64,000 nt of DNA. It comes from a bacterium. Lineage in GTDB: Bacteria; SAR324; XYD2-FULL-50-16. A program made the translations under genes and the position numbers. This document shows, piece after piece, positions 1-64,000 of this stretch. The stretch covers positions 76,679-140,678 of the forward strand of contig JAJRZQ010000002.1 in assembly GCA_024275165.1 (NCBI GenBank). The letters run 5' to 3'. A model generated the notes under the pieces. The model was not told the origin of the DNA. It did no database searches and saw only the letters and a program-made list of their open reading frames with translations. Within the stretch, counting starts at the first letter, position 1, and each line of letters begins with the position of its first letter.

Positions 1-646
1 CAATGTAGATCAATTGGTCATTGTGCAAGCGGCCACCCAACCGGAACCGAAAGCTAATTTTCTCTTTCGTTTGCTGGTCGCCGCCAACAGGGGGGAAGTC
101 GCTCCCCTGCTGATCTTGACCAAAACGGACCTGCTCGCCCCCGTGGCCTTGGAGAATTTCTTAACCCCCTTTAAGGAACTCAAGCTGCCGATTTATTTCA
201 CCTCGAACCGGCAAGGGGGGGATGAAGAGGCCTTGAGGCCGTTGTTGGAGGGGAAAACCAGCGTGATCAGCGGCCCTAGTGGGGTAGGGAAATCGAGTTT
301 GCTCAATCGACTCTATTCCGGCTTAAACATCAAGGTGGGGGAGGTGAGCCAAAAAACCCAAAAAGGGGGGCACACCACCACCTTGGCCGAATTGCATCTG
401 GTGGCCCCCGGCACGGCGGTGATTGATACCCCCGGGGTGCGGGAGTTCGGGTTTTGGGGGCTCAATGCCCAAAATCTGTATGAATACTTCCCCGGGTTGG
501 AGGTTTATCAAGGGCTTTGTCGCCATCGCAATTGCCGCCATTTGAGCGAGCCCGATTGCCGGGTCAAGCAGGCCTTAGCGAGTGAAAAGATCCATCCCGC
601 CATCTACCGGGCCTATCAAGATATTCTTACCGACTTAGAAGGGTAA
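1..646 (+). CDS. rsgA: ribosome small-subunit-dependent GTPase RsgA, C-terminal part (5' end outside window)
   Basis: P-loop GPSGVGKSSLLN, zinc-finger CRHRNCRHLSEPDC; ORF open to window start. Confidence 0.85.
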   Translation, partial: NVDQLVIVQAATQPEPKANFLFRLLVAANRGEVAPLLILTKTDLLAPVALENFLTPFKELKLPIYFTSNRQGGDEEALRPLLEGKTSVISGPSGVGKSSLLNRLYSGLNIKVGEVSQKTQKGGHTTTLAELHLVAPGTAVIDTPGVREFGFWGLNAQNLYEYFPGLEVYQGLCRHRNCRHLSEPDCRVKQALASEKIHPAIYRAYQDILTDLEG

Positions 647-714
647 ATTGACGAACTCGGCCCAAGGGGCTATCTTTGCCCCAATCAACTTTTCATTTCA
701 GCTTGAACGGATTC

Positions 715-3129
715 ATGGCTTACGACCCGAAACAGATCGAACCCAAGTGGCAAGCCTTTTGGGAAAAAAACAAAACCTTCAAGGCGGTACTCGACCCGAA
801 GAAGGAGAAATATTACGCTTTGGATATGTTCCCCTATCCCTCGGGCAAGGGGCTGCATGTAGGCCACCCCGAGGGGTATACGGCGACCGATATTTTATCC
901 CGTTATAAACGCAATCAGGGCTACAATGTGCTGCACTGCATGGGGTGGGATGCCTTTGGTCTGCCCGCGGAGCAACACGCCTTGCAGACCGGTACCCACC
1001 CTCGGGTAACCACGGAGAAAAATATTGCCACCTTTAAACGGCAAATTCAATCCTTGGGTTTTTCTTATGATTGGGATCGGGAGATCAACACCACGGACCC
1101 GGATTATTACCAATGGACCCAGTGGATCTTCTTAAGGCTCTACCAGCGGGGTTTGGCTTATGAACACGATGCCTTGGTCAATTGGTGCCCGGAACTCAAA
1201 ACCGTGCTCTCAAATGAAGAGGTGGTGGATGGGAAGTCGGAACGAGGCGGTTACCCCGTGATCCGCAAGCCCATGCGCCAATGGATGTTGAAGATTACAG
1301 AGTACGCCGAGCGGCTTTTAGAGGATTTGGACGATTTGGATTGGCCCGAATCCATTAAGGAGATGCAACGCAACTGGATTGGCCGCTCCATTGGGGCGGA
1401 GGTGCGTTTTCAGGTGCAGGGCAAGGACGAGGAGTTTATTGTTTTCACCACCCGGCCCGATACCCTCTTTGGGGCCACCTATTGCGTGTTGGCGCCAGAA
1501 CACCCTTTAGTGGATCGCATTGCCGCCCCAGAGCAATGGCAAGAACTGGAGAGTTATCGCGAGGCCTGCTCGGCCAAATCCGACCTGGAACGCGCCGACC
1601 TCAACAAGAAAAAAACGGGCCTTTTTACCGGCGCTTACGCCCTCAACCCGGTCAATGGAGAGCCCATCCCCATCTGGGTCGCCGATTATGTGCTTTTAGG
1701 CTACGGCACGGGCGCCATCATGGCCGTACCGGCCCACGACCAACGGGATTGGGAATTCGCTCAGGCCTTTGGGTTGGAGATTCGCCCGATCCTCAAAGGG
1801 GTTGAGGTTGCGCAAGGGGCTTACGATCAAGAGGGGGTGCTGTGCAACTCGGGCCCGCTCAACGGCTTGAGCGTTTCGGAGGGAAAAGAAAAAATCATCC
1901 AATGGCTGGAAGAGGAAAAAAAAGGCAAGAAGGCGGTCAACTATAAGCTGCGCGATTGGCTTTTTTCCCGCCAGCGTTACTGGGGCGAGCCCTTTCCCCT
2001 GTTGCATCTTGAAGAGGGCGGCATCGAGGCCATGCCGCCCGAAGACCTGCCCCTCACCTTGCCCGAAATGGAGAGCTTTGAGCCCTCCGATTCGGGAGAG
2101 AGCCCCTTGGCCAACCATACCGACTGGATCGAGGTCACCTTGCCCGACGGCAGAAAGGCCAAACGCAGCAGCAACACCATGCCGCAATGGGCGGGGAGTT
2201 GCTGGTATTACCTGCGCTACCTGGACCCGCACAACCGGCTCGCTCCCTTTTCCAAGGAGACGGAAAGCTACTGGATGCCCGTGGATATCTACATCGGCGG
2301 GGCAGAGCATGCCGTATTGCACCTGCTCTATGCCCGCTTTTGGCATAAGGTGCTTTATGACGAGGGGGTGGTCTCCACTAAGGAGCCCTTTCAGCGGCTC
2401 GTCAACCAGGGGATGATTCTCGGCGAGAACGGGGAGAAGATGAGCAAGTCGCGGGGCAATGTGATCAACCCCGATGTGGTGGTCGCCGAGTTTGGAGCCG
2501 ACGCGTTAAGGCTCTATGAAATGTTCATGGGGCCCTTGGAAAAGTCCAAACCCTGGAGCGCCAGTGGCTTGGAGGGGATTTCTCGTTTTTTAAATCGGGT
2601 TTGGCGCCTCTATTACGATGAAACCGACCAACTCTCAACGAAACTCGTGGAGGCGCAACCGAGTCCTGAAACTTTGGTCCTTTATCATGAAACGGTAAAG
2701 AAGGTGACCGAAGATATTGAAAATCTGCGTTTTAATACGGCCATCAGCCAGATGATGATTTTTACCAACGAGATGACCAAGCTGGAGCAACGAAACAGCG
2801 CCTTGCTGAAAAACTTCGCCCTGCTCTTAAGCCCCTTTGCCCCTCACTTGGCCGAAGAGTTGTGGCAGGCCTTGGGGGGGACTACTACCTTGGCCTACGA
2901 GCCTTGGCCCAGTTATGACGAGGTCTATTTGGTGAAAAAAGAAATTCAGCTTCCCGTGCAGGTGATGGGGAAGTTGAGGGACACCTTGACTTTAAATGAA
3001 GGGGTGACCCAAGATGAAGCCTTGGCAGTGGCTTTGGCAAGCCCGAAAATCGCCAAGCTGTTGGAAGGGAAAAATCTAGTGAAGGTGATTTTCGTCCCTG
3101 GTAAGATTTTAAATCTCGTGGTAAAGTAA
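715..3129 (+). CDS. leuS: leucine--tRNA ligase
   Basis: [12 protein letters not shown] (HIGH-class), KMSKS motif, ~800 aa; start chosen at [13 protein letters not shown] (ORF opens at 676). Confidence 0.95.
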
Positions 3130-3152
3130 TTGCTATCTATTGAATCTGGTTT

Positions 3153-4022
3153 TTGATGAAAGACGCTTTAATCAATCGCAATGATCCCTGCTGGTGTGGC
3201 AGTGGATTGAAATACAAAAAATGTCACCTTGGCACAGATCAGGAGAAAGAGGTGTTGAATCAACCTGTAAGCGGTAAAATGTCGATCTCCCGCAAGGGGG
3301 AGTACATCGAGGGCATGCGCCAGGTATGCGCTTTGGTCAAGGATACCTTGGACATGGTTGAAGAACGGATTCGCCCCGGGGTGACCACCGACGAGATCAA
3401 CGACTGGGTGCATCAATTCACCTTAGATCACCAGGCGATACCGGCGACCTTAAATTATCACGGTTACCCCAAGTCGATCTGCGCTTCGGTCAATGAGGTG
3501 GTCTGTCACGGAATCCCCTCAGATTATGTCCTGCGGCAAGGAGACATCATCAACATTGATGTGAGCAGTATTTTAGAGGGTTACTTCGGTGACGCGAGTC
3601 GCACCTTTTTGATGGGCGAATGTTCCAAAGAAGCGAAAAAAATTACGGAAGTGACCCAAAAATGCCTGGAACTGGGAATTGAGGCGGCACAGCCCTTTGC
3701 CCATATCGGGGATATCGGCCACGCTATCCAGACCTATGCCCACTCCCAAGGCTGTAGCGTGGTCGAGCAGTTTGTCGGCCATGGGATCGGTCGCGCCTTT
3801 CATGAAGAGCCCCAAGTGCCTCACTTTGGCCGCAAGGGCACCGGCCCCTTGATCTTACCGGGCATGTTTTTCACCATTGAACCCATGATCAACCTCGGTC
3901 GCAAGGGGGTCCGGGTGCTGCCCGATCGCTGGACCGCGGTCACCATCGACGGAAAACTCACCGCTCAATTCGAGCATACCCTCTACATCTCCGAGCAGGG
4001 GCCGGTCATTTTGACCAACTAA
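3153..4022 (+). CDS. map: type I methionine aminopeptidase with N-terminal SEC-C zinc-finger motif
   Basis: N-term CWCGSGLKYKKCH (SecA C-terminal-like), pita-bread fold motifs DIINIDVS..., HGIGRAFHEEP, FTIEPM. Confidence 0.9.
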   Translation: MMKDALINRNDPCWCGSGLKYKKCHLGTDQEKEVLNQPVSGKMSISRKGEYIEGMRQVCALVKDTLDMVEERIRPGVTTDEINDWVHQFTLDHQAIPATLNYHGYPKSICASVNEVVCHGIPSDYVLRQGDIINIDVSSILEGYFGDASRTFLMGECSKEAKKITEVTQKCLELGIEAAQPFAHIGDIGHAIQTYAHSQGCSVVEQFVGHGIGRAFHEEPQVPHFGRKGTGPLILPGMFFTIEPMINLGRKGVRVLPDRWTAVTIDGKLTAQFEHTLYISEQGPVILTN

Positions 4023-4273
4023 GTCCCGCTAAATCTTTCTTTTGCTAGACAGAGCTTAGGCGATTGGTTAGGCTTCAATCAATTACAATTGGTCAAGAGA
4101 AAAAGAAATAAAATCCATCCTACAGCGATATCTGGCGTGGCCTCTACAAAAACTTGGGGCAACCTAAGAAAAAATAGAACAAGTCCTATGCTTTTATGTT
4201 AAAATAGGCTAAAGAACGGAAAAAAAGGGAGCGCAAGCACCCAGGCCCCAGAGCGCGAATAAAGAGGAAATTC

Positions 4274-4522
4274 ATGAAATGGTGGATGGTTTTTATTTTA
4301 ATGACTTTACTGGTTACACAGCCTTTGTGGGCGGTAGAGTTGCAATGGAAAACAGACAAGGGATACCGCATTTTTAAATGCACCAGTGGCAGCACCGGCG
4401 GAGTGGCCCGCGTAAAGCAGGTTAAATCCAATGGCTACTTGGTTTTTGGCGGGGCCTATCAAGGGGTTGTCGTTCCGGCGGCCAATTTTGTCGAGGCTGC
4501 CCGTAAGGCCTGTGGGGAGTAA
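4274..4522 (+). CDS. small secreted hypothetical protein (signal peptide)
   Basis: 82 aa ORF, hydrophobic N-terminus MKWWMVFILMTLLVTQPLWA, RBS-like aaagaggaaa upstream. Confidence 0.4.
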   Translation: MKWWMVFILMTLLVTQPLWAVELQWKTDKGYRIFKCTSGSTGGVARVKQVKSNGYLVFGGAYQGVVVPAANFVEAARKACGE

Positions 4523-4606
4523 AACCCGCTAACTTGTCGTTTGGTTTTTCAGAGCTTTTTTCTCTTGGCATAGCACAACGGGACGCAAGTCCATTATGGG
4601 AGGCTT

Positions 4607-6946
4607 ATGCCAAAGAAACTGATGCTCGTCAGTGTCACTGACGACGAAACCCGCATTGCAATTGTCGAAGACAATCTGCTGCAAGAGCTCTTAATCGAGC
4701 ATCAAAATAGAGAACAAAACAAAGGGAATATCTACAAGGGGCGAGTTGTCCAGGTCCAGACAGCGGTGCAGGCCGCTTTTGTGGATTATGGGCAAAAACG
4801 CCACGGCTTTTTACCTCTTTCTGAAGTGAACCCCGAGGTCATTGGCAGCAAGAAGGAAAAAAGAGGCCGCGCTCGCTTGGAAGAGGGTCAGGATGTCTTG
4901 GTTCAGGTAACCCGCGAAGAGGTCGATCATAAAGGGGCGGCCTTGACCACGAACCTATCCCTGGCGGGAAGATATATGGTCATGATGCCCCATACCGACA
5001 AGGGGGGCGTCTCCAAACGCATCAGTGATCCCGATGAGCGAGAGCGCCTTAAAGGGTTCCTGGCCGGTATCGGGCAAGAGGCGCATTCGGTCATTATCCG
5101 CACCGCGGGGATGCACCGGGATTTGAGCGAGCTGAAAAAGGACTACACCCAGGTGAAACGCCTGTGGGAAGAAATCAAATCTCGCTACGAGGCTCAGGTC
5201 AAACCCAGCTTGGTTCACGAGGAATTAGATGTCATCACCCGCAGCTTGCGTGACTACTACAATGAAGAGATTGACGAGGTTTGGGTCGACCAGCCCGAAT
5301 CCTTCCAAAAGGTGCTGGCCTTTTTAAAGGAAAACGCCCCCCGGCGGCAAAAAGACCTAAAGCTTTTTGTCGGGGATCGCAGCCTGTTTGCGACCTACAA
5401 TATCGAAAAACAGGTAGAGCAGTTGACCAGCCGCAAGGTCAAGCTGCGTTCTGGCGGCTCTATCGTGATCGACCAAACCGAGGCCTTAGTGGCCATTGAT
5501 GTGAATTCGGGCCGCTCCAACCAAGAATCCAATGTGGAAAACACGGCCCTGCGCACCAACCTGGAGGCCGCCGCGGAGGTGGCCCGGCAGTTGCGCTTGC
5601 GTAATTTAGGCGGGATCATCGTGGTTGATTTTATCGACATGGATAAAGCTTCTTCGAAAGCAGAGGTGGAGGCGGTAATGGCCGAAGCCTTTGAAAGGGA
5701 CCGGGCGCAGAATAAAATCGGGCACATCTCTGAATTCGGCTTGATGGAAATCAGCCGTCAGCGGATGGCCCAACGGATTTCCAGCGTGATTGAATCCGAG
5801 TGCCCCTTTTGTCAGGGCAAGGGCATGGTGCCCTCCTTGTTGGCTAGCGCCAATCTGATTTTGCGCACGATCCGTGAATACGCCGCCAAGGGCGGGGTCT
5901 CCTCGATTTCGGGCGAGCTTCCCCTAGAGGTGGCCAACCACTTGCTCAACGAACGGCGGCAGTTTTTGATGGATCTTGAGATGGAATTTGGGATCATCAT
6001 TTCTTTGCTCGGCAATCCGGCGCTGTTTATTTTTGATGAGCGCAACTTAAAGGTTTTCAATGAAGAAGGGCAGGTGATTTCTTCGGGCGTGGTCGGGGGC
6101 AGCGGTAGCCGTCGCCGTGGTCGTCGTGGTCGCCGTAGAGAAGAAGAGCCAGAGGTGGCCAAAGAGTCGGAGGAAGTAGATGAAGAAAGCCTCAGCCAAG
6201 AAGAGGAAAGCAGTGAAGAGGCAGACCGCCCCAAAAAGCACCGTAGGAGAAAACGCCGCCGTCGAGGGGAGCGCGAGCAGGAGGAAGGGGTAGAACTCGA
6301 ACTCGAAGCAACGGCAACTGCCGAGGGCGAACCCGAAGCCCTAGAGGAAGAACCGCCCACTCCGAAGCGCGAGCGGCAAACAGCCTTGAAGGAAGAAGAG
6401 GAGGAGGACGATTCCTTTTATGCCGGCTTTGCCAACGAACAGGCCCCCATTCATCCGGGGTGTCTTTTTCCGGAGGTTCGTGAAATTGATGATGTCTTTC
6501 GTCAAGAGGTAGCGGAGTCCTTTTATCAAAGATTGAGGGGGAAAGCCAAGGGGCAGCCCCCCAGGCGGATTGGAGAGCGGTTTTTATGGCGCGCCGTACC
6601 CGCGTCTCTAAAGGCGCGGGAAGAGGCTCCGGCTAAGGGAAAAAAGTCGCCTTCCCAGGGGGAGGAAGAAAGCCCGAAACCTCCGAAAAAAAGAGCGACA
6701 AAGGCCGCGACTAAAAAGAAGGAAACGCTTCCAGAGGATCAAACCCAACCCGAGGCGCAGGCAAAGCCCAAGCGAGCCCCCAGGAAAAAGGCCGTCGCGG
6801 TGAAAGCAGCCCCAGAGGGGGAGGAAAAACCCAAGCGAGCCCCCAGGAAAAAGGCCGTCGCGGTGAAAGCAGCCCCAGAGGGGGAGGAAAAACCCAAGCG
6901 AGCCCCCAGGAAAAAGGCCGCTGCCAAAGGGGAAAAGAAGGAGTGA
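4607..6946 (+). CDS. ribonuclease E/G family endoribonuclease with long low-complexity basic/acidic C-terminal tail
   Basis: N-terminal S1 + RNase E/G catalytic core (MLVSVTDDETRIAIVED..., DQTEALVAIDVNSG), zinc-link CPFCQGKG; tail with E/S-rich and K/P/A-rich repeats. Confidence 0.85.
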   Translation: MPKKLMLVSVTDDETRIAIVEDNLLQELLIEHQNREQNKGNIYKGRVVQVQTAVQAAFVDYGQKRHGFLPLSEVNPEVIGSKKEKRGRARLEEGQDVLVQVTREEVDHKGAALTTNLSLAGRYMVMMPHTDKGGVSKRISDPDERERLKGFLAGIGQEAHSVIIRTAGMHRDLSELKKDYTQVKRLWEEIKSRYEAQVKPSLVHEELDVITRSLRDYYNEEIDEVWVDQPESFQKVLAFLKENAPRRQKDLKLFVGDRSLFATYNIEKQVEQLTSRKVKLRSGGSIVIDQTEALVAIDVNSGRSNQESNVENTALRTNLEAAAEVARQLRLRNLGGIIVVDFIDMDKASSKAEVEAVMAEAFERDRAQNKIGHISEFGLMEISRQRMAQRISSVIESECPFCQGKGMVPSLLASANLILRTIREYAAKGGVSSISGELPLEVANHLLNERRQFLMDLEMEFGIIISLLGNPALFIFDERNLKVFNEEGQVISSGVVGGSGSRRRGRRGRRREEEPEVAKESEEVDEESLSQEEESSEEADRPKKHRRRKRRRRGEREQEEGVELELEATATAEGEPEALEEEPPTPKRERQTALKEEEEEDDSFYAGFANEQAPIHPGCLFPEVREIDDVFRQEVAESFYQRLRGKAKGQPPRRIGERFLWRAVPASLKAREEAPAKGKKSPSQGEEESPKPPKKRATKAATKKKETLPEDQTQPEAQAKPKRAPRKKAVAVKAAPEGEEKPKRAPRKKAVAVKAAPEGEEKPKRAPRKKAAAKGEKKE
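6767..6925 (+). repeat. three tandem 63-bp repeats inside the RNase E/G tail encoding KPKRAPRKKAVAVKAAPEGEE
   Basis: unit 'cccaagcgagcccccaggaaaaaggccgtcgcggtgaaagcagccccagagggggaggaaaaa' starts at 6767, 6830, 6893 (third copy diverges). Confidence 0.9.
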
Positions 6947-6956
6947 GTTTAAAAAA

Positions 6957-6982
6957 GGGGAGTTTTTTACTCCCCTTTTTTA
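6957..6982 (+). terminator. rho-independent terminator after RNase E/G gene
   Basis: ggggagt-ttttt-actcccc stem-loop followed by T6. Confidence 0.7.
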
Positions 6983-7048
6983 TTTGTGCCCATTCTTTGC
7001 ATTTCCCTTAAGGTAGCGCATTTTTATTTGCCAAGGGTCAACCGTATC

Positions 7049-8251
7049 ATGACAAGAAGCGTTCTCCTTATCTTTTTCAGCTTGCTTTATTTGGGGTTGG
7101 CTGTCCCTCTGTTTGCCCAGGAAACAGACCCTCAAGCAGTGGTCAACAACAGCCTGGGGCAAGACGAAACCGCGACTACCGGAATGCTGGTTCTCCAGTT
7201 CGGGGCCACGGGAATGACGGATTCGGCTGCCAAGGCCTATTCGAACCTGGTTGCCCAAAACCTGGTCAACTCCAACCGCTTTGTGGTGACCAATGCCAGT
7301 CAAGCCGAAGAGGTGATCATGCGGGAGCAACCGCGCCTGCTCCCTTGTTTTGATATTGGTTGTGGGATTCAAATCGCTAAAATCATCGGTGCCCAGCGGG
7401 TTTTATCGGGGCATATCTCCCTAACCGCGTCGGGGCATATTATCCTGCAAGTCAAGTTGGTCAATGTCAACGACAATGCCTTGGAGTTTGAAGACTCCAT
7501 TCGCTTTACCGATGAGACCATGGACCGTCGTTTTTATATTCTTTCCCAACAGATTGCCAACAATACGCCGCTACGGGGTCGGGTTTTAGAAGCAAACAAC
7601 CGCATGGCGGTGATCAGTTTAGGGGGGAATAACGGGGTGCAGGTGGGGGATCGCTTGATTTTGTATAAAGACATCCATACCCGTTCTAGCGGACAAAGCT
7701 TGCCGGTTGCCGGGGCTTCGCGTCGCTCCAATATCGGGATTTTGACCATCACCAAGGTCGGGGATCATTCCTCTGAGGGGGTGTATTTTCAAACCGTGGA
7801 AACCCCAAAACCCGGGCAATTCGTTTCCACTTTTTTGGAAAAGCGCAAGCAAATCGCGGTGGTGAATGATGTACGAAAGGAGTTGGATACCCATTTGCGC
7901 AATGTCTTTGAAATTGAGCAAAAGGTGGTGATCAAACCGATCAGTATTGAAGATGTGGATAAAAAACGCTGGATCTACAGCATTCGGGCCATGGAAAATG
8001 AACGCGATTGGTGGCAAAACTGGTTGCTGGGTTCTGGTATTGGCTCTGCGTTTTTTTTATCGCAGTATAAGCCTGGGGACGACTTAAAAGCCCTGGGAGC
8101 GGTGGGGATTTTTGCCTATAGCGCGATTCGTTATTTTCAAGCGAAGGGCCGACTGAAGAGTTTGGTGGATGAGGGGAAGTTTAAGGGCTACCTGGATGTG
8201 AACTTTCGGCCCAATGCCTCCATTCAATTGAGTTGGACCATGAGGTTTTAA
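7049..8251 (+). CDS. secreted hypothetical protein (signal peptide)
   Basis: ORF with N-term MTRSVLLIFFSLLYLGLAVPLFAQE; ATG at 7049 in frame with the ORF opening at 6986. Confidence 0.55.
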   Translation: MTRSVLLIFFSLLYLGLAVPLFAQETDPQAVVNNSLGQDETATTGMLVLQFGATGMTDSAAKAYSNLVAQNLVNSNRFVVTNASQAEEVIMREQPRLLPCFDIGCGIQIAKIIGAQRVLSGHISLTASGHIILQVKLVNVNDNALEFEDSIRFTDETMDRRFYILSQQIANNTPLRGRVLEANNRMAVISLGGNNGVQVGDRLILYKDIHTRSSGQSLPVAGASRRSNIGILTITKVGDHSSEGVYFQTVETPKPGQFVSTFLEKRKQIAVVNDVRKELDTHLRNVFEIEQKVVIKPISIEDVDKKRWIYSIRAMENERDWWQNWLLGSGIGSAFFLSQYKPGDDLKALGAVGIFAYSAIRYFQAKGRLKSLVDEGKFKGYLDVNFRPNASIQLSWTMRF

Positions 8252-8373
8252 GCTGGGTCGGCTCTGTTTCGAGCCGTAATTTCGCAAGTTTGCAATTCTC
8301 TCTTGTCAAATTGCCTTAGATAGGCAAAACTTTTTTAAAGTTTTTCTTATCTTTTACTGCTAAGGAGTTATTT

Positions 8374-8700
8374 ATGCCTGCACCTACTCATCATTTTTTT
8401 CTTTGTACCAATCAACGCCCTCCGGGTCACCCTAAAGGTTCTTGCGCTTCCTTGGGGAGTCATCCCACCTTTGAACGCTTTATTCAGAATTTAGAGGAAA
8501 AAAACCTTTGGGGTAAGATGAAGGTGACTTCGACCGGTTGCATGGGCCCTTGCATGGCCGGCCCGGTGCTGGTTTGTTACCCCGAGGGAATTTGGTATCA
8601 GGGGGTTCAGCCTCAAGATGTCGATGAAATCGTAGAAAAGCATGTCTTGGGCGGAGAGCCGGTGCAACGCTTATTGATGGACCCGAACCTCGTCGGTTAG
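8374..8700 (+). CDS. thioredoxin-like [2Fe-2S] ferredoxin-domain protein
   Basis: four Cys in CxxxxxC...C...C spacing (C24/C41...CMGPCMAGPV), ~108 aa, matches NuoE/thioredoxin-like Fd family. Confidence 0.6.
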   Translation: MPAPTHHFFLCTNQRPPGHPKGSCASLGSHPTFERFIQNLEEKNLWGKMKVTSTGCMGPCMAGPVLVCYPEGIWYQGVQPQDVDEIVEKHVLGGEPVQRLLMDPNLVG

Positions 8701-8729
8701 GGTTTTTTCGTTCAGGGAGGAACGATCAA

Positions 8730-8762
8730 AGCCCCTGGGGACTCCTCAGGGGCTTTTTTTTG
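8730..8762 (+). terminator. rho-independent terminator after ferredoxin gene
   Basis: agcccctg gggactcct caggggct + T9. Confidence 0.75.
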
Positions 8763-8794
8763 TCTAAGATGAAGGCAAGCGCGGGGTTTTTTAC

Positions 8795-9002
8795 GGAAAC
8801 TCTGAAAACGCAGAGGTTCCCAGCAAGGCAGGGATGCCTGGCCAACTCAAAAAGCGCGACTTCTTGATTCGCGTTGGGATTGTGGATTTCATTCCCCCCC
8901 GAAAAGACCGAAAAACTCAATGCGCCCCGGGGGCTATAATCAGCCCGAAGGGCACGAGCCTACCGCTTGAACAAGCGGTAGGCAAGGAGTTTTTCAGAGG
9001 TT
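8795..9002 (+). repeat. MITE-like repeat element copy A (hairpin termini)
   Basis: ~85-90% identical to the reverse complement of 61440-61650; begins with hairpin ggaaactctgaaaacgcagaggttcc and ends ...cctaccgcttgaacaagcggtagg...ggagtttttcagaggtt. Confidence 0.8.
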
Positions 9003-9004
9003 TT

Positions 9005-9469
9005 TTAAGTCCCCATAACCGTATGCCAAAGCTCTTCATCGACATTATCCATAAATTGGCAGCCGATCAAAAACTGGTCGCCTCGGTCCACCACCCGCCG
9101 AACCTGCATCTCAAATTCCATGACTAAAATTTCACCGGCCGCGTCGTATTTGAAGGTCGCGGTGATGAGTTGGTCTGTGTCAAAGGTGTGATCCGCAAAA
9201 AAACTCAAGCCCCCAGCAGAGTAGTCGTTTAAATCGTATGCCGATTCTTGATCCGTATGGTTGTCGATCAAGGTGATCTGACCCGTCGCCTTAAAGCGTT
9301 TGTGGGCGCGCAAGCCCTCGTAATAGGCGTCGTCTTGCTCTTCCTTGCTGGTTGGGGGAGTGGATTCAGAATCTAAAAAGGTAATAATGACTTCACTATT
9401 TTCTTCCAGCTCTAAAGAGTTGGCGAGTTGAATGCGGCCATGCGTGTAGATGCCTTTGACGGTGATCAT
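9005..9469 (-). CDS. PilZ-domain (c-di-GMP binding) protein with N-terminal DUF104-like domain
   Basis: RAHKRF (RxxxR) and DYSAGGLSF (DxSxGG) motifs. Confidence 0.65.
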   Translation of the reverse strand: MITVKGIYTHGRIQLANSLELEENSEVIITFLDSESTPPTSKEEQDDAYYEGLRAHKRFKATGQITLIDNHTDQESAYDLNDYSAGGLSFFADHTFDTDQLITATFKYDAAGEILVMEFEMQVRRVVDRGDQFLIGCQFMDNVDEELWHTVMGT

Positions 9470-9601
9470 GGAAACCTAGTACAGTTGGATGGAGTTTTGT
9501 TTTATTTTGTTGCCTCTTCTTGGAAAAGTCAAGCAGAACTCAAGTGCCTAGGCGCTGCTAAAATGCCGTTATCTGGATAAATTTAAAAAAGTACTTGTGT
9601 T

Positions 9602-9644
9602 GGTTAGTCAAATGGTTAATATTAGTCGTATGACTAAAAAGAAA
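9602..9644 (+). promoter_or_regulatory. candidate TetR operator palindromes overlapping the TetR start codon
   Basis: TTAGTCA...TGACTAA inverted repeat and perfect 5-4-5 palindrome TAGTCgtatGACTA. Confidence 0.35.
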
Positions 9645-10211
9645 ACAAGCCGAGAAAAGCTAATCCAAGCCGCCCAAGACCTCTTGATCGAAAAGGCGGG
9701 GTTAGAGTTTACGGTGCGCGCGGTCGCGGCGAAGGCAGGGGTCAACCACGGCCTCATTCATCATTATTTTGCGGGAATCGAAGGCCTCATGTTGGAAGTG
9801 GTGGAACGCCTAACCCAAGAGGTCTATGCGAAGGTGCGAGAGGGGTTGCCCGCCACCAGGGATCGGGCTCTGCTCTTTACCCATCTAGTGAAGCAGGTGA
9901 GCCTCAACGGGAATTTTGCCCGTTTTTTATTGGCGGTAGCCCGTTTGAGCATCCAGATGCCCAAGGTAAAAGAAAAAATGATCGCCATCGCCAGCTTGCG
10001 GAGGCAGCAGTTTTCTCAGGTCTTGGGCTTGGGGCCTTTAGAAGATATGCAATTGGTGCAGGCCACCTTGTTGGGGAGCCTGCTTTTGTCTCAAGTGGAT
10101 CCGGAGATTAAACCGGAGAATATTCTCCAGACCTTGGCCGGACGAATGGAACAGGTCGAATTAAAGCTAAACCATCTTGAAGAGGGAACAGGGAATGAGA
10201 AGAAAAATTGA
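9630..10211 (+). CDS. TetR/AcrR family transcriptional regulator
   Basis: HTH region REKLIQAAQDLLIEKAGLEFTVRAVAAKAGVNHGLIHHYF; ATG at 9630 preferred over the ORF opening at 9597. Confidence 0.8.
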   Translation: MTKKKTSREKLIQAAQDLLIEKAGLEFTVRAVAAKAGVNHGLIHHYFAGIEGLMLEVVERLTQEVYAKVREGLPATRDRALLFTHLVKQVSLNGNFARFLLAVARLSIQMPKVKEKMIAIASLRRQQFSQVLGLGPLEDMQLVQATLLGSLLLSQVDPEIKPENILQTLAGRMEQVELKLNHLEEGTGNEKKN

Positions 10212-12588
10212 TTTGGGCTTTCGCGCTTACGCGGCTTTGGTGATTCGCTATAAATGGGCGAGTGTCTTATTGTTGCTCCTTCTGAGCGGTTTGATGTTAT
10301 CGGGGATGCCGAAGCTTCATTTCGACACGAGTACCGAGGGGTTTTTTCGCCCAGACGACCCCAACATGATTCGTTATGAGGCTTTTCGGGATCAGTTTGG
10401 CCGTGACGATATCGCTTTTATGCTTCTAGAGCCGAAAGAGGTTTTTTCTTCTTCTTTTTTAAAAACCCTACAGGCAATGCATCAAGAGATTGAGGAACGG
10501 CTACCCAATCTAGAGGATATCAACAGCTTGATCAACGCGCGCAAAACAGTGGGGAAAGAAGGCGCTCTCATCGTGGGGGATTTGCTCGAAGAGATGCCCC
10601 AAACCCCTGAAGAAATGGCGGATTTAAAAAATTATGTCCTCCATCAGCCTTTATATGAGAATTTTTTGATTTCAACCGATGCCAAGGTAACGGCGATTGC
10701 GATTCAAATGGGCACCTATAGCACCGAGGGGGTCGCGGTAGATAGCGATTTTGATTTAGACACGACCTCGCAAGCTCCCTCAGCGCAAAAACCCCTTTCG
10801 GATCATGAGATCACTCAGATTGTCAAGGTGCTGCATGAAATCAAGGAAAAGTATCAAGGCCCGGATTTACAGATTTATGTTACCGGAAGCCCGGTGGTGA
10901 CCGATTACCTGAAAGCGACCATGCAAAAAGACATGCCTCGCTTTTTGCTCAGCATGGTCGGTTTGATCGCGGTTTTTTTATTTTTGACCTTTCGTCGTTT
11001 TTCCGGGGTCTTGTTGCCTCTCTTAACGGTGCTTTTGAGTCTCGGGTATACTTTGGGGCTCATGGGGCACCTAGGGGTATCGGTAAAGCTGCCGACGATG
11101 ATTTTACCCAGTTTTATTCTCGCGGTGGGGATTGGTTCCAGTGTACATATTATGTCCATGTTTTATAAAGACTTTGTTAAGGAGAAGGGGAATAAGGAAA
11201 AGGCGATTCAAGATGCCTTGGAGCATTCCGGTTTGCCCGTTGCCATGACCAGCATTACCACCGCTGCGGGCTTGCTCTCTTTTGCCGGGGCGGATGTGGC
11301 CCCCATTGCGGATTTAGGCAGGGCCTCCAGCTTTGGGGTGATGGTGGCTTTGTTCATGACCATCACCTTGATCCCCAGTTTTTTGGCCATCTTGCCGGTG
11401 CGGAGCTTGAAGAAATCTGATTATAGCAATGAAGTGAGTACCGTAGACCGTATTTTGATGAAATTTGGGGACTGGTCTTACGACCACGCCGCCAAGGTCG
11501 TGGGGATCGCCGCCTTGATCGGACTGATGGCCGTGGCCGGTTTGTTTCGCCTGCAATTTAGTCACGATATCATGAAATGGTATCCGGAAGGTTCCGAGGT
11601 TCGCATTGCCAATGAAAAAATTGATCAAAGCCTAGGAGGGTCGGTCAATATAGAGATGGTTGTCGACGCGGGGAAGGAGAACGGGCAATATGATCCGGAG
11701 CTGCAAGTCGCCTTGGATGAGTTGGCCACCTATGCCTTGAATGTGACAAATAATCAGGGGAAAAGGGTCATCCATAAGACGACAAGCCTGTCGAGCATGT
11801 TAAAAGAGATCAATCAGGCGCTCCACGAAAACAAAAAAGAATTTTACGAGGTTCCCCCAGACCGAGAGATGATCGCTCAAGAGTTGCTGCTCTTTGAAAA
11901 CTCGGGGAGCGACGATATAGAAAATATTAGCGATAGTCTTTTTTCCAAATCGAGGTTTTCCGCCAAGTCGCAATGGCAGGACGCGGCAGGCTATCATATT
12001 GTCATTGAGCAGATTCGGACGAAGGCGAACGAGTTGATCGGCGACAAGGCTCAGGTCGGGTTCACGGGGCTGATGGTGCTTTTTGCCGAAACGGTTACCT
12101 TGATGATGAATACCATGATCCAAAGTTATCTCATTGCTTTTGCCTTGATCACCCTGTTGATGATTCTTTTGATTGGGCGGATTTCCACCGGCTTGTTGAG
12201 CATGATCCCGAATTTTTTCCCCATTTTGCTCACCTTGGGGCTCATGGGTTGGCTGGGGATTCCCTTAGATATGTTCACGCTTTTAATCGGCAGCATTGCC
12301 ATTGGGTTGGCGGTGGACGATACCATCCATTTTTTTCATAACTTTAGAAAGGTTTATGTGGAAACGGGGAGTGTCCGCCAAGCGATTGATACCACCTTGC
12401 TCACCGCGGGTAGGGCGATGTTGGTGACTTCGGTGGTGCTGACCTTGGGCTTTTTTATCTTTATGTTTGCCACCTTAAACAATTTATTTAGTTTTGGGCT
12501 CTTAACCGGTTTTACCTTGATTACCGCTTTTTTGGCGGACATTTTACTCGCGCCTGCTTTATTGACACTCACTCGGGGGAAAACCTGA
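10195..12588 (+). CDS. MMPL/RND-superfamily inner-membrane transporter (paralogue 1)
   Basis: ~800 aa, two blocks of 6 TM helices each preceded by large periplasmic loop, conserved GxGxDxxIH-like motif (AVGIGSSVHIM, AIGLAVDDTIHF); overlaps TetR stop. Confidence 0.8.
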   Translation: MRRKIDLGFRAYAALVIRYKWASVLLLLLLSGLMLSGMPKLHFDTSTEGFFRPDDPNMIRYEAFRDQFGRDDIAFMLLEPKEVFSSSFLKTLQAMHQEIEERLPNLEDINSLINARKTVGKEGALIVGDLLEEMPQTPEEMADLKNYVLHQPLYENFLISTDAKVTAIAIQMGTYSTEGVAVDSDFDLDTTSQAPSAQKPLSDHEITQIVKVLHEIKEKYQGPDLQIYVTGSPVVTDYLKATMQKDMPRFLLSMVGLIAVFLFLTFRRFSGVLLPLLTVLLSLGYTLGLMGHLGVSVKLPTMILPSFILAVGIGSSVHIMSMFYKDFVKEKGNKEKAIQDALEHSGLPVAMTSITTAAGLLSFAGADVAPIADLGRASSFGVMVALFMTITLIPSFLAILPVRSLKKSDYSNEVSTVDRILMKFGDWSYDHAAKVVGIAALIGLMAVAGLFRLQFSHDIMKWYPEGSEVRIANEKIDQSLGGSVNIEMVVDAGKENGQYDPELQVALDELATYALNVTNNQGKRVIHKTTSLSSMLKEINQALHENKKEFYEVPPDREMIAQELLLFENSGSDDIENISDSLFSKSRFSAKSQWQDAAGYHIVIEQIRTKANELIGDKAQVGFTGLMVLFAETVTLMMNTMIQSYLIAFALITLLMILLIGRISTGLLSMIPNFFPILLTLGLMGWLGIPLDMFTLLIGSIAIGLAVDDTIHFFHNFRKVYVETGSVRQAIDTTLLTAGRAMLVTSVVLTLGFFIFMFATLNNLFSFGLLTGFTLITAFLADILLAPALLTLTRGKT

Positions 12589-12605
12589 AATTAACTTGAC
12601 GGGTT

Positions 12606-12641
12606 TAGAGTAATTGCTCTAAGGCTAGAGCAATTACTCTA
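12606..12641 (+). promoter_or_regulatory. perfect 16-bp inverted repeat (hairpin/operator candidate) between the two MMPL genes
   Basis: tagagtaattgctcta-aggc-tagagcaattactcta. Confidence 0.5.
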
Positions 12642-12659
12642 ACTCGGTTTGAGGTTCCT

Positions 12660-15008
12660 ATGTCAAAATTCGTAAAAACTTGGGCAAATTTAGTGGTGGA
12701 AAAAAGAGGCTGGGTCATCGGCTTGACCCTGTTGTTGCTCTTTGCCTCCTTAGTGCCCATGAGAGGGCTCTATTTTGATAATTCCAACGAGATGTGGTTT
12801 GTCCAAGGCGACCCCGCCTTAACAGATTATGATGAACTGGTGGAAAAGTTCGGCGACAATGAATATGTCTTGGTGGGCATCGCCGCCAGGGAGGAAGACC
12901 CCGATATTTTTACCGCCCAAACATTTGACATCATTTATAAACTTACCGAGTTTTTGGAAAATCACAACTTTGTCACCAAGGTTCAATCTTTAACCAAGTA
13001 TCAGGTTATTCGGGGGGAAGACGATGAAATGGTGGTCGAGGATTTGGTTGCCGATAGCTTAGAAGATTTTGACGGCAGTGAGCAGGCGATGCAAAAGGCC
13101 CGCGAGATCATGGCCCATGAAACCTTGGCCCAGGGGCAGTTGATCACCAAGGACTTAAGGCATACCTTAATCAGCGCGCGAGCCGAGTATATTAAAGGCA
13201 GCACGGATCATCATGTGAAGCTGACCCGGGATTTAAAAAAGTTTATCGCGGAGCAAGAATTTGAAAAGTACGGTTATAAGATCTACTTGACCGGCACCCC
13301 TGTGGTCAATGAGGCCTTTTTTGCGGCCAGCATGGCAGACCAAAGTTTAAGCCTGCCCTTAATGTTCATTCTGATTATCGCTTTTTTGGTTTTTAGTTTT
13401 CGCACCCTGGCGGGGGCGACCTTGCCCCTTTTGGTGATTGTGGGTTCGGTGCTGCTCAGCGTGGCTTCCATCAGCTTGTTTGGCTGGGCCATGAATATGC
13501 TCAATGTGGTATTGCCCGTGATCTTAATGGCCGTAGGAATCGGGGATTCGGTGCATATTTTAATTGAGTTTTATCACTTTCGCAATCAAGGGGAAAATGC
13601 CAAAGAAGCGGCCAAAAAGGCCACGGAGATGCTTTTTGTCCCCTGTTTAAATACCAGCATCACCACCATGTTGGGTTTTTTGGCGATCAGCGTTTCAAAG
13701 TTGAGGCCCTTAAACGAGTTTGGGGTTGCCGCCTCCATTGGGGTCGGGATGGCGTTTATCTTGAGCGTAAGCATTTTGCCCGCTATCTTAAGTTTTTCTC
13801 AAGGCAAGGCGAATAAGGCTCGGCAAATCAGTGAAGATGGCTTCATCGCCCGGATGACCGATAGGCTGACCCATTATGTCTTTCGTCATCGCAAGGGGAT
13901 TGTGGGGGTTTGCCTGCTTTTGGTCGGGCTTTCGCTCTGGAGTGCCACCAGAATTGTCGTTGATTCCAACTTCATCAATTATTTTAAGGAAAAGAACGCA
14001 ACCCGACAAGATTTGGAATACTTTATCCAAGAGTATAACGGGGGGGTGTTTTTAGAATACATTTTCGATTCCGGTCGAAGCGCGAGCGAAGAAAAGAGTG
14101 GCGGTGCCTTAGAGCCGGCCTTGCTTACTCAAATCGACGCCTTTGCCACTTGGCTGAAACAACAACCCGAGGTGGGCAATACCTTCAGCATGGTGGATAT
14201 GCTCCAACAGATGAATCAGGCCATGCACGGCAATGATCCGGCTTATCGTATTCTGCCCGATTCTCGGCAGTTGGTTGCCCAGTACTTGCTGCTCTATTCC
14301 AACTCCGGCCCCGATGAAGACTTGTCGGACATGAAAACGGGAGACGAAAGGTATTTACGCCTCTCCCAGCGCTTGGATCATATGTCTTCAAATAAAATGC
14401 TGGGCTTTATAGAGCGAGTGAAGAAGAAGCTGGCAAGCGACTTCCCTCAATTGCAGGTGACCTTAACGGGGATGCCGGTACTCTATACCGATATGGACGC
14501 CTATATTCACAGTGGGATTATAAAATCCATGACCTTAGCGATTATCTCCATTGCCATCTGCTTTTTGGTGCTGTTGCGCTCCTTTAAGTATGGGGTTTTG
14601 GCGCTCATTCCCAGCCTGTTCCCGATTGTGTTGGCAGCGGGCTTGATGGGGGCGATGAGGGTGAACCTCAACTTTATCGCCATGGTGGTGGCTTCGGTTG
14701 CCTTTGGGATTGCCGTAGACAACTCGATCCATATTCTCAGCCGTTACATTAAACACCGCAAAAGGGAGGGGCGCGGCCGCTTTGACGCGATGGATACGGC
14801 GGTGAGCGAAACCGGTAGGGCCTTGGCCTTTACCACGATGATTCTCTTTTTTGGGTTCAGTATTTTAATGATTTCCACCTTTATCCCGAACATTTATTTG
14901 GGGTTTTTTACAGGGGTGATCTTGCTGATGGCGCTGATAGCCAGTTTGACCCTTTTGCCCGCGGTGATGTTCCTTTTTGGAGATTCCCCAGGCAAGAAGT
15001 CCTCTTAA
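12660..15008 (+). CDS. MMPL/RND-superfamily inner-membrane transporter (paralogue 2)
   Basis: 782 aa, same architecture as upstream paralogue (AVGIGDSVHIL, AFGIAVDNSIHIL). Confidence 0.8.
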   Translation: MSKFVKTWANLVVEKRGWVIGLTLLLLFASLVPMRGLYFDNSNEMWFVQGDPALTDYDELVEKFGDNEYVLVGIAAREEDPDIFTAQTFDIIYKLTEFLENHNFVTKVQSLTKYQVIRGEDDEMVVEDLVADSLEDFDGSEQAMQKAREIMAHETLAQGQLITKDLRHTLISARAEYIKGSTDHHVKLTRDLKKFIAEQEFEKYGYKIYLTGTPVVNEAFFAASMADQSLSLPLMFILIIAFLVFSFRTLAGATLPLLVIVGSVLLSVASISLFGWAMNMLNVVLPVILMAVGIGDSVHILIEFYHFRNQGENAKEAAKKATEMLFVPCLNTSITTMLGFLAISVSKLRPLNEFGVAASIGVGMAFILSVSILPAILSFSQGKANKARQISEDGFIARMTDRLTHYVFRHRKGIVGVCLLLVGLSLWSATRIVVDSNFINYFKEKNATRQDLEYFIQEYNGGVFLEYIFDSGRSASEEKSGGALEPALLTQIDAFATWLKQQPEVGNTFSMVDMLQQMNQAMHGNDPAYRILPDSRQLVAQYLLLYSNSGPDEDLSDMKTGDERYLRLSQRLDHMSSNKMLGFIERVKKKLASDFPQLQVTLTGMPVLYTDMDAYIHSGIIKSMTLAIISIAICFLVLLRSFKYGVLALIPSLFPIVLAAGLMGAMRVNLNFIAMVVASVAFGIAVDNSIHILSRYIKHRKREGRGRFDAMDTAVSETGRALAFTTMILFFGFSILMISTFIPNIYLGFFTGVILLMALIASLTLLPAVMFLFGDSPGKKSS

Positions 15009-15054
15009 ACCGCTTCTGAATTGATCAGAGGTTTTTTTAACCCTAACCACAAAG

Positions 15055-15870
15055 GTGATGATGAAGAGCAAATTCCTATTCTTTTTACTGGCCCTCGCTT
15101 TATGGGGGCTTTCGCCTCTTTATGCCTTGACCCCTACAGAGATTATTCACAAGGCGGACAAGTTGGATGATGGGGAAACCTCGATTAGTGAAATGACCAT
15201 GATCTTAATTGACTCCAGGGGGCAGCAACGAGTGAGGAAGATCAAAGGCTATCGGAAGGATTATGGGGAAGACAGCAAAAGCATCAGCTTTTTTTTAAGT
15301 CCCGCTGATGTGCGCAATACCGCTTTTTTAAGTTACGAGTACGATGATGTCAGCAAAGAAGACGATAATTGGCTCTATTTGCCCGCTCTGCGCAAGGTGA
15401 AACGCATTGCCAGTGGAAACAAAAAAGACAGTTTCATGGGAACCGATTTCACCTATCACGACATGAACGGTTTGGAAGTGGAAGAATGGGCATACAGTAT
15501 GGTCAAGGAGTCCGACACGGTGAACGGAAAGGATTGCTGGGTGATCGGCGCGGTTCCTCGCAAGGAGATCGCCAAGGCCGTGATCAAAGATACGAGCTAT
15601 GTCAAACGGGTGGTTTGGGTAAGAAAAGACAACTTCATGGCCGTACAGGCCAAAATCTGGATGAAAAAGGCCGGGAAGACTAAAATCATGAAGGCGAGCA
15701 AGATTGAGCGGATTCAAGGGATTTGGACCGCGCGGCAAGTGGAGATGAGTACCTTGGATCGTCGGGGCAGGCGCAGCCACTCCACGATTTTGAGGTTTGA
15801 CAACCTGCAATACAATAAAGGGGTGGGGGATGACATGTTCAACACCCAACGCATGGAGCGAGGTCTGTAA
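15055..15870 (+). CDS. LolA-like outer-membrane lipoprotein-sorting family periplasmic protein
   Basis: signal peptide MMMKSKFLFFLLALALWGLSPLYA, ~270 aa; family typically partnered with MMPL exporters. Confidence 0.55.
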   Translation: MMMKSKFLFFLLALALWGLSPLYALTPTEIIHKADKLDDGETSISEMTMILIDSRGQQRVRKIKGYRKDYGEDSKSISFFLSPADVRNTAFLSYEYDDVSKEDDNWLYLPALRKVKRIASGNKKDSFMGTDFTYHDMNGLEVEEWAYSMVKESDTVNGKDCWVIGAVPRKEIAKAVIKDTSYVKRVVWVRKDNFMAVQAKIWMKKAGKTKIMKASKIERIQGIWTARQVEMSTLDRRGRRSHSTILRFDNLQYNKGVGDDMFNTQRMERGL

Positions 15871-17309
15871 TGATCAAATGGTTTTGCTTGTTTTATTTGG
15901 TGGCTTTTTTGCCTACGGGCTTTGTGTCGGCTCAGGATTTCGCTGATTTGGATACGGGTTTTGACTTAAATACAGCGGTAGAAATTCAACCTTTAGAAGA
16001 GGTGGATGTTTTTGCTTCGAGTTCTTCTTTAGGCCAATTCTACGGCTTTGTGCGCGAAGAATGGGGCTACGCCCCACAAAAAAAAAGCAAGAATTGGGCG
16101 AAGCACCGCACGATCTTAAACCTCACCTATGATATCGCTTTAGGGGCGGATTGGAAAATACGGCTCAACGGCAACGCTTTTTACGATTTTGCCTATTCTT
16201 ATAACGGTAAGGAAAACTATACCCCAGAAACCTTAAAGACTTACGAAAGCGAGGTGGAGGCGAGGGATACCTTTATCGAAGGAGCGGTGAGCTCTTGGTT
16301 GAATGTGAGGGCCGGGCGGCAAATTATCGCCTGGGGGCAATCGGAAGTGTCGCAACTCAACGATCTGGCCAACCCTAGGGACTTGCGCGAATTGGGGGTG
16401 ATTGATATTGAAGACGCTCGGGTACAGGTGACGGCGGTCAAGTGGGCGGCGCTGCTTGGCGGCAGCGAGTTCAATCTGGTGACGATCCACGAGTTTCGCC
16501 CCGACAAAACACCGAGCGCGGGGAGCGAGTTTGATTTTTTAGCTCCCCTGCGGGCTCAGGCGAATATTTTGGACGCGCCCAAACCCGACCCTAAGATCGA
16601 GCTTTTGGCTCGTTGGTTCATCCCCTACAACGGGGGGGACTTGGCGTTTTACTATGGGGATGTTTACCAAGATCAGGCCACCCTGGCCTTTCATTCCTTT
16701 GACGCGAAAACCCAGTCCTTGACCTTGGAGTCGAATTACCTGCCCATTCAATCCATGGGGTTTGCGGCCAATCAGGTTTGGGGGGCCTGGCTCTTTCGTT
16801 TGGAGGCGGCAAAAAAGAAAGGGGTTCCGATCCAGCGCAGCGACCTCCAAACTCAACTTGCCCAGGGGCTGAAAACGACCCCGCCTCCCGCGGATTTGGT
16901 TTATGGGGCGGACTTGGGTCTGGTGGAAAGTTATGCCTTGAAGGAGCAGGTTCAATTGGCTTTGGGGGTTGAGTATTCGGGGTACAATGATGTTACTTTT
17001 TCTTTTGAGATCTCGGGAGATCAAATTTTGGATTATCAAGAGAACCTAAAAACTAAAAAATTCAACGGGATCAGCACCTTCATCTTGAGTCACCAGGCCT
17101 TTAACGACAACTTGACCACCCGTTTTTTATGGTTCCACTTTACAGACTCCAACGGAGAGCTGTACCGCTTAAGCTCAGATTACTCCATTATGGACGCGGT
17201 TTCTTTAGGAGGGGGCTTTGTCTATTATCAACCGATCAATGAGCAGAGCTTGCTCTACCCCTTTAAAGACAACAGCCGCTTGAATCTGACCGGAAAATAT
17301 AGCTTTTAA
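15870..17309 (+). CDS. outer-membrane beta-barrel protein (hypothetical)
   Basis: signal peptide, alternating amphipathic strands, C-terminal ...YSF aromatic terminus; start overlaps upstream stop. Confidence 0.55.
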   Translation: MIKWFCLFYLVAFLPTGFVSAQDFADLDTGFDLNTAVEIQPLEEVDVFASSSSLGQFYGFVREEWGYAPQKKSKNWAKHRTILNLTYDIALGADWKIRLNGNAFYDFAYSYNGKENYTPETLKTYESEVEARDTFIEGAVSSWLNVRAGRQIIAWGQSEVSQLNDLANPRDLRELGVIDIEDARVQVTAVKWAALLGGSEFNLVTIHEFRPDKTPSAGSEFDFLAPLRAQANILDAPKPDPKIELLARWFIPYNGGDLAFYYGDVYQDQATLAFHSFDAKTQSLTLESNYLPIQSMGFAANQVWGAWLFRLEAAKKKGVPIQRSDLQTQLAQGLKTTPPPADLVYGADLGLVESYALKEQVQLALGVEYSGYNDVTFSFEISGDQILDYQENLKTKKFNGISTFILSHQAFNDNLTTRFLWFHFTDSNGELYRLSSDYSIMDAVSLGGGFVYYQPINEQSLLYPFKDNSRLNLTGKYSF

Positions 17310-17884
17310 TGAACAATAAAGAAAAAATTCTACTCGCGGCCCTTGCGCTCTTTAACGAAAAAGGCACCAAGGGGGTCAGCACGAATCATATTGCCAAGGC
17401 AGCCGGGGTGAGCCCGGGAAACCTCTATTATTACTTTAAGAATAAAGAAGATATTATCTTAGAGATTTATAAAACGATGGTGATCGAGTTTGACTGTACG
17501 ATGGGCGATACTCGAGAGATCACCCTAGAGGGCTTAGAGCGGCATTTTGCCCAGATTATTGAGGTACAATGGCAGTTTTTGTTTCTCATGCGCGAGTCGC
17601 ATAGCTTAATTGAGCGAGATGAGCGGCTGAAGGCGATTTTTCAAGAACAGCAAGAAAGAAGATTAAAGGAAATCGCGGACGAGCTTTGCCAAGGCATCCA
17701 AGCGGGCTTGTTGCGGCCCTTGGCTGAAGAGGCGGTGCGGGAGTTGGCCGAAGTCTTGTGGATTGTCTCTTTGTTTTATATCCCCTTTGTCGCCAGTCGA
17801 GGGGAGGAAATCACCAAAGAGACGGTCACCACCAGTGTGGCCAGGATGCGCTCGCTGCTCAACCCCTACCTCATCTTGCCCTAA
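17309..17884 (+). CDS. TetR/AcrR family transcriptional regulator
   Basis: LAALALFNEKGTKGVSTNHIAKAAGVSPGNLYYYFKNKEDI; ATG overlaps stop of OMP gene (taATGa). Confidence 0.85.
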   Translation: MNNKEKILLAALALFNEKGTKGVSTNHIAKAAGVSPGNLYYYFKNKEDIILEIYKTMVIEFDCTMGDTREITLEGLERHFAQIIEVQWQFLFLMRESHSLIERDERLKAIFQEQQERRLKEIADELCQGIQAGLLRPLAEEAVRELAEVLWIVSLFYIPFVASRGEEITKETVTTSVARMRSLLNPYLILP

Positions 17885-17893
17885 GCGGTTTTT

Positions 17894-18958
17894 TTAGGGT
17901 TCCTTCTGCTCATCTACCCCCGCGCCGGCAAAGGTGGCCATGCCCTCGTAGAGGGCCAAGGCTTGATCCAACAAGAGGAGGGCCAGGGCGGCCCCGGTTC
18001 CTTCGCCCAAACGCAGGTCTAGGTGGAGCAAGGGCTTTACCCCTAAGGCCCGCAAGGCTTTGGGGTGCCCCCCTTCAGCCGAGGAGTGGGAAAAGAGCAA
18101 CCAGTCTTTGGTTTGCGGTTCGAGTTTGAGAGCGACTAAGGCCGCCGCGGCTGAAATAAAGCCATCGACCACCAGGGGAATTCCTTCTTTTGCCGCCCCT
18201 AGACAAATTCCGGTTAAAAGAGCGATTTCAAACCCGCCTAGGCGCTGCAGGTGATCTAAGGGTTGGCGCAATTGCGCCTGGTGGAGTGCCAGGGCCTTGG
18301 CGATGACCTGCTGCTTGCGCAGGACTCCGGCATCATCCAACCCGGTGCCCCGACCGGCGATCTCGCTGGGGGCCAGTCCCAAAAGTGAGCAATAGAGGGC
18401 CGCCGCCGGGGTCGAATTGCCGATTCCCATCTCTCCAATCGCTAAGATGTCCACCCCTTCTTGTTTGGAGGTAGCGGCTAAAGCGAGCCCTTCTTGGAGG
18501 GCGGCCAAGCAATCGGTAGAACTCATGGCAGGGCCTTGGGCTAAATTCGCGGTGCCTTTTTTGGTTTTTTTAATCAAGAGATTTGGGTGAGGGCTTAAGT
18601 CGTCGGCAACCCCGGCATCAATTAAAATAAGTTCCGCTTGCGCCTGCTTGGCCAAGACGCTGATCGCGGCGCCTCCGGCGAGCATGTTTTCTACCATTTG
18701 CCCGGTGACGCTGCTGGGGTAGGGGCTTACTCCTTCTTGGGTGACTCCGTGATCCCCCGCGGCGACAAGGATGCGCTTTTTTTTAGCCTGCGGTTGATCT
18801 GTGCCTTGGCAGGCTCCGAGCCATAAAACCAATTCTTCTAATTGGCCTAGGCTGCCTGGTGGTTTGGTGAGCTGGTTGAGTTTGTTGGAGACCGCTGTAC
18901 GAGAGGATGAGCTGGGGCGCGCGGCCCCGGAATAAAAGGAGCTGAGTTCTGGGTTCAT
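17894..18958 (-). CDS. cobT: nicotinate-nucleotide--dimethylbenzimidazole phosphoribosyltransferase
   Basis: EMGIGNSTPAAAL motif, ~350 aa. Confidence 0.9.
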   Translation of the reverse strand: MNPELSSFYSGAARPSSSSRTAVSNKLNQLTKPPGSLGQLEELVLWLGACQGTDQPQAKKKRILVAAGDHGVTQEGVSPYPSSVTGQMVENMLAGGAAISVLAKQAQAELILIDAGVADDLSPHPNLLIKKTKKGTANLAQGPAMSSTDCLAALQEGLALAATSKQEGVDILAIGEMGIGNSTPAAALYCSLLGLAPSEIAGRGTGLDDAGVLRKQQVIAKALALHQAQLRQPLDHLQRLGGFEIALLTGICLGAAKEGIPLVVDGFISAAAALVALKLEPQTKDWLLFSHSSAEGGHPKALRALGVKPLLHLDLRLGEGTGAALALLLLDQALALYEGMATFAGAGVDEQKEP

Positions 18959-19470
18959 TGGTTTTCCTTTAAGGTTAGGGGCAGACCCGAGACCATGAAG
19001 AGGACGCGGTCAGCCCGTTGGGCGATTTCTTGATTGAGCCGTCCCATTTCGTCACGAAATCGGCGGGATAGGGCTTCTGTGGGGACCAGGCCTAAGCCTA
19101 GCTCATTGGTTACAAAGATCAATTCCCCTGGCAGGGGCCGATTCAGCAGGCTCAAGAGGTCGTAAATCTCTTGTTTTCTGCGCTTTTCGGACTCTCCAAA
19201 AAGGTTGGAAAGCCAAAGGGTGAGGCAATCGACCAGTACCACGGCGCTTTTGGGGGCTGTGGCTTGTATGGCTTGGGCCAGGGCGAGGGGCTCTTCGATG
19301 ACATGCCAGTTGGCACCGCGCTCGGCTCGGTGCAAGGCGATGCGTTGGGCCATTTCTTCATCTAGGGCCTGGGCGGTGGCAATGAGGGTTTGGGGTTCTT
19401 TTCCTTGAGCCAGGTCTAGGGCTTTTTGGCTTTTGCCGGAACGGGCGCCCCCGGTGAGTAGAGTGATCAT
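18955..19470 (-). CDS. cobU: adenosylcobinamide kinase/adenosylcobinamide-phosphate guanylyltransferase
   Basis: P-loop LLTGGARSGKS; start taken at MITLLTGG (ORF opens at 19500). Confidence 0.85.
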   Translation of the reverse strand: MITLLTGGARSGKSQKALDLAQGKEPQTLIATAQALDEEMAQRIALHRAERGANWHVIEEPLALAQAIQATAPKSAVVLVDCLTLWLSNLFGESEKRRKQEIYDLLSLLNRPLPGELIFVTNELGLGLVPTEALSRRFRDEMGRLNQEIAQRADRVLFMVSGLPLTLKENQ

Positions 19471-20216
19471 AAGCCGTTGAAGTTTGCCCAGACAAACCAT
19501 AATAAGGTTAAAATTTCAGTAACTTCACCAGCGGCCCCTAAGAGGTCTCCGGTGATTCCGCCGAGGCGCCGCTGGGCCAAAAAGCCAACCCCTTCGGTGC
19601 TCACCAGGGCCATCAGTAGGGCGCCTCCCCCGACCATTCCAAAGGGCCAAGCGCAGGCCAGGGCCCCGGCCCAGGCAAGGCCGGCCTGCCAAAGCTTAGC
19701 CTGGTCCACCCAGTTTTTCCCCGTACCAGAGCGGTTGGCGTAGTTTTGCCGGTAAGCGAGCCAAGCCATGCCCGCCCGGGAAGCGGGCAGCAGGCTCAAG
19801 AGCCACCAAACCTGCCCCCCTTGCAGCAGCAAAACGAGCAATTGCCATTTGAGGGTTAGGGCAAAAAAGAGGGAGATCACCCCAAAGCTGCCTAAACGAG
19901 GGTCTTTGAGGATCAACAACCGTTCGCTTTTTGGTTTTAGGGCGAAAAGGCCGTCGGCCGCGTCGGCTAAGCCATCAAGGTGCATGGAGCCGGTCAAGAG
20001 GCTCCACAATAGAAGGAGCAGCAGAGCCAATAGACTAGGGGGAAGCTCAGAAGAAAGGGCGGTTGCCAGGGAAGCCAAAATCGAGCCTAGGCCTAAACCG
20101 ATCCAGGGGAACCAAGGTAAGGCTTGCTGCACCGGGCTAGAGCGAGGAGGAAAAAAGGGGATCGCCGTCAGGGTCGAAAAAGCGGTCAGAAAGGAGTCCA
20201 CCAGAGGCCTTATCAT
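19467..20216 (-). CDS. cobS: adenosylcobinamide-GDP ribazoletransferase (cobalamin synthase)
   Basis: multi-TM 249 aa protein with conserved DGLAD(A)ADG motif, operon with cobU/cobT. Confidence 0.85.
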   Translation of the reverse strand: MIRPLVDSFLTAFSTLTAIPFFPPRSSPVQQALPWFPWIGLGLGSILASLATALSSELPPSLLALLLLLLWSLLTGSMHLDGLADAADGLFALKPKSERLLILKDPRLGSFGVISLFFALTLKWQLLVLLLQGGQVWWLLSLLPASRAGMAWLAYRQNYANRSGTGKNWVDQAKLWQAGLAWAGALACAWPFGMVGGGALLMALVSTEGVGFLAQRRLGGITGDLLGAAGEVTEILTLLWFVWANFNGL

Positions 20217-20254
20217 GGGGCCTCCATTTGAAATGTCCGCATGATTCCTGTTCC

Positions 20255-20410
20255 ACGAGGGGTTGATGCCTTAAGGCTTTGACGGGCTCTGACTTATCCT
20301 CATGGGGGACTTACAGTTGCGGGCCAGTGAGGGATTTACACCCTGCTTCACCGTCTTGAAAAATCAAGCTAGCGGTTTTCTGGAGGGGAGTCAAACCCCT
20401 TGTCCGAAAA
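20255..20410 (-). promoter_or_regulatory. cobalamin (AdoCbl) riboswitch in 5' leader of cobS-cobU-cobT
   Basis: minus-strand sequence GGTGTAAATCCCTCACTGGCCCGCAACTGTAAG...AAGTCAGAGCCCGTC matches the conserved cobalamin riboswitch core (GGTGnnAAnTCC..CnGnCCCGCaACnGTAA) and B12-box-like AGTCAGA..CC; SD GGAGG lies immediately downstream. Confidence 0.8.
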
Positions 20411-20436
20411 AGGCTCAACCCCTAAAATAAAGTAAA

Positions 20437-20480
20437 GGAACCTCTGAAAAAGTCCATCCTTGGACTTTTTCAGCTTTGGC
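20437..20480. repeat. palindromic hairpin sharing the MITE terminal motif (ggaacctctgaaaaa)
   Basis: ggaacctctGAAAAAGTCCAtccTTGGACTTTTTCagc; first 15 nt identical to 61440-61454. Confidence 0.7.
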
Positions 20481-20608
20481 GATTAGGGAGTGAATTCTTG
20501 ATCACCCAACAAATCAATTCACTTTGTGCATTGATTTGGCGGAGCGGGCCTGCCTCGCAAGGCAACTCGGAGTTTTTCCCTCAACCTTGAATCCATTTTT
20601 TTTGAATT

Positions 20609-21283
20609 ATGAACGCCTATAGCCTACACAATCATACTTTTCGTTGCCAACACGCGGTGGGCGATGTCGCGGAACTAGCCCAAGCGGCCCTGAAAGGGGG
20701 TTGCCGGGTCTTAGGGGTTTCGGATCACACCCCCTTGCCGGATCACCAATGGCCCACGGTACGCATGGGCATGGATGAATTGGACGGCTATTGCCAAGCG
20801 ATTGACCAGGGGCGGATTGATTTTCCCTCGTTGAGGATTTTAAAAGGAATGGAATGCGAGTGGTCAAAGGAGTACCAAGCCTTTTATCAAGAGGAACTGT
20901 TCGGCAAACGAAGCTTTGATTATCTCATTGGCGCGGGGCATTTTTATCAAATTGGAGGGGAATGGCATAGCGGGTTTACCGACTTGAGCGGGGCCAAGGA
21001 ATTGCGGGCCTATGCCGAGTGGCTGACCCAGATGATGCAAAGCGGGATCTTTGCCTTTATTGCCCACCCCGATTTATTTGGTTGTTGCAACGAGGCCTGG
21101 AACCCCGACTTAGCGGCCTGTTCCCATGATATTCTCAGTGCTGCCGCGGCGACCCAGACCCCTTTAGAGATCAATGCCAACGGCTTTCGTAAAGCTTGGC
21201 GCGCCCCTGGTGGGGGCAGAAGTTGTCCCTATCCTTGGGAGCCTTTTGGGAGTTGGCGGGGGAATATTCCCTTCAGGTTTTAA
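20609..21283 (+). CDS. PHP-family phosphatase (HisJ-like histidinol-phosphatase family), apparently frameshifted near 21200
   Basis: N-term YSLHNHTFRCQHA...GVSDHTP; conserved C-terminal ISADAHHP lies in a different frame (21196-21387). Confidence 0.6.
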   Translation: MNAYSLHNHTFRCQHAVGDVAELAQAALKGGCRVLGVSDHTPLPDHQWPTVRMGMDELDGYCQAIDQGRIDFPSLRILKGMECEWSKEYQAFYQEELFGKRSFDYLIGAGHFYQIGGEWHSGFTDLSGAKELRAYAEWLTQMMQSGIFAFIAHPDLFGCCNEAWNPDLAACSHDILSAAAATQTPLEINANGFRKAWRAPGGGRSCPYPWEPFGSWRGNIPFRF

Positions 21284-21491
21284 TCAGCGCGGACGCCCAT
21301 CATCCCAAGCAACTTTTCACCGAGCTGGAACCCTGTTATTCTTTATCCCATCGTTTTGGTTTGAAGTTGTGGCGGGGGTTAGAATAAAAATGTGGGTGTA
21401 TACAGGGTTTGCAGCCCTTTTCTAGGTTATTTCTTGCAAAGCCATGCTATAGCTTGCTATGGAAGTAGAGAGACTTAATAACGCATGAGCC

Positions 21492-24400
21492 ATGATTCGC
21501 TTCAGTTTAATCTTTTTATCGTTGCTGTTGATGACGCGGCTCCTTGGGGCCATCCCCAGCCCTGAGGCCGGTAAAATTAATCTAACAAACTGGAATATAA
21601 AAGAAAATAAAATTATTTCTTTGGCAGGGGAATGGCTCTTTGAAAAAGAGGGTGTACAAAGTCCCTTGCGAGTCCCCGGCAGTTGGAATCCAAAAAGCAA
21701 GGCAACCCCTTTAGGGATGGGGGTCTATCGCTTAACCCTTGTCTTGCCTCCCGACCCTTCCCCTTTAAAAATACATTTTCGCGCCATTCACGGGGCACAT
21801 CGTTTTTTTGTGAATGATACCTTCGTTGGCGAGGGGGGGTACGCGGGGGCGGAACAATTGCGTTCTTATCTTTATCCCCTTCCGCATGGAGAGCTGGTCC
21901 AACTCCGCTTGGAAATAGAAAACAGGGCGCATGATCAAGGTGGACTGGTAAAAACAGTTGAGTTGGGGCAAGCCGAGGCGATGAATCGGCAAGCATTGCG
22001 CCGATTTGCCTGGAATTTGTTGATTTTTATCGTTTTGTTGGTCATGGCTATGTATCACCTTGGGTTTTATTGGCTGCAACAAGAGATGAAGCATCACCTT
22101 TACTTTGCCCTGCTCTGCTTGTTTGCCGCTCCCATGCAGTTGATTGTCAGTGACGGCTATTGGCTTGGTTTATTTCCCCAGCTCAGTTGGGGGTTTGTCG
22201 AGCGGGTTTCGTCGCTGATCGAACTCACTTTGGTGTGGGTTCTTTTGCGTTTGGGGCAGACTTTGGCTCAAGGCCGCCAGGAAGGGAAGATATACAAATT
22301 ATTTTTTGCCTCTATTTTTGTATTGGCGGCGGCGGCGCTGTTTTGGCCCCTGGTGTATTATAATGTTCTGATGTATCTGATTGACGCTTGGCTTTGGGCC
22401 GCCTTATTGGGGATGACCTTCTTGTTCTTGAAAGGTTATCGCTCCCGGCAAAGCGGGGTGTTGCTGTACCTGATCGAAGGCTCCATCTGCCTGTTGACTC
22501 TAGCCAATGATATCGCCTATGACTTCGGGTATAGCCCCCTGGGCCTGTTCACTCCCTTGGCGGTCATTATTATTGTTTTTATTGAGACCTTTTTTGTTGC
22601 CCGCAGGTTTAATGTTCGCAATCTCGTGATGGAGGATTTATCCAGTCGCGTCTTATGGGAGCAGGCGCAAGGGCGGATTCGCCGCCTCTATGAGGGGGTG
22701 GTGGGGCAAGGTTCGAAGGGGGTGCAAGGCCCTTTGCGTTCCTTATTGCATTTGGCGCAAAAACTTTTGGCCGAGGTGGGGAAACTCTCCCCGGAGGTAC
22801 GGCTTGATGTGGAGGCGGTTTATTTTCAAAGCCTTCGTCTGGGGGCGACTTTAGGCGATATTTTGGATTTTGTCCAAAATGAGGAATTGGAGATCCACTC
22901 AGAAAGTCTCGATCTTTTTTTTCAGGTGGAGACCGTCATTCGTATGCTGAATACCTGGGCGCAGGATCAAGGAGTCGAACTGCGCAACCAATGTCCCCAT
23001 AATTTGATCGTTTGGGCCGACCCTTTACGCCTACAGCAGGTTTTGCTGAATCTGCTCGATAACGCGATTCGTTATGGTCAAGGGCCCATTCGGGTGGCGG
23101 TCGAGGCGGGGGACGAAGAATGCGAGATCCTCATTTGCGATGCGGGCCCCGGTTTACCGCAAGTTTGGCAAGACTGGTTGCGGGGGGTGATTGTACTCCA
23201 GCCCGAGAGCCAAGGCAGGACCTTGGGCTTATGGATTTGCAAGCGGCTTTTAGAGGCCCAAGGGACTCAATTGCGGCTCAAGGCCGGCGATCTTGAGCAA
23301 ACCTGTCTGGGCTTTGGTTTAACCCGAGCCCAAGCTCCCGTGGAAACGCCTCTGGTAGAAGTCGGCGAAGACTTGCCCGACCCTCCGAGTTTACCGATGG
23401 AAGCGACGATTTTGGTGGTGGACGATGAGCCGGCGAACATTATGCTGATGACTCAATTTTTGGCCCAGGCTCAGTTGCGGGTGATTAGCGCCAGTAATGC
23501 CATGCACGCGTTGGAATTGGTCGATGAGCAGGTGCCGGACTTGGTGATTTTAGATTTGTTGATGCCCTGGATGAGCGGCTTTGAACTGTGCGCTAAGTTG
23601 CGAGAATATTACGACCCCGTGCAATTGCCCATTATCGTGGTCACGGGGGTGCAAGATATGTCGAGCTTGATCAAGCTGCTGGATGTAGGAGCCAATGACT
23701 ATATTGCCAAACCCTTTCAACAAGCGGAGCTTTTAGCGAGAGTCAAGGGCCAATTGCGACTCAAGGAGCTGGGGCAATACAAAGAAGAACTCAGCCGCCG
23801 CAAGTTGATGGAAAAAGATTTACAACAGGCTTGGTCGAGGCTCGGGCTGCTGATGGAGCATAGCTTGAACGGGCTGTTTTTTTTAAACCAGGAAGGTTGT
23901 TTTTCCTATGTGAATGTTGTAGCCGCGGCGGTTTTGGAACAGGATGTAAAGCGAATGAAGGGGTTGTGTTTTGAGGATGTGTTTAATGAGCCCTGGCAAG
24001 AGCAAAACTGGCAAGTGAATCCAGAACAGGTTTTAAGTTTAAAGGGAAACGGCAAAGAGGTTCATTGTTCCTTTGTCCTATTAGAAGATAGTTCCGGGGT
24101 GCATTTTGCGGGGTTGGTCTCAGAGAGTCTTTTGCTCCGTTCCGGTCAGATCATCAAGATGAAAACGGTAAGCCGGCAAGAGGGGGTAGAGAAGTTGGAG
24201 GTGGTTTGCAAAGATGTACTGCGGTTGGCGCAGAAGGAGGGGAGTACGATTCTTTCTTGTGTGCAGCGTTTAGAAGCGAGCTTGCTGGAACTCAACAGCG
24301 ACTTGGCGACCCAAGAGTTTCGCAAGTCCTTAGTGGAACTGATGCAGCTTGCCTTAGATACTTGGATGAAGAAAACAAAAAAGGGAAAATTGGAATTAGC

Positions 24401-24647
24401 CGAAGAGTCGGGGATTTGGCGCGCTACCTTAGATAACGGGGTGTACCGCACCCGAACCTTGGATAAATATTTAACCCTAGATGCTCTACCGGTTAAACCT
24501 CGTTGGAAGGATGTAGTACAAACCGCAGAGTTTGTGCTCGAACAATTACGCAAAAAGAAAGTGGTTTCTCGTAATTTGGAACGGGCGATTGAGGAAATTA
24601 AAAAAATCGCGGCATCCTTGGAAGAACGGCGTATTTTTACCAGTTAG
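21492..24647 (+). CDS. hybrid sensor histidine kinase/response regulator with 7TMR-DISM extracellular + 7TM sensor and long C-terminal extension
   Basis: signal peptide, ~7 TM segments, HATPase motifs NLLDNAIRYG...DAGPGLP, receiver ILVVDDEPANIMLM...DLVILDLLMPWMSG, plus ~330 aa beyond REC. Confidence 0.75.
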   Translation: MIRFSLIFLSLLLMTRLLGAIPSPEAGKINLTNWNIKENKIISLAGEWLFEKEGVQSPLRVPGSWNPKSKATPLGMGVYRLTLVLPPDPSPLKIHFRAIHGAHRFFVNDTFVGEGGYAGAEQLRSYLYPLPHGELVQLRLEIENRAHDQGGLVKTVELGQAEAMNRQALRRFAWNLLIFIVLLVMAMYHLGFYWLQQEMKHHLYFALLCLFAAPMQLIVSDGYWLGLFPQLSWGFVERVSSLIELTLVWVLLRLGQTLAQGRQEGKIYKLFFASIFVLAAAALFWPLVYYNVLMYLIDAWLWAALLGMTFLFLKGYRSRQSGVLLYLIEGSICLLTLANDIAYDFGYSPLGLFTPLAVIIIVFIETFFVARRFNVRNLVMEDLSSRVLWEQAQGRIRRLYEGVVGQGSKGVQGPLRSLLHLAQKLLAEVGKLSPEVRLDVEAVYFQSLRLGATLGDILDFVQNEELEIHSESLDLFFQVETVIRMLNTWAQDQGVELRNQCPHNLIVWADPLRLQQVLLNLLDNAIRYGQGPIRVAVEAGDEECEILICDAGPGLPQVWQDWLRGVIVLQPESQGRTLGLWICKRLLEAQGTQLRLKAGDLEQTCLGFGLTRAQAPVETPLVEVGEDLPDPPSLPMEATILVVDDEPANIMLMTQFLAQAQLRVISASNAMHALELVDEQVPDLVILDLLMPWMSGFELCAKLREYYDPVQLPIIVVTGVQDMSSLIKLLDVGANDYIAKPFQQAELLARVKGQLRLKELGQYKEELSRRKLMEKDLQQAWSRLGLLMEHSLNGLFFLNQEGCFSYVNVVAAAVLEQDVKRMKGLCFEDVFNEPWQEQNWQVNPEQVLSLKGNGKEVHCSFVLLEDSSGVHFAGLVSESLLLRSGQIIKMKTVSRQEGVEKLEVVCKDVLRLAQKEGSTILSCVQRLEASLLELNSDLATQEFRKSLVELMQLALDTWMKKTKKGKLELAEESGIWRATLDNGVYRTRTLDKYLTLDALPVKPRWKDVVQTAEFVLEQLRKKKVVSRNLERAIEEIKKIAASLEERRIFTS

Positions 24648-24868
24648 ATTTAATTGAAAATATGTAAAAACAAACCGATAAAAATAAATTTTTGCTATGA
24701 TCAGCCTTTTTTCCCTTCCTTACTTTGACCGATTTCTTTCTTGAACATCTTGCCTCGTCCTAGGTAGATTACCTTATAGATTCCCCCAAGTCGGCTTGAA
24801 AATTCGATTTGACGGGTTTCTCTTTGTACCTTGTATAAGCCCATGTGAAACCATCAAGAGAGGAAAAA

Positions 24869-25153
24869 ATGAGTAAAGTGACGAAGGCAGACCTGATTCA
24901 GGATGTTGCCGGTAAAGTAGGATTATCTAAAACCCAAACTGAAAAAACCATTAACGCTATTTTTGAAGGCTTGACGGGGGCCATGTCCAGTCAGCGCAAA
25001 ATCGCTTTGGTCGGCTTTGGGACTTTTTACACAGCCCAGCGCGCCGCTCGTGAAGGGTTAAACCCTCAGACGGGAAAGCGGATTCAGATTCCTTCTGCTA
25101 AAGTGGCAAAGTTTCGTGTAGGGAAAAACTTGAAAGAAGCGGTGAATGCTTAA
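24869..25153 (+). CDS. hup: HU family DNA-binding protein
   Basis: MSKVTKADLIQDVAGK...INAIFEG...GFGTF...R.AREGLNPQTG..I.IPS motif pattern; RBS gagagg. Confidence 0.9.
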   Translation: MSKVTKADLIQDVAGKVGLSKTQTEKTINAIFEGLTGAMSSQRKIALVGFGTFYTAQRAAREGLNPQTGKRIQIPSAKVAKFRVGKNLKEAVNA

Positions 25154-25354
25154 TAGAGTTTTGAAAAATTCCCACTTACCTTTGATAAAGAAGAGAGTTG
25201 TATCCCCTTTCTGAGTCTGTTGGTGGGGGGGAATCTATTTTTAAGTCCAATGAAGTTGAAATTAAAAGAGGATGGGAAATAAAATTTTCTATCCTCTTGC
25301 AAATCAAAACGACTCATTTTTGGATTGGGCAACCCCTCTCTGGGTTGCCTAGAA

Positions 25355-25385
25355 ACCTCTGCATACTCAGAGGTTCCTCAATTGA
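25355..25385. repeat. isolated hairpin related to the MITE 5' terminus
   Basis: gaaacctctg-catact-cagaggttcc, cf. ggaaactctg-aaaacg-cagaggttcc at 8795. Confidence 0.55.
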
Positions 25386-25481
25386 TTGTTGATTCGGGTT
25401 TGATTTTTTGTTTTTTCCTCTGGCTAGGGGCAGCGCCTTTTCTTCCCTTTTTGTTAACGCAAGTGGATCCCTTTATTTTTT

Positions 25482-26534
25482 TTAGGCCTTTGGTTTTGGG
25501 TAAAGCTGCGCCTTTTTTACCCTCGGTGTTTTTTGTACTTGGGCGGCGGCCTGTTTAGTTGAGCTGATTTTTAGAAGCCTCGACCCGGCTTTAGGTAGGG
25601 AGGGGAGTTCCGCCTTGTTGAAGCGGGCTTTGAAGCTCGATTTGACCGGGGTGGCCAAGAGGGGTGAGCTGACCTTTAAGGCTCGTGGCAAGAGGGTAAA
25701 ACTGGCGGGGAGGTGCCCGATTTCTACCCCATCGGCAATGAGAGCGTGTTCTTCTCCAACGGCGCGGACTTCCAATTGAGAAAATTGCTGGGTATAAACC
25801 TCTGCGTCGTTGCCCTCGCTGAAGAGTTGTCTTAAGCTTTGCGCTGTGAACGATTGAGTCTGGTTGATTTGATAATAGCGAAATTTATGCTGAAACCCGC
25901 GTTGGATCTCGCATAGTTGGGGCCCATGGGTTACTTGGCTGCCGAGTAAAATGACGGCAAAGAGGTAAGCCCCATTGTAGACCACTTTGTGCTCTGTCAT
26001 TAAGCTGATTTGGCTTAAGCTTTTGGGTGCGTTGAAGCCCCTGGCAAAGAGCAATCGGCCTAAGACCCCTTGAAGCAGGCGGGGTAATTTGGGCTGAGGC
26101 AGACGCAGGAGGATATCGTTTAAAACCAACCAACTTTGTGGGCCTCCACTGAAATCAGTGCAATGACAGCGCACTAAGCTCATCATAATGTGGTTTTTAC
26201 TGCGCAATAAGGCTAAGAGCGATTTGTCGTCTGGGGGGTAGTTTAACCCCTGGCAAAGGGCAGAATCCCCTTCGCTGGGCAAAAAGGTGACCAAGACCCC
26301 CTCGTTGGCCAGGGGGGGGTAGATTAAGTTGATCACCCGAGAACAACCCGCATCAGTGCCGACAATCATCACTCGGTCGAGCTTTGGGGGGAGGTCGATG
26401 GAACCGGCGGAGGAATCGACAAAAATCATCTCCGCCTCTGGCATCGCGCTTAGAAAGCTTGCTTGATGCCTGCGCCAGAAATTCGTGGTCTTGGGGCAGC
26501 GTAGCGAGTCGATAATAAAGAGTTGCTGGGTCAT
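25482..26534 (-). CDS. hypothetical protein, weak resemblance to DAGK/YegS lipid-kinase catalytic domain, Lys-rich C-terminal tail
   Basis: LFIIDS...VMIVGTDAGCSRVINLI loosely resembles the NP..G / GGDGT lipid-kinase pattern; tail KTPRVKKAQLYPKPKA. Confidence 0.35.
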   Translation of the reverse strand: MTQQLFIIDSLRCPKTTNFWRRHQASFLSAMPEAEMIFVDSSAGSIDLPPKLDRVMIVGTDAGCSRVINLIYPPLANEGVLVTFLPSEGDSALCQGLNYPPDDKSLLALLRSKNHIMMSLVRCHCTDFSGGPQSWLVLNDILLRLPQPKLPRLLQGVLGRLLFARGFNAPKSLSQISLMTEHKVVYNGAYLFAVILLGSQVTHGPQLCEIQRGFQHKFRYYQINQTQSFTAQSLRQLFSEGNDAEVYTQQFSQLEVRAVGEEHALIADGVEIGHLPASFTLLPRALKVSSPLLATPVKSSFKARFNKAELPSLPKAGSRLLKISSTKQAAAQVQKTPRVKKAQLYPKPKA

Positions 26535-26642
26535 AAGGGGTACCTTTTTTTTTTAGTTTAAAGACTTGTTGAGCGAGTTGCAAGGGGGTTTGACTTTGCC
26601 GGGAGTGGGCTTTAGACTGAGGCCAAAGGACTCAAGGGATTT

Positions 26643-28055
26643 ATGGACGCTAAGTTACGCATACGCCTTCTACAGGTGATTCAGCGGCATCGCCCGGTGC
26701 GGTTGTTGGTCGCGGGGGATATCATATTGGATAAATACACCTGGGGAGAGGTGGAACGAATCAGCCCCGAGGCGCCGATTCCGGTGGTCAAGGTGGTCAA
26801 GGAAGAATACCGACTCGGGGGCTCGGCCTCTGTGGTGGCCAATTTAGCGGCCTTAGACTGTCAGGTGCTCCCGCTGGGATGGGTGGGGCAAGACGCGGCA
26901 GGGGATCAGGTTTTGCGGCTATTCCAGGATTTAAAGGTGGAGGTCGCCGGGGTCTTGCGCCTCCAACGGGCCACCACGCTGAAGGATCGGCTTTTAACCA
27001 AGCAACAACAATTGTTGAGAGTGGACTTTGAAGCACCAACGGCAAAGGATACAGGCCTGCAACAGGCCTTGCGGGACAAGGCGGAAAGCTTATTGCGACA
27101 GGCCGACGCGGTGGTGCTTTCCGATTACGCCAAAGGGGTGCTTTCTCCAGGGCTTTTAAGTTTTCTCATTCAAGGGGCTGAGGCCAAACAAATCCCGGTG
27201 ATCTGCGACCCCGGTAAGGGGGTGCCCCTAGAGCATTACCAAGGGGTCACTACCTTAAAGCCCAATCGAATGGAAACCGAAGGGGCTACGGGGATGAAGA
27301 TTCAGGATCAAGCCAGTTTATTGGCCGCTGCGAAGGCGGTGAAAGAAAAAACAGGGGCGCAATTTCTTTCTCTCAGTTTAGATAAAGAAGGCATTCTTTA
27401 TTATCAAGATGAAACTCATTGGGAGGTTTTAGCTACAGAGGCAAGAGAGGTCTATGATGTCACCGGGGCAGGGGATATGGTGGTGAGCGTGATCGCCTGC
27501 CTTTTAGCCCAGCAGGTGCCCCCGATTGAGGCCTTAGCCCTGGCCAATGTGGCGGCGGAAATCGAGATCGGGCATATGGGCGTGGTGCCCATTCCCTTTA
27601 GCGAAATCCGAGATTTTTTGGTGCAGGGCCGCTTGGAGCGAAAAATCACCACTATCGAAGAAATCTTAGCCGAAAAGGGAGAGGGAGAGCAATTGCTCTT
27701 TACCAACGGTTATTTCGACCAACTCTCCGCTGGGCACTTGCGTTTTTTGATCGAGGCGGCTCGTTTACCCGGTAAATTGGTGGTGGCCATCAACAGTGAC
27801 GCGAGCATTCAGGCCCGCAAGGGGGAATTGCCTTTGTTGACGCAAGCGGACCGGGCCCGTTTGTTGGCCAGTTTAGAAAAGGTTTGGAAGGTTTTGATCT
27901 TTGAAGAAGAGGACGCGAGTCCGTTGATTATAAAACTTCGGCCCGAAGTGGTGGTGAAGGGGGAGCGTTTTCGGGGGCGGGAACTCTCCGAATCGCAAGC
28001 CATTGCTCAGGTGGGGGCGAAGATCGAATATATCCCCCACTTTAGTTATTCTTAA
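26643..28055 (+). CDS. hldE: bifunctional D-glycero-beta-D-manno-heptose-7-phosphate kinase / heptose-1-phosphate adenylyltransferase
   Basis: ribokinase-like domain I (VAGDIILDKYTWGEVERISPEAPIPV) + cytidylyltransferase domain II (TNGYFDQLSAGHLRFL). Confidence 0.9.
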   Translation: MDAKLRIRLLQVIQRHRPVRLLVAGDIILDKYTWGEVERISPEAPIPVVKVVKEEYRLGGSASVVANLAALDCQVLPLGWVGQDAAGDQVLRLFQDLKVEVAGVLRLQRATTLKDRLLTKQQQLLRVDFEAPTAKDTGLQQALRDKAESLLRQADAVVLSDYAKGVLSPGLLSFLIQGAEAKQIPVICDPGKGVPLEHYQGVTTLKPNRMETEGATGMKIQDQASLLAAAKAVKEKTGAQFLSLSLDKEGILYYQDETHWEVLATEAREVYDVTGAGDMVVSVIACLLAQQVPPIEALALANVAAEIEIGHMGVVPIPFSEIRDFLVQGRLERKITTIEEILAEKGEGEQLLFTNGYFDQLSAGHLRFLIEAARLPGKLVVAINSDASIQARKGELPLLTQADRARLLASLEKVWKVLIFEEEDASPLIIKLRPEVVVKGERFRGRELSESQAIAQVGAKIEYIPHFSYS

Positions 28056-28609
28056 TGTTGCGCATTACCGCGGGGAGCCTGAAAAATCGTCGGCTCCAAA
28101 GCTTGCCGGGGGCGCAAACCAGGCCCACCCTAGAAAAAACCAGGGCCATGATCTGCAATAGCTTGGCGGCTCGGTACGACTTAAGGGATTTTCACCTGAT
28201 TGATCTCTTTGCCGGAACCGGGGCCTTAGGTTTGGAACTCTATTCCTGGGGCGGCGGCCCTTTGGACTTGATTGAGCAGGAAGCGAAAACCTATCGGGTT
28301 CTCCAGGCAAACCTAGCCGCCTTAGGGGTGGAAAAATCAGCTAGGCTTTGGCAGGCTGATGGGGTAAGGTGGCTGCAAGAAAACCCCTTGGGCGATACTC
28401 CCTATTTGATTTTACTCGATCCGCCCTATGCCGGCGACTTGGCAGAGCGGGCCTTGCGGGTCTTAAGCCGCAGGCGGGCCCAGCTGGCGGGCTCGTTGGT
28501 GGTGGTGGAGCGGAGCAAACATCAAGGGTTGCCCCCCTTAGAGGGGGTGGAATTATTTAAATCCCGCGTCTTTGGGTCTACGGTGGTTGAATTTTTTGAG
28601 GTGCAATGA
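28055..28609 (+). CDS. rsmD: 16S rRNA (guanine966-N2)-methyltransferase
   Basis: IDLFAGTGALGLE, LDPPY motif. Confidence 0.85.
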   Translation: MLRITAGSLKNRRLQSLPGAQTRPTLEKTRAMICNSLAARYDLRDFHLIDLFAGTGALGLELYSWGGGPLDLIEQEAKTYRVLQANLAALGVEKSARLWQADGVRWLQENPLGDTPYLILLDPPYAGDLAERALRVLSRRRAQLAGSLVVVERSKHQGLPPLEGVELFKSRVFGSTVVEFFEVQ

Positions 28610-29328
28610 GGCCGTTTAGTCTGCTTTTACTTTGTTTGTTGATCCCCAGCCTCGCCTGGGCCGATTTGGGGGCCTTTTTGCTCACTAAGTCGGTTTACCT
28701 TTATAAAGAGCCGAAGAAGAAATCAAAAAAACTTCTTTTTCGGCGGAAACAGGCCTACTCCGTGATTGGGGTTGAAAAGGGAAAAAGTGAACTGTGGTTG
28801 AAGATTGCCGTGCCCAGCAGCAACAATCGGGTACAGGGTTCGGGTTATATCTTAGAAAACGATTCCGAATTGACACAGGGGGGGCGGGTCAAGGTTTATA
28901 GCGCTGTTCCGAGTTTGCGACAGGGGTTGACCGATTATCTTGAGGTGGAGAGCGGCGACCTCTTTTTTACGGGGCGCAAGGTGAACTCACCAGACTTCCC
29001 GGTGTTGATTTTTCGCGCGGTGAATTATAAATCCGATCAGCCGAGAATCTATTGGGTTCCCGATTGGGGCGGGGTGTACCGCGTGGGGAAGGAGGCGAGC
29101 TGGCTTAATGAGGTGATGCAGGAGTTGAGGCAGCGCGGGTTTAAAAAAGAGGTGGAGAAAAAAATTCTCAACGGATTGGTCGAACAGGGATTCAGCATGG
29201 AGCAGGTTCGTCTTTCCTTGGGCCCCCCTTTAGAAGAACGAAGCTTAGAGCAGGCGAATCAAGTGGAATGGAGCTATCCGGGCCGGAAGGTGATTTTTGA
29301 AGAAAGGCGGGTGATTCGCCAAATCTAA
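28606..29328 (+). CDS. secreted hypothetical protein
   Basis: signal peptide MRPFSLLLLCLLIPSLAWA; overlaps rsmD stop. Confidence 0.5.
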   Translation: MRPFSLLLLCLLIPSLAWADLGAFLLTKSVYLYKEPKKKSKKLLFRRKQAYSVIGVEKGKSELWLKIAVPSSNNRVQGSGYILENDSELTQGGRVKVYSAVPSLRQGLTDYLEVESGDLFFTGRKVNSPDFPVLIFRAVNYKSDQPRIYWVPDWGGVYRVGKEASWLNEVMQELRQRGFKKEVEKKILNGLVEQGFSMEQVRLSLGPPLEERSLEQANQVEWSYPGRKVIFEERRVIRQI

Positions 29329-29331
29329 GGC

Positions 29332-30909
29332 TTATTTCGCGCAGCGAAATCCCACATCCTTCCAAGCGTAGTTGGGCTTACTGCTGGCGCGGTGCCAGGT
29401 CGTGGCATGATCTTTGGTTTTCGCCCAGGAGCCGCCGCGAATGACCTTTTCTCGGTTGATCTGAGGAGAGTCGAAATTGGAACCGGGGTAACGGGCTAGG
29501 CTGGAGCTCACCCATTCGCGCACATTTCCCGCCATCTGCTGGACCCCATAGGGGCTGATATCCGCCTGGGCCTGATCCACCGGCAAGGGTTTATGCTTTC
29601 CCGATTCCAAGGTGCGGGCTTTACGGGGGTTGAACCCGTTGCCCCAGGGGTAGGTTAAACCGTTTTCCCCTCTCGCCGCCTTTTCCCATTCCACTTCTTT
29701 AGGGAGTCGTTTTCCTAAGGACTTGCAATAGCGCTCCGCCTCGATCCAGGTTACATTTACCACGGGCAGGGACTCAGCTCCGGCGGGGATTTGCCGATTG
29801 CGCCAATGGGGTGGGGGTCGTTTGCGAAAGCGCCTCAGATACTCGGCGTATTTTTGGTTGGAAACCTCGGTTTCATCTAGATAAAACTCGCGGAGTTTGA
29901 CCTGAAACTCCGGTTTAGAAATTTGCGGCCCTTGGTTGCTTCCCATGATAAATTTTCCCTTAGGGATGGAGATCATCCCCGCAATGGGCTTGGCGGTTGA
30001 TTTTTTATAAGAGGAGCGGTTTGTTTGCCCGAAGTGGATTAAATCGGCCCATTCGATCACCCCATTATAGATATTCAAGAGTTTTAAGCTAGCGAGCCAA
30101 CGGCCATTTTTCCTAGAAACCTTTCCGTAGATAAAGGCGTCCACCCCATAAAGCTCCCCCATGCGCTTGGCTTTGGATTCGTCGATGAAGTCGCTCATGG
30201 AGAGTTTTTGTTCTTCTATAATAAGGGCTAGGTTTTCGCGGTCCACCACCTGTAAGCCGCTATCTTTGGTTAAGGCGGTGGAGAGAAAATCAGCGAGGAG
30301 GCTGGAGTCAAAGGGGCTTTGGATATTCCAAAAAGCGATTTGGTTGACCTTGTTTTGCCGCAGGCGAGAGAGGTCTTTGCGTAAGCTTAAGGTCACCGCC
30401 TCCGCCAGACTGCTGACGGCTAGGGTTTCTGCCTTTAAGGCGGTGAGTTGAAAGATGTCGGCCCATACAATGGCGGAGGATTCCACATCAATCGCCTTCA
30501 TGACTAGGGTATCGTGGTAGTAGCGGCCATAGACAAAAAGATCGACCCCTAAGAGTTTGCCGAGTTCTTTATAGGTGTCTTGGCTCACCATGCCCGAGAG
30601 ATTGAATTTTTGTTCTTGCAGGATCAGGTTCATCTTGCTGCGGTCGATCACGCGAAAGGCACGGGATTTAACCAACGCCACATTGGTGTAGTCGATGAGT
30701 TCGTTAATTTTTTCTTGGTTTAAGGGCCCGGCAATGCGGGAAAAGGCGATGGTACCGTATTTGCGGTTGGCGACTTGGCTCAAGGAACTCGCGATACGCT
30801 GGCTTAGGTTTTCAAACTCCAAAGCACTTAAGGTACCAGGACATAAAAACAACAGAGTAAATAAAAATAAAAGGCTTAGCCTGAAAGGAAGCGGTGAGCT
30901 CGTTGTCAT
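29332..30909 (-). CDS. secreted protein: two CsgG/LpoB-like repeats fused to a formylglycine-generating-enzyme (SUMF1/FGE-sulfatase) domain
   Basis: C-terminal PKGKFIMGSN...EVEWEKAARGENGLTYPWGN...RGGSWA; N-terminal repeated DRxxLxLIxxEQK...LGKLLGVDxFVYG. Confidence 0.7.
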   Translation of the reverse strand: MTTSSPLPFRLSLLFLFTLLFLCPGTLSALEFENLSQRIASSLSQVANRKYGTIAFSRIAGPLNQEKINELIDYTNVALVKSRAFRVIDRSKMNLILQEQKFNLSGMVSQDTYKELGKLLGVDLFVYGRYYHDTLVMKAIDVESSAIVWADIFQLTALKAETLAVSSLAEAVTLSLRKDLSRLRQNKVNQIAFWNIQSPFDSSLLADFLSTALTKDSGLQVVDRENLALIIEEQKLSMSDFIDESKAKRMGELYGVDAFIYGKVSRKNGRWLASLKLLNIYNGVIEWADLIHFGQTNRSSYKKSTAKPIAGMISIPKGKFIMGSNQGPQISKPEFQVKLREFYLDETEVSNQKYAEYLRRFRKRPPPHWRNRQIPAGAESLPVVNVTWIEAERYCKSLGKRLPKEVEWEKAARGENGLTYPWGNGFNPRKARTLESGKHKPLPVDQAQADISPYGVQQMAGNVREWVSSSLARYPGSNFDSPQINREKVIRGGSWAKTKDHATTWHRASSKPNYAWKDVGFRCAK

Positions 30910-30997
30910 TTCGTTTTGCCTGTGGCAGCTTGATTCATGTCAGTGACCTTAAAAGGTCTTTTTTATCCTATTCGACCGAGTAACGCAAGGAGCCCTC

Positions 30998-31828
30998 ATG
31001 CCCCTATTTGTAGTGGGTCTGCCCATTGGAAATCCTCAGGATATCACGGATCGGGCCAAAGAGGTTTTGAGTTTTGCCGACCTCATTGTCGCAGAAGAGA
31101 TCAAACCAACTCGGCGGATTTTAAAATCTCTCGGCCTCTTTAAGGAGGTCTTTTTACTCAATGAGCATACCGAGCCCAAAGGGGCGGCGGAAGAACTCAT
31201 GCCGCTTTTGGCAGAGGGGCAAAATTTAGCGCTCATCTCCGATTGCGGCACCCCGCTTTTTGCCGATCCCGGTGCCGGCTTGGTTGAGCTGTGCCACCAA
31301 AAGGGCTACCCGGTGACCCCTGTTCCCGGGGCTTCGAGCTTGACCGCCGCTTTATCCGTTTCGGGGTTAAAGCTGGATTCCTTTTATTATGCAGGTTTTT
31401 TGCCGCGAGAGCGGGAGGAGCGGCAAAAGGCGATTGCGGGGTTTCGGGATTTGGCCTGCCCCGTCCTCCTCTTAGAGGCGCCCTACCGCCTTGGGCCTCT
31501 CTTGCGAGACCTGGTTGCCGTTTTGGGGGGCGAGCGCAGAGCGCAGATTTTTTTCGCTTTGACCAAAGCTGGGGAAGAGATTGCCCAGGGGCCTTTAGGT
31601 GAGTTGGCAAAAAAAGAAATGACGGAAAAAAGGGAATTTGTTTTGTTGATCAAGGGGCAGGTGGCCGGGGCCTTGGCGCCGAAAGTGAGGGCGGGTGGCC
31701 TGTCCAAACCCCGCGCAGGGAATCGGCCCAAAAAAAATTCTCGCCCCCCCAATCGCAAAGCGGGGCCGCAGAGAAAACTCAAGCCCAAGGGGCCGGCGCG
31801 GCGGGCAAAACGAGAGCCCGGGGATTAA
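30998..31828 (+). CDS. rsmI: 16S rRNA 2'-O-ribose C1402 methyltransferase with K/R/P-rich C-terminal tail
   Basis: tetrapyrrole-methylase fold N-term MPLFVVGLPIGNPQDITDRAKEVL. Confidence 0.85.
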   Translation: MPLFVVGLPIGNPQDITDRAKEVLSFADLIVAEEIKPTRRILKSLGLFKEVFLLNEHTEPKGAAEELMPLLAEGQNLALISDCGTPLFADPGAGLVELCHQKGYPVTPVPGASSLTAALSVSGLKLDSFYYAGFLPREREERQKAIAGFRDLACPVLLLEAPYRLGPLLRDLVAVLGGERRAQIFFALTKAGEEIAQGPLGELAKKEMTEKREFVLLIKGQVAGALAPKVRAGGLSKPRAGNRPKKNSRPPNRKAGPQRKLKPKGPARRAKREPGD

Positions 31829-33612
31829 AGCTTTTTTTCCATCTGGTTTAAGAGTTTGCCAAAGCGGGTCTCTACCCGTTGGACGGTCTCTGGATCGGGT
31901 TCTAATACCTTGGGGTAGCCTGGTTTCATCCGGCAGTCGATCACCAAGGGGCCGTTGATGCCCGTGTGAAAGCGATGGGTTGTTTTGTCGCCGTATAGAT
32001 CGGCGGCGGGCTCAAAGCGGGTGAAGACATGCCAGATGAAGTCTTCATTGCTCTTTGTGGTCGCCTGGGCGTCATCGACCAAGCAGACCACCCGGTAGTC
32101 TTGAATGGCCCTCTCCTGGGCGAGGGAGGTCGCGAGTTGAGGCTGAAGGGCGTAACCCGCCCCTTCTACGCAGAGTACGCCGGGGCAAAAGAGTCGTGGG
32201 TTGTTGAGGTTGCTGTCGGCAAAAGCCTGCTCTGGGAGTTGATTTTTTAGGGTAAAGCGTTTTTCTTCCCCCAAGCCCATTAAGATGGCCTTACTCCCTT
32301 CATTGACCGCCGGCCCGGTGTAGTCTAGGGTATCTTGGCTGATGTTGGAAAAAACAAAGAGGTCGGTCTTCAGGTCTGCCCGCTCCAAGACCGTCATGAA
32401 CAGCTCTTTGAAGTTTTTGACCTCCGCGGGTTGATCGGTGAGAAGTAAAAATTTAGTCAAGGAGAGTTGCCCTTCGCTCAAGATGCGCAAGGCCGCGGTA
32501 AAGGCTTCCTTAGGGTAGCGGTTTTGTACGATTGCCCCGGCTAGGCTGTGAACCCCGGACTCCTCATAGGCCCAAATTTTCTTCACATTGTGCATCACTA
32601 AGGGGAAGAGGGGCTCTAGAATTTCTTGTAGGAATTCAGCGATATAGTGATCCTCCTGCGGGGGGCGACCCACCACGGTGGCCGCCCAGATGGCATTTTT
32701 ACGGTGGGTGAGGCTGGTTACCTCCAGATAAGGGTAATCGTGTTGCAGGCTGTAATAGCCGTAATGGTCGCCAAAGGGGCCTTCGGGCCGTCTTTTTTGC
32801 GGGGGGATGTACCCGGAAATGGCAAAATCCGCCTGTAGGGGGAGGCGAGTCCCGAGTTCGTCTTTTCCCACGCTCAGCCGTTCCCCCAGCAAGAGGCTGG
32901 CAAAAGCGAGTTCCGGGATGTCTTCGGGTAAAGGGGCCACCGCGGCGATGGTCAAGGCCGGGGGGCCGCCGACCAATACCCTCGCGGGTAGGGGTCGGCC
33001 TAGGTTTTCCGCTTCATGGTAATGGTAGCCGCCGCCGCGGTGAATCTGGATGTGCATTCCGGCGGTGGTGGCGTCAAACAACTGGACGCGGTACATCCCC
33101 AAATTGCCTTTGCCCGTGCTGGGGCTCTCGGTATAGACCAAAGGCAGGGTGACAAAGGGGCCGCCGTCTTCCGGCCAGCTTTTGATTTGCGGGAGTTGGC
33201 CCAGGTTGACGGGGTTCATGGCCACTTCTTGCACCGGGCCTTTGCTTTGCTTTTTCATCCCCACCTTGAGCCCCTTCATGGCCAGGCCTCTTGCTCCCCA
33301 GAGTTTTTCCAGGCTCGGCGGCATGAGGTTTTGCGCCAAATCGGCCAGAGCGGAGATAAATTGATAGGGCTCTTTCCCAAAAGCCAATTCCATGCGCCTT
33401 GTGGAACCGTAAAGGTTGGTGGCCACGGGAAAGGGGGTCCCCTTGACTTGCGTAAAGAGCAGCGCAGGGCCTTTGCGCGCCGAGACCTGGCGCTGTAATT
33501 CCGCCAGTTCCAAATGAGGGTCGATCTCTTGGGTAATTTGCAGAAGTTCCTTTTCCTTTTGTAAACGATCAACAAACTCAGCGGTGCTGGTAAGCCCTTT
33601 AACCTTCTTCAT
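31825..33612 (-). CDS. UbiD-family (prenylated-FMN dependent) decarboxylase
   Basis: 595 aa, conserved N-terminal region of UbiD family; ends convergent with rsmI. Confidence 0.8.
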   Translation of the reverse strand: MKKVKGLTSTAEFVDRLQKEKELLQITQEIDPHLELAELQRQVSARKGPALLFTQVKGTPFPVATNLYGSTRRMELAFGKEPYQFISALADLAQNLMPPSLEKLWGARGLAMKGLKVGMKKQSKGPVQEVAMNPVNLGQLPQIKSWPEDGGPFVTLPLVYTESPSTGKGNLGMYRVQLFDATTAGMHIQIHRGGGYHYHEAENLGRPLPARVLVGGPPALTIAAVAPLPEDIPELAFASLLLGERLSVGKDELGTRLPLQADFAISGYIPPQKRRPEGPFGDHYGYYSLQHDYPYLEVTSLTHRKNAIWAATVVGRPPQEDHYIAEFLQEILEPLFPLVMHNVKKIWAYEESGVHSLAGAIVQNRYPKEAFTAALRILSEGQLSLTKFLLLTDQPAEVKNFKELFMTVLERADLKTDLFVFSNISQDTLDYTGPAVNEGSKAILMGLGEEKRFTLKNQLPEQAFADSNLNNPRLFCPGVLCVEGAGYALQPQLATSLAQERAIQDYRVVCLVDDAQATTKSNEDFIWHVFTRFEPAADLYGDKTTHRFHTGINGPLVIDCRMKPGYPKVLEPDPETVQRVETRFGKLLNQMEKKL

Positions 33613-34078
33613 CCTTGCTCCCTAAAAGGCCGCGCCATAAGACCAGCACAAAGCCGATGCTGATGAGGTCATCGGCGAGGTTGTTGACAAAAAAACCGGT
33701 TTCGTAAAAATGAAAAAACATATAATCGGTTACGGAGTGGCGAAACCCCCGGTCAATAAGGTTGCCCAAGGCCCCGGAGAGGATCAAAGAAAACCCCCAG
33801 CGGTCCAGTTGGCTCAAACGGGCGAAATCCTTCAGCAAATAATAGCCCAAACCTAAAATCACCAGCAGAGAAACCCCGGTGAGTAAGGGAACCCGCAACG
33901 CGTCGGGCAGGTTGGAGAGAAAACTAAAGCTGACCCCTCGGTTTTCTTGGTAGGTAAGATGAATCAGGTTGGGAATCAATTCAATGTAGTCTGTTGGGCT
34001 TAGCGTACTGCGAACCCAAAACTTAATGAACTGGTCTAAGGCGGTGATACCAAAGATCAAGAAAATATATCGCTTCAT
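33599..34078 (-). CDS. lspA: lipoprotein signal peptidase II
   Basis: 159 aa, 4 TM, NRGVSFSFL... and D..N..DR motifs. Confidence 0.85.
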   Translation of the reverse strand: MKRYIFLIFGITALDQFIKFWVRSTLSPTDYIELIPNLIHLTYQENRGVSFSFLSNLPDALRVPLLTGVSLLVILGLGYYLLKDFARLSQLDRWGFSLILSGALGNLIDRGFRHSVTDYMFFHFYETGFFVNNLADDLISIGFVLVLWRGLLGSKDEEG

Positions 34079-35853
34079 GGGAGGAGGGGCTTGGTTTGGG
34101 CCGCTTTTTCCGGGTAGCCTGCCTGTTGGTAATATAAGAGCAGTCTCTGATGAAACATGCGGGCTAAGGGGTGCTTGCGCCCCGCGATATCCTCTAAGTA
34201 GGGCAAGGCCTCGTTAAAGCGCCCCAGCATGCCCAATTGATGGGTTAAGGCGTCGATGAGGTCGGGGTTGCCGGGCCAGAGGGAGAGCCCAAGCTTTAAG
34301 GTTCGCAGGGCAGCGGTTTTTTTCCCCCTGCGGGCCTGGGCTTCGGCAAGGTAAACCTGGACCCGCCCTTTGCCTTTTTCCGCTCTTTTCCAGGGTAAGA
34401 GCAGGGGGAGAACCGCCTTATAGTTTCCTTGGGCAAAACGCAGGCGAGCCTTCATCAAGGTGACCTCGAGGTTGCCTTTGGCCGCTTGGGCGAGCTTGTT
34501 TAAGATTTGCTCTGCTTGGTGGAGTTCTCCTTGCAACAAAGCGATTTCAGCGAGGCGCAAATCCACCAAGAAGCTGCCCCAAAGCCGTTGCGCCCTTTGA
34601 TACAGGGTTTTGGCTTTTGCCAAATCCCCCTGGGCTTGGGCGATGCGCGCTTGAAAAAACACGACCTGCGGGTGGTTGGCATCCAGTTTAAAGCCCTCTA
34701 ACGCCTCTTTGGCGACCAGCCAGTTCCCTTCTTCTAAAAGCCCTTCCAAATAGATGAGTTGGTAGTTCAGTTGGGTGGGTTCGAGTTCCAAAGCTTTGTT
34801 CATCGCCCACTTGGCCCCGGTGGGGTCGCCCTGCAGGCGATAGAGTTTGCTCAGGTTCAAGTAGGCCGCTCCGCTGCTGGGGTTGAGGCTCAAGGCCTTT
34901 TGGTAGCTGCGTTCGGATTTTTTGAGTTGGCCCTGTTTGGCTTGCATCTGCCCTAAAAAAATCCATAACTTGGGTTCTTGGGGGTTTTGCGCGACTAAAG
35001 CCTGTGCCTTTCGCAACAGCTCTGGGGGGCGGAGGTTGGTTTCTAGTCGCAATAACAAGAGTTGGGTTTTGCTGTCGGGTTGGGCAATGAGTTTCAGGCT
35101 CGCTCGCGCCTCTTCGGGGTAGCCTGCCTCTAAGTCCAGCTCCGCTAAGCTGTAGAGGATTTGAGGGTGGGGGCGAAAGCGTTTGAGCCATTCTTCTAGA
35201 ATCAGCCGAGCTTTGAGGGTGGCCCCCATGCGTCGATAAATCTCGGTGAGTAAGAGGTTGCCTTGAATGGAGCGCGGTTGAATCTTTAAAAAGTCTTCCA
35301 TCTCTTGGGCCAGACGAGGGAAGTTTTGGGTGTTTTTCGCGTGTTGAAACTCGATTTTCACCTTGGCCAGTCCGGCCTCAAAGTAAAGCGGCTCCAGTTG
35401 TAAGGCCGTGTTCAGGCTTTTTAAGGCTTCCTTGGTTTTGCCGGTACGCTCGAAAGCCTGAGCGAGTAGAAAATGGCCTTCTAAGAGTCGATTGTCCAGT
35501 TCTAGAGCCGCCGAGAGGTGGGTGATCGCTTGAAAGTAATCCTCTGCGGCCAGTTCAACGCGGCCCGCGATAAAGCGATAACCCGCGTTTTGATTTGAAA
35601 GCAGCAAGGCCTTGGTGATGCGCGTGCGGGCCTGGTCCAACTGGCCGAGGCTCAGGTAAAGGCGGGCCGCTTGGGCGTAGTTTTCAGGTTCTTTGGGGTT
35701 TTTGCGAATTTCTCGTTCGAATTCATAAAGAGCCGCTTCCTCGCCTTTGTCCATGACCAGTAATTGCCGTTGCCGGGTGTAATCGGGGCTGGAACAGGCC
35801 CAGAGGCCGACTAGACTGACAATGAAAATAAAAAAATGGATCGCTTTGAACAT
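34075..35853 (-). CDS. TPR-repeat lipoprotein/envelope protein
   Basis: signal MFKAIHFFIFIVSLVGLWAC; many TPR-like repeats; start chosen downstream of ORF opening at 35925. Confidence 0.6.
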   Translation of the reverse strand: MFKAIHFFIFIVSLVGLWACSSPDYTRQRQLLVMDKGEEAALYEFEREIRKNPKEPENYAQAARLYLSLGQLDQARTRITKALLLSNQNAGYRFIAGRVELAAEDYFQAITHLSAALELDNRLLEGHFLLAQAFERTGKTKEALKSLNTALQLEPLYFEAGLAKVKIEFQHAKNTQNFPRLAQEMEDFLKIQPRSIQGNLLLTEIYRRMGATLKARLILEEWLKRFRPHPQILYSLAELDLEAGYPEEARASLKLIAQPDSKTQLLLLRLETNLRPPELLRKAQALVAQNPQEPKLWIFLGQMQAKQGQLKKSERSYQKALSLNPSSGAAYLNLSKLYRLQGDPTGAKWAMNKALELEPTQLNYQLIYLEGLLEEGNWLVAKEALEGFKLDANHPQVVFFQARIAQAQGDLAKAKTLYQRAQRLWGSFLVDLRLAEIALLQGELHQAEQILNKLAQAAKGNLEVTLMKARLRFAQGNYKAVLPLLLPWKRAEKGKGRVQVYLAEAQARRGKKTAALRTLKLGLSLWPGNPDLIDALTHQLGMLGRFNEALPYLEDIAGRKHPLARMFHQRLLLYYQQAGYPEKAAQTKPLLP

Positions 35854-35863
35854 GGGCTTTAAG

Positions 35864-36660
35864 TTACTGGCTTTCCTTTGATTCGTAAAGGGTGACCGCG
35901 GTGGATTCGTTCCCCCAAGAGTCAACCGAGCGGGCGATCAGCTTACCAGAGGGGGCCAAAAGATGGTAGCTGCCGCTGTAGAGGGGGCCGGCGAGCCAAT
36001 GCTCTTGGCCTTGATTTAACCGGTAGAGGCGCAAACCCACCCCACCGGTGAGGAAAAGCAATTCGTCAACCAAGGGCGTGGCCCCCTCCCAGGTTAAGGT
36101 CAGGCTGGGGGCAGAGGCGCAGTTTGGTTCCGGGCAGGTAGGGGTAACCTGGACTCGAACCTGAGGGAGCGGCAAGGGGCGCTGGGTGTGGGGGGTTAAG
36201 TTGGGGGTGGCAGGCCCTGGGTCCCCTTGATTGGACAGGGGGGCAAGGCGCAGGCGCAGCCGCCCCTCTAAGGGAGCGGAACCAAAATAACCGGGGGGAA
36301 AGAGCAACTCAATGCTCGGGCTGAGCCGGACTTGGATGGTTGGAGGAGGGAAGTGGGTTTGGAGTTGTGATTTTATAATTTTAGGCCGCTTGCGGGGGGA
36401 AAAGATTATTTTTAGTTTGGGCTCTTCTTCGCAGCTAGGGCAGGAAGCCTCACTAATGAAGGCCTCCAGCATCAGGTCTTTTGGTTTGGTTTTTTTGGGC
36501 CATTGGGCGGTGAGGCGCAAGGTCTCACCTCTAAAATGGGCTCGCGCCTTGACTAAGGGGGGCAGGTTCGCTTGATCCCCTACCCCGTAGGGAATTGGCG
36601 AGGTTTTGTGCCCGCAGGCCAGCAGGATCAGGCAGAAGAAAAGGGCTCCAACGCGTCGCA
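35864..36660 (-). CDS. hypothetical lipoprotein
   Basis: MRRVGALFFCLILLACG lipobox; ATG immediately follows stop of upstream gene. Confidence 0.5.
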
Positions 36661-37278
36661 TCAATACCTCATGAGAAATTGCAGGCCCAGATTTTTTTGT
36701 TCTTTTAAGCCTTCTTGATCCAGCCCGCGCATGAAGCGCGCCTCCAAAGCCAGAAAGGCATTGAGGTAATAAACAAAGCCTAGGGCGGCGAGATTGCCTT
36801 GCAGAATTGTTTCGGGAGAAAGGGCCTGGGCTTGAGCCAACTGGTAGGTTAGGTTGTATTTGCCCAACCAGAGGTCGAGGGTGAGTTGGTTTTGCCATAG
36901 GCTGTAGCTCCACCCCACCCCGAGTCGCTCCTGGTGTACCTGGAGGTAATCATAGCTGGAAGAGCCGCTGAGGATTGGGGTTTTTAACTTTTCCGCGCCA
37001 TCCAAAAAAGCGTATTCCAGCAGGAGGCCCTTTAGGCGGCAGCCAAAGGAGGTCTCAAAGGGGTGTTTGAAGTTGAAGGCTTTTTTTTGGGGGCTTGCGC
37101 TTTGCCCTTGCAGGCGGTAGGTCGGTGAAAAATCACTAAAGCTTAAGGAGCAGATGTTTTGCCCCTCCAGGGCTAAAATGCGGGTGCGCCCCTTTTGGGG
37201 GTTGATGGGTCTCAGCTCTTGGCTGAAGACAGGCAAGCTGATGGCCAATAAGAGGAAGGCGAGGCAAACTGCTTTCAT
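36661..37278 (-). CDS. small outer-membrane beta-barrel-like hypothetical protein
   Basis: signal peptide MKAVCLAFLLLAISLPVFSQE, C-terminal ...LMRY. Confidence 0.5.
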   Translation of the reverse strand: MKAVCLAFLLLAISLPVFSQELRPINPQKGRTRILALEGQNICSLSFSDFSPTYRLQGQSASPQKKAFNFKHPFETSFGCRLKGLLLEYAFLDGAEKLKTPILSGSSSYDYLQVHQERLGVGWSYSLWQNQLTLDLWLGKYNLTYQLAQAQALSPETILQGNLAALGFVYYLNAFLALEARFMRGLDQEGLKEQKNLGLQFLMRY

Positions 37279-39767
37279 CGGATCCTCTGCCAGTTGTTTT
37301 GGAAGGGGTTGGCGCTGCCGGGCCAGCTGGCTAGGTTTAAAGAAAAGGTGACTCTCTGCTCAACAGCCTCTTGACCCTCAAACTCCGTTAAGCGCTCTTC
37401 ATAGCCCAAAAAATAATCATAGCAGCTTTGTTTCCAGGTCAGGCCGAGTTGCAAATAATTGAGGCTGCGGTTGAGCCGCCCTGTTGTTTGCGCTTTTGGG
37501 AGCAGGCTTGCCTTGCGGCGGCTCAAATCGTAAAAGAGAGTGCCCACGAGGTGGAGCTTGGGGGTTAAACGCAGGTTGGGGGTGATTTGGTAGTATTCGG
37601 TATGGGGGCGGCTCACCAAGCCATCTAAGCTTTTGTAGGCTTTGCGGTTGTTGCGGTAGGTCAGGCCCACTTGGCTCCCCAACTCACTGCGGATGGATAG
37701 GTCCCAGGAGTTTTCCAAAACCTTTTTTTCTTCATGCCCATAGCGGTAAAATAAACCGGCATGAAAGCGGGGGCTGGGGTCTAAGCTGAAGGTGGCGCGC
37801 AGGGGCATTTTTTGGTTGCCGGGGCTGGTTTCTTGTATATCTTCAGGTAGTTGAGGGCCCTTGAAACGACGATTTTGCTCTTCTAAGCTGGCCATTCGAT
37901 TGAGATTATAAGGCTGTTTGAGTTCTAAAGACAGCAGGTCTTGTACGCGACCGTTTTTTTTGGTTAAGAGGTTGGTCGATAAGGCGGTCGTGAGGACTTT
38001 TTGCCCGTAAACGGGGGTCTCAAAAGTGCTGCCAAAGGTGCTGTAGTCTGTGGAATAGCCTTGAGTCGTAAAGTCGGCCCGGTTGTCGGTGAGGGGGGCG
38101 GCACCGGGGTAGGTGCCTAAGAGGCCTCTTTGGTCCACATCTTCCACCTCTTCATAGATCAGCCTGGGCCGAAAGCCCAAGCGGGCGTCGGCCTTGTTTT
38201 GCCGATTGTAAAAGAGGCGATAGACCTCGAAATTGACCTCAAGCCTTTTTTTTTCTATGGCAAAGGTGACCGGGTCTGGGTTTTCAATAAAATTAGGATC
38301 GTTGATTTGGCCCTGGGCTAGGTAATAGGGGTTTACCCGGTACAACTCCTTGCCCAAGGAGGGGAAAATATTTAAGAAATCAAGATTAAAGGGGTAACTT
38401 GCCGTGGCCCCCACTTGATTCCATTGGCTGTTCCAGCCCTCTTGACGAACATATTTAACGCTTTTTGCCGAGGTTTGGATACTGATACCGCTCCCTAAAA
38501 GGTTGGTAAAACGGTGGCTGAGGCGGATATTGGGTTGGGAGTTGAGGTAGGTTTTTTTGTTGGTCGAGGTATCGTAAATGGAGCGAGCGGTAAATTGATC
38601 GGTTTGCGCCCAACTCAGATTGGCCCCTCCCCCCGCCCAAGAGTAGACAAAGCTGGTGGAACTGGTTTGATGGGTCTCTAAATCGTTTTTGGCGTTATCA
38701 AATTCTTTGTAGATTTCATTGTCGCTGATTGAGGAGCGATGCACAAAAAATTGCCCGCCAAACAGTTTTTGCCGATGATCAAAGCGATAGCGAAAACGCT
38801 TGGCCTTGGCTTGGTAAGTTCCCGGTAGCCAGTTCCCTTCCCGGTCTTGGTATTGACCCTCAATAAAGGCGGGGTCGAGGTTGCGGTTTTCGTTCAGTTC
38901 CCAAAGGTTAAATCGGCCCGACATTCCGGGGGTAAAGGCATAGCGGTATTCAAAGCCGAGCCCTAAACCTCTGTTTTGTAAAAAGTCAAAGGTAAGGGTG
39001 GCATCTTGATCGCGGTCAATGGCGATAAAGTAAGGGATTTGTATTCTGGTCCCCCAATTTTTGCTTGCGTCGGCGTTGCCTCTTTGCGTGAGAAAATTCG
39101 GGGCGAGTACCCCCGAGGCGCGGCCTTTTTTAGTGGGCCAAGCAAAGTAGGGGCTGTAAAAAATGGGGGCTCCGTGAAAGAATAAAGTGGTATTGAATGC
39201 CTGGGCATAGTCATCGAGTCGGTAGATCACCGAGCTGTTGTAAAAGTGCCAGGCCGATTCTTCGGGTCGGCAGACCGTGATTTCCGCGTCTTCAATTGCA
39301 AAGGTTTGTTGGTCTAAGCGCACCACTTTGGGGGATTCGATGAAGGTATGATTGAGTTTGTCGTAGAGGTGAACCTCTTGAATCGTTAATTGGCGGCTTT
39401 GTAGGTCATACTCCGCCACGCTCGCGTTGATCATCACCTCAGGGCTGATGATGAAAATATTCCCCTGAAACAAAGCTTTTTTGGCTTTTTTATCATAGAC
39501 CAAGGAGCGGGCCAGCAGGGTCAGCCCGTCAAATTGAGCGCGCGGATTTTGATATAGGAGGAGTTGCTTTTCCCGGTCATAGCGGTAGCTTTCCCCTTCC
39601 AAAAAAAGCCCCTGCTCGCCCGCGAAGAGGGCGGAGGGGAAAAAGAGAAGAAAAAAGAAGAGCGGGGTTAAGCGCACAACCCCCCCCTGAACCCATTTGC
39701 CCTCGCCCAAGGACTCGCAAAACCGATGCGGTAGGGAGCGGGGGCGAGTCATGGTATAAGCCCGCAA
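37275..39767 (-). CDS. lptD: LPS-assembly outer-membrane protein LptD (OstA family)
   Basis: 830 aa, OstA N-terminal domain then large beta-barrel. Confidence 0.8.
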   Translation of the reverse strand: MRAYTMTRPRSLPHRFCESLGEGKWVQGGVVRLTPLFFFLLFFPSALFAGEQGLFLEGESYRYDREKQLLLYQNPRAQFDGLTLLARSLVYDKKAKKALFQGNIFIISPEVMINASVAEYDLQSRQLTIQEVHLYDKLNHTFIESPKVVRLDQQTFAIEDAEITVCRPEESAWHFYNSSVIYRLDDYAQAFNTTLFFHGAPIFYSPYFAWPTKKGRASGVLAPNFLTQRGNADASKNWGTRIQIPYFIAIDRDQDATLTFDFLQNRGLGLGFEYRYAFTPGMSGRFNLWELNENRNLDPAFIEGQYQDREGNWLPGTYQAKAKRFRYRFDHRQKLFGGQFFVHRSSISDNEIYKEFDNAKNDLETHQTSSTSFVYSWAGGGANLSWAQTDQFTARSIYDTSTNKKTYLNSQPNIRLSHRFTNLLGSGISIQTSAKSVKYVRQEGWNSQWNQVGATASYPFNLDFLNIFPSLGKELYRVNPYYLAQGQINDPNFIENPDPVTFAIEKKRLEVNFEVYRLFYNRQNKADARLGFRPRLIYEEVEDVDQRGLLGTYPGAAPLTDNRADFTTQGYSTDYSTFGSTFETPVYGQKVLTTALSTNLLTKKNGRVQDLLSLELKQPYNLNRMASLEEQNRRFKGPQLPEDIQETSPGNQKMPLRATFSLDPSPRFHAGLFYRYGHEEKKVLENSWDLSIRSELGSQVGLTYRNNRKAYKSLDGLVSRPHTEYYQITPNLRLTPKLHLVGTLFYDLSRRKASLLPKAQTTGRLNRSLNYLQLGLTWKQSCYDYFLGYEERLTEFEGQEAVEQRVTFSLNLASWPGSANPFQNNWQRIR

Positions 39768-39779
39768 GGGGGGGTTAAG

Positions 39780-41651
39780 CTAGTTTGCCAGGGACTTGGC
39801 GTACAACTCGGCGAGTTGGGCCAAGAGCCGCTGCTGCCGGGTGACTAGGCTGCTTGGGTCTTCTAGGGACCCCTCCAGCAAACTGGCGCCTTCAAAGAGC
39901 TCTAAAATAACCTCTTTGATCGTTTTATCCTTCGGTTTTCTTTCGTGAATTTTAGCCAAGGACTTGATCAAGGGGCTGCGTGTATTGATCTCTAAGATTT
40001 TTTTGCCTCCCGCGAAATTTGGGTCCATCATCTTCATCATCCGTTCCATCTGGGCATCCATGCCGCCTTGGCCCGCGACTAAGGTGCAGGGGTTGTCGAC
40101 CAAGCGTTTGGATTCAATGACATCCGCCACTCGTTCGCCCAAGACTTTTTTGAACTTTTCGAGGATGCTTTTCTTTTTCTCTTCAGAGAGGTCGCGCTTT
40201 TTTTGCTCTTCTTCTTTGGAGAGGTCAACTTCGGCCTTGTCGATGGCAACGAGTTGCTTTTCCTTATAAGGGCCCAGGCCGGGCATGATGAAGTGGTCGA
40301 CTTCGTCGTAGAGGTATAAGACTTCAAGCTCATTGCGCTTAAAGTACTCTAAATTCGGGTTGGCCTCAATCGCTTCTTGAGTTTTCCCGTATACGAAATA
40401 GATTTCTTTTTGGTTTTCCGGCATGCGCTCTAGGTACTCGCTCAAGCTGACCAACCCTTGGGGCTCTTTGGAACTGGCGGCGCGGTACAACTCGATGAGT
40501 TTGTCTTTATTGGCGTAATCGGTATGGAGCCCTTCTTTGATGAAGTTGCCGAAGGCCCTCCAAAAGGCAGTATATTTTTCCTTATCCGATTCGGCCCAAG
40601 CGGCAAAGTCGCCCAAGAGTTTTTTAACCAAATATTTTTGGATCTTGTGCATCATGGCGCTGTGCTGGGTGACTTCCCTGCTGATATTGAGGGGCAGGTC
40701 TTCTGAATCCACCACGCCGTTGACAAAGCGCAGCCATTGGGGCAGCAGGTCCTTGCAATCGCTTTGGATAAAAACCTTTTTCACATAGAGGCGCAAGCTT
40801 GTTTCCAGTTCCGTGGTGAAGAGGTTGCGGTCTGCTTCAGAGGGAATATAGAGCAAGGCCTTGAATTGAACCGGCGCTTCGGCGGCGAGGTGGAGGCGGT
40901 GCATGGGATCATCGTAGCGGTGGCTGATGTATTGGTAGAACTCTTTATACTGCTCTTCGCTGATTTCGTTTTTATTTTTTGACCATAAGGCACTGGACTG
41001 GTTGATTTTTTCCCCGTTCAACTCAATGGGGAAGCTGACAAAGTCCGAATAGCGTTTGATGGTTTCTTCCACCTTCCATTTCTTGGCGAATTCCTCGGCA
41101 TCCTCTTTTAAGGTAAAGGTGATGCTGGTGCCCCGCTGTTGGCTCTCCGTTTCTTCGATGCTGTATTTTCCGGTGCCTTTGCTGACCCAGCGGTGCGCGG
41201 TCCCTCCTTGGCAGCTTTTGGTTTCGACCGAAACCTCTTCTGCGACCATGAAGACCGCATAAAAGCCCACCCCAAAACGACCGATCAATTCAATGTCTTT
41301 GGTTTTGTCTCCCGTCAGGTTCTTGGCGAAGTTCGCCGTTCCCGAATTGGCGATGGTGCCTAGGTTGGCGATTAATTCTTCTTTGGTCATGCCCACCCCG
41401 TTATCTGCGATGGTGAGGGTCTTTTTTTCCTCATCTAAGGTGATGGTGATTTGTAAGTCGCCCTCGTCTTTTAAGAGGTCGGACTGGGTCAGGCTGGCAA
41501 AATGGAGTTTGGATAAGGCGTCGGAGGCGTTGGAGATGAGTTCTCTTAAAAAGATCTCCCGATGGGAGTAGAGAGAGTGGGTGATCAAGTGTAAAAGTTG
41601 GCTCATTTCAGCTTGAAACTGAAACTCTTCAACTTGAGCTTGTTGGTTCAT
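39780..41651 (-). CDS. htpG: molecular chaperone HtpG (Hsp90)
   Basis: ELISNASDALSKL, GTIANSGT, GRFGVGFYA ATPase motifs. Confidence 0.95.
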   Translation of the reverse strand: MNQQAQVEEFQFQAEMSQLLHLITHSLYSHREIFLRELISNASDALSKLHFASLTQSDLLKDEGDLQITITLDEEKKTLTIADNGVGMTKEELIANLGTIANSGTANFAKNLTGDKTKDIELIGRFGVGFYAVFMVAEEVSVETKSCQGGTAHRWVSKGTGKYSIEETESQQRGTSITFTLKEDAEEFAKKWKVEETIKRYSDFVSFPIELNGEKINQSSALWSKNKNEISEEQYKEFYQYISHRYDDPMHRLHLAAEAPVQFKALLYIPSEADRNLFTTELETSLRLYVKKVFIQSDCKDLLPQWLRFVNGVVDSEDLPLNISREVTQHSAMMHKIQKYLVKKLLGDFAAWAESDKEKYTAFWRAFGNFIKEGLHTDYANKDKLIELYRAASSKEPQGLVSLSEYLERMPENQKEIYFVYGKTQEAIEANPNLEYFKRNELEVLYLYDEVDHFIMPGLGPYKEKQLVAIDKAEVDLSKEEEQKKRDLSEEKKKSILEKFKKVLGERVADVIESKRLVDNPCTLVAGQGGMDAQMERMMKMMDPNFAGGKKILEINTRSPLIKSLAKIHERKPKDKTIKEVILELFEGASLLEGSLEDPSSLVTRQQRLLAQLAELYAKSLAN

Positions 41652-41754
41652 GTCTATCCCTGTTTTGGTTCCTTAGGTTGTCAGGCGATTGTGCCGAAAT
41701 AATCTATAGCATTAGCAAAACAGTGAATTTTCGTCAATGGAGGCTAGGGGGGGG

Positions 41755-43737
41755 CTACCTGGAAATTTGAATGGTCTTGATTCCCAGTTTTTCTTGCAAG
41801 AGCTGAACGACATATTGCACCTCGGGGTGTTGCCATTTTTCTGGCGGGAGGAAGTGAAAGAGGTCGAGTAGTTGTTGGTAGGCCTGTTGCGCCAAGTCTT
41901 CAGTCTGCATGTTGCACATTTTAAATTCCGCTTCGCAGAGGCCGATCTGCCCTTCTTTGATTTCTCCCATATCGCGACGAGCCTCATCGAGGTTGGCGAT
42001 TTCTTCATCATTGATTTTTCGGCTTCGGGCTAAGGTGCTTGTTTCTTCGGTGCTGCTGGTCAGCAAAAACATATAGGGATCGATGAACTGCTCGGCTAAG
42101 AGGGTTTCATTTTCTTTGTCCGATTTTTTGGGGGGGTCTTTTTCAAAAGAAGTAAGCCCTAAGGCAAAGATTAAGGGTTCCCCCACCCGCCCATAGGTCA
42201 AATAGGCGGCGTAATATTCCATCACCGGTTTGGGGGCATGGAGGGGGGAAAATTCATTGGCAAAGACTTTCTGGGTCTCTCTGGAGAGCACATAAAAGAG
42301 TTGCAGAAAAGCCTTTTTAAAGTGATCGATTTGGTTTTTGTCTCCAAAAAGATATTGCATCGCCATTAAGCCCCGGCGGGTTCCCCCTTGGCTGGGGCCG
42401 CGCCAGGCCACTACGCTGGTGTTGATTTGGCGCATCATCATCAGCCGTTCATTGCTTGCCGGGTTTTTATCCACCACCAAGACATCTTCAATGCTGTCGA
42501 ACTCTCCCGCTTCGTTGAAGATTTCTTCCATGCTTTTGAGTTCGGGGCCCTCGCCTGGTTTGCCGCTGTCTCCTCGTAGATCCTTGAAAAACTGCAAGAC
42601 CGATTCAATCGCGAGCATTCCGCGGGTCTTAAACATCATCATGGTTACATAAACGCGACCTAAAAGGCTGGGGTCGTCAATGCCTTGGTCGTACTTTCTT
42701 ACCGTGTCGGCAAAAATCTCCTCCACGCTTTTGTCGGGTTGCCCTAATAAGAGGCGCAGGCAATCTCGAATGTCTTTGAGGATGGCGTCTAGGGTGCTGG
42801 GGGCTAGTTGTTCCAAAAACTCCAAAAGCAAACGCTTGGTCTCTTGTTGGGCGAAGAGTTCTTCATCGAGCAGGTGTAAAATCAAGGCGTCGGGGGGGAG
42901 GAGCTGGCGGTTGAGCTCTAAAAAACAAGCGCTGAGCATGGCCATGTGATGGGGGCGCACCCCGGGCAGGCTCCCTGGTTTGCTGAGGCCTAAGAAGAAG
43001 AGTTTTAAGAAGTCATAGCGCTTTTTCGCGTAGATGGGCAGCATGCGGTGAGATTGCACAAAAGCGATTAAATCAACGAGGGCTAGGGGTAAATCCTGCC
43101 CCTTGAGATGAGAGGATAGCTCTTTGTTGTTTAATTGGCGCAAAATGTGACGGAGCAGGTCTAAGGAAAGCTCCATATCAATGCGCAATTTTTGTGATTT
43201 CTCTTGCAGGTAGCGAGGGTTGAAAAATTTCAATATTTTCTCCGCCAATTCAAAGCGGAAGGTATAAAGCGCGTGGACTTGGCTATCCACGACTTTATGA
43301 CTGAAGAGTTCTTTTTTTTCCGCCAAGGTGGCAATGACCTTATCGGTTCCCGGAAAGGTGCGAATAAAGGCCAAGGCGAGAGACTGACAGCCTTTCGGGT
43401 CCGAATCCAACAGGTATTGGGCGGTCAATTCAACCTTGTCCACATCGCCTAAGAGGTAGATGGTCTCTAAGGCAAAGAGTCGCCTCATGCGGTTGAGGCG
43501 GTTGAGTTCGATCCAAGCGGTGCTGACGCGTTCTGAAATGGCCTGAACCAAGGCGGGGTTGGCTCCGGTTGTTTTTCCCATTTCTTCAATGGCTTTTTTG
43601 GCTTTTTCTAAGGGCAGGGGTTCTTGGGCTTCGATGATATCCAACAGGGTTAAGTCTCGTTCTTTGCTTTGAATCCGTTTGCGTTTTTGCAACAGGATAA
43701 AGCGGTCGACTTTGTAGTTGAATTGATCCTCGCTCAT
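41755..43737 (-). CDS. large conserved hypothetical protein (no recognisable domain)
   Basis: ~660 aa ORF; start MSEDQF abuts stop of upstream membrane-protein gene. Confidence 0.5.
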   Translation of the reverse strand: MSEDQFNYKVDRFILLQKRKRIQSKERDLTLLDIIEAQEPLPLEKAKKAIEEMGKTTGANPALVQAISERVSTAWIELNRLNRMRRLFALETIYLLGDVDKVELTAQYLLDSDPKGCQSLALAFIRTFPGTDKVIATLAEKKELFSHKVVDSQVHALYTFRFELAEKILKFFNPRYLQEKSQKLRIDMELSLDLLRHILRQLNNKELSSHLKGQDLPLALVDLIAFVQSHRMLPIYAKKRYDFLKLFFLGLSKPGSLPGVRPHHMAMLSACFLELNRQLLPPDALILHLLDEELFAQQETKRLLLEFLEQLAPSTLDAILKDIRDCLRLLLGQPDKSVEEIFADTVRKYDQGIDDPSLLGRVYVTMMMFKTRGMLAIESVLQFFKDLRGDSGKPGEGPELKSMEEIFNEAGEFDSIEDVLVVDKNPASNERLMMMRQINTSVVAWRGPSQGGTRRGLMAMQYLFGDKNQIDHFKKAFLQLFYVLSRETQKVFANEFSPLHAPKPVMEYYAAYLTYGRVGEPLIFALGLTSFEKDPPKKSDKENETLLAEQFIDPYMFLLTSSTEETSTLARSRKINDEEIANLDEARRDMGEIKEGQIGLCEAEFKMCNMQTEDLAQQAYQQLLDLFHFLPPEKWQHPEVQYVVQLLQEKLGIKTIQISR

Positions 43738-44303
43738 GCTTGCCTTGGCGGGGGGGCATGCAGGGCCAACCATTGCCCGATCTCACCTAAGTTGGTGTTG
43801 AGCGCCCATTGGTTCAGTTTTTCAGGAGGAACGGAAACTTGATATTGTTCCGCTAAAAGCCGCAACCAATGTTGAAATTGGGTTTGGGTGACATGGATTA
43901 AATTGTTGTCCCGGTCAAAGTGAGAGGTTGTGGACTCGTCCGCCGCGATGGGGGAAAACTGGGTCGAGGGGCTCAACTCCTCGAGCGACACCTCGGGGAT
44001 TGCTTGGCAAAGGGTTTCGCTGAGTTTGGGTTCCAGCCAAAGGGCCTCAATGGGTTTGGTCTGGGTGGCCTCCCAGGGGTTGGGGGAGGGGGTTTTTGTT
44101 TTCGGGTTCGCCTCGTTGCGGCTATGGCCTTCTTCAAGTTGGTCGGCAGCGTAAAAAAAGAGCTGGCTGACTCCATAGTAAACGCCGATAAAAACGAGCC
44201 AGAGGGTGAGGCCCGAGAGCTGAAAGGCGCTGACCACACTCATGGCGACAAACAAGGAAACGGCAACCCGCAAAAAGCTTTTTCCCATGGGGGATCGCTG
44301 CAT
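43734..44303 (-). CDS. hypothetical membrane protein
   Basis: two N-terminal TM helices, P/S/T-rich cytoplasmic tail. Confidence 0.45.
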   Translation of the reverse strand: MQRSPMGKSFLRVAVSLFVAMSVVSAFQLSGLTLWLVFIGVYYGVSQLFFYAADQLEEGHSRNEANPKTKTPSPNPWEATQTKPIEALWLEPKLSETLCQAIPEVSLEELSPSTQFSPIAADESTTSHFDRDNNLIHVTQTQFQHWLRLLAEQYQVSVPPEKLNQWALNTNLGEIGQWLALHAPPPRQA

Positions 44304-44497
44304 AAAATTCTTAAGTTTACAATAAGTTAAAATACATAATTCAAGTTATTGTACTCGTTGTTTGTTAATTGGTCAAAATCTTTGTCTAGGCAACTTGCTT
44401 GAGTTTAGGCCTTTGTTCCTCTCTCTGCTTTATAATCCTTGAAAAAGAGTAATGTTTAGGGTATGTTCAAGCAACTGGACACGCGAATACGACACCT

Positions 44498-45574
44498 ATG
44501 AGTCAGCTCTCACCGACCTCATCTTTATCCCCCGTTAGCCAAACCATGCCGGAGTTAAAGCAGAAATTGCTCTTGGTAGACGATCATCAAGAAAATTTAA
44601 CGGTTTTAAAGGCGGTGTTGAAAAATCAAGGCTATGATTTGGTGACCGCGTTGAATGGAAAAGAAGCTTTACATCAAGTTACCTTGTTCGATTTTGACTT
44701 GATTTTGCTCGACATCATGATGCCTGAACTCGATGGCTACGAAGTTTGCCAAATACTTAAGGCAGACCCGGATACGGTTGGGGTGCCGATTATTTTTATT
44801 ACGGCTAAAACCGATTTTGAATCCGTGGTCAAAGGTTATGAACTGGGGGCCGTTGATTATGTGACCAAGCCCTTTAACCCCGCGATTTTGCGGGTACGGA
44901 TCAAAAACCATTTGCGTTTGCGGCAAGCGGAGTTGGATTTGAAACGATCCGTAGCCTCCTTAGAGCAAGAAATGGCGCATCGGGTCGAGGTAGAACGAAT
45001 GTTGCGCCTGCGGGAAAAGGAATTAGAGCGCTTTGCCCTGCTCGACGGCTTGACTCAAATCGCCAATCGTCGGCGTTTCGATGAATACCTACAGTTCCAA
45101 TGGGCCAATAAAAAGCGTTCTAAAAAGCCAATCAGCTTGGTTTTATGCGATATCGACTTTTTTAAGCAGTTCAACGATCATTACGGGCATCAAGCGGGGG
45201 ATCAAGCCTTGCAGAATGTGGCCCGCGCCTTGCAACGCACTTTAAAGCGCCCTGAAGATATCGCCTGCCGGTACGGCGGAGAAGAATTTGTTTTGGTCTT
45301 GCCCGATACCCCGACCGAGGGCGCGGTCACGATTGCTCATCGGTTGCAAGAGTTTATTCAGGATTTGCAGATTCCTCATGAGTTTTCCAGGGCCAACCCT
45401 CTGCTGACCTTGAGCATGGGGGTGTCGACCCTGACCCCTGCCAATGATTGCAGTATGGAAGAGCTGATTCAACGGGCCGACCAATGTTTGTACGCGGCGA
45501 AAAGACAGGGTAGAAATCGCGTGGTGGCGGTTCTTGCAGAAGATGAAACAGAGAACGCAACCCCCAATACTTAA
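44498..45574 (+). CDS. response regulator receiver-GGDEF diguanylate cyclase
   Basis: REC (LLVDDHQENL...DLILLDIMMPELDGYEV) + GGDEF with intact RYGGEEF active site. Confidence 0.9.
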   Translation: MSQLSPTSSLSPVSQTMPELKQKLLLVDDHQENLTVLKAVLKNQGYDLVTALNGKEALHQVTLFDFDLILLDIMMPELDGYEVCQILKADPDTVGVPIIFITAKTDFESVVKGYELGAVDYVTKPFNPAILRVRIKNHLRLRQAELDLKRSVASLEQEMAHRVEVERMLRLREKELERFALLDGLTQIANRRRFDEYLQFQWANKKRSKKPISLVLCDIDFFKQFNDHYGHQAGDQALQNVARALQRTLKRPEDIACRYGGEEFVLVLPDTPTEGAVTIAHRLQEFIQDLQIPHEFSRANPLLTLSMGVSTLTPANDCSMEELIQRADQCLYAAKRQGRNRVVAVLAEDETENATPNT

Positions 45575-45586
45575 GGTGTAGGAATC

Positions 45587-46597
45587 ATGTCCGTAGGTAA
45601 ATTAACAGGTCCTAAAAAGGCGGCGATTCTACTTCTGGCGATGGGTGAAGAAGGCTCTGCCGAGGTAATTAAGAATTTAGAGGATCGCGAGATCCAACAG
45701 GTGGGTTATTACATGGCTCGCTTTACGGATGTGGCCCCCGAAGAGTTGGACGCGGTTTTAGAGGAGTTCTACCGTAAGGTAGCCATGCAGGATCAAGGCG
45801 TGGTGATCAACGCCAGCGGGGACTTTGTCAAAAACGCGATTGGCAAGGCCTTGGGGGATGATCGAGCCAAAGAATTGGTGGACAACCTAAAGGCAAGCAC
45901 CGACGAGGGGAGCCTAGATAGCCTGAAATGGCTGGAGCCCAAGGTGATTGCGGGGTTTATTTCAGGGGAACACCCCCAGACCATTGCCTTGATCCTAGCC
46001 CACTTAGAAGACCCGGAACAAACGGCCCATGTTTTGCGAGAACTCCCTGAAAACCTGCAAGCCGATGTGACCTATCGCATGGCGATTTTAGAAGCCATTC
46101 CCCCCGGGGTGGTCAAGGAAATCGAAGAGGTCTTAGCCCGGGAGTTGAGGTCTTCTGGGGCGGCGACCACCGCCAAGGTCGGGGGGGTGGAGGCCGTGGC
46201 CGAAATGCTCAACACCATGGATAAAACCACGGAATCCCGCATTTTAGCGACCATTGAAGAATCCAATCCCGACTTGGCCGAGCAGATTCGTGAATTGATG
46301 TTTACCTTTGAGGATCTCGTTTTGGTGGATCCCAACGGAATGCAGTTGCTGCTGAAGGAAATGCCGCAAAACGAGTTGGTTTTGGCTTTGAAGACAGCGA
46401 GCGACGCCATTAAAGAGCATATTTTTTCTAATATGTCCGAGCGGGCTGCCGACATGGTGCGCGACGACCTCGATGCCCTAGGGGCGGTACGGGTTGCCGA
46501 TGTGGATAATGCCCAGCAAAAAATGGTCAAGGTGGCGCGCAAGTTGGAAGAAGAAGGCAAAATCATCATCTCCGGGGCCGGTGGAGAAGTGGTTTAG
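45587..46597 (+). CDS. fliG: flagellar motor switch protein FliG
   Basis: 336 aa, characteristic FliG N/M/C domains, start 13 nt after DGC stop. Confidence 0.9.
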   Translation: MSVGKLTGPKKAAILLLAMGEEGSAEVIKNLEDREIQQVGYYMARFTDVAPEELDAVLEEFYRKVAMQDQGVVINASGDFVKNAIGKALGDDRAKELVDNLKASTDEGSLDSLKWLEPKVIAGFISGEHPQTIALILAHLEDPEQTAHVLRELPENLQADVTYRMAILEAIPPGVVKEIEEVLARELRSSGAATTAKVGGVEAVAEMLNTMDKTTESRILATIEESNPDLAEQIRELMFTFEDLVLVDPNGMQLLLKEMPQNELVLALKTASDAIKEHIFSNMSERAADMVRDDLDALGAVRVADVDNAQQKMVKVARKLEEEGKIIISGAGGEVV

Positions 46598-46756
46598 GGC
46601 CTCATCGCATCGGAGTCGGGCAGCGCGAGTCCAACGAAAAAAACACCTTGTCCCGCTCAACCGAGGTTGGGGCTTTGTGGCAGGCAAGCGCTCTCTTTCT
46701 TTTTCTCTTTCCCTTGCTGGGGGAATTCTCCATTTTTAACTTAAGACAATAAAAAA

Positions 46757-47561
46757 ATGCAATTTTTACTCGGTGATTACGACTGGGTGCCTCATTTGGT
46801 GGCCCAAACCCAAAAGCCTTTGATCCAAAGCCTCTTAGATGACGAGAATGCCCTATCGCATGGCTATCGCCAGGCCCTGGCCAATCGGCCAGGGTTGATT
46901 CGCACCCCCACGAGGGAGATCAATCAAAGTTTTTTGAGCCCCTTAAAAATGGAAGATCGGGTGGAAGCGGCCTGCAACATCGCGGTCAGCGCAGCCCGCC
47001 AGGCCTTGCGGGTTTTAGGGTTGGACTCGGTGCTTTGCGGGGTCGTGGGGCCCTTGGCGGGAGAGCCTCCTTGGAGCAAGGCCGATGTCTCCCGCTTTTT
47101 GGGGGAGGAGGCCATTTTTTTGATTGATAAAGAGGTAGACTGCCTCCAACTAGAGGGAGTCGGCGACTTAAAGAGCTTTCAACAGGTCTTGGAGATGATT
47201 AAGATGGTCAACTTGGCTCCGGTGCCCCTGTCCGCCTTTTTGGATTTAAGGCAAAAGCCGACGGATCAACTTTGGGTCGATTTGCTGACTTTAGCCAATG
47301 GTTTAGAATTAGAATTGGTGGGGATGGAGCTCACCTTAGAGCAGGCCTTGGATTTACCGCCCCCCCCCGGATTGGGGGGGTGGGGCCGGGGTCGGTTTTA
47401 TGCTCAAACCAGGGGGGAAAAGCTTAAGCCTAGAAGAAGAAGGCCAAGCCTTAAGCCGTTTGGTTGCGATGGACCCAAGCTTAATCTTGGGCGGGCAAGG
47501 AATGCGAGAAGCCCCCTGGCGGCAGTTAACCCAAGCGATGCAGGGATTGCGGGTAGGCTAA
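46757..47561 (+). CDS. hypothetical protein; reading frame probably shifts in C9/G7 tract near 47360-47380
   Basis: ORF 46757 runs into antisense of next gene (composition becomes junk after ~47400); alternative frame from 47400 gives plausible 53-aa C-terminus ending 47561. Confidence 0.35.
47360..47380 (+). repeat. homopolymeric C9 then G7 tract (slipped-strand / phase-variation candidate)
   Basis: ccccccccc gg att ggggggg. Confidence 0.8.
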
Positions 47562-47575
47562 ATGCGCTTGGCCCC

Positions 47576-48085
47576 TTAAAAGAGAAACCAGATGGGACTG
47601 ATATAAAAGGGGTCGTAGTAGTGTTCGTAGGTGATAAAGGTGGACTGGGTGCCGTTGTCATCGTGATAGTCGTTGCTGTGGTGGTGTTCGAGCTGGTTGA
47701 GTCGTTCTTCTTCAGCGTGCAGTTTCGCGTTGAGCTTGGCCCCGCGAGCAATGACATCTTGAATCACCGTTTCCCCGCTCACCCATTCTCCATCATCGCT
47801 GCGATAGGCAAGGTCTTCGATTTGGATGGCACTGTCCACAATCTCCTCAATCTTTTTCCAGGTGAGCCCGCTGACTAAGTCGAATTGCCAGCCGTCGCGG
47901 TGATGATCGAAAAACCCCTCTTTTAAAAAGCTTAAGAATACGAAGTCAGCGGGGTTGATCTGCTTAAACCAAGCAACGGCGATACGGAGGTCGCTAAAGC
48001 GTTCCTCATTGATATAGTCCTCCCAATCTTCGTCATCCAATTCAAAAATCTTTTCAAAAGCAAAGCTGCCCTCTTCTAAATCCAC
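47576..48085 (-). CDS. acidic hypothetical protein; upstream in-frame extension to ATG 48364 interrupted by TAA at 48194-48196
   Basis: translation continuous across stop: ...HMMAKDYL*LDEKNNYHLTAKGQ...AVDLEEGSFAFEK. Confidence 0.5.
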   Translation of the reverse strand: MDLEEGSFAFEKIFELDDEDWEDYINEERFSDLRIAVAWFKQINPADFVFLSFLKEGFFDHHRDGWQFDLVSGLTWKKIEEIVDSAIQIEDLAYRSDDGEWVSGETVIQDVIARGAKLNAKLHAEEERLNQLEHHHSNDYHDDNGTQSTFITYEHYYDPFYISPIWFLF

Positions 48086-48367
48086 CGCGGAATAGATATC
48101 GAAATGGGAAAGGTATTCTTCGTAGCGGAGCTTTAAGTTGGCAAGCTTCTCTTGCCCTTTGGCGGTCAGGTGGTAGTTGTTTTTCTCGTCCAGTTAAAGG
48201 TAGTCCTTGGCCATCATATGGATGAACAGAGGTTCTAAGTCTTGATCGGCGCCTTCTAAGACCACGCTGAATGAATTGTTTTCATTGTGCAGCAAGTCGA
48301 GCAGCACTCCGGCCGCGTATTCCTTGCGTTGCGTTTCATCTAAGGAAAAGTGTTTTTGTCCCATGGG

Positions 48368-49156
48368 TTAGATTGGCTTGATGCGGTTAAAGAGACGCAA
48401 ACTGTTTTCCCAGCAAGCGTTTTTGAGCTGAGTTTCGGTAATTCGCAAAAAATTAGCGACAAAGCGGCCTACCAGAGGGAGGTAAGCGGGATAATTCATG
48501 CGGCCTCGGTGGGGCTTGGGGGCTAAAAAGGGGGCATCGGTTTCGAGTAGGATTTGGTTTAGAGGGGTTATTTTTAAAACCTCTCTTACATTTTCCCCCT
48601 TGGGAAAGGTGCAGATGCCATTGAAGGAAAGCAAATAACCCTTTTGTAAAATCTTTTCCGCTAAGCCAACCGTGCCGGTGAAAGAATGAAAAACCCCGCG
48701 GAGCCCGCTCCCTTGGAAGTCTTTTAAAAAGCCTTGGACTTGGCTCTCTGCGTCTCTGGCGTGAATGACGAGAGGCAGGCCTAATTCCAAGGCGATCTCA
48801 ACTTGCCGGTAAAATACCTGGACTTGGCTTTTTGAGTCTGCATGTCGGTAGTAAAAATCAAATCCGCATTCCCCGATTGCGACAACCTTGGTCTGGTTTT
48901 GAGCGGCCTCGTAAATGAATTGAAAGTCGGCCTCTCGGGCTTGGGCCGCTTCGTGGGGGTGTATGCCTAAGGCCCCGTGCAGAGCAGGCTGAGAGGCGAT
49001 TAACGGAAGGATTTTTCGATTGGATTCATCCTTTGTGCCAATGGTTAACATCAGCCCCACTCCGGCCTGAATGGCTTGTTCCGCCAGGGGGCCCGCTTCT
49101 TGATCGAGCATGTCGAAATGGCAATGACTATCGAACCAGCTAATAGATAAATTCAT
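48368..49156 (-). CDS. TatD-family metal-dependent hydrolase/DNase
   Basis: MNLSISWFDSHCHFDM..., histidine-rich TIM-barrel motifs. Confidence 0.85.
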   Translation of the reverse strand: MNLSISWFDSHCHFDMLDQEAGPLAEQAIQAGVGLMLTIGTKDESNRKILPLIASQPALHGALGIHPHEAAQAREADFQFIYEAAQNQTKVVAIGECGFDFYYRHADSKSQVQVFYRQVEIALELGLPLVIHARDAESQVQGFLKDFQGSGLRGVFHSFTGTVGLAEKILQKGYLLSFNGICTFPKGENVREVLKITPLNQILLETDAPFLAPKPHRGRMNYPAYLPLVGRFVANFLRITETQLKNACWENSLRLFNRIKPI

Positions 49157-49279
49157 GAAATTTTTTAGTTTCGCTGTCCTAATTTTACTTAGAATTGCTC
49201 TAAGTATCAAGAGAAAAGGCGTCAAGAGGCTGGTCAAAGCCTGGGGAGCATGTTATTGGAGGGGGAGTAGAGGTTTAAA

Positions 49280-49462
49280 ATGAAAGAATCGTTTGAAAAT
49301 AAACTATCCCAACTCGAAGAGATTGTAAAAGCCTTAGAAGAAGGCGGCGGCAGCTTGGAAGAATCCCTAAAGTCTTTTGAGGTAGGGGTGAAGCTTAGCC
49401 GGGCCTGTCACAAGGAGTTGGCGGAAGCGCAAAAAAAAGTGGAAATCTTGATTCAAGACTAA
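49280..49462 (+). CDS. xseB: exodeoxyribonuclease VII small subunit
   Basis: 60 aa: FENKLSQLEEIVKALEEGGGSLEESLKSFEVGVKLSRACHKELAEAQKKVEIL. Confidence 0.8.
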   Translation: MKESFENKLSQLEEIVKALEEGGGSLEESLKSFEVGVKLSRACHKELAEAQKKVEILIQD

Positions 49463-49487
49463 GAGGGCACAACCTCCACCCGTCCTT

Positions 49488-50465
49488 TTGAAGAGTAGTC
49501 CTTTCCTGCTTTTGTTGTTGCTTTTGCTGCCGGGGTGTTATTATTGGCAGGCCGGGGTGGGGCAGTGTAAGCTTATGCTGGGCCGGGTGCCCTTAGCCGA
49601 AGCGATTCGCGCGGAAAAAGACCCTCAAATCAAAGCTCTCTTGGCCGAAGTCTCCCAGATCAAGCGTTGTGGAGAGCGCCATCTCGGCTTAAAACCAAGC
49701 CAAAATTACCAAACCTACTATTCGACCCCCTTGCCCGGGGTCACTTTTGTGGTGACCGCCGCCTACCCAGACCGCTTAGAGCGGTATCAATGGGGGTACC
49801 CTCTGTTGGGGAAGCTTCCCTATCGGGGTTATTTTGATCCTGACGCGGCGCGGGCCTATGCGAAAGACCTCGAGGCAGAGGGCCTGGATGTTTGGATTTT
49901 TCCTTCTACGGCCTATTCGACCTTAGGCTGGCTGAACGACCCGATTACCACCCCCATGCTGCGCGCGGGGCGTTATGGCCTGGCAGAAAGTTTGCTGCAT
50001 GAAATGGCCCATCAAACCTATTTTGTCCAGGGTCAGGGGGACTTTAACGAACAGCTTGCCAGTTTTGTAGGGGCGCAGGGGGCGAAGCTCTACCTCACTC
50101 AGGCAGAAGGGGTTTTGGAGTTGGCCGCTGCGCAAGCGAAAAAAGTGAAAGCAGATCAATTGAAAGAGGACTTAAAAGTCTTAAGGGGGCAGCTAGAGGC
50201 CCTGTTTGCTCAGCCCTTGCCAAAAAAAGAAATCTTAAGGCGGAAACAACAACTTTATCAAGCTTTTGCCCAAAGCCAGCGGGAGCAAACCCCAAAAGCC
50301 CCGGCGAGGCAATGGGAATTTAATAACGCGCGTTTGCTGCTCTATGAACTGTATGAGGAAAAAAATCCTCTGTTTATTCAGTTGTGGCAGCAGGCGAGGG
50401 GGGACTGGGCTTTGTTTTGGCGGTTCGTGAAGGAGGATGCGAAAAAGCGGTTTCACTCTGGTTGA
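49488..50465 (+). CDS. putative zinc-dependent aminopeptidase-like lipoprotein (HExxH)
   Basis: signal/lipobox LLLPGC, HEMAH motif. Confidence 0.5.
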   Translation: MKSSPFLLLLLLLLPGCYYWQAGVGQCKLMLGRVPLAEAIRAEKDPQIKALLAEVSQIKRCGERHLGLKPSQNYQTYYSTPLPGVTFVVTAAYPDRLERYQWGYPLLGKLPYRGYFDPDAARAYAKDLEAEGLDVWIFPSTAYSTLGWLNDPITTPMLRAGRYGLAESLLHEMAHQTYFVQGQGDFNEQLASFVGAQGAKLYLTQAEGVLELAAAQAKKVKADQLKEDLKVLRGQLEALFAQPLPKKEILRRKQQLYQAFAQSQREQTPKAPARQWEFNNARLLLYELYEEKNPLFIQLWQQARGDWALFWRFVKEDAKKRFHSG

Positions 50466-50467
50466 AA

Positions 50468-50716
50468 CTAGATTTTTACCTTTTTGAGCGGTTTGGGGTT
50501 GGGCTTAAGACGATAAATTTTTTCTAGGCCCGCGAGTTGTTTGGGTTTTTGTTGGCAAGCATTGCAGAGGGCGACCCACTGTTCGGCGTGGTACCAGATA
50601 CGAAAGTAGTCGTCGGGGGCGACCATTTGAAAGACACAGCGCTCCACGCTGCCTTGAGCGGTGCAATGTTGTTTGTACTTGGTGAGGAGTTTTAAATAGA
50701 TCTTTTTGTTTCCCAT
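50468..50716 (-). CDS. small Cys-containing hypothetical protein
   Basis: 82 aa ORF, CxxC-like pairs (C...C, CNAC). Confidence 0.35.
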   Translation of the reverse strand: MGNKKIYLKLLTKYKQHCTAQGSVERCVFQMVAPDDYFRIWYHAEQWVALCNACQQKPKQLAGLEKIYRLKPNPKPLKKVKI

Positions 50717-51236
50717 AGGGGTATATATTGAGGGCGGAGCAGAGCTTTTTTTATGTTTCCTCCTATAAAATAGCTCAACTTGGGCCGGGAGACCAAGAAA
50801 TAATTGGTCAAAATATCAACAGGAACAGGAGGAGGTGTAGGTGGATAATGCCTATGATAACAAATTATTACAATAAAACCCTAGGTAAATATACAAAACA
50901 AATACCCTAGGGGGAACACCGGATTGAAAAAAAATCGTCTTCAGGAATCAGGAAGTGAATTTCTAATCGCTAAACAAATCAATGTATTTTGCTTTTGATT
51001 TGGGGTTGATTCGGTACCCATAGTATTTCTATGCAAGCTGGCCTGATCTAGGAGAAGCCTACAGCCCGCTACCGCGGTCGGCGGGGCGGCTCGCGCGGGC
51101 GCTCGCCGGGTATAAGCGCCCCCGCAATTTTAATATGCTCCGCAGGCCGGGGCTGAAAGCCCCAGACCCCAGTGGTTTTTTAGATTGGGAACCATACACA
51201 CGCCGGATTTATAAACCATCTCTGGCCTTGCAAGAA

Positions 51237-51257
51237 ACTCTGAGTTTTTCAGAGTTG
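51237..51257. repeat. hairpin aactctga-gtttt-tcagagtt related to the repeat family; possible fliQ terminator
   Basis: perfect 8-bp inverted repeat immediately 3' of fliQ. Confidence 0.5.
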
Positions 51258-51259
51258 CT

Positions 51260-51532
51260 TTAAAAACCGAGATAAAAAGGAATGTTGTTGAACACCTTGG
51301 CCATGTATTCGGTGGCGGTGCTTAAAAACCAGGGGAGGAAGAGCATCAAGGCGATCATCACCCCGGCCATCTTGGGGATAATCGCTAAAGTCATTTCTTG
51401 AATTTGCGTTACTGCCTGAAAAATCGAGACCAACAAACCTAAAACCAGCGCGATTAAAAGCAGCGGAGCGGCCAACTTGGTGGCCACCAGCATGGCCTCG
51501 CTCGCTAGGGTAATCACCAGTTCGGGGGTCAT
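51260..51532 (-). CDS. fliQ: flagellar export apparatus protein FliQ
   Basis: 90 aa two-TM protein typical of FliQ. Confidence 0.85.
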   Translation of the reverse strand: MTPELVITLASEAMLVATKLAAPLLLIALVLGLLVSIFQAVTQIQEMTLAIIPKMAGVMIALMLFLPWFLSTATEYMAKVFNNIPFYLGF

Positions 51533-52353
51533 GGGCTCACTCCCGTAAAGCTCTGGACCAAGCTGCCGGTGATCAGGTACCAGCCGTCAACCAAGACAAA
51601 GAGCATGAGTTTAAAGGGCAAAGAGATCATAATGGGGGGGAGCATCATCATCCCCATGGCCATTAAAACCGAAGAAACGACCATATCAATCACCAAAAAG
51701 GGGATGTAGATAATAAATCCCATTTGAAAAGCGGTTTTTAATTCGCTGATCACAAAAGCGGGAATCACCACCCAAATGGGAACATCCGCGATATTTTGCG
51801 GTCGTTTGATCTTGGCGATGCGGACAAACAAGGCCAAATCCTTTTCTCGGGTATAGGTCACCATAAAGCGCTTGATAGGGCGTACCGCCCGTTCCATGGC
51901 CTCTTCTTGCCCAATTTTCTTGGCAAAGTAGGGGCTCAGGGCCTCGTCATAGATCTTGCCCCAGGTGGGGGCCATGAGGAAAAAGGTCAAAAACATGGCA
52001 AATCCAAGCAACACCTGATTGGGTGGGGATTGCTGGGTGCCCAAGGCGTTGCGCAAAAAGCCCAAGACGATGATGATGCGGGTAAAGCTGGTGGTCAATA
52101 AAAGCAATGCCGGGGCCAGGGTCAAGACCGATAAGAGGGCGATGACCTGCAAGGTGCTGGCAACTTGATCCGGGTTGCTGGAGCGGCCGATTTCTAAGTT
52201 GAAGCTGGGGATGGGAACTTGGCTCTGCGCCAGCAAGGGTAAGGCCCATAGGCACCCTACCAGGGGGAGTAAGAGCGTCTTGAGGGAGAGTTTGTTCCAG
52301 GTCATGCTGCATTGTAATTGGGTTCGTGTCATCATGCCAAAGCCTAGGGGCAA
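51529..52353 (-). CDS. fliP: flagellar export apparatus protein FliP
   Basis: signal peptide + conserved FliP C-terminal region (…IPFLVIDMVVSSVLMAMGMMMLPP…). Confidence 0.9.
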   Translation of the reverse strand: MPLGFGMMTRTQLQCSMTWNKLSLKTLLLPLVGCLWALPLLAQSQVPIPSFNLEIGRSSNPDQVASTLQVIALLSVLTLAPALLLLTTSFTRIIIVLGFLRNALGTQQSPPNQVLLGFAMFLTFFLMAPTWGKIYDEALSPYFAKKIGQEEAMERAVRPIKRFMVTYTREKDLALFVRIAKIKRPQNIADVPIWVVIPAFVISELKTAFQMGFIIYIPFLVIDMVVSSVLMAMGMMMLPPIMISLPFKLMLFVLVDGWYLITGSLVQSFTGVSP

Positions 52354-52365
52354 CCGTCAACAAAG

Positions 52366-54669
52366 TTAGGCAAGGGGGAAGAGCAGACGGGCTAGTTCGT
52401 TCATCCATTCGGCAATGAATTTTTGGCGTTGCGCAAAAGCATCCCAATCCATGATGGGCCGCAGCTCTGTCGCGATTTGCCCTGCTTCTCTCTCGGTTTT
52501 TTGGAGGTGCGCTTCCAGTTTTGCATCCGGTTGAGGGCCTCTTTTTTGCGCCATGCGGGCCATGGCTGTTTGGAGTTGAAAGTATTGGTTGATCTTCTCA
52601 TAGACCGGGCGTAAATCCTGGGGGGGTTTGCCTTTCCAGGGGGGTTGAAAGTATCGGTGGCGAGCGATGAGCCCGCTGAAATTTCGTTTGAATTTTTCTT
52701 GCTGGTTTTGGGCAAAGCCGGGGGGAAGCCGTCGATAGGCCCGCGCCGCCTCAAAGAGTTCATGGATGAAATTATAGGGCAATTCGAGGATCAAGGCCTC
52801 TTTTTGATCTTGAATGAGAAAGTCGTTGGAACTGGCTAAGATGTAGACCTGTACCCCTGTTGGGGTATAGGATTTTGCCAAGCGCGCGTCAAAGGCGATT
52901 TTTTGGGTGAGGTTGCTCAGATAAAGCTGAAAATCCTTTTCTTGGTTTTGTTCTATTGCCAGATTGATGGCCAGTCGCAAGCTGGGTAGGTGGTGATGCC
53001 GATATTTTAAGGCCAGGCGAATGGCATCGTAGGCAGCGGAAAATTTTTGTTGCAAGACTAAGGCAACGGCCTTGTGAAAGTCGTTTTCGCGATAATGGGG
53101 GATGATGGATTCAATGACTAAGGTGCTTTTGCCCAACTCGGTTCCTAAGTTCAGGCGGATCTGTTCATGGGCCGCTAAGTCCCAAGCGTAGATATCTCGG
53201 CTCTGTTTCAGTAATTGAGAGAGTTGATAGTAGCCCTTGGCCCTTTGGGGGGAAAAAATTTTCTCCTGCGCTTGCACAAAACGGTATTGATCTTTGAGCC
53301 AGGGAAGCAGCAAACTCCCGGCGAGTATTAAAATCCCTAAAGAAAGGCCTAATTTTGCCGGTAGGGAGGGGATAACCCCCTTGTTGATCCGAGGCTGGTT
53401 GAGGCGAAAGAGGAAAGCCATCCAGGCCCAATAGGGGATGAAGCTGACTACCATTCTCGGGGATACGGAAACCAAAGAGTGGACCAAGTAGGCAAACAAC
53501 CCGCCGGCAATGCCCAGAGCGAGCCAGCGGGCCTCGTTTTCTTGGGCGAGGAGCGCTTTTTTCGCGGCGAAAAATAACTGCGCCCATAAAAAGAGATAGG
53601 CCGCAAAAACCAGCAGACCGCCTTCTTGCAACAGTTCCAGCAACTCGGAATGGGCATGGTTGTAGCTGCTTTCTTGATGCAGCAAGGCGGCGTAAGGGGT
53701 CACATAGGTAAAAAAGAGGCTGTAGCTGCTCCCCAACCCCCAACCCCAGAGGGGAGAAGCGCTAAAAGAGCTCCAGGCCGCTTGCCAGGGGATCCAGCGC
53801 CCAATCCAAGCCCGGGCGGAAAAAAGTTCTAAAAACCGGCTGCTCGTGTGTGTGGGCCCGAAAAGCAAAAAAAGACCGAGGGTGAGCAGAGCGAGCAGAA
53901 AAAGCACCCCGGAGCCGAGCAGGAATTTTTTTAAGCCCTGGCGGTTAAATTGTCGTAAGCGAATCCAGGTCATGAGCCACAAGGCAAGGCCTAGGGCAAA
54001 AATAGCCGCGCGGGTCTGGGCCAAAAAGAGGGCGATGAGGCCAAAGACAAGGCCGTAACCGCATAATTTTCGCAAAAAAGGGAGCTGGTTCCAGTTGCCA
54101 AAAGCCTCCCAGGGGCGGGCAATGGCGATGAGCACGGGCAGCCCTTGAATCAGGGCCCCGCTCATGTAATTGCGATGTCCGTAGCTCGCTTGCGGGTAGG
54201 CCCCTGGGGTAAGGATAAACTCCACCAGCGACCAAACCCCGCTGAGGATCGCCACCACCGCGACCCAGCCGAAAAAGACGCGAATTTTAGCCTGGTCGTC
54301 CAGTTGGATCAAGAGGAGAAAAAACCATAAAAAGGCTAAAATGAGGCTCGCCAGTTCATAGGCAAAGTTATAATTAAAGGCCATCTGACTGTGCAGCAGG
54401 CCCGGTTGCCGGGTCAGGATGAGCAGCAAGGGGGCGGCGAGCCAGAGCGGATCGACCTCAATTTGGGTCTCTTTCTTCTTGAGAAATAGAGTGAGTACCA
54501 AGCCGCAAAGGCCGACCCAAACTAGGGCGAGCTTATAACTGTTGACCTGATAAAAGGCGTGGGAATAAGTGAGGTTGATCCATAAAAAAAAGAAACCCAG
54601 TCCGGTAGCGGGTTGCTGGAAAAAGCGCAGGGTTTTTTGGGTTAAAGAAGGGGTATTGTGCAGGCTCAA
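52366..54669 (-). CDS. O-antigen ligase/polymerase (Wzy_C)-family multi-TM protein with C-terminal soluble repeat domain
   Basis: ~12 TM N-terminal half with Wzy_C-like loop (LFLAQTRAAIFALGLALWL), ~330-aa C-terminal helical domain. Confidence 0.6.
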   Translation of the reverse strand: MSLHNTPSLTQKTLRFFQQPATGLGFFFLWINLTYSHAFYQVNSYKLALVWVGLCGLVLTLFLKKKETQIEVDPLWLAAPLLLILTRQPGLLHSQMAFNYNFAYELASLILAFLWFFLLLIQLDDQAKIRVFFGWVAVVAILSGVWSLVEFILTPGAYPQASYGHRNYMSGALIQGLPVLIAIARPWEAFGNWNQLPFLRKLCGYGLVFGLIALFLAQTRAAIFALGLALWLMTWIRLRQFNRQGLKKFLLGSGVLFLLALLTLGLFLLFGPTHTSSRFLELFSARAWIGRWIPWQAAWSSFSASPLWGWGLGSSYSLFFTYVTPYAALLHQESSYNHAHSELLELLQEGGLLVFAAYLFLWAQLFFAAKKALLAQENEARWLALGIAGGLFAYLVHSLVSVSPRMVVSFIPYWAWMAFLFRLNQPRINKGVIPSLPAKLGLSLGILILAGSLLLPWLKDQYRFVQAQEKIFSPQRAKGYYQLSQLLKQSRDIYAWDLAAHEQIRLNLGTELGKSTLVIESIIPHYRENDFHKAVALVLQQKFSAAYDAIRLALKYRHHHLPSLRLAINLAIEQNQEKDFQLYLSNLTQKIAFDARLAKSYTPTGVQVYILASSNDFLIQDQKEALILELPYNFIHELFEAARAYRRLPPGFAQNQQEKFKRNFSGLIARHRYFQPPWKGKPPQDLRPVYEKINQYFQLQTAMARMAQKRGPQPDAKLEAHLQKTEREAGQIATELRPIMDWDAFAQRQKFIAEWMNELARLLFPLA

Positions 54670-54880
54670 ATTGGTTCCATTGGGTATGGGTCTTCCCCTG
54701 ACGGCTAATGGGCGTTAGCGGTGGTTGCTTGTGCGAGAGTTCGGGTTTTTTTCTCCCTTGGCTCCCATTGTGCAAGAAGGGTTGAAAGAGATCAAGCAAT
54801 TGCGTATAATCAGATTGAGATTCTTGTTGTTGTTGGTTTGGAAAAATGGCCTCAATTCGACTTGACCCGGTCTTTCTCTT

Positions 54881-55759
54881 TTGGCGACCTTGAGCCCCAG
54901 TGAGGCCTTCGAGCCGAGGGCGCTACTGTTTTTTTTAGGAATTATCTTGATTGATTCTGTTTTTCAACTTCTTTTTCGCTACGAAAAGCCCTTAAGCCGC
55001 CAGAAAATTGGCTTAACCTTAGGAAACCCGAAGGGGGTCAAAGAGCTTTTGAGCCACTTGAATCAAGATGATCGCTTTATCGCCTTAGAGGATGATCACT
55101 GGCAGGCCGCGGCGATGGAAGACCTGGTTGAGGATCAAGACTTAGAAGAGGTCGAGTTTCTCATTACCGACTTGGAAACGACCGGCCCGGCCAAGGGGCA
55201 AGACCGCATTATTGACATCGCGGCGATTAAACTGCAAGGGGGAATAGAGCGAGACCGCTTTGAGTCTTTAATCAACCCGGAGATGCGTATTTCCTCCACG
55301 ATTCATCGGCTGACGGGGATCAACGATGAAATGGTGCGCAAGGCCCCGACCATTGAAACCCTGCTGCCCGATTTTTTGCGTTTTGCCAAGGGCGGCGTTT
55401 TTGTCGCGCACAATGCCCTGTTTGATTTCGCCTTTATCAGCCATGAGGTTCGGAGGCTGAATCTAGAGCCTTTACATAAACGAATTGAAATCTGCACTTT
55501 TCGCATGGCGAGAAAGCTTCTTCCCGATTTAAAGGCCTGTGGGCTCAATGGCCTGTGCGAGTTTTACGGGTACCAGATGATGGATCGCCACCGGGCCATG
55601 CCCGATGTGGAAGCAACCGCCTATTTTTTAACCCAATTTTTAGCTGATTTAAAAGAAAGGGGGGTGAACACGCTGCATCAATTGATCCGCTTTCAGCTCG
55701 AAGCGCTCAGCGACTCAGATGTGCATAAAAAGATCAAGCGGTACAAGCGCAAACTCTAG
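54881..55759 (+). CDS. DnaQ-like DEDDh 3'-5' exonuclease domain protein
   Basis: Exo I ITDLETTG, Exo II VAHNALFDFAFI, Exo III HRAMPDVEA; alternative start at 55115. Confidence 0.75.
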   Translation: MATLSPSEAFEPRALLFFLGIILIDSVFQLLFRYEKPLSRQKIGLTLGNPKGVKELLSHLNQDDRFIALEDDHWQAAAMEDLVEDQDLEEVEFLITDLETTGPAKGQDRIIDIAAIKLQGGIERDRFESLINPEMRISSTIHRLTGINDEMVRKAPTIETLLPDFLRFAKGGVFVAHNALFDFAFISHEVRRLNLEPLHKRIEICTFRMARKLLPDLKACGLNGLCEFYGYQMMDRHRAMPDVEATAYFLTQFLADLKERGVNTLHQLIRFQLEALSDSDVHKKIKRYKRKL

Positions 55760-55779
55760 ATGCGTAAAGGTCCGTCAAG

Positions 55780-57504
55780 GTGGCAATCATGAGCGACTTG
55801 AGCGGTAAGCTGATTCAGCGCTTGAGCAAGGAAACGGAAAAAAATGAAGGGGAATTGGCAGAGCTCTATGCCCAGGCGAGAGAGAAAAACCGCCCCTTTT
55901 CAGAATGGGGGGAAAAAGCCAAGGCCTTTACCCCTACCCAGTACCAAAAGGCCTTGAGTCAAACCTTGGGCCTCGATTTTTTAGAAGACCTACCCGAACT
56001 TTCAGAAGCGCAACGGGAAAAATTTACCGAGGCGATTCCCATTCGTTTTGCGAAAAAATTCTTATTTTATCCCATTTTCGCGGGGGAGGAACTCTGGTTT
56101 GTCACCGCCAAGTCCTGGCCGATCGGGCATTTGGAAGAGGCGGCTCAGGCCTTGGGGTTTTCTCGTTTTCACCTGCGTTTGGCTACGGAGGGGGCCATTA
56201 TCGAAGCGATCAACAAAAGCTTTGACCGCACGGGAGGGAGTGCCGAGGAAGCGGCAGAGGTGTTGGAAGAAGACGAGGAATTTGCCCATTTGGGCCAGTT
56301 GGAAGAAGTGGAAGACCTACTGGACGCGCAAGATGAAGAACCCATTAAAAAATTAATGAATTCTATTTTGTTTCAATCGGTTAAAGAAGGCAGTTCTGAT
56401 GTGCATATTGACCCGACAGCAAAAAACACCCTGGTGCGCAATCGGGTGGATGGGATTTTGCGCCAGGTCGCCTCGGTGCCTAAAGCGGGCCATATCCCCT
56501 TGGTGAACCGGATTAAGGTCATGGCGGGGTTGGACATTTCCACCAAGAATCAACCCCAAGACGGGCGCAGCATGGTTTTATTGGGGGGGAAAAAGGTCGA
56601 TATTCGCGTTTCCGTCATCCCCACAGTACATGGCGAGCGGGCCGTGTTGCGCTTGCTGAATCAAAGCCAGGGAATTAAAAGCCTAGAGCGGATCGGTTTT
56701 TTGCCTGAAATGGCGCGGCAGATTCAAAAAGAATTGTCGCGCCCCCATGGGATTTTGCTGGTCACCGGCCCAACGGGCTCGGGTAAAACCACCACCCTCT
56801 ATTCCGCCTTGAACTTGATTGACGCGGAAGAAAAGAATGTGGTCACGATTGAAGACCCGGTGGAATACCGCATCTCGCAATATGGGCAGATGCAGGTGAA
56901 CGAAAAGATCGGGGTTACCTTTGCCAAGGGGTTGCGCTCCATGTTGCGCCAAGACCCCGATGTCATCATGGTGGGGGAGATGCGTGATTCGGAAACAGCT
57001 CAAATCGCCATTCAGGCCGCCTTGACCGGGCATTTGGTTTTAAGCACCCTGCACACCAACGATGCGCCCTCTTCCATTGTGCGCTTGATTGATATGGGGA
57101 TCGAGCCTTTTTTGGTCTCTTCGACCCTCTCTGCTATTTTAGCCCAGCGCTTGGTGCGCAAAATTTGCCAAAAATGCAAAAAAGAATACAAGCTCTCAGA
57201 TGAAGAGTTGGAGCAGCTCAACCTGCCTCAAGAGGCAAAAAAAATCCTGCGAGGTACTATTTATAAAGGAGTTGGGTGCAAAAACTGCATAGGTACGGGC
57301 TACCAGGGAAGAGTCGGGGTATTTGAGCTGTTGCTCATGAATGACGAGGTTCGCGCCGCCGTGGCATCTTCAGCCGATTCCAATCAAATCAGAGAGCTTG
57401 CCTTAAAAAGCGGGATGACCCCTTTGGTGGTGGATGTAGCCTACAAGGTGGCCGCGGGGGAAACAAGTCTGGAAGAGATGTTGCGCGTCTTTTATGTGGT
57501 TTAG
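55780..57504 (+). CDS. GspE/PilB/MshE-family secretion ATPase (orphan)
   Basis: T2SSE_N domain, Walker A GPTGSGKTTT, Walker B/Asp box, tetracysteine CQKC...CKNC. Confidence 0.85.
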   Translation: MAIMSDLSGKLIQRLSKETEKNEGELAELYAQAREKNRPFSEWGEKAKAFTPTQYQKALSQTLGLDFLEDLPELSEAQREKFTEAIPIRFAKKFLFYPIFAGEELWFVTAKSWPIGHLEEAAQALGFSRFHLRLATEGAIIEAINKSFDRTGGSAEEAAEVLEEDEEFAHLGQLEEVEDLLDAQDEEPIKKLMNSILFQSVKEGSSDVHIDPTAKNTLVRNRVDGILRQVASVPKAGHIPLVNRIKVMAGLDISTKNQPQDGRSMVLLGGKKVDIRVSVIPTVHGERAVLRLLNQSQGIKSLERIGFLPEMARQIQKELSRPHGILLVTGPTGSGKTTTLYSALNLIDAEEKNVVTIEDPVEYRISQYGQMQVNEKIGVTFAKGLRSMLRQDPDVIMVGEMRDSETAQIAIQAALTGHLVLSTLHTNDAPSSIVRLIDMGIEPFLVSSTLSAILAQRLVRKICQKCKKEYKLSDEELEQLNLPQEAKKILRGTIYKGVGCKNCIGTGYQGRVGVFELLLMNDEVRAAVASSADSNQIRELALKSGMTPLVVDVAYKVAAGETSLEEMLRVFYVV

Positions 57505-57656
57505 TTCCCTCTGGATTTCTTGATTTTAGAAGTACTGAAAAATTCATTTCTCGACCCTGAAAAATTGAATAAGTCTAAGTATGGACTGGTGTAGAGGTTT
57601 TTTCCTTTCAAACGAAAGGGCCTAGTGTGGCCCCTTTTCTATTTCGCGGTTAAGTC

Positions 57657-59312
57657 ATGAAAGATAGCAAACCCAAGGGGTTGAGTTTACTTTACGACCT
57701 CCCCCTACTCTATAAATGGATGCTGTTCGCAGTTTTGACTCTCAGCGGCATTACCTTGCTTTTAGGGCTCGGCTTCCCCGAGCGTATCGCTCAAGACCAA
57801 CTCGAACAGCTCAAGGTTTTTGGCAAAAGCCAGACCTTAATGGTCGCTAAGATGACCGAAGAAAGCCTACGCAGCCGCAATGTAGCTTTATTGGAGCAAA
57901 GCTTGACCCTTTTGGAAGAAGAGGTGATCTCGCAAGAGCTTGGGCTTTTTGAGGTTTCCGTGATCCTGTTTCCCTCCGGTTACTTCTATGCCTCGACCAA
58001 TTCCGCCTTTGTGGGGAAAACAGCCCATCAAAGCTTACTCAAACGCTTGGCGGGGAGCATGGATAAGCGGGTCCAGGTAAGTTTGGTCAGCTATCATTCC
58101 TTAGGGAAAACCATTCGGGCCTTTCAGTTTACCAAAGATATCCTGATGGATTCAGCGGGCTCTAAAGTGAAGGTCGCCAGTGCGCAAACCCTGCTGGGCT
58201 ATGATCATATCGTCTTTCAAGTACAAAAGAAAATTTTTATTATCGGGGTCTGGGCGATTTTATTTGCCTTGGCTCTGATCTGGGTTGTCGCGGTTCCGGT
58301 TATTCATGCCTTAAATCGCGCTACGGAGGGGATGAGCGCGGTGATGCAGAAGAATTTTCAACTTCGCTACCACCCCGAAACAAAAGATGAGGTGGGGCTT
58401 TTGCTGCTTCGTTTCAACCAGATGAGTCAGTTTTTGCTGGGCTTTTATCAAGAATACCAAAGGCTGAATGAAAAGCTTTTAGAGCAGGTGCCGGGCAAGC
58501 CCGATACCGCCTTGGACATCGCCACGGTGCGCAAGGCGGAGCTGACCTGTTTAGCCGCCAGGTTGCCCGGGTTGCAAGAGGTGATACATCGGGAGACGCC
58601 AGAACATATTGTGGGCTTTGTAGAGCAGTTTTTGACCAATTTCAACAACCGGATTACCGAGAGCGGCGGGCAGGTGGTGAAGGTTTTGGGAGATAAGGTC
58701 TACTGCCTTTTTGAGGGGATCAATGGGGTCAACAACGCCTTGCGTGCCGCGGCGCTCATCAGCCAAACCTGGAAGGGGATCAACCACGAAAAAAAGGTTT
58801 TTGGCAAGGATGCCTTTCACTACGGGATCGGGCTGCATTCTGCCGAGGGGATCTCTGGGAATATCGGCCACGGGGCCGATAGTTATAGTTTTATCGGGGA
58901 TGGGGCAAAGGTCGCCGCCTTTTTGTGTTCCGCGGCCAAATCGGGGGAGATTCTCATCACGGGGAGCATGCTGGAAAAGGCGCAACATACCTATCAAACC
59001 AGAGAGGTTAAAGATTTACCCAGCCGATTTTTAGGGATTGACGAAGCGATTATTTCTTTGCAAGAGGCGGGTTTGCCCCCTAAGGAGGCCCCCAACTCGA
59101 TCCCGCGGCAGGAAAAAAAGTCCGCGCCGAGCTTTAAGGTCCAGAACGCGGAGGGCGGGATTCCCGATATGATGGAAGAGACCTACGAGGCGGCGCCCCT
59201 CTCCTTGGAAATAAAAAATCGGATGGACGAACCCCTAGAAGAGGTCAATTGGGATCAGGAAGATTTTTTCTTAGATCACCCCTTAGATGATTCCGAAGAG
59301 GAAAAAAAATAA
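57657..59312 (+). CDS. membrane-bound class III adenylate/guanylate cyclase with HAMP domain
   Basis: 2 TM + HAMP + CYC domain (FVEQFLTNFNNRITESGGQVVKVLGDKVYCLFEG...GIGLHSAEGISGNIG). Confidence 0.75.
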   Translation: MKDSKPKGLSLLYDLPLLYKWMLFAVLTLSGITLLLGLGFPERIAQDQLEQLKVFGKSQTLMVAKMTEESLRSRNVALLEQSLTLLEEEVISQELGLFEVSVILFPSGYFYASTNSAFVGKTAHQSLLKRLAGSMDKRVQVSLVSYHSLGKTIRAFQFTKDILMDSAGSKVKVASAQTLLGYDHIVFQVQKKIFIIGVWAILFALALIWVVAVPVIHALNRATEGMSAVMQKNFQLRYHPETKDEVGLLLLRFNQMSQFLLGFYQEYQRLNEKLLEQVPGKPDTALDIATVRKAELTCLAARLPGLQEVIHRETPEHIVGFVEQFLTNFNNRITESGGQVVKVLGDKVYCLFEGINGVNNALRAAALISQTWKGINHEKKVFGKDAFHYGIGLHSAEGISGNIGHGADSYSFIGDGAKVAAFLCSAAKSGEILITGSMLEKAQHTYQTREVKDLPSRFLGIDEAIISLQEAGLPPKEAPNSIPRQEKKSAPSFKVQNAEGGIPDMMEETYEAAPLSLEIKNRMDEPLEEVNWDQEDFFLDHPLDDSEEEKK

Positions 59313-59341
59313 AGGGCCTCGGGGCTCGCGGAATCAAATTC

Positions 59342-59740
59342 TCAGTTCTCCTTGACCTCATTGGTATTCCAGGGGGGGACTTGAATCACCACATCTACAG
59401 TCCCGTCTGGGACGCAGCAGCAGGCTAGGCGGGAGTTGAGTTTCACGCCTCGCGCCTTGTCGAGGTAGTCTTCTTCTCTTTCACTGGTCTCATTGGTGCT
59501 GTCTAACCCGGCTTCGACATAGATATGGCAGGTACTGCAAGCCTGCACCCCGCCGCAGCTATGCTCAATGAGGTGTTCGTCCTTCGCGCTGACGATATCT
59601 AAAATACTGCCCGGCAGCCCGTGCCGACTATAGGGAATCTGTTCAGGCCGAACCTCCAACTCCACCCCCTTGGGCAGAAGGGTAATGCGATAGCCTTTTT
59701 TAGGTGGTGGAGGGCAGGGAACCCGATATTTTCGAGTCAT
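59342..59740 (-). CDS. [2Fe-2S] ferredoxin (adrenodoxin/Fdx type)
   Basis: C..GG.QACSTCH...C ligand pattern. Confidence 0.75.
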   Translation of the reverse strand: MTRKYRVPCPPPPKKGYRITLLPKGVELEVRPEQIPYSRHGLPGSILDIVSAKDEHLIEHSCGGVQACSTCHIYVEAGLDSTNETSEREEDYLDKARGVKLNSRLACCCVPDGTVDVVIQVPPWNTNEVKEN

Positions 59741-60579
59741 AATCTTTTATAGTTGGCTTTATTTGTCAGCCCATAGACCACAATGCCAATCGCTTCATGC
59801 AGGGCCAGCGCGCTTTGACCCAAGCCTGGGTAAGAAGGAATGAAGTGGTTGAGCCTTAAGGTTTTAGGGGTTCTGATATCCGTACTCATATAGTCTAGCT
59901 CAAGCCCGAGCTTTTGAAAACAGCCTTGGACGCGAAAAGCGTGAAAGGCGCTGGTGACCACCAGGCCCCGGCTCCATCCCCTTTGGTGAAGAATTTCCGC
60001 GCTCTTTTCGGCGTTTTCCGCCGTATTGCGCGATTGAGTTTCTACTAAGATACGAGCGGGATCAACCCCTAATGTTTGCTTTGCGAAACGAGCCAGTTGC
60101 TCTGCCTCGCTGCGTTGAACCGCGCGCAGGCTGCCGCTGCGCCCCGTAATCAAGAGATAATCCGCTCTGCCCGATTTCACCAGTTTGCTGCCGAGTAAGA
60201 TGCGCTCTACGGCGTCGCCAAAGGGGAGGAGGCCCTTGCCCCCCTGGTTGGTTTCGGGTTTCAGCATCCCGCTGAAGACGATGACCACCGGATAATGCTT
60301 TTGCAAGGGGGTTGGTGGGACTAGGGTTTCTAAGCTGGAAAGTAAAGCATTCCCCATGGCGGGGCAACTGAGGAGGGTGATGAAGGCCCAGATCCCCCAC
60401 CAGAGCTTTTTCAAAGGCCCCCTGAGCCGGTAAATCGCGCAGGCGCTCAAGGCCAAGAGCCAGACCAAGGGGTCGAGTAGGAATAAGAGCAGTTTAGAAA
60501 GAATAAAGAACATTGACAGTCTAGAAGAAAGCCTTGAAACATAAAGGAAACACCAATAAACAGGCCTAGTATGGGCCAC
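59737..60579 (-). CDS. DUF218 (YdcF/SanA/ElyC) family envelope protein
   Basis: N-terminal TMs, YLLITGRSGS... and TSAFHAFR. Confidence 0.65.
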   Translation of the reverse strand: MAHTRPVYWCFLYVSRLSSRLSMFFILSKLLLFLLDPLVWLLALSACAIYRLRGPLKKLWWGIWAFITLLSCPAMGNALLSSLETLVPPTPLQKHYPVVIVFSGMLKPETNQGGKGLLPFGDAVERILLGSKLVKSGRADYLLITGRSGSLRAVQRSEAEQLARFAKQTLGVDPARILVETQSRNTAENAEKSAEILHQRGWSRGLVVTSAFHAFRVQGCFQKLGLELDYMSTDIRTPKTLRLNHFIPSYPGLGQSALALHEAIGIVVYGLTNKANYKRL

Positions 60580-60595
60580 GCCTTAGGTCTCGTCA

Positions 60596-61402
60596 ATGTC
60601 GCGAAAACCCTGCCTTTTAAGTTTTGCCGGATTCGACCCCTCTGGAGGGGCCGGTATTTTGGCGGACCTTGCTGTTTTTAATGCCTTGGGTTGCCGGGGG
60701 ATGGCGGTCGCCACCGCCTTGACCGCGCAAAACAGCCAAGGGGTGAGTTCTTGGGAGCCCGTTGCCCCAGAGTTGTTGCAACATCAATTGCGGGCCTTGG
60801 TTGCTGACTTTTCTTTTGCGGGGGTGAAACTGGGGATGCTGGGGCGGGCCTCTGCGATTGCGGCTTGGTTAGAGGTCTGGGAGCCCGCGAAATTTGGGTT
60901 TTTGTTGCTGGATCCGTTGATTTTTTCCTCTTCCGGGTTGGCCTTGCTCGACCCGGCCGCCCAGGCCCTTTTGGTGCAAAAAATATTTCCCTTCGTGGAT
61001 TTGCTGACGCCGAACCTACCGGAAGGGGAAGCCTTGACCAAGATAAAGCTTCCCTCTCCAGGGGGGGCAAACTCTCCAGAGTTTTCAGAAGCTTTGCTGC
61101 AAATGGGGGAGGCCCTACTGGCCCTGGGGCCAAAAGCGGTTTTGTTGAAGGGGGGGCATGGGCAAGGCCCCGCGGTGGATTATCTGTTTAGGCCGGGGCA
61201 GCGCCAGGCTTTTTCTCTTCCTCGTCTTTCTGGCCCAAGCCCTCATGGCACGGGCTGTCATTTGAGCAGCGCTATCTTAGCTCGCTTGAGCTTAGGGGAT
61301 AGCTTGCCCGAAGCGGTGTCTCGGGCAAAGGGGCTGTTGAGCGCTTGGATGCAAAATGCCCAATCCCTAGGCCAAGGCAATCCTTATTTATTTCCTTTTT
61401 GA
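60596..61402 (+). CDS. thiD: hydroxymethylpyrimidine/phosphomethylpyrimidine kinase
   Basis: LLSFAGFDPSGGAGILADL..., ribokinase-like GG motif. Confidence 0.8.
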   Translation: MSRKPCLLSFAGFDPSGGAGILADLAVFNALGCRGMAVATALTAQNSQGVSSWEPVAPELLQHQLRALVADFSFAGVKLGMLGRASAIAAWLEVWEPAKFGFLLLDPLIFSSSGLALLDPAAQALLVQKIFPFVDLLTPNLPEGEALTKIKLPSPGGANSPEFSEALLQMGEALLALGPKAVLLKGGHGQGPAVDYLFRPGQRQAFSLPRLSGPSPHGTGCHLSSAILARLSLGDSLPEAVSRAKGLLSAWMQNAQSLGQGNPYLFPF

Positions 61403-61439
61403 GGCCTTTGTTTTTGGTGTCATCCTTACCTTATATATA

Positions 61440-61650
61440 GGAACCTCTGAAAAACTCCCTGCCTACCGCTTGTTCAAGCGGTAGGTTCGTGCCCTGCGGG
61501 CTGATGATAGCCCTTGGGGCGCGTCAAATTTTTCCGTCTTTTTGGTGGGGAATGAAATCCACAATCCCAACGCGAATCCATAAGTCGCGCTTTTTGCTTT
61601 GGCAAGGCATCCCTGCCTTGCGGGGAAACTCCGCGTTTTTCAGAGTTTCC
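61440..61650 (-). repeat. MITE-like repeat element copy B (inverted relative to copy A)
   Basis: reverse complement aligns to 8795-9002 over its whole length (~85-90% id) including both terminal hairpins. Confidence 0.8.
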
Positions 61651-61811
61651 TATAATTATAGGGTTGGGAATCCCGCACAAAGCGAAGTATCTTTGAAATA
61701 TAATTTATTGTTATCATTATATTATTCAAAAAAATTGGAGAAAGGGCTCAAGTTTCTCTCCCCCATGCCGAAAGAGAGTCAAGCCTTCGTAAGGAGGTGA
61801 AAAAAAGTTAC

Positions 61812-61838
61812 TCAAGTTTCGGCGGTTCATGCCGATAA
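61812..61838 (+). promoter_or_regulatory. sigma-28 (FliA) promoter for flagellin
   Basis: TCAAGTTT-N11-GCCGATAA vs consensus TAAAGTTT-N11-GCCGATAA; 55 nt upstream of flagellin ATG. Confidence 0.7.
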
Positions 61839-61893
61839 GGAAATAAAAGCGGTCGGGATCGGCAAAGTCCCGGCGCAAAAATGGAGCAAAACA

Positions 61894-62886
61894 ATGAGCT
61901 TAAAAATCAATCACAATACGGCGGCAATTAATTCCTGGAGGAATTTAAAGGCCACCGATGACGCAATGAATAAGACCTTAGAGCACTTAAGCAGTGGCAA
62001 AAAATTAAACCGCGCTTCAGACGGCCCCGCCAACATGGTCATCGCCGAGCAAATGCGCGGCCAAGTGGCCAGTTTGGAACAGGCGACCAGCAATAGCGAA
62101 ATCGCCATTTCCATGGTGCAAACCGCAGAAGGCAGCTTAAACGAAGTGAGCAATATCTTGATCCGCTTGCGCCAACTGTCGCTACACGCGGCCAACGAAG
62201 GGGCCAACGACGACAAGATGCTGGCCGCGGATCAAGCAGAGATCGACAACTTGATCAGCACTTTAGATGGAATCAGTCACCAGGCGCAGTTCGGTACCCG
62301 GATGCTCTTAGATGGTTCCAACGGAATCAGCGGGGTCGGTGTGGGCGATGGGATTCGCTTTGTCTCGGCGATTACCGAGACCGAATCGAGCCCGGCAGAC
62401 GGCTACGAGGTGGATATCACCCAAGCGGCGACCAAAGCGAGACTGGAGGGCTCCAGGCCCTTGTCAGATGAGGAGGTCAATGGGGGCAATATCCAAATCA
62501 CCCTGCACGAAGGGGGAAAAAGCCTCACCTACTATACCAAGGTAGGCGAAACCATGGAAGCGATTGTAAAAAATCTAAGCCAGCAGGCAAAGCAGAATAA
62601 TCTTAAACTGGAGTTTGGGATTACCGAAGACAAACGCATGTGGGTCGAACATTTGGAATATGGCTCGGAGCCGAGTTTCGGCGCCGTGGTCGGAGTCGCG
62701 GGCATTTTAACCGAGGAGGCGAACAACTTGGGCGAAGCCGTTCAAGGGACGGATGTCCAGGGCACCATTGGGGGCGAACTGGCCTACGGGGACGGGCAAT
62801 ATCTCACGGGGGCGAAGGGCACCAAGGCCGAGGGTCTGGTGTTGCAATATACCGGTTGGGTAAAAACCCAAATCCAATTGGATTAA
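61894..62886 (+). CDS. fliC: flagellin, N-terminal fragment (terminated by in-frame TAA)
   Basis: conserved flagellin N-domain MSLKINHNTAAINSWRNL... Confidence 0.8.
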   Translation: MSLKINHNTAAINSWRNLKATDDAMNKTLEHLSSGKKLNRASDGPANMVIAEQMRGQVASLEQATSNSEIAISMVQTAEGSLNEVSNILIRLRQLSLHAANEGANDDKMLAADQAEIDNLISTLDGISHQAQFGTRMLLDGSNGISGVGVGDGIRFVSAITETESSPADGYEVDITQAATKARLEGSRPLSDEEVNGGNIQITLHEGGKSLTYYTKVGETMEAIVKNLSQQAKQNNLKLEFGITEDKRMWVEHLEYGSEPSFGAVVGVAGILTEEANNLGEAVQGTDVQGTIGGELAYGDGQYLTGAKGTKAEGLVLQYTGWVKTQIQLD

Positions 62887-62922
62887 CAGGGCAACCCCAT
62901 CCCGGGGGAAGACGGCAAACCC

Positions 62923-63402
62923 TTGCCCCCGAAGGATAAAGCGGAAGGCGCGGTTTATGTGACCAATAACGCCCTCAATTTTCAGATCGGCCCGGCGCAG
63001 GAGCAAACCGCGCGCATCGCTTTACCCAATATCAACGCGCATTCTTTAGGGCGCGGGGTGAAGAACGATTCGGGTTATGCCAGCTTGGGCGAGATTGATG
63101 TGACCACTTTTCAAGGGGCGCAAGACGCTCTCTTGATGATTGATCAGGCGGTCCATGAAGTGACCAATGTGCGGGGCAAGTTGGGTGCTTTCCAAAAGAA
63201 TACCTTGGAGATCAACCTGAACAATCTGCGCTACTCCACAGAAAACCTCATGTCGGCAGAGAGCGAGTTGCGAGATACCGATATGGCCGCGGAGATGAGC
63301 GAGTTTACGAAACAGCAGATTCTCTTAGCAAGCGGCACCGCCATGTTGGGGCAGGCGAACCAAACGCCCAAGGCGGTATTGAATCTCTTAAACGCCCAGT
63401 AA
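62923..63402 (+). CDS. fliC: flagellin, C-terminal fragment in same frame as 61894 ORF
   Basis: conserved flagellin C-domain ...LRYSTENLMSAESELRDTDMAAEMSEFTKQQILLASGTAMLGQANQTPKAVLNLL. Confidence 0.75.
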   Translation: MPPKDKAEGAVYVTNNALNFQIGPAQEQTARIALPNINAHSLGRGVKNDSGYASLGEIDVTTFQGAQDALLMIDQAVHEVTNVRGKLGAFQKNTLEINLNNLRYSTENLMSAESELRDTDMAAEMSEFTKQQILLASGTAMLGQANQTPKAVLNLLNAQ

Positions 63403-63572
63403 GGGCGTGAAGGCGAGTGAATGGCAGGGGGCTTATCGCCCTTAGAATAGGCCTGGGGTGGATTGAACCCCGCCCCTCGCCTTGAGCGAGTAAAAAGCAA
63501 TAATAAAATCAACCCTGAGAAGGGTTAAACAGAACGCACCCGGTGGCAAGCCGGGTCTAATGGAGCAAGGCA

Positions 63573-63989
63573 ATGGCACAAGGAAGGCCTTATCAGGCAT
63601 ATCAATCCAACGGGGTAAGTACCTCCAACCAAAAGCAGTTGGTGGTCATGCTCTTTGACGGGATGCACCGCTTCTTGAGCCAATCGATCAAGGCTTTAGC
63701 GGAAGACGACTTTGAGGGAACCCACCTCTTTTTACACAAGACAGGAAAGATTCTCTTAGAGTTGATTTCTACCTTGAGTGAGGAAAAGGGTGGGGAAATT
63801 GCCCGGAATTTAAAGAACATCTACCTTTTTTGTTACGAACAGGTGGTGATTGCGAACCTGAAAAAAGAGGAGCAACTCATCTTAGATGTGCAGGATATTT
63901 TAAACAATATCAGGATGGGCTTTAAAGCGGCGACCCAAAAACAACAGGTTACGGGTACGGCGCCCCAAGCACTCAGGGTAACGGGATAA
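63573..63989 (+). CDS. fliS: flagellin-specific export chaperone FliS
   Basis: 138 aa, AYQSNGVSTSNQKQLVVMLFDGMHRFL pattern. Confidence 0.8.
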   Translation: MAQGRPYQAYQSNGVSTSNQKQLVVMLFDGMHRFLSQSIKALAEDDFEGTHLFLHKTGKILLELISTLSEEKGGEIARNLKNIYLFCYEQVVIANLKKEEQLILDVQDILNNIRMGFKAATQKQQVTGTAPQALRVTG

Positions 63990-64000
63990 GCGGCATGATC

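What the first reader, a model, noticed from the sequence alone, without database searches (positions are those of the whole stretch)
8795..9002. ~210-bp MITE-like repeat present in two inverted copies (8795-9002 and 61440-61650)
The two segments are reverse complements of one another over about 208 bp at roughly 85-90% identity. Each begins with the hairpin ggaaactctg-N6-cagag(g/t)ttcc and ends with a second hairpin (cctaccgcttgaacaagcggtagg) followed by ggagtttttcagaggtt(cc), so the termini are themselves inverted (…ctctgaaaaa…/…tttttcagag…). Both copies are intergenic. Copy A lies between a terminator and a convergent gene; copy B lies between thiD and the flagellin sigma-28 promoter. They are not explained by any gene. 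The ORF-track ORFs inside them (8834..9127 and 61489..61800) are probably spurious. This looks like a non-autonomous mobile element or a structured small-RNA family.
Basis: seen in the sequence. Interest (0 to 1): 0.6.

Follow-up and report, generated by a model that had tools for sequence, protein, structure and literature searches.

The report
Small dispersed inverted-repeat element family
The two 210-bp inverted copies are real and belong to a larger family of small, non-coding, hairpin-rich repeats scattered between genes of an uncultured SAR324-like bacterium, most likely decayed miniature transposons: a new family of an ordinary kind.

Summary
8795-9004(+) and 61440-61650(-) are 89% identical over about 209 nt (blastn E 1.6e-64), with sharp ends and unrelated flanks.

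The pair is part of a family. nhmmer and a covariance model find at least six members in the 64 kb (A, B, C, D, E1, E2) and two marginal remnants. All lie between genes.

Features:
- Terminal inverted repeats GGAAMCTCTGAAAAAC / GTTTTTCAGAGGTTCC.
- No conserved ORF.
- A short form (D, 146 nt) and a long form (A, B, C) with about 75 nt of extra hairpins in the loop of a conserved closing stem.
- AT-rich insertion contexts, two of them directly beside stop codons.

There is no Rfam match, and no hit in plasmids, phages, metagenome contigs or GTDB species genomes. The nearest relatives are SAR324-like MAGs (LeuRS 73-74% identical). They keep the gene order but lack the element at two orthologous sites and across about 70 kb.

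The hairpins are kept with compensatory changes, but both strands fold equally well and no promoter is shared.

Best reading: an old, lineage-specific MITE-like family. Target-site duplications are ambiguous and no parent transposase was found. This is a new member of a known kind, of modest interest.

The parts
8795..9004 (+). Copy A, long form (210 nt). H1 8795-8820; H2 8823-8842; H3 8854-8874; H4 8876-8897; closing stem 8909-8918 with 8987-8995; H5 8922-8955; H6 8959-8982; right terminal repeat 8989-9004.
   Evidence: CM 227.8 bits
61440..61650 (-). Copy B, long form (211 nt), 89% identical to A. It has the best-preserved terminal inverted repeats (15/16) and is flanked by TA-repeat sequence on both sides.
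   Evidence: (CM 223.8 bits)
25152..25378 (-). Copy C, a full-length but decayed and AT-richer member (39% GC). It lies between convergent genes, 104 nt after the stop of the 25482-26534(-) gene. H1 and H2 are intact, with compensatory changes.
   Evidence: (C aligns end to end with A, E 3.6e-8)
20436..20581 (-). Copy D, short form (146 nt). It lacks the H5+H6 insert and about 6 nt of the left repeat, and has a perfect right end TTTTTCAGAGGTTCC. It lies between a PHP phosphatase gene and the cobalamin riboswitch-cobS operon.
   Evidence: CM 117.5 bits
51132..51260 (-). Copy E1. The left end with H1 and H2 is well preserved and begins 2-3 nt after the fliQ stop codon; the remainder is diverged.
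   Evidence: D2; CM 28 bits, E 7.8e-7
50931..51039 (-). Copy E2, a D-like central part (H3/H4 region) with a degenerate right end. It may form one composite element with E1.
   Evidence: (CM 21.9 bits, E 5e-5)
57505..57606 (+). F, a marginal D-like remnant directly after the stop codon of the GspE/PilB-type ATPase gene.
   Evidence: E 0.011 against D; CM 9 bits, E 0.3; weak
4540..4560 (+). Possible solo right-end remnant (GGTTTTTCAGAGCTTTT) after a small ORF.
   Evidence: could be chance

Best explanation
A and B are the two best-preserved members of a lineage-specific family of miniature inverted-repeat, non-autonomous transposable elements (MITE-like). The elements are 146-227 bp long, non-coding, and bounded by 16-19 bp terminal inverted repeats (GGAAMCTCTGAAAAAC). 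The inferred mechanism is that a transposase encoded elsewhere (not in this window) once bound these ends and inserted copies into AT-rich intergenic DNA, often at or next to stop codons. The family then decayed: A and B differ by 11%, and C to F are much more eroded. The interior is a chain of hairpins. The long form arose from the short form by about 75 nt of GC-rich hairpins (H5, H6) inserted in the loop of the closing stem GAAAAASTC/GASTTTTTC. Shown here: the repeat family, terminal repeats, lack of coding capacity, intergenic dispersal, absence in relatives, and hairpin conservation. Inferred: transposition in trans, the target preference, and any present-day effect on neighbouring transcripts such as termination or RNase processing.
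For: A and B are 89% identical with unrelated flanks. Terminal inverted repeats are present, and the 16-mer with up to 3 mismatches occurs 7 times against 1.3 expected. Further members C, D, E1 and E2 were found by nhmmer and by a covariance model run with filters off, all of them intergenic. No frame stays open in both copies, and changes in the one shared open stretch are mostly non-synonymous. Pfam/NCBIfam scans of 39 window ORFs found no transposase or integrase. Synteny is conserved in the relatives L024, L025 and L027 (LeuRS 73-74% identical), but the ferredoxin-PilZ spacer has no element. The thiD-flagellin spacer of L001 aligns at the TATA-rich motif and both sigma-28 promoters but lacks the 211 bp. 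The covariance model finds nothing in about 70 kb of relatives' DNA, against 6 hits in 64 kb here. Both strands fold equally well, the antisense slightly better, as expected for a DNA palindromic element. The size, terminal repeats, intergenic AT-rich sites, stable folds and fading direct repeats match the published description of prokaryotic MITEs (PMC10969869).
Against: No clear target-site duplication. A is flanked by TA/TA, or by TTTTTTA on both sides if its right boundary is moved. B is flanked by AT/AT or TA inside a TA repeat. C and D have none. No autonomous element with the same ends was found; only 64 kb of this genome could be read. Exact-pattern scans of GTDB genomes, JGI metagenomes and IMG/VR returned only chance hits. 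A and B are not AT-rich (53% GC against 51% for the window). Substitutions between A and B avoid stems (5 of 96 paired against 19 of 115 unpaired columns, p = 0.015), and 9 pairs show compensatory change. That could mean selection on structure rather than neutral decay.
Confidence: 0.7

Rival explanations
1. A family of structured RNA elements, either small RNA genes or cis-acting mRNA modules (terminator, stabiliser or RNase target), whether or not they began as mobile DNA. On this view the multi-hairpin fold is what selection maintains.
For: Folding is very stable (z -5.3 to -7.1). 92% of cells are paired across A-D, against 29-57% in slid controls, and 9 pairs have compensatory change against 1-3 in controls. 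The closing-stem pair at columns 144/217 is CG, UG, AU and GC in the four copies. A/B substitutions avoid stems. Several copies sit directly after stop codons, where they would be transcribed into 3' UTRs. Read on the + strand, B ends in a terminator-like hairpin plus T-run after thiD.
Against: There is no Rfam family at gathering or relaxed thresholds. No promoter or terminator is shared by the copies, and the flanks are unrelated. The antisense strand folds as well or better in all four copies, so no RNA strand is favoured. Orientation relative to neighbouring genes is mixed. Relatives that keep the same genes lack the element. Only four informative sequences were available, and the structure was derived from them. 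Hairpin-templated repair of DNA palindromes can mimic covariation.
Confidence: 0.2
2. A non-transposon repeat: protein-binding or recombination sites (for example an operator-like palindrome GGAAMCTCTG-N6-CAGAGKTTCC), or REP/REPIN-like elements spread by a Y1 (RAYT) enzyme or by gene conversion.
For: H1 is a 10+10 bp palindrome at the left end of A, C and E1 (3 matches against 0.18 expected). Several copies lie near motility, pilus or c-di-GMP genes (PilZ, flagellin, fliQ, GspE/PilB-like ATPase).
Against: Conservation extends about 200 nt beyond the palindrome and has defined inverted termini. The unit is far longer than a 20-40 nt REP, and the right end carries only half of the palindrome. 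No RAYT, integrase or recombinase gene is in the window. The window is rich in motility genes, so proximity to them is expected by chance. Copy D lies next to cobalamin genes.
Confidence: 0.07
3. A segmental duplication or the arms of a large invertible or composite segment: the two copies would simply bound a 52-kb region.
For: The two best copies are inverted and 52.4 kb apart.
Against: Similarity ends sharply at the element termini. Further members in the same orientation as B lie between the two copies. The genes between them are ordinary housekeeping genes, syntenic with relatives.
Confidence: 0.03

Closest known systems
Correia repeat-enclosed elements (Neisseria MITE)
   Same: Both are small non-coding elements with terminal inverted repeats, many intergenic copies close to genes, and insertion in TA-containing sites. 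Transcripts fold so that the terminal repeats pair; in Neisseria that pairing is an RNase III substrate (PMC10969869). Here the 5' and 3' ends of B pair in the minimum-energy fold.
   Different: There is no sequence similarity. The terminal repeats are 16-19 bp rather than the roughly 26 bp I recall for Correia. The interior has seven helices. No IHF site or promoter was detected. The TA duplication is not demonstrated. The host is an uncultured SAR324-like lineage.
ERIC / IRU enterobacterial intergenic repeats
   Same: Both are imperfect palindromic intergenic repeats of 100-200 bp found near the 3' ends of genes, old and decaying, with copy number varying by lineage (PMC10969869). ERIC size variants arise by internal insertions at fixed points (from memory: Wilson and Sharp 2006), like the short form D against the long forms A, B and C here.
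   Different: The sequence and host are unrelated. ERIC is shared across genera, whereas this family was not found outside one genome.
RUP / IS630-mobilised MITEs (Streptococcus pneumoniae)
   Same: Both are roughly 100-200 bp with terminal repeats, AT-rich or TA targets, and presumed mobilisation in trans by an insertion sequence (from memory, and PMC10969869).
   Different: The parent insertion sequence of RUP is known. Here no transposase was found in the window, and the rest of the genome could not be searched.
REP / REPIN-RAYT systems
   Same: Both are intergenic, palindromic, numerous, and often lie just after genes.
   Different: REP units are 20-40 nt palindromes arranged as inverted pairs and linked to a RAYT gene. 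This element is a 146-227 nt unit with true terminal inverted repeats, and no RAYT gene is in view.

Membership tests
MITE (prokaryotic miniature inverted-repeat transposable element; criteria as in PMC10969869) | Total length under about 500 bp with no transposase or conserved ORF | tested here: met
   Lengths are 146-227 nt. Six-frame comparison of A and B shows no frame open in both with a start codon, and changes are mostly non-synonymous.
MITE (prokaryotic miniature inverted-repeat transposable element; criteria as in PMC10969869) | Terminal inverted repeats of about 4-30 bp | tested here: met
   B has GGAAACTCTGAAAAAC against GGAACCTCTGAAAAAC (15/16). A and D keep the right end, and C is decayed.
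MITE (prokaryotic miniature inverted-repeat transposable element; criteria as in PMC10969869) | Flanking direct repeats (target-site duplication), at least in young copies | tested here: inconclusive
   A has TA/TA, or TTTTTTA on both sides with a shifted boundary. B has AT/AT or TA inside a TA repeat. C and D have none. Low-complexity flanks prevent a decision.
MITE (prokaryotic miniature inverted-repeat transposable element; criteria as in PMC10969869) | Multiple dispersed copies, mainly intergenic and in AT-rich sites | tested here: met
   Six confident and two marginal members in 64 kb, all intergenic. Flanks are T-runs or TA repeats.
MITE (prokaryotic miniature inverted-repeat transposable element; criteria as in PMC10969869) | Presence/absence at orthologous sites (evidence of insertion) | tested here: met
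   Absent from the ferredoxin-PilZ spacer in L024, L025 and L027, and from the thiD-flagellin spacer in L001, despite conserved synteny and conserved flanking motifs. Caveat: the relatives are distant (57-74% protein identity), so no exact empty site can be reconstructed.
MITE (prokaryotic miniature inverted-repeat transposable element; criteria as in PMC10969869) | A cognate autonomous insertion sequence with the same terminal repeats | not testable with these tools
   No transposase among the 39 window ORFs scanned. The rest of the 189-kb contig and genome is not readable. The left-end pattern gave only chance hits in GTDB genomes.
Known structured RNA family (Rfam 15) | Scores above a family's gathering threshold | tested here: not met
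   No hit on the whole window. Only noise at E up to 10 around A, and nothing around E.
Novel structured non-coding RNA gene | Conserved secondary structure supported by covariation on one strand | tested here: inconclusive
   92% of cells are paired and 9 pairs are compensatory, against 1-3 in slid controls. However, there are only 4 sequences, the structure was derived from them, and the antisense strand folds as well or better.
Novel structured non-coding RNA gene | Own promoter and terminator, a discrete transcript, and conservation in related species | tested here: not met
   No promoter is shared, and only one copy has a terminator-like site. The element is absent from relatives. Expression itself cannot be tested here.
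REP/REPIN | Palindromic units of 20-40 nt in inverted pairs, with an associated RAYT gene | tested here: not met
   The unit is 146-227 nt with terminal inverted repeats. The H1 palindrome occurs only at the left end. No RAYT gene is in the window.
Diversity-generating retroelement TR/VR pair | Differences confined to adenines of one copy, with a reverse transcriptase nearby | tested here: not met
   A/B differences involve all bases. No reverse transcriptase is in the window.

The most novel reading that the evidence does not exclude
The family is not just transposon debris. It could be a lineage-specific set of structured RNA modules, possibly domesticated MITEs, whose seven-helix fold is kept by selection and which act on neighbouring transcripts: 3'-end formation, protection from or targeting by RNases, or a trans-acting small RNA family. 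Such a class would be absent from Rfam, in the poorly studied SAR324-like lineage.
Probability: 0.15. Interest if true: 0.5.

Novelty: new member of a known kind. Interest (0 to 1): 0.25.

Why it matters
If the reading is right, this documents a previously undescribed MITE-like repeat family in an uncultured SAR324-related bacterium. No matching repeat turned up in the two literature searches run here. Its density is about one copy per 10 kb in this window. Practical consequences:
- Such repeats break or mis-join metagenome assemblies.
- They create spurious ORF calls, such as 8834-9127 and 61489-61800.
- They can alter expression of adjacent genes. Here they sit against the stop codons of PilZ and fliQ, upstream of the flagellin promoters, and upstream of a cobalamin riboswitch.

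The conserved hairpins make the family a reasonable small test case for whether old MITEs are kept for RNA-level roles. It does not open a new kind of biology.

Tried and rejected
- **Known RNA family:** Rfam at gathering threshold on the window and at relaxed E-values on two regions found nothing. There are no tRNA or tmRNA genes.
- **Coding element:** six-frame comparison rejects it.
- **More copies elsewhere:** the 22-mer core had 0 hits in GTDB genomes. The 20-mer core had 4 chance hits in JGI metagenomes. The right-end 17-mer and the left-end pattern in IMG/VR gave chance hits. The left-end H1+H2 pattern in GTDB genomes gave 11 single hits in unrelated taxa with no extended similarity, against my rough estimate of about 17 by chance. 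blastn against plasmids and phages found nothing.
- **Apparent relic in L024:** a resemblance between the L024 spacer and the element (TCCCAGCAGGCCAA) was tested by Smith-Waterman against shuffles and rejected, with z about 0.
- **Diversity-generating retroelement repeat pair, and arms of a 52-kb invertible segment:** both rejected.
- **Literature:** no paper links SAR324 with MITEs, and none contains the terminal repeat sequences in a relevant context.
- **Strand assignment by G-U pairs:** uninformative, because each strand's own consensus fold shows many G-U pairs.

Full report
**1. The observation**

Reading both regions and aligning them shows that 8795-9004 on the + strand and 61440-61650 on the - strand are the same element.
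- The repeat finder reports gapless arms of 198 nt at 89% complementarity.
- blastn gives 89.5% identity over 209 nt, E 1.6e-64.
- Similarity starts exactly at GGAAAC and ends at CAGAGGTT(CC). The flanks do not align. So this is not low-complexity sequence and not the edge of a larger duplication.
In B the left end GGAAACTCTGAAAAAC matches the reverse complement of the right end, GGAACCTCTGAAAAAC, at 15 of 16 positions.

**2. It is a family, not a pair**

An nhmmer profile of A+B, and then of all members, finds further diverged copies in the same window. A covariance model built from A-D and run without filters gives six significant matches.

| Member | Coordinates | Score |
|---|---|---|
| A | 8794-9005 (+) | 227.8 bits |
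| B | 61651-61439 (-) | 223.8 bits |
| C | 25378-25152 (-) | 183.3 bits |
| D | 20581-20436 (-) | 117.5 bits |
| E1 | 51260-51132 (-) | 28 bits, E 8e-7 |
| E2 | 51039-50931 (-) | 21.9 bits, E 5e-5 |

- A, B, C and D are the sequences the model was built from, so their scores are matches by construction. Independent support for C and D is the nhmmer search with a profile of A+B alone (E 6.6e-8 and 1.2e-6) and the single-sequence searches. E1 and E2 are the model's only new finds.
- There are also marginal remnants at 57505-57606 and about 4540-4560.
- C aligns end to end with A (E 3.6e-8) but is AT-enriched and eroded.
- D is a short form. Its closing hairpin GAAAAAGTCC-AAGGAT-GGACTTTTTC corresponds to the stem GAAAAACTC...GAGTTTTTC of A and B. 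In A and B that stem encloses about 75 nt of GC-rich hairpins, H5 and H6.
- All members are intergenic. The terminal 16-mer with up to 3 mismatches occurs 7 times against 1.3 expected.

**3. Context and organism**

The window is ordinary chromosome. It carries LeuRS, a methionine aminopeptidase-type M24 peptidase, RNase E/G, MMPL transporters, cobalamin salvage genes, HtpG, FliG, FliP/FliQ, a GspE/PilB-like ATPase, ThiD and flagellin. The 39 ORFs scanned with Pfam or NCBIfam include no transposase, integrase or reverse transcriptase.

The best LeuRS relatives are 73-74% identical MAGs, one of them labelled SAR324 cluster bacterium. The nearest ThiD, apart from the identical entry on a 189,420-bp NCBI contig, is only 57% identical. 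So this genome has no close sequenced relative.

Positions of the copies:
- A follows the ferredoxin gene terminator. Its right end runs straight into the TAA stop of the convergent PilZ gene.
- B is 36 nt after thiD and upstream of two sigma-28-like promoters of flagellin.
- E1 starts 2-3 nt after the fliQ stop.
- D lies about 65 nt upstream of a cobalamin riboswitch.

**4. Evidence for insertion**

Three relatives keep the order LeuRS, M24 peptidase, RNase E/G, a 367-421 aa protein, 108-aa ferredoxin, PilZ(-), TetR, MMPL.
- Their ferredoxin-PilZ spacers (151, 385 and 325 bp) contain no element by nhmmer, by Smith-Waterman against shuffles, or by the covariance model.
- The thiD-flagellin spacer of L001 aligns with the window at a CTATA(A/T)(T/A)TATAG motif, both sigma-28 promoters and the ribosome-binding site. 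It lacks the 211 bp that sit directly beside that motif in the window.
- About 70 kb of relatives' DNA holds no family member, against six in 64 kb here.
- Exact-pattern scans of GTDB species genomes, JGI metagenomes and IMG/VR, and blastn against plasmids and phages, gave nothing beyond chance.

As far as these searches can see, the family is private to this lineage.

**5. Coding or RNA?**

No reading frame is open with a start codon in both A and B. In the one stretch open in both, changes are mostly non-synonymous.

Rfam gives no match.

Evidence for a maintained structure:
- The element folds very stably, with z from -5.3 to -7.1.
- Across A-D the consensus helices are 92% paired, against 29-57% when partners are slid.
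- Nine pairs show compensatory change, against 1-3 in controls. One closing-stem pair is CG, UG, AU and GC in the four copies.
- A/B substitutions avoid stems: 5 of 96 paired against 19 of 115 unpaired columns, p = 0.015.

Evidence against a dedicated RNA:
- The antisense strand folds as well or better in every copy, and yields a consensus with even more pairs.
- No promoter or terminator is common to the copies.
- Orientation relative to neighbouring genes is mixed.
- Only four sequences inform the counts.

This pattern is what a palindromic DNA element gives. It does not single out an RNA strand.

**6. Interpretation**

The features match the published description of prokaryotic MITEs: under 500 bp, terminal inverted repeats, intergenic AT-rich sites, stable folds, and direct repeats that fade with age (PMC10969869). 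I therefore read the family as an old, now probably inactive, MITE-like family. It has a short and a long subfamily, and A and B are its youngest visible members.

Two defining points remain open:
- Target-site duplications are ambiguous. A has TA/TA or TTTTTTA, B has AT or TA within a TA repeat, and C and D have none.
- No autonomous element with matching ends could be sought, because only 64 kb of the genome is readable.

The main rival is that the hairpin chain is maintained for an RNA-level role. I put that at about 0.2. It would be decided by transcriptome data and by a genome-wide covariation test.

**7. Comparison and verdict**

In behaviour the family is closest to the Correia, ERIC and RUP type repeats, but it shares no sequence with them. 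It is not a REP/REPIN, a retroelement repeat pair, or the arms of a large inversion.

It is a new member of a known kind. The finding is useful for annotation and assembly of this lineage but not surprising. Interest 0.25.

Noticed in passing
window 20275-20370 (-): An AdoCbl-II (cobalamin) riboswitch aptamer scores 31.6 bits (E 1.5e-5), below the Rfam gathering score of 36.5, so the default scan missed it. It lies upstream of cobS-cobU-cobT. Repeat copy D lies about 65 nt upstream of it and may sit in or near the operon's promoter.
   Followed up: partly
window 61894-63402 (+), stop at 62884-62886: The flagellin gene is interrupted by an in-frame TAA in its variable central domain (...KTQIQLD*QGNPIPGEDGK...). 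The N- and C-terminal flagellin domains are therefore called as two ORFs in the same frame. This could be a nonsense mutation or pseudogene, an assembly error, or read-through; which one was not resolved.
   Followed up: partly
window 6749-6937 (+): Three tandem 63-nt repeats (92% and 71% identical to the first) lie inside the C-terminal part of the RNase E/G gene (ORF 4607-6946). They encode a repeated proline/lysine/alanine-rich segment.
   Followed up: no
L001 2146-2232: In the distant relative, the thiD-flagellin spacer has two copies of CTATATATATAGTAT bracketing about 55 nt. This could be the footprint or duplication of a different small insertion at the same TA-rich spot where copy B sits in the window.
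   Followed up: no
window 50466-51259: An unusually long (about 800 bp) non-coding stretch follows fliQ, where fliR would be expected. It holds E1, a GC-rich hairpin segment (about 51040-51131), E2 and then a small 81-codon ORF (50507-50752, - strand). There is no Rfam match.
   Followed up: partly
window 61760-61838 (+): Two tandem sigma-28-type promoters (CTCAAGTTT-N11-GCCGAAAG and TCAAGTTT-N11-GCCGATAA) lie upstream of flagellin. Both are conserved in the 57%-identity relative L001.
   Followed up: partly

What the first reader, a model, noticed from the sequence alone, without database searches (positions are those of the whole stretch)
9597..17884. Six-gene TetR / MMPL / MMPL / LolA-like / OM beta-barrel / TetR operon, AT-richer than its surroundings: candidate envelope-spanning lipid or drug export system
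Two tandem paralogous MMPL (RND-superfamily) inner-membrane transporters are followed by a periplasmic LolA-like 'lipoprotein-sorting' protein and an outer-membrane beta-barrel with a C-terminal aromatic residue (...YSF). The genes are packed with overlapping stop/start codons (TetR stop overlaps MMPL1; 15870 and 17309 are shared stop/start bases). A TetR regulator sits at each end. Together these cover all three compartments of a trans-envelope exporter, but none of them is a classic AcrAB-TolC component (no membrane-fusion protein). By eye the segment is visibly more AT-rich than the flanking cob and leuS regions, which would fit horizontal acquisition. MMPL+LolA-like pairings are known from comparative genomics but the substrate is generally unknown; this is the most 'system-like' novel candidate in the window.
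Basis: partly seen in the sequence, partly recalled or inferred. Interest (0 to 1): 0.65.

Follow-up and report, generated by a model that had tools for sequence, protein, structure and literature searches.

The report
Envelope exporter with LolA-like carrier
This is a conserved chromosomal gene set for two inner-membrane RND pumps, a periplasmic LolA-like lipid carrier and an 18-strand outer-membrane barrel, switched by two TetR repressors. It is a compact, two-pump variant of a widespread envelope transport system whose substrate is still unknown, and it is not a horizontally acquired island.

Summary
The six genes, their order, their Pfam families and the stop/start overlaps are all real.

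- **Base composition.** The lower GC (48.6% against 51.7%) lies only in codon positions 1 and 2. GC3 is normal. A relative with 66% protein identity has the same genes on both flanks, so there is no sign of horizontal acquisition.
- **Operon structure.** The cluster is probably not one operon. Two different pairs of 16-bp palindromes, each just after a TTGAC-type -35 element, lie upstream of tetR1 and in the 71-nt mmpL1-mmpL2 gap. Both pairs are conserved in relatives. This implies two units: tetR1-mmpL1 and mmpL2-lolA-like-DUF1302-tetR2.

The core is a three-gene module, pump then carrier then barrel. It was complete in 46 of 57 evaluable loci, which came from many phyla. It includes Porphyromonas gingivalis PG1178-81, whose carrier is the crystallised "LolA3" (9TP6). 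That operon is strongly induced by haem or iron limitation and by NO.

The two pumps here belong to two old clades (28% identity). Elsewhere, each clade serves the carrier and barrel alone.

The most likely function is proton-driven export of a hydrophobic or amphiphilic molecule through a carrier hand-off to the barrel. The substrate and the direction of transport are unproven.

This is a new variant of a known but uncharacterised kind, of moderate interest.

The parts
9595..9622 (+). Putative promoter P_A: -35-like TTGTGT (9595-9600), 16-nt spacer, -10-like TAATAT (9617-9622)
   Evidence: Read from the sequence. Relatives have TTGACC or TTGACT at the same position just before the operator. 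This is an inference; the consensus scan did not list it.
9604..9637 (.). Operator pair A: TTAGTCAAATGGTTAA and TTAGTCGTATGACTAA (consensus TTAGTCA-N2-TGACTAA, two copies)
   Evidence: Found as inverted repeats. The window holds only these 2 matches, against 0.07 expected by chance. The same pair sits at the same place in L001 and L084. L082 has TTATACA-N2-TGTATAA twice instead.
9630..10211 (+). tetR1: TetR-family repressor (193 aa from ATG 9630; the longest ORF starts at GTG 9597)
   Evidence: Pfam TetR_N 2.7e-09. The orthologues in four relatives share only 22-28% identity but keep the helix-turn-helix motif AGVNHGL..YF.
10195..12588 (+). mmpL1: RND-superfamily pump, MMPL/HAE3-like, 797 aa, about 12 transmembrane helices and two periplasmic loops of about 200 aa
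   Evidence: Pfam MMPL 118 bits. NCBIfam HAE3 TIGR00921 scores 209 bits, below its cut-off of 352. Hydropathy profile. It falls in the 'MMPL1 clade' of the NJ tree. Motifs: TM4 GIGSSVH, TM10 AVDDTIH.
12596..12601 (+). Putative -35 element TTGACG of the internal promoter P_B
   Evidence: Read from the sequence. TTGAC is conserved just before the operator in L001, L082 and L084.
12605..12642 (.). Operator pair B: TTAGAGTAATTGCTCTAA and CTAGAGCAATTACTCTAA (half-sites TAGAG/CTCTA)
   Evidence: Arms of 17 nt are 100% complementary. There are 2 exact matches against 0.04 expected. The half-sites are conserved, two copies each, in the same intergenic gap of L001, L082 and L084, while the central 6 nt vary. 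As RNA the region would also form a hairpin of -29.5 kcal/mol.
12660..15008 (+). mmpL2: second RND/MMPL pump, 782 aa, 28% identical to MmpL1
   Evidence: Pfam MMPL 143 bits; HAE3 218 bits, below cut-off. Full-length alignment to MmpL1. It falls in the 'MMPL2 clade' together with single-copy pumps of Gammaproteobacteria and Flavobacteriales. Motifs: TM4 GIGDSVH, TM10 AVDNSIH.
15012..15038 (+). Weak hairpin followed by seven T between mmpL2 and the lolA-like gene (possible attenuator; uncertain)
   Evidence: Reported by the terminator scan, which found 21 sites against 14.6 expected. Folding energy -10.9 kcal/mol; not conserved in L001 or L082.
15058..15870 (+). lolA-like carrier (PF17131/TP_0789-like), 270 aa, signal peptidase I-type signal peptide (...SPLYA|LTP), no lipobox
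   Evidence: Pfam 1.1e-53. PDB sequence hits: 9TP6 LolA3-PG 1e-44, 4Z48, 3BK5. AlphaFold2 model pLDDT 90. Foldseek TM-score 0.77/0.86 to 9TP6, then LolB, LolA, RseB and LprG.
15870..17309 (+). DUF1302-family outer-membrane beta-barrel, 479 aa: signal peptide, disordered acidic N-terminus (about residues 22-51), C-terminal KYSF
17309..17884 (+). tetR2: TetR-family repressor with PF13972 C-terminal domain, 191 aa
   Evidence: Pfam TetR_N 1.3e-17 and TetR 5.8e-20. The helix-turn-helix is almost invariant in four relatives. The closest solved structures, 3NNR and 3RH2, are deposited only as TetR-family or TetR-like transcriptional regulators, so they do not indicate a ligand.

Best explanation
The locus encodes a compact trans-envelope transporter for a hydrophobic or amphiphilic small molecule. 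It is built from three co-evolving parts.

**Parts and proposed mechanism**
- An MMPL/HAE3-like RND pump uses the proton gradient to extract the substrate from the inner membrane (inferred from family precedent).
- A soluble periplasmic LolA-fold carrier takes the substrate into its hydrophobic half-barrel (fold shown, binding inferred).
- A dedicated 18-strand DUF1302 barrel receives the substrate at the outer membrane (fold shown, hand-off inferred).
- No membrane-fusion protein or TolC duct is involved.

**What is special in this lineage**
- Two anciently diverged pumps share one carrier and one barrel.
- The genes form two units, each with its own promoter and a double palindromic operator: tetR1-mmpL1 (operator A) and mmpL2-lolA-like-DUF1302-tetR2 (operator B).
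- Each unit is presumably repressed by its own TetR until a ligand binds. Two different signals can therefore switch on two pumps that use a common exit route.

The cluster is a vertically inherited chromosomal feature of a SAR324-like lineage. The substrate is unknown.
For: **The three parts belong together**
- Among 80 loci from one-genome-per-species contigs, 58 of 67 with room upstream have an MMPL gene directly upstream of the carrier.
- 62 of 68 with room downstream have a DUF1302 gene directly downstream.
- 46 of 57 with room on both sides have the full triad.
- The loci come from SAR324, Desulfobacterota, Campylobacterota, Gamma- and Alphaproteobacteria, Bacteroidota, Spirochaetales, Myxococcota and Cloacimonadales.
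- No other gene family is consistently linked to the triad.
- The TAATG overlaps imply translational coupling.

**Folds**
- Carrier: pLDDT 90, TM-score 0.77/0.86 to LolA3-PG, then LolB, LolA, RseB and LprG.
- Pumps: RND topology with small periplasmic loops. The TM10 motif VDD.xH is nearly invariant family-wide.

**Two transcription units**
- Operator pairs A and B are unique in the window and conserved in position in relatives whose intergenic DNA has otherwise diverged. Each follows a TTGAC -35 element.
- The TetR2 helix-turn-helix and the B half-sites are both nearly invariant across the four relatives.
- A TetR gene flanks the cassette on the same strand in at least 27 of 80 loci.

**Pump phylogeny**
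- Both pump clades are elsewhere the sole pump next to the carrier and barrel.

**Literature**
[quoted passage not shown] The operon is induced 13-136-fold by iron depletion (PMC10434189) and has log2 fold change -7.4 to -8.1 in excess haemin (PMC10470040).
- In the related AmeABCD system, deletion lowers monoterpene tolerance and raises Nile Red accumulation (PMC6394551).
- The DUF1302, DUF1329, BNR and RND genes are cofit (bioRxiv 10.1101/072470).
- AlphaFold-Multimer gives a DUF1302-DUF1329 complex with ipTM 0.84 (PMC13499233).
Against: - No substrate, binding, interaction or transport direction was tested here or in the literature for the compact cassette.
- Several homologous systems are induced under nutrient-acquisition conditions: n-C28 alkane in T. 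oleivorans (PMC6304351), haem or iron starvation in P. gingivalis, and Tween 20 or butyl stearate in P. putida (bioRxiv 10.1101/2020.07.04.188060). These would also fit uptake.
- The most conserved barrel motif is rich in charged residues, which is not what one expects for a purely hydrophobic cargo.
- The assignment of each operator to its TetR rests on position and conservation only.
- The B pair could instead act as an RNA hairpin of -29.5 kcal/mol.
- If mmpL1 needs the carrier and barrel, placing them in a separately repressed unit is awkward unless there is read-through or co-induction.
- The only apparent pump-carrier fusion in my sample (L028) is a frameshift artefact.
Confidence: 0.5

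Rival explanations
1. It is an uptake route for a hydrophobic nutrient. The DUF1302 barrel lets a poorly soluble compound (long-chain alkane, fatty ester, haem-like amphiphile) into the periplasm. The LolA-like protein carries it across, and the RND protein inserts it into, or passes it across, the inner membrane.
For: - T. oleivorans TOL_3187 rises 42-fold and TOL_3188 is expressed only on n-C28 (PMC6304351).
- P. putida DUF1302/DUF1329 mutants lose fitness on Tween 20 and butyl stearate (bioRxiv 10.1101/2020.07.04.188060).
- P. gingivalis PG1178-80 rises together with the Hmu haem-uptake genes under haem or iron limitation and in a hemH mutant (PMC10434189, PMC13096392).
- The barrel resembles substrate-specific uptake channels of the Occ/OprD family.
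Against: - Characterised RND/MMPL pumps such as HpnN and AmeD are described as moving substrates outward (PMC6394551), and the closest solved chains are named exporters, MmpL3 and MmpL4.
- AmeABCD deletion increases dye accumulation and lowers solvent tolerance (PMC6394551).
- Local TetR repressors are typical of efflux systems: the best characterised NCBIfam matches of TetR2 include MtrR and AcrR.
- No catabolic genes are consistently linked to the cassette.
Confidence: 0.2
2. It is a housekeeping outer-membrane lipid conveyor. The system moves an endogenous envelope lipid from the inner to the outer membrane, as HpnN does for hopanoids, and is part of normal envelope biogenesis rather than an inducible efflux device.
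For: - The cluster sits in a core, syntenic chromosomal position among housekeeping genes.
- It is distributed across a very wide range of diderm phyla.
- The pumps' best named NCBIfam relatives include HpnN at 138 bits.
- Price et al. proposed 'export of a cell wall component' for the DUF1302/DUF1329/BNR/RND set (bioRxiv 10.1101/072470).
- A PF17131 protein, TP0789, is among the abundant proteins of the reduced-genome T. pallidum (PMC5015957).
Against: - Two dedicated TetR repressors with double operators point to conditional expression.
- P. gingivalis expression swings about 100-fold with haem, iron and NO (PMC10434189, PMC11018363).
- No lipid-biosynthesis genes travel with the cassette.
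- F. johnsoniae lolA3 deletion had no effect on gliding or type IX secretion (PMC11885536).
- HpnN membership is far below cut-off: 138 against 752 bits.
Confidence: 0.2
3. It is a lipoprotein-sorting factor, as the database name says. The LolA-like protein is an extra LolA that ferries lipoproteins to the outer membrane.
For: - Source annotations read 'outer membrane lipoprotein-sorting protein'.
- The protein has a LolA/LolB-type fold.
Against: - The gene is linked to an RND pump and a barrel, not to LolCDE or LolB.
- The crystallised homologue LolA3-PG binds LolB-PG only very weakly and lacks both the LolA arginine and the LolB leucine features (PMC13103446).
- F. johnsoniae lolA3 is dispensable for lipoprotein-dependent gliding and type IX secretion (PMC11885536).
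Confidence: 0.03
4. One reading: a recently horizontally acquired, AT-rich six-gene drug or lipid efflux operon.
For: - The cluster GC of 48.6% is in the lowest 4% of equal-sized windows.
- The genes are tightly packed and co-directional.
Against: - GC3 of 0.60-0.63 equals that of neighbouring genes.
- L084, at 66% carrier identity, has the same genes on both sides: RNase E/G, a 421-aa ORF, a 108-aa ORF and PilZ upstream; cobT/U/S, PHP and a response regulator downstream.
- L001 and L082 share the upstream flank.
- The 64-kb window has no tRNA gene, and no mobile-element domain appeared among the flanking ORFs scanned.
- An internal promoter and operator argue against a single operon.
Confidence: 0.03
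5. It is one six-gene operon after all. The 38-nt palindrome between mmpL1 and mmpL2 acts as an RNA stem-loop (a processing, stability or attenuation element) and not as a DNA operator with its own promoter.
For: - The two B sites are exact reverse complements in the window and would fold into a hairpin of -29.5 kcal/mol.
- In L001 and L082 the central bases of site 2 are again the reverse complement of site 1, even though the centres differ between species.
- The promoter scan did not list a sigma-70 site there.
Against: - A TTGAC hexamer lies 3-4 nt before a B site in all four relatives.
- In L084 the two sites are split by that hexamer and their centres are not complementary, so no equivalent long hairpin forms.
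- The same architecture (TTGAC, then two 16-bp palindromes) occurs upstream of tetR1 with a different sequence.
- A 16-bp palindrome is the form expected of a TetR-family operator (general knowledge of the family, not tested here).
Confidence: 0.2

Closest known systems
[quoted passage not shown]
   Same: - The same four gene types in the same order: TetR, pump, carrier, barrel.
- The carrier is the best PDB match of the window protein: 1e-44 by sequence, 33% identity and TM-score 0.77/0.86 by structure.
- I confirmed the context. A 99%-identical LolA3 copy lies between an MMPL gene (27% identical to MmpL1, with the same GLAVDDTIHFF motif) and a DUF1302-like gene. P. macacae has TetR, MMPL, a 136-aa ORF, a methyltransferase, LolA3, DUF1302 and two ABC genes.
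[quoted passage not shown]
   Different: - It has one pump and one TetR. The window has two of each, in two units.
- Two ABC transporter genes follow the Porphyromonas cassette.
- The barrel is shorter: 411 aa in P. macacae, 23% identity.
- It is induced by haem or iron limitation and by NO stress. The inducers of the window cluster are unknown.
- Its substrate is also unknown.
- The two LolA3 papers contain no occurrence of 'MMPL' or 'RND', and the F. johnsoniae paper none of 'DUF1302' either, so they do not discuss this linkage.
AmeABCD of Castellaniella defragrans and the DUF1302/DUF1329/BNR/RND sets (Shewanella Sama_1588-1591; P. putida PP_0765/0766 with PP_2018/2019)
   Same: - A DUF1302 barrel, a LolA-superfamily periplasmic protein and an HAE3-type RND pump, without a membrane-fusion protein or TolC.
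- Linked by cofitness and co-expression.
- Associated with hydrophobic compounds.
- Sources: PMC6394551, bioRxiv 10.1101/072470, bioRxiv 10.1101/2020.07.04.188060.
   Different: - That system has four components: a long DUF1329 protein of about 450 aa and a BNR/Ycf48-like propeller. The gene order is barrel, DUF1329, BNR, RND.
- Here the carrier is the short PF17131 form of 270 aa. It matches only 79 of the 368 positions of the DUF1329 model.
- No propeller gene is present here, and the order is pump, carrier, barrel.
- The regulators there are LuxR or AraC type (PMC13499233). Here they are TetR.
Thalassolituus oleivorans TOL_3187/TOL_3188
   Same: MMPL and LolA-like domains followed by a porin-like gene, which is the compact cassette. 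It is induced on n-C28 alkane (PMC6304351).
   Different: It is reported as a single fused MMPL-LolA-like polypeptide, which I could not verify. The only fusion-like ORF in my sample (L028) is a frameshift artefact. In the window the genes are separate.
HpnN (hopanoid transporter, HAE3 family)
   Same: - It is among the closest solved RND structures: 5KHN and 6WU0 at 7e-09 to 3e-09.
- It has the same overall size and topology.
- It moves a lipid outward from the inner membrane.
   Different: - HpnN is described as working without co-transcribed periplasmic or outer-membrane partners (PMC6394551).
- The HpnN model scores 138 bits against a cut-off of 752, so these pumps are not HpnN.
AcrAB-TolC-type tripartite RND efflux pumps (HAE1)
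   Same: - An RND pump driven by the proton gradient.
- A local TetR repressor.
- Three compartments covered.
   Different: - There is no membrane-fusion protein and no TolC-family duct.
- The pumps are about 790 aa with periplasmic loops of about 200 aa, against about 1050 aa for HAE1 pumps.
- ACR_tran matches are weak (20-36 bits) and cover only short stretches of the 1021-position model.
- The outer-membrane part is an 18-strand monomer-type barrel.
LolCDE-LolA-LolB lipoprotein pathway
   Same: The logic is shared: an inner-membrane extractor, a soluble LolA-fold carrier and an outer-membrane acceptor. The carrier fold is also shared.
   Different: - The energy source is an RND pump, not an ABC transporter.
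- The acceptor is a beta-barrel, not LolB.
- The LolA3 homologue binds LolB only very weakly (PMC13103446).

Membership tests
Pfam MMPL (PF03176) / RND superfamily | Score above the Pfam gathering threshold; 12-transmembrane topology with two periplasmic loops | tested here: met
   118.5 and 142.8 bits against a cut-off of 20.5. Hydropathy gives TM1, a loop, TM2-6, TM7, a loop and TM8-12.
HAE3 family (NCBIfam TIGR00921) | Score at or above the curated cut-off of 351.9 bits | tested here: not met
   209.3 and 218.3 bits. This is the best-scoring named subfamily, full length for MmpL2, but it is below cut-off. 'HAE3-like' is the safe wording.
HpnN hopanoid transporter (TIGR03480 / NF052374) | Score at or above the cut-off (751.85 or 1100 bits) | tested here: not met
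   138 bits and 79-85 bits.
PF17131 LolA_like / TP_0789-like | Pfam gathering score; open half-barrel fold of the LolA superfamily | tested here: met
   182.1 bits against 30. The AlphaFold2 model matches 9TP6, 4Z48 and 3BK5 with TM-scores 0.72-0.86.
DUF1302 (PF06980) | Pfam gathering score; outer-membrane beta-barrel with signal peptide and C-terminal aromatic residue | tested here: met
   92.4 bits against 23.2, covering model positions 85-452 of 541. It is an 18-strand-type barrel, has a signal peptide and ends in KYSF.
Compact TetR-MMPL-PF17131-DUF1302 cassette (the P. gingivalis PG1178-81 type) | Pump, carrier and barrel adjacent, co-directional and in that order | tested here: met
   The window has this order. 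46 of 57 evaluable loci have the same triad, including Porphyromonas.
Compact TetR-MMPL-PF17131-DUF1302 cassette (the P. gingivalis PG1178-81 type) | A single pump and a single transcription unit | tested here: not met
   The window has two pumps and two TetR genes, with an internal promoter and operator. This architecture is shared only with close relatives L001, L082 and L084.
AmeABCD / DUF1302-DUF1329-BNR-RND four-gene system | A full-length DUF1329 periplasmic protein of about 450 aa | tested here: not met
   The carrier is 270 aa. The DUF1329 model is matched only at positions 132-210 of 368.
AmeABCD / DUF1302-DUF1329-BNR-RND four-gene system | A BNR/Ycf48-like beta-propeller protein in the cluster | tested here: not met
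   None of the six genes, the flanking ORFs or the other large window ORFs scanned carries such a domain. A copy elsewhere in the genome cannot be excluded.
Tripartite HAE1 RND efflux pump (AcrAB-TolC type) | A membrane-fusion (adaptor) protein and a TolC-family outer-membrane factor | tested here: not met
   No such domains occur in the cluster. The barrel is Occ/AlgE-like and not TolC-like.
Lol lipoprotein pathway | The carrier works with LolCDE and LolB | not testable with these tools
   No lolCDE or lolB is adjacent. In the literature, the closest homologue LolA3-PG binds LolB-PG only very weakly (PMC13103446).
TetR-family local repressor with palindromic operator | N-terminal helix-turn-helix domain plus a palindromic operator overlapping the promoter of the regulated unit | tested here: inconclusive
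   The helix-turn-helix domains are met. Conserved double palindromes lie next to TTGAC elements. Binding was not tested and an RNA-hairpin reading remains open.

The most novel reading that the evidence does not exclude
The pump-carrier-barrel triad is a distinct, phylum-spanning class of trans-envelope conveyor. An RND pump hands an amphiphilic cargo to a soluble LolA-fold chaperone, and the chaperone docks on its own 18-strand barrel. This would be an RND-powered counterpart of the Lol and Lpt logic, separate from the adaptor-and-TolC duct.

In this lineage the system has become a 'two inputs, one exit' device. Two anciently diverged pumps, each under its own ligand-sensing TetR, feed one shared carrier and barrel.

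A further speculative extension is that the cargo is tetrapyrrole- or iron-related. The P. gingivalis cassette is one of that organism's strongest haem/iron-starvation genes, and the best PDB sequence hit of MmpL1 is the siderophore exporter MmpL4.
Probability: 0.3. Interest if true: 0.7.

Novelty: new variant of a known kind. Interest (0 to 1): 0.45.

Why it matters
Most RND export across the Gram-negative envelope is understood through the adaptor-and-TolC duct. This cassette has neither part, yet relatives of its carrier turned up in at least 592 stretches of a one-genome-per-species collection. It occurs in many phyla, including a major oral pathogen where it is among the most strongly regulated loci.

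The analysis links three separate strands of literature to one module:
- the 'orphan' LolA3 crystal structure;
- the PG1178-81 haem, iron and NO stimulon;
- the DUF1302/DUF1329 'dark' barrel proteins.

It also yields testable regulatory parts: two operator motifs and two TetR sensors, whose ligands would reveal the substrates. If the carrier-shuttle mechanism is right, it adds a new route for moving hydrophobic molecules to or through the outer membrane. It may also offer a target in Bacteroidota pathogens.

Tried and rejected
1. **Horizontal acquisition.** Rejected on GC3, two-sided synteny in L084, and the absence of tRNA genes and Rfam matches.
2. **Pump-carrier fusion as Rosetta-stone evidence.** The 976-aa ORF in L028 looked like a fusion. 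The true pump C-terminus continues in another frame, so it is a frameshift artefact. The published TOL_3187 fusion could not be checked.
3. **Conserved neighbours that might reveal a substrate.** Clustering all flanking ORFs of 81 loci gave only lineage-specific neighbours such as two-component systems, ABC transporters and UbiH-like genes.
4. **TetR ligands from solved structures.** The closest entries (3NNR, 3RH2, 3GZI) carry only generic TetR-family names, which give no hint of a ligand.
5. **Hairpin plus seven T between mmpL2 and the carrier gene as a conserved attenuator.** It is not conserved in relatives.
6. **Source contig.** Exact look-up of the window's own carrier protein failed; the product is not on record.
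7. **PDB sequence search with the barrel.** No hit. Only fold comparison worked.
8. **Rfam scan of the whole window.** No riboswitch or other RNA family was found anywhere, including upstream of the cluster.

Full report
**1. Observation**

ORF listing and translation confirm six co-directional genes:

| Gene | Coordinates | Note |
|---|---|---|
| tetR1 | 9597/9630-10211 | likely start ATG 9630 |
| mmpL1 | 10177/10195-12588 | likely start ATG 10195, overlapping the tetR1 stop by 17 nt |
| mmpL2 | 12660-15008 | |
| lolA-like | 15055/15058-15870 | likely start ATG 15058 |
| DUF1302 barrel | 15870-17309 | |
| tetR2 | 17309-17884 | |

- NCBIfam places both pumps nearest the HAE3 subfamily (209 and 218 bits). 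That is below its cut-off of 352, and far below the HpnN cut-offs.
- The two one-base overlaps are TAATG.
- The flanks are a divergent PilZ gene upstream and convergent cobT/cobU/cobS downstream.
- The wider window encodes housekeeping functions: RsgA, LeuS, Map, RNase E/G, UbiD, HtpG and FliG.
- The nearest named relatives are SAR324-cluster genomes and 'Deltaproteobacteria bacterium TL4'.

**2. Base composition and mobility**

- The cluster is 48.6% GC and the rest of the window 51.7%. Only 4% of equal-sized sliding windows are as low.
- GC3 of the six genes (0.60-0.63) is typical of the other 32 large ORFs (0.53-0.70). The deficit lies in codon positions 1 and 2, as expected for hydrophobic membrane proteins and Lys/Asn-rich periplasmic proteins.
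- Locus L084, whose carrier is 66% identical, has the same six genes and the same neighbours on both sides.
- L001 and L082 share the upstream flank but differ downstream.
- The window has no tRNA gene and no Rfam match, and no mobile-element domain appeared among the flanking ORFs scanned.
- The cluster is therefore vertically inherited in this lineage, and the horizontal-transfer idea is not supported.

**3. The conserved core**

- I scanned one genome per species with an alignment of carrier homologues. At least 592 stretches encode relatives.
- In the best 80 loci, an MMPL gene lies directly upstream in 58 of 67 cases with room, and a DUF1302 gene directly downstream in 62 of 68. The full triad occurs in 46 of 57.
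- The exceptions are mostly rearrangements, with the pump after the barrel or divergent.
- The taxa are SAR324, Desulfobacterota, Campylobacterota, Gamma- and Alphaproteobacteria, Bacteroidota, Spirochaetales, Myxococcota, Cloacimonadales and others.
- No further gene family travels with the triad across phyla.
- A TetR gene on the same strand, either before the pump or after the barrel, occurs in at least 27 of 80 loci.
- The functional unit is thus pump, carrier and barrel, often with a TetR.

**4. The parts**

- **Carrier.**
  - It has a signal peptidase I-type signal peptide and no lipobox.
  - The AlphaFold2 model (pLDDT 90) superposes on LolA3 of P. gingivalis (9TP6), 4Z48, 3BK5 and 3BUU. 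More distantly it matches LolB, LolA, RseB and LprG.
- **Barrel.**
  - It has a disordered acidic N-terminal stretch.
  - Its most conserved motif, GRQIIAWGQSE..NPRD.RE..D.EDAR, lies at the end of strand 5 and in the long loop that follows. By strand parity this is the position of the constriction loop L3 in porins, which is an inference.
- **Pumps.**
  - They are 28% identical over their full length and have RND topology with periplasmic loops of about 200 aa.
  - In a neighbour-joining tree of 77 cassette pumps they fall into two clades, and each clade is elsewhere the only pump beside the carrier and barrel.
  - TL4, the closest species in the scan, has only the MmpL1 type.
  - TM10 carries a nearly invariant VDD.xH motif, while the TM4 Asp is often missing. 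MmpL1 has Ser in TM4 and Asp-Asp in TM10. MmpL2 has Asp in TM4 and Asp-Asn in TM10. Each therefore keeps two carboxylates.

**5. Regulation**

- Two pairs of 16-bp palindromes stand out.
  - Pair A (9604-9637, TTAGTCA-N2-TGACTAA twice) lies at the tetR1 start.
  - Pair B (12605-12642, TAGAG-N6-CTCTA twice) fills the 71-nt gap between mmpL1 and mmpL2, directly after TTGACG.
- Each pair is unique in the window: 0.07 and 0.04 matches are expected by chance.
- In L001, L082 and L084 the same architecture recurs at both places: TTGAC, then two palindromes.
  - The B half-sites are invariant.
  - Site A is altered to TTATACA-N2-TGTATAA in L082.
- The TetR2 helix-turn-helix is almost invariant. TetR1 is much more divergent.
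- I infer two units, tetR1-mmpL1 and mmpL2-lolA-like-DUF1302-tetR2, each repressed by its own TetR.
- The rival reading is that pair B is an RNA hairpin of -29.5 kcal/mol. It is weakened by L084, where the two sites are separated by the -35 element and are not mutually complementary.
- Cassettes in Gammaproteobacteria and Flavobacteriales that carry a 3' TetR show a different repeated GTTAAC-type palindrome upstream of the pump gene. This fits TetR control as a general feature.

**6. Comparison with what is known**

- **Four-gene relative.**
  - AmeABCD of Castellaniella has a DUF1302 barrel, a long DUF1329 protein, a BNR/Ycf48-like propeller and an HAE3 pump. Its loss lowers monoterpene tolerance and raises Nile Red accumulation (PMC6394551).
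  - The same four gene types are cofit in Shewanella and other bacteria (bioRxiv 10.1101/072470).
  - They matter for growth on Tween 20 and butyl stearate in P. putida (bioRxiv 10.1101/2020.07.04.188060).
  - A DUF1302-DUF1329 complex is predicted with ipTM 0.84 (PMC13499233).
- **How the window cluster differs.** It has a short PF17131 carrier, no propeller, the reverse gene order and TetR control.
- **The exact compact form, P. gingivalis PG1178-81.**
  - It is a TetR-regulated unit induced by NO (PMC11018363) and by iron or haem limitation (PMC10434189, PMC10470040). It is called an 'uncharacterized transport system' (PMC13096392).
  - Its carrier is the LolA3 whose structure was published in 2026 without an assigned function and which binds LolB only very weakly (PMC13103446).
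  - I confirmed this context directly.
  - The two LolA3 papers contain no occurrence of 'MMPL' or 'RND'.
- **Other occurrences.**
  - Prevotella intermedia has several such operons induced 40- to about 220-fold by low iron (PMC10434189).
  - T. oleivorans TOL_3187/3188 is induced on n-C28 (PMC6304351).

**7. Mechanism and verdict**

- *Shown here:* the folds, the linkage of the three parts, the vertical inheritance, the two pump clades and the conserved operator-like sites.
- *Inferred:* proton-driven extraction by the pump, hand-off to the carrier, delivery to the barrel, outward direction, and which TetR binds which operator.
- *Unknown:* the substrate. Induction of homologues by alkanes, fatty esters and haem or iron starvation keeps an uptake role alive.
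- I rate export of a hydrophobic or amphiphilic molecule through this route at about 0.5. Uptake and housekeeping lipid export are each at about 0.2.
- The finding is a real and coherent system, but it is neither a new kind nor a mobile island. It is a two-pump, two-repressor variant of a widespread, named but biochemically uncharacterised cassette.

Noticed in passing
window 9005-9469 (- strand) and the intergenic region 9470-9629: A PilZ-domain gene is transcribed divergently from tetR1. It keeps this position in L001, L082 and L084. Operator pair A lies in the shared intergenic region, so the PilZ gene might be co-regulated, which would link the cluster to c-di-GMP signalling.
   Followed up: partly
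window 9617-9637: The likely tetR1 start (ATG 9630) has no Shine-Dalgarno sequence. It lies inside the second A operator and about 7 nt after the predicted -10 element (TAATAT), which suggests a leaderless mRNA. In L001 and L084 the start lies downstream of the operator, and L001 has an AGGAG ribosome-binding site.
   Followed up: partly
L086 (1-3424) and L087 (3883-13556): The crystallised P. gingivalis LolA3 (9TP6, function unassigned) is encoded between an MMPL pump gene and a DUF1302-like barrel gene. P. macacae adds a 136-aa ORF and a methyltransferase between pump and carrier, and two ABC transporter genes after the barrel. The two LolA3 papers contain no occurrence of 'MMPL' or 'RND'.
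   Followed up: yes
L028 7838-10765: An apparent 976-aa MMPL-LolA-like fusion ORF in a Pseudomonadales metagenome-assembled genome is a frameshift artefact. The genuine pump C-terminus continues in another frame.
   Followed up: yes
window 11100-11130 and 12300-12330 (MmpL1); 13510-13545 and 14740-14775 (MmpL2), approximate: The transmembrane acidic residues are complementary. MmpL1 has GIGSSVH in TM4 and AVDDTIH in TM10. MmpL2 has GIGDSVH and AVDNSIH. Family-wide, the TM10 Asp-Asp is nearly invariant while the TM4 Asp is usually absent. This suggests a proton relay centred on TM10.
   Followed up: partly
window 15012-15038: A hairpin (-10.9 kcal/mol) followed by seven T lies between mmpL2 and the carrier gene. 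It could lower read-through, but it is absent from L001 and L082.
   Followed up: partly
L010, L016, L017, L018, L021, L024, L039: about 30-120 nt upstream of the pump genes: Cassettes of Gammaproteobacteria and Flavobacteriales have repeated GTTAAC-type palindromes upstream of the pump gene, for example AGTTAACAGTGTTAACT and GTGTTAACTTTACGCGGTTAACA. Most of these cassettes carry a TetR gene after the barrel. This is an operator-like motif different from A and B.
   Followed up: partly
L001 9299-9979: An extra 226-aa ORF with no Pfam hit lies between mmpL2 and the carrier gene in this relative. It is absent from the window, L082 and L084.
   Followed up: no
window 27685-27700: GAGAGCAATTGCTCTT is a palindrome two mismatches from operator B. 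It lies inside the PfkB/cytidylyltransferase (HldE-like) gene and is probably a chance match.
   Followed up: no
window 29332-30909 (- strand): This 525-aa protein has an unusual domain combination: LpoB-like and CsgG-like regions followed by an FGE-sulfatase (formylglycine-generating enzyme-like) domain.
   Followed up: no
window 15933-16022 (barrel residues about 22-51): The mature N-terminus of the barrel is acidic, disordered and of low confidence. In relatives this region is expanded into long Asp/Glu-rich 'GFG[DE]' repeats. Its role is unknown; it may be a periplasmic tether or docking segment.
   Followed up: no

What the first reader, a model, noticed from the sequence alone, without database searches (positions are those of the whole stretch)
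20437..20480. Solo terminal hairpins of the same repeat family at three further intergenic sites
The 15-mer ggaacctctgaaaaa that starts copy B recurs at 20437, embedded in a perfect palindrome ggaacctctGAAAAAGTCCAtccTTGGACTTTTTCagc between the riboswitch and the divergent PHP gene. A variant of the 5' hairpin (gaaacctctg-catact-cagaggttcc) occurs alone at 25355-25385 after the HU gene. A further variant (aactctga-gtttt-tcagagtt) sits immediately 3' of fliQ at 51237-51257. The hairpins may act as REP-like terminators, as transposition footprints, or as recombination/target sites for the element.
Basis: seen in the sequence. Interest (0 to 1): 0.5.

Follow-up and report, generated by a model that had tools for sequence, protein, structure and literature searches.

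The report
Ends of decayed IS5-type MITE copies
The three "solo hairpins" are the terminal hairpins of older, diverged copies of a small non-coding transposon (a MITE derived from an IS5-family insertion sequence), an ordinary kind of bacterial repeat that is also common in many Gammaproteobacteria.

Summary
The three sequences exist within a few bases of the stated coordinates, are real hairpins, and belong to the same repeat family as the two 211-nt copies (8795-9004 and 61440-61650). They are not solo. A covariance model built only from copies in other genomes matches full-length units at 20437-20581 (-, E=6e-13) and 25230-25377 (-, E=7e-17). The hairpins at 20437 and 25352 are the right and left ends of these units. 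The hairpin at 51233-51259 is the left end of a more decayed copy.

The family is a roughly 150-nt MITE made of five hairpins, abundant in Gammaproteobacteria MAGs. Its ends (GGAACCTCTGAAnAAGTCC) match the inverted repeat of an IS5-family insertion sequence on Achromobacter plasmid pA81, including the subterminal palindrome seen at 20444-20473. Copies are flanked by 4-bp duplications (TTAA, CTAA, CTAG and others), the known IS5 target type.

These targets contain TAA or TAG, which explains why several window copies sit directly on stop codons, fliQ among them. Syntenic DNA from SAR324-related relatives lacks the element. This is an ordinary mobile-element finding and a new member of a known kind.

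The parts
20437..20581 (-). Copy C. A near full-length diverged MITE unit (HP2 to HP5 present, first arm of HP1 deleted). It lies between the cobalamin-riboswitch/cobS leader and the PHP gene start at 20609.
   Evidence: The covariance model R1, built from external copies only, gives 45.5 bits, E=6.4e-13, model positions 1-151. The external nhmmer profile gives E=1.6e-9 and ends exactly at 20437. The A/B profile gives E=1.3e-6.
20437..20478 (-). The finding's site 1. This is the right terminus of copy C: the terminal repeat GGAACCTCTGAAAAAGTCC plus the subterminal palindrome HP5 (20444-20473).
   Evidence: It is 18/19 identical to the inverted repeat of the IS5-family IS on pA81, GGAACCTCTGAACAAGTCC, which is followed there by the same kind of palindrome. 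The fold is -18.5 kcal/mol, z=-4.3.
25230..25377 (-). Copy D. A full-length diverged MITE unit, 77 nt downstream of the HU gene.
   Evidence: Model R1 gives 57.9 bits, E=7.5e-17, model positions 1-151. The A/B profile gives E=6.5e-8. HP1, HP2 and HP4 fold as in the family; z=-5.0.
25352..25377 (-). The finding's site 2. This is HP1, the left terminal hairpin of copy D: GGAACCTCTG-AGTATG-CAGAGGTTTC.
51216..51259 (-). The finding's site 3. This is HP1 plus the start of HP2 of a decayed copy (E1). It abuts TTAA at 51260-51263, which contains the fliQ stop codon. Its inner boundary is uncertain.
   Evidence: The A/B profile gives E=5e-4. blastn against copy B shows 83% identity over 41 nt, E=2.7e-4. 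A 40-nt direct repeat links it to 61608-61647 (D16). Model R1 gives only 15.4 bits, which is at the noise level seen in relatives.
50947..51007 (-). Fragment E2. An HP3-HP4 segment that resembles copy C. It belongs either to the same decayed element as E1 or to a second one.
   Evidence: It is 74-76% identical to 20482-20539, E=1e-5 (D12).
8795..9004 (+). Copy A. The 211-nt variant of the family. It is flanked by TTAC on the left and TTAA on the right, and the TTAA contains the PilZ gene stop codon.
   Evidence: It is 89% identical to copy B. Its HP1-HP2-HP3 region matches the external profile at E=7e-4.
61440..61650 (-). Copy B. The 211-nt variant, flanked by a perfect TATA/TATA duplication.
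   Evidence: I25. Model R1 gives 29.6 bits, E=6.5e-8, over HP1-HP3.
57505..57605 (+). Copy F. A degenerate copy that resembles copy C (right half recognisable). It starts directly after TTAG, which contains the stop codon of the GspE-like gene.
   Evidence: blastn of copy C against 57520-57608 gives 67% identity over 90 nt, E=1e-5. Sequence. The match to the external profile is weak, E=5.4.
15009..15036 (+). Site G. Probably a truly solo HP1 hairpin between two TTAA tetranucleotides; the left TTAA contains the stop codon of the upstream MMPL gene. A run of seven T follows, so it looks like a terminator.
   Evidence: It is 20/21 identical to the external HP1 variant AACCTCTGATCAATTCAGAGG. It is flagged terminator-like. 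The statistics are weak: nhmmer E=0.36 and model R1 E=1.3.

Best explanation

The canonical unit is about 150 nt and has no ORF. It consists of five hairpins:
- HP1 at the left end: GGAACCTCTGA-loop-TCAGAGGTTCC, that is, the terminal repeat folded back on itself.
- HP2, with the loop (C)AGGGA(T)G.
- HP3 and HP4.
- HP5 at the right end: CTCTGAnAAGTCC-AGGA-TGGACTTnTTCAGAG, followed by the terminal CTTCC.

The two ends form a terminal inverted repeat, GGAAsCTCTGAAnAAGTCC. An IS5-family DDE transposase encoded elsewhere would bind this repeat and insert the element at Py-T-A-Pu-like tetranucleotides, duplicating 4 bp (inferred, not shown here). These targets contain TAA or TAG, so copies often land exactly on a stop codon and regenerate it. 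This explains the position immediately 3' of fliQ.

After insertion the copies decay. Copy C has lost one arm of HP1, copy D has a decayed HP5, and only HP1 of copy E remains clearly recognisable.

Solo HP1 hairpins do exist, at window 15009-15036 and in other genomes. The simplest origin is a deletion between the 10-bp direct repeats CAGAGGTTCC (second arm of HP1) and CAGAGCTTCC (right end). This is inferred.
For: - Extended homology beyond the hairpins is seen with the A/B profile.
- Independent profiles built only from other genomes also match. nhmmer gives E=1.6e-9 for copy C and 3.8e-5 for copy D. The covariance model gives 45.5 bits (E=6.4e-13) for C and 57.9 bits (E=7.5e-17) for D, both full length.
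My own calculation puts the chance expectation at about 35. The hits are almost all Gammaproteobacteria MAGs, often several per genome, and show the same HP1-HP2-HP3-HP4-HP5 layout.
- 23 of 37 external units have perfect 4-bp flanking duplications: TTAA 9, CTAA 3, CTGG 2, ATAA 2, and CTAG, CTTA and CTTT among the rest. This matches the Py-T-A-Pu target reported for IS5 (PMC5493358).
- An IS5-family IS on plasmid pA81 (NC_006830.1) is 1199 bp long and flanked by a CTAG duplication. Its transposase is 59% identical to E. coli InsH. It ends in GGAACCTCTGAACAAGTCCTCTGGACCTGTCAGA, the MITE terminus with its HP5-type palindrome.
- The right inverted repeat of E. coli IS5 is GGAAGGTGCGAACAAGTCC, identical to the MITE's right end at 16 of 19 positions.
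- In the window, copy B has a TATA/TATA duplication and copy A has TTAC/TTAA. Copies A, E1, F and site G abut stop codons inside TTAA or TTAG.
- About 58 kb of syntenic DNA from SAR324-related MAGs has no copy. The cobS-PHP spacer there is 133 nt shorter than in the window, close to the 145 nt of copy C.
Against: - No IS5-family transposase gene lies in the 64-kb window (tblastn). The rest of the source genome could not be read, so a partner able to mobilise the copies is not shown.
- Copies C, D and E lack recognisable target duplications, which is expected for old copies but is not positive evidence.
- The 211-nt variant (A and B) has an internal region and a right end without the left arm of HP5. 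That region is not found in the external copies.
- Copy E is supported only by moderate statistics.
- 28 of 56 stem pairs show compensatory changes. A simple transposase-binding model does not require this, so it remains unexplained.
Confidence: 0.88

Rival explanations
1. The three sites are truly isolated hairpins, REP-like elements or solo terminal repeats, kept because they act as transcription terminators or mRNA stabilisers.
For: - All three fold stably.
- 51233-51259 lies directly after fliQ, and 25352-25377 lies between convergent genes.
- A solo HP1 with a T-run does exist at 15012-15032 and is flagged terminator-like.
- Solo HP1 hairpins flanked by TTAA exist in other genomes.
Against: - Flanking homology shows that sites 1 and 2 sit inside full-length units.
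- 20444-20473 lies between divergently transcribed genes, so it has nothing to terminate.
- The hairpins at 25352 and 51233 lack a T-run and are not flagged.
- Terminator-like sites overall are not more frequent than in shuffles (36 against 28.7 +/- 6).
- There is no GTAG-type REP head, and target duplications are present.
Confidence: 0.05
2. The roughly 150-nt unit is primarily a multi-copy structured non-coding RNA gene, and the hairpins are conserved for an RNA function rather than for mobility.
For: - RNAalifold on 21 external copies gives five helices, and 28 of 56 pairs show compensatory changes.
- Copies C and D keep HP2 and HP4 with different stem sequences.
- Whole units fold better than shuffles, z=-3.8 and -5.0.
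Against: - There is no Rfam match in the window or in external loci.
- Copies occur in both orientations relative to their neighbours, and no conserved promoter or terminator was seen.
- The 4-bp target duplications and the identity of the ends with an IS5-family inverted repeat show mobility.
- Copy number per genome varies, and syntenic relatives lack the element.
- Window copies are visibly decaying.
Confidence: 0.05
3. The resemblances are chance matches of short AT-rich palindromes.
For: The 10-mer alone with up to 1 mismatch is only weakly enriched: 14 matches against 8.6 expected, and 4 of 100 shuffles reach 14.
Against: - An exact 15-mer is shared, and up to 2 mismatches gives 6 matches against 0.39 expected.
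- Profile and covariance-model E-values go down to 1e-17.
Confidence: 0.01

Closest known systems
IS5-family insertion sequences (E. coli IS5; the 1199-bp IS5-family IS on Achromobacter xylosoxidans plasmid pA81, NC_006830.1)
   Same: - The terminal inverted repeat matches. The pA81 IS ends in GGAACCTCTGAACAAGTCC followed by a palindrome; the window site reads GGAACCTCTGAAAAAGTCC followed by a palindrome.
- The right inverted repeat of E. coli IS5 is GGAAGGTGCGAACAAGTCC.
- Both make 4-bp target duplications of the Py-T-A-Pu type.
   Different: - The window elements are 145-211 nt and have no transposase gene.
- Their left end is a fold-back hairpin of the terminal repeat (HP1), which the IS lacks.
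- Three internal hairpins replace the coding region.
Bacterial MITEs that share ends with an IS (for example the P. fluorescens R0/R2 repeats, Correia elements, ERIC, RUP; reviews PMC3184786 and PMC10969869)
   Same: They are small, non-coding, multi-copy, intergenic and bounded by terminal inverted repeats. They have target duplications and fold into stable stem-loops. Mobilisation in trans is inferred.
   Different: - The terminal sequence and the duplication differ: Correia duplicates TA and Chunjie 9 bp, whereas this family duplicates 4 bp of the YTAR type.
- The five-hairpin modular layout with the conserved AGGGA loop was not found in the literature I could search.
REP/BIME elements mobilised by RAYT transposases
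   Same: Both are short intergenic palindromes, often between convergent genes, and can occur singly or in composite units.
   Different: REPs have a conserved GTAG-type head, no terminal inverted repeats spanning a unit, and no target duplication. They are associated with a Y1 transposase. None of this is seen here.

Membership tests
MITE derived from an IS5-family insertion sequence | Terminal inverted repeats matching those of an IS5-family IS | tested here: met
   The terminus of copy C, GGAACCTCTGAAAAAGTCC, is 18/19 identical to the pA81 IS inverted repeat, and a palindrome follows in both. The external MITE right end matches the right inverted repeat of E. coli IS5 at 16 of 19 positions. 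The pA81 transposase is 59% identical to InsH.
MITE derived from an IS5-family insertion sequence | 4-bp target-site duplication with a Py-T-A-Pu preference | tested here: met
   23 of 37 external units have perfect 4-bp duplications, dominated by TTAA, CTAA and CTAG; see PMC5493358. In the window, copy B has TATA/TATA, copy A has TTAC/TTAA and site G has TTAA/TTAA. Copies C, D and E have none left.
MITE derived from an IS5-family insertion sequence | Small, non-coding and multi-copy | tested here: met
   Units are 145-211 nt. Six to nine copies or fragments lie in 64 kb. No transposase homology was found in the window.
MITE derived from an IS5-family insertion sequence | A cognate autonomous IS or transposase in the same genome | not testable with these tools
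   The source genome beyond the window is not retrievable. No candidate lies in the window or in the 120 external loci.
MITE derived from an IS5-family insertion sequence | Presence/absence polymorphism at orthologous sites | tested here: inconclusive
   Syntenic SAR324-related contigs lack the element, and their cobS-PHP spacer is 133 nt shorter. The relatives are too distant (LeuS about 74% identical) for base-level alignment of the empty site.
REP/BIME (RAYT-associated) | A 20-40-nt imperfect palindrome with a conserved GTAG-type head, no terminal inverted repeats and no target duplication | tested here: not met
   The hairpins begin with GGAA. Units are bounded by inverted repeats and flanked by 4-bp duplications.
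Intrinsic terminator | A G+C-rich stem followed by a T-run, downstream of a gene on the same strand | tested here: not met
   The hairpins at 25352 and 51233 are not flagged. 20473-20444 is flagged, but no gene reads into it. Only the extra site 15012-15032 fits.
Known RNA family (Rfam) | A match at or above the gathering score | tested here: not met
   There were no hits in the window or in six external loci that carry canonical copies.

The most novel reading that the evidence does not exclude
The five-hairpin architecture is kept by compensatory changes across Gammaproteobacteria and a SAR324-related genome. It may therefore be functionally required, either as single-stranded DNA or cruciform structure needed for mobilisation by this IS5 subgroup, or as a structured RNA module that hosts co-opt as a terminator or stabiliser. 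That would make this an undescribed, cross-phylum structured MITE class rather than a passive deletion derivative.
Probability: 0.15. Interest if true: 0.5.

Novelty: new member of a known kind. Interest (0 to 1): 0.25.

Why it matters
- **Annotation:** six to nine intergenic features in this window, including the three reported hairpins and the two long copies, reduce to one mobile-element family. They should not be annotated as terminators, small RNAs or regulatory palindromes.
- **Stop-codon placement:** the IS5-type target (YTAR) contains TAA or TAG, which explains why copies sit exactly on stop codons.
- **Possible regulatory effect:** copy C lies 28 nt upstream of the PHP gene start and next to the leader of the cobalamin-riboswitch operon, so it may have rewired both promoters. 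This is not tested.
- **Evolution:** the element is present in a SAR324-related genome, absent from its syntenic relatives and abundant in Gammaproteobacteria. This points to horizontal acquisition of an IS5-family element.

Tried and rejected
- Scans of genome contigs and metagenome contigs with the most conserved internal 20-mer of copies A and B gave 0 hits and 6 chance hits respectively.
- Exact-protein look-ups of window genes found nothing, and P0001 (100% identical to the window's PHP protein) could not be located on a contig. The source genome is therefore not readable.
- Rfam gave no hits at gathering level in the window or in external loci. The only weak hit over the hairpin (TD-2, E=1.3) was dismissed.
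- A literature search for the terminal 11-mers returned only unrelated primer sequences. Three keyword searches found no description of this family.
- I looked among the 120 external loci for an autonomous IS, using inverted terminal repeats 0.7-3 kb apart. The intervening ORFs are ordinary genes: a TonB-dependent receptor, an SPFH protein, BirA-like and PhoR-like proteins.
- A possible extra fragment at 8679-8765 was suggested by an odd covariance-model alignment (25.9 bits). It is probably just the terminator of the upstream gene joined to HP1 of copy A, because generic terminators in relatives reach 17.6 bits.
- My first guess that copy D runs to the HU stop codon at 25155 was replaced by the model-defined end at 25230.
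- A TTAC (IS608-like) target and a TA (IS630-like) target were considered for copies A and B. Both were dropped once the 4-bp duplications were seen.

Full report
**Observation**

The 15-mer GGAACCTCTGAAAAA occurs exactly at 20437 and at 61440, the start of the 211-nt copy B. Allowing two mismatches gives six matches against 0.39 expected by chance.

- At 20444-20473 it runs into a 13-bp/4-nt palindrome, CTGAAAAAGTCCA-TCCT-TGGACTTTTTCAG.
- A second hairpin, GAAACCTCTG-CATACT-CAGAGGTTCC, lies at 25352-25377.
- A third, AGAAACTCTG-AGTTTTT-CAGAGTTGCT, lies at 51233-51259, directly after the stop codon of the fliQ-like gene at 51260-51532 (-).

All three fold better than shuffled sequence. The context is also as described. 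cobS (19467-20216, -) is preceded by a sub-threshold AdoCbl-II riboswitch match at 20275-20370 (31.6 bits, E=1.8e-5). A PHP-domain gene starts at 20609 (+), and an HU gene ends at 25153.

**The hairpins are not solo**

Copies A (8795-9004, +) and B (61440-61650, -) are 89% identical. An nhmmer profile of these two extends the similarity far beyond the hairpins:
- 25377->25272, model positions 1-106, E=6.5e-8.
- 20578->20462, model positions 10-126, E=1.3e-6.
- 51257->51216, E=5e-4.

Sensitive blastn added three further relations:
- A fragment resembling copy C at 50947-51007, E=1e-5.
- A degenerate copy at 57505-57605, E=1e-5.
- A possible right-end remnant at 4544-4561, E=0.28.

**The family outside the window**

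The source genome cannot be read. Exact-protein look-ups fail, and a conserved internal 20-mer gives nothing in genome contigs and only chance hits in metagenomes.

My calculation for 596 Gb gives at most about 35 chance matches. The hits are almost all Gammaproteobacteria MAGs (Lysobacterales, Chromatiales, Acidiferrobacterales, Pseudomonadales, Ahniella, Thermomonas), often with several hits per genome.

When the hits are oriented the same way, they show one unit of about 151 nt:
- HP1: GGAACCTCTGA-TTAAG-TCAGAGGTTCC.
- HP2: GCGGCACA-GGGA-TGTGCCGC.
- HP3: AAAATCAATGAC...GTCATTGATTTT.
- HP4: GCAAAACAAAAAT...ATTTTTGTTTTGC.
- HP5: CTCTGACAAGTCC-AGGA-TGGACTTGTTCAGAG, followed by the terminal CTTCC.

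RNAalifold on 21 copies predicts these five helices. 28 of 56 pairs show compensatory changes. Rfam has no such family.

**Independent confirmation in the window**

Profiles built only from the external copies were searched against the window.
- nhmmer gives 20575->20437 at E=1.6e-9, with the model end falling exactly at 20437, and 25377->25260 at E=3.8e-5.
- The covariance model R1, run without filters, gives full-length matches at 25230-25377 (-, 57.9 bits, E=7.5e-17) and 20437-20581 (-, 45.5 bits, E=6.4e-13). It also matches the HP1-HP3 part of copy B at 29.6 bits.

The finding's site 1 is therefore the right terminus (terminal repeat plus HP5) of copy C. Site 2 is HP1 of copy D. Site 3 is HP1 of a decayed copy. 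For site 3 the covariance model alone is not decisive: it scores 15.4 bits, while generic terminator hairpins in unrelated DNA reach 17.6 bits. The call for site 3 rests on the A/B profile and blastn matches.

**What kind of element it is**

23 of 37 delimited external units carry perfect 4-bp flanking duplications: TTAA 9, CTAA 3, CTGG 2, ATAA 2, with CTAG, CTTA and CTTT among the rest. IS5 duplicates a Py-T-A-Pu tetranucleotide, and its recorded targets include CTAG, CTAA, TTAG, CTTA, CTTT, TTAA and CTGG (PMC5493358).

A BLAST of the unit consensus against plasmids hit the end of an annotated IS5-family element on Achromobacter xylosoxidans pA81. That IS has these properties:
- It is 1199 bp long and flanked by a CTAG duplication.
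- It encodes a 322-aa transposase 59% identical to E. coli InsH.
- It ends in GGAACCTCTGAACAAGTCC-TCT-GGACCTGTCAGA on one side and GGAAGGTCTGAACAAGGCG on the other.

The first of these ends is the MITE terminus with its HP5-type palindrome. The window sequence at 20437, GGAACCTCTGAAAAAGTCC-ATCCT-TGGACTTTTTCAG, matches it at 18 of the first 19 positions. The right inverted repeat of E. coli IS5 is GGAAGGTGCGAACAAGTCC. The elements are thus non-autonomous derivatives of an IS5-family IS.

No IS5-type transposase lies in the window or between paired ends in the external loci. Mobilisation in trans is therefore inferred, not shown.

**Window anatomy and consequences**

- Copy B is flanked by TATA/TATA (I25).
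- Copy A is flanked by TTAC/TTAA.
- Four copies abut a stop codon contained in the target tetranucleotide:
  - Copy A's right flank, TTAA at 9005-9008, holds the PilZ gene stop.
  - Copy E1's flank, TTAA at 51260-51263, holds the fliQ stop.
  - Site G's flank, TTAA at 15005-15008, holds the MMPL gene stop.
  - Copy F's flank, TTAG at 57501-57504, holds the GspE-like gene stop.

This follows from the target preference, because YTAR contains TAA or TAG and the duplication regenerates the stop. It explains the position "immediately 3' of fliQ" without invoking a terminator function.

The terminator scan flags only 15012-15032 (followed by seven T) and 20473-20444 (-). The latter lies between divergently transcribed genes, so nothing reads into it. 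The hairpins at 25352 and 51233 are not flagged.

**Solo hairpins**

Site 15009-15036 looks like a real solo HP1. It is 20/21 identical to an external HP1 variant and lies between two TTAA tetranucleotides. External genomes also contain solo HP1 hairpins with TTAA/TTAA or ATAA/ATAA flanks (L045, L055, L092, L116). The second arm of HP1 (CAGAGGTTCC) and the right end (CAGAGCTTCC) are direct repeats, so a deletion between them would leave exactly such a solo hairpin with its duplication. This origin is inferred.

**Host and history**

LeuS is 73-74% identical to that of SAR324-cluster MAGs. A SAR324 contig (GCA_033791585.1) is syntenic with the window over more than 20 kb.

About 58 kb of syntenic DNA from two relatives contains no copy by covariance model or nhmmer. 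The cobS-PHP spacer is 259 nt in the relative against 392 nt in the window, a difference close to the 145 nt of copy C. The family therefore appears to have entered this lineage after its split from those relatives. That fits horizontal acquisition of an IS5-family element from, or shared with, Gammaproteobacteria.

**Verdict**

The hairpins are ends of diverged IS5-type MITE copies. This is a well-known kind of element. The particular five-hairpin family was not found in Rfam or in the searchable literature, so it counts as a new member of a known kind. The one feature left unexplained is why all five stems are maintained by compensatory changes across distant hosts.

Noticed in passing
It lies between two TTAA tetranucleotides, directly after the stop codon of the MMPL-family gene 12660-15008. 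A run of seven T follows, so it looks like an intrinsic terminator.
   Followed up: partly
window 20609-21283: The PHP-domain (histidinol-phosphatase-like) ORF is 224 aa. Its homologues are 260-270 aa. It aligns to residues 1-219 of the SAR324 homologue and then stops, so it may carry a C-terminal frameshift or truncation. The overlapping ORF 21174-21425 is not homologous in its own frame.
   Followed up: partly
window 20275-20370 (-): A cobalamin riboswitch candidate upstream of cobS. It is below Rfam's gathering score (AdoCbl-II, 31.6 bits against 36.5, E=1.8e-5). The stretch is the best-conserved part of the intergenic region in the SAR324 relative.
   Followed up: partly
window 51010-51190: Inside the long 50717-51259 intergenic region lies a stretch with very high G+C (about 51040-51125). 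It is followed by the hairpin GGGGCTGAAAGCCCC and a T-run at 51150-51183. It sits between the two MITE fragments and its nature is unknown. There is no Rfam hit.
   Followed up: no
window 6749-6937: Three tandem 63-nt repeats (71-100% identical) lie inside the C-terminal part of the RNase E/G gene 4607-6946. They encode a repeated lysine/proline/alanine-rich segment.
   Followed up: no
window 4544-4561: GGTTTTTCAGAGCTTTTTT, upstream of the RNase E gene, matches the MITE right end at 17 of 18 positions (E=0.28). It may be another terminal remnant.
   Followed up: no
L007, L040, L104, L119 (Pseudomonadales MAG); L089, L118: Some external copies are 222 nt long, with extra HP2-like hairpins (GGGCACAyGGATGTGCCC) nested in the HP4 region. 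Others form head-to-tail tandems. This suggests the family grows by duplicating or inserting hairpin modules.
   Followed up: no
window 8795-9004 and 61440-61650: The 211-nt variant (copies A and B) has an internal region, including the perfect palindrome CCTACCGCTTGAACAAGCGGTAGG. This region has no counterpart in the external 151-nt units or in the syntenic relatives. Its origin is unknown.
   Followed up: partly
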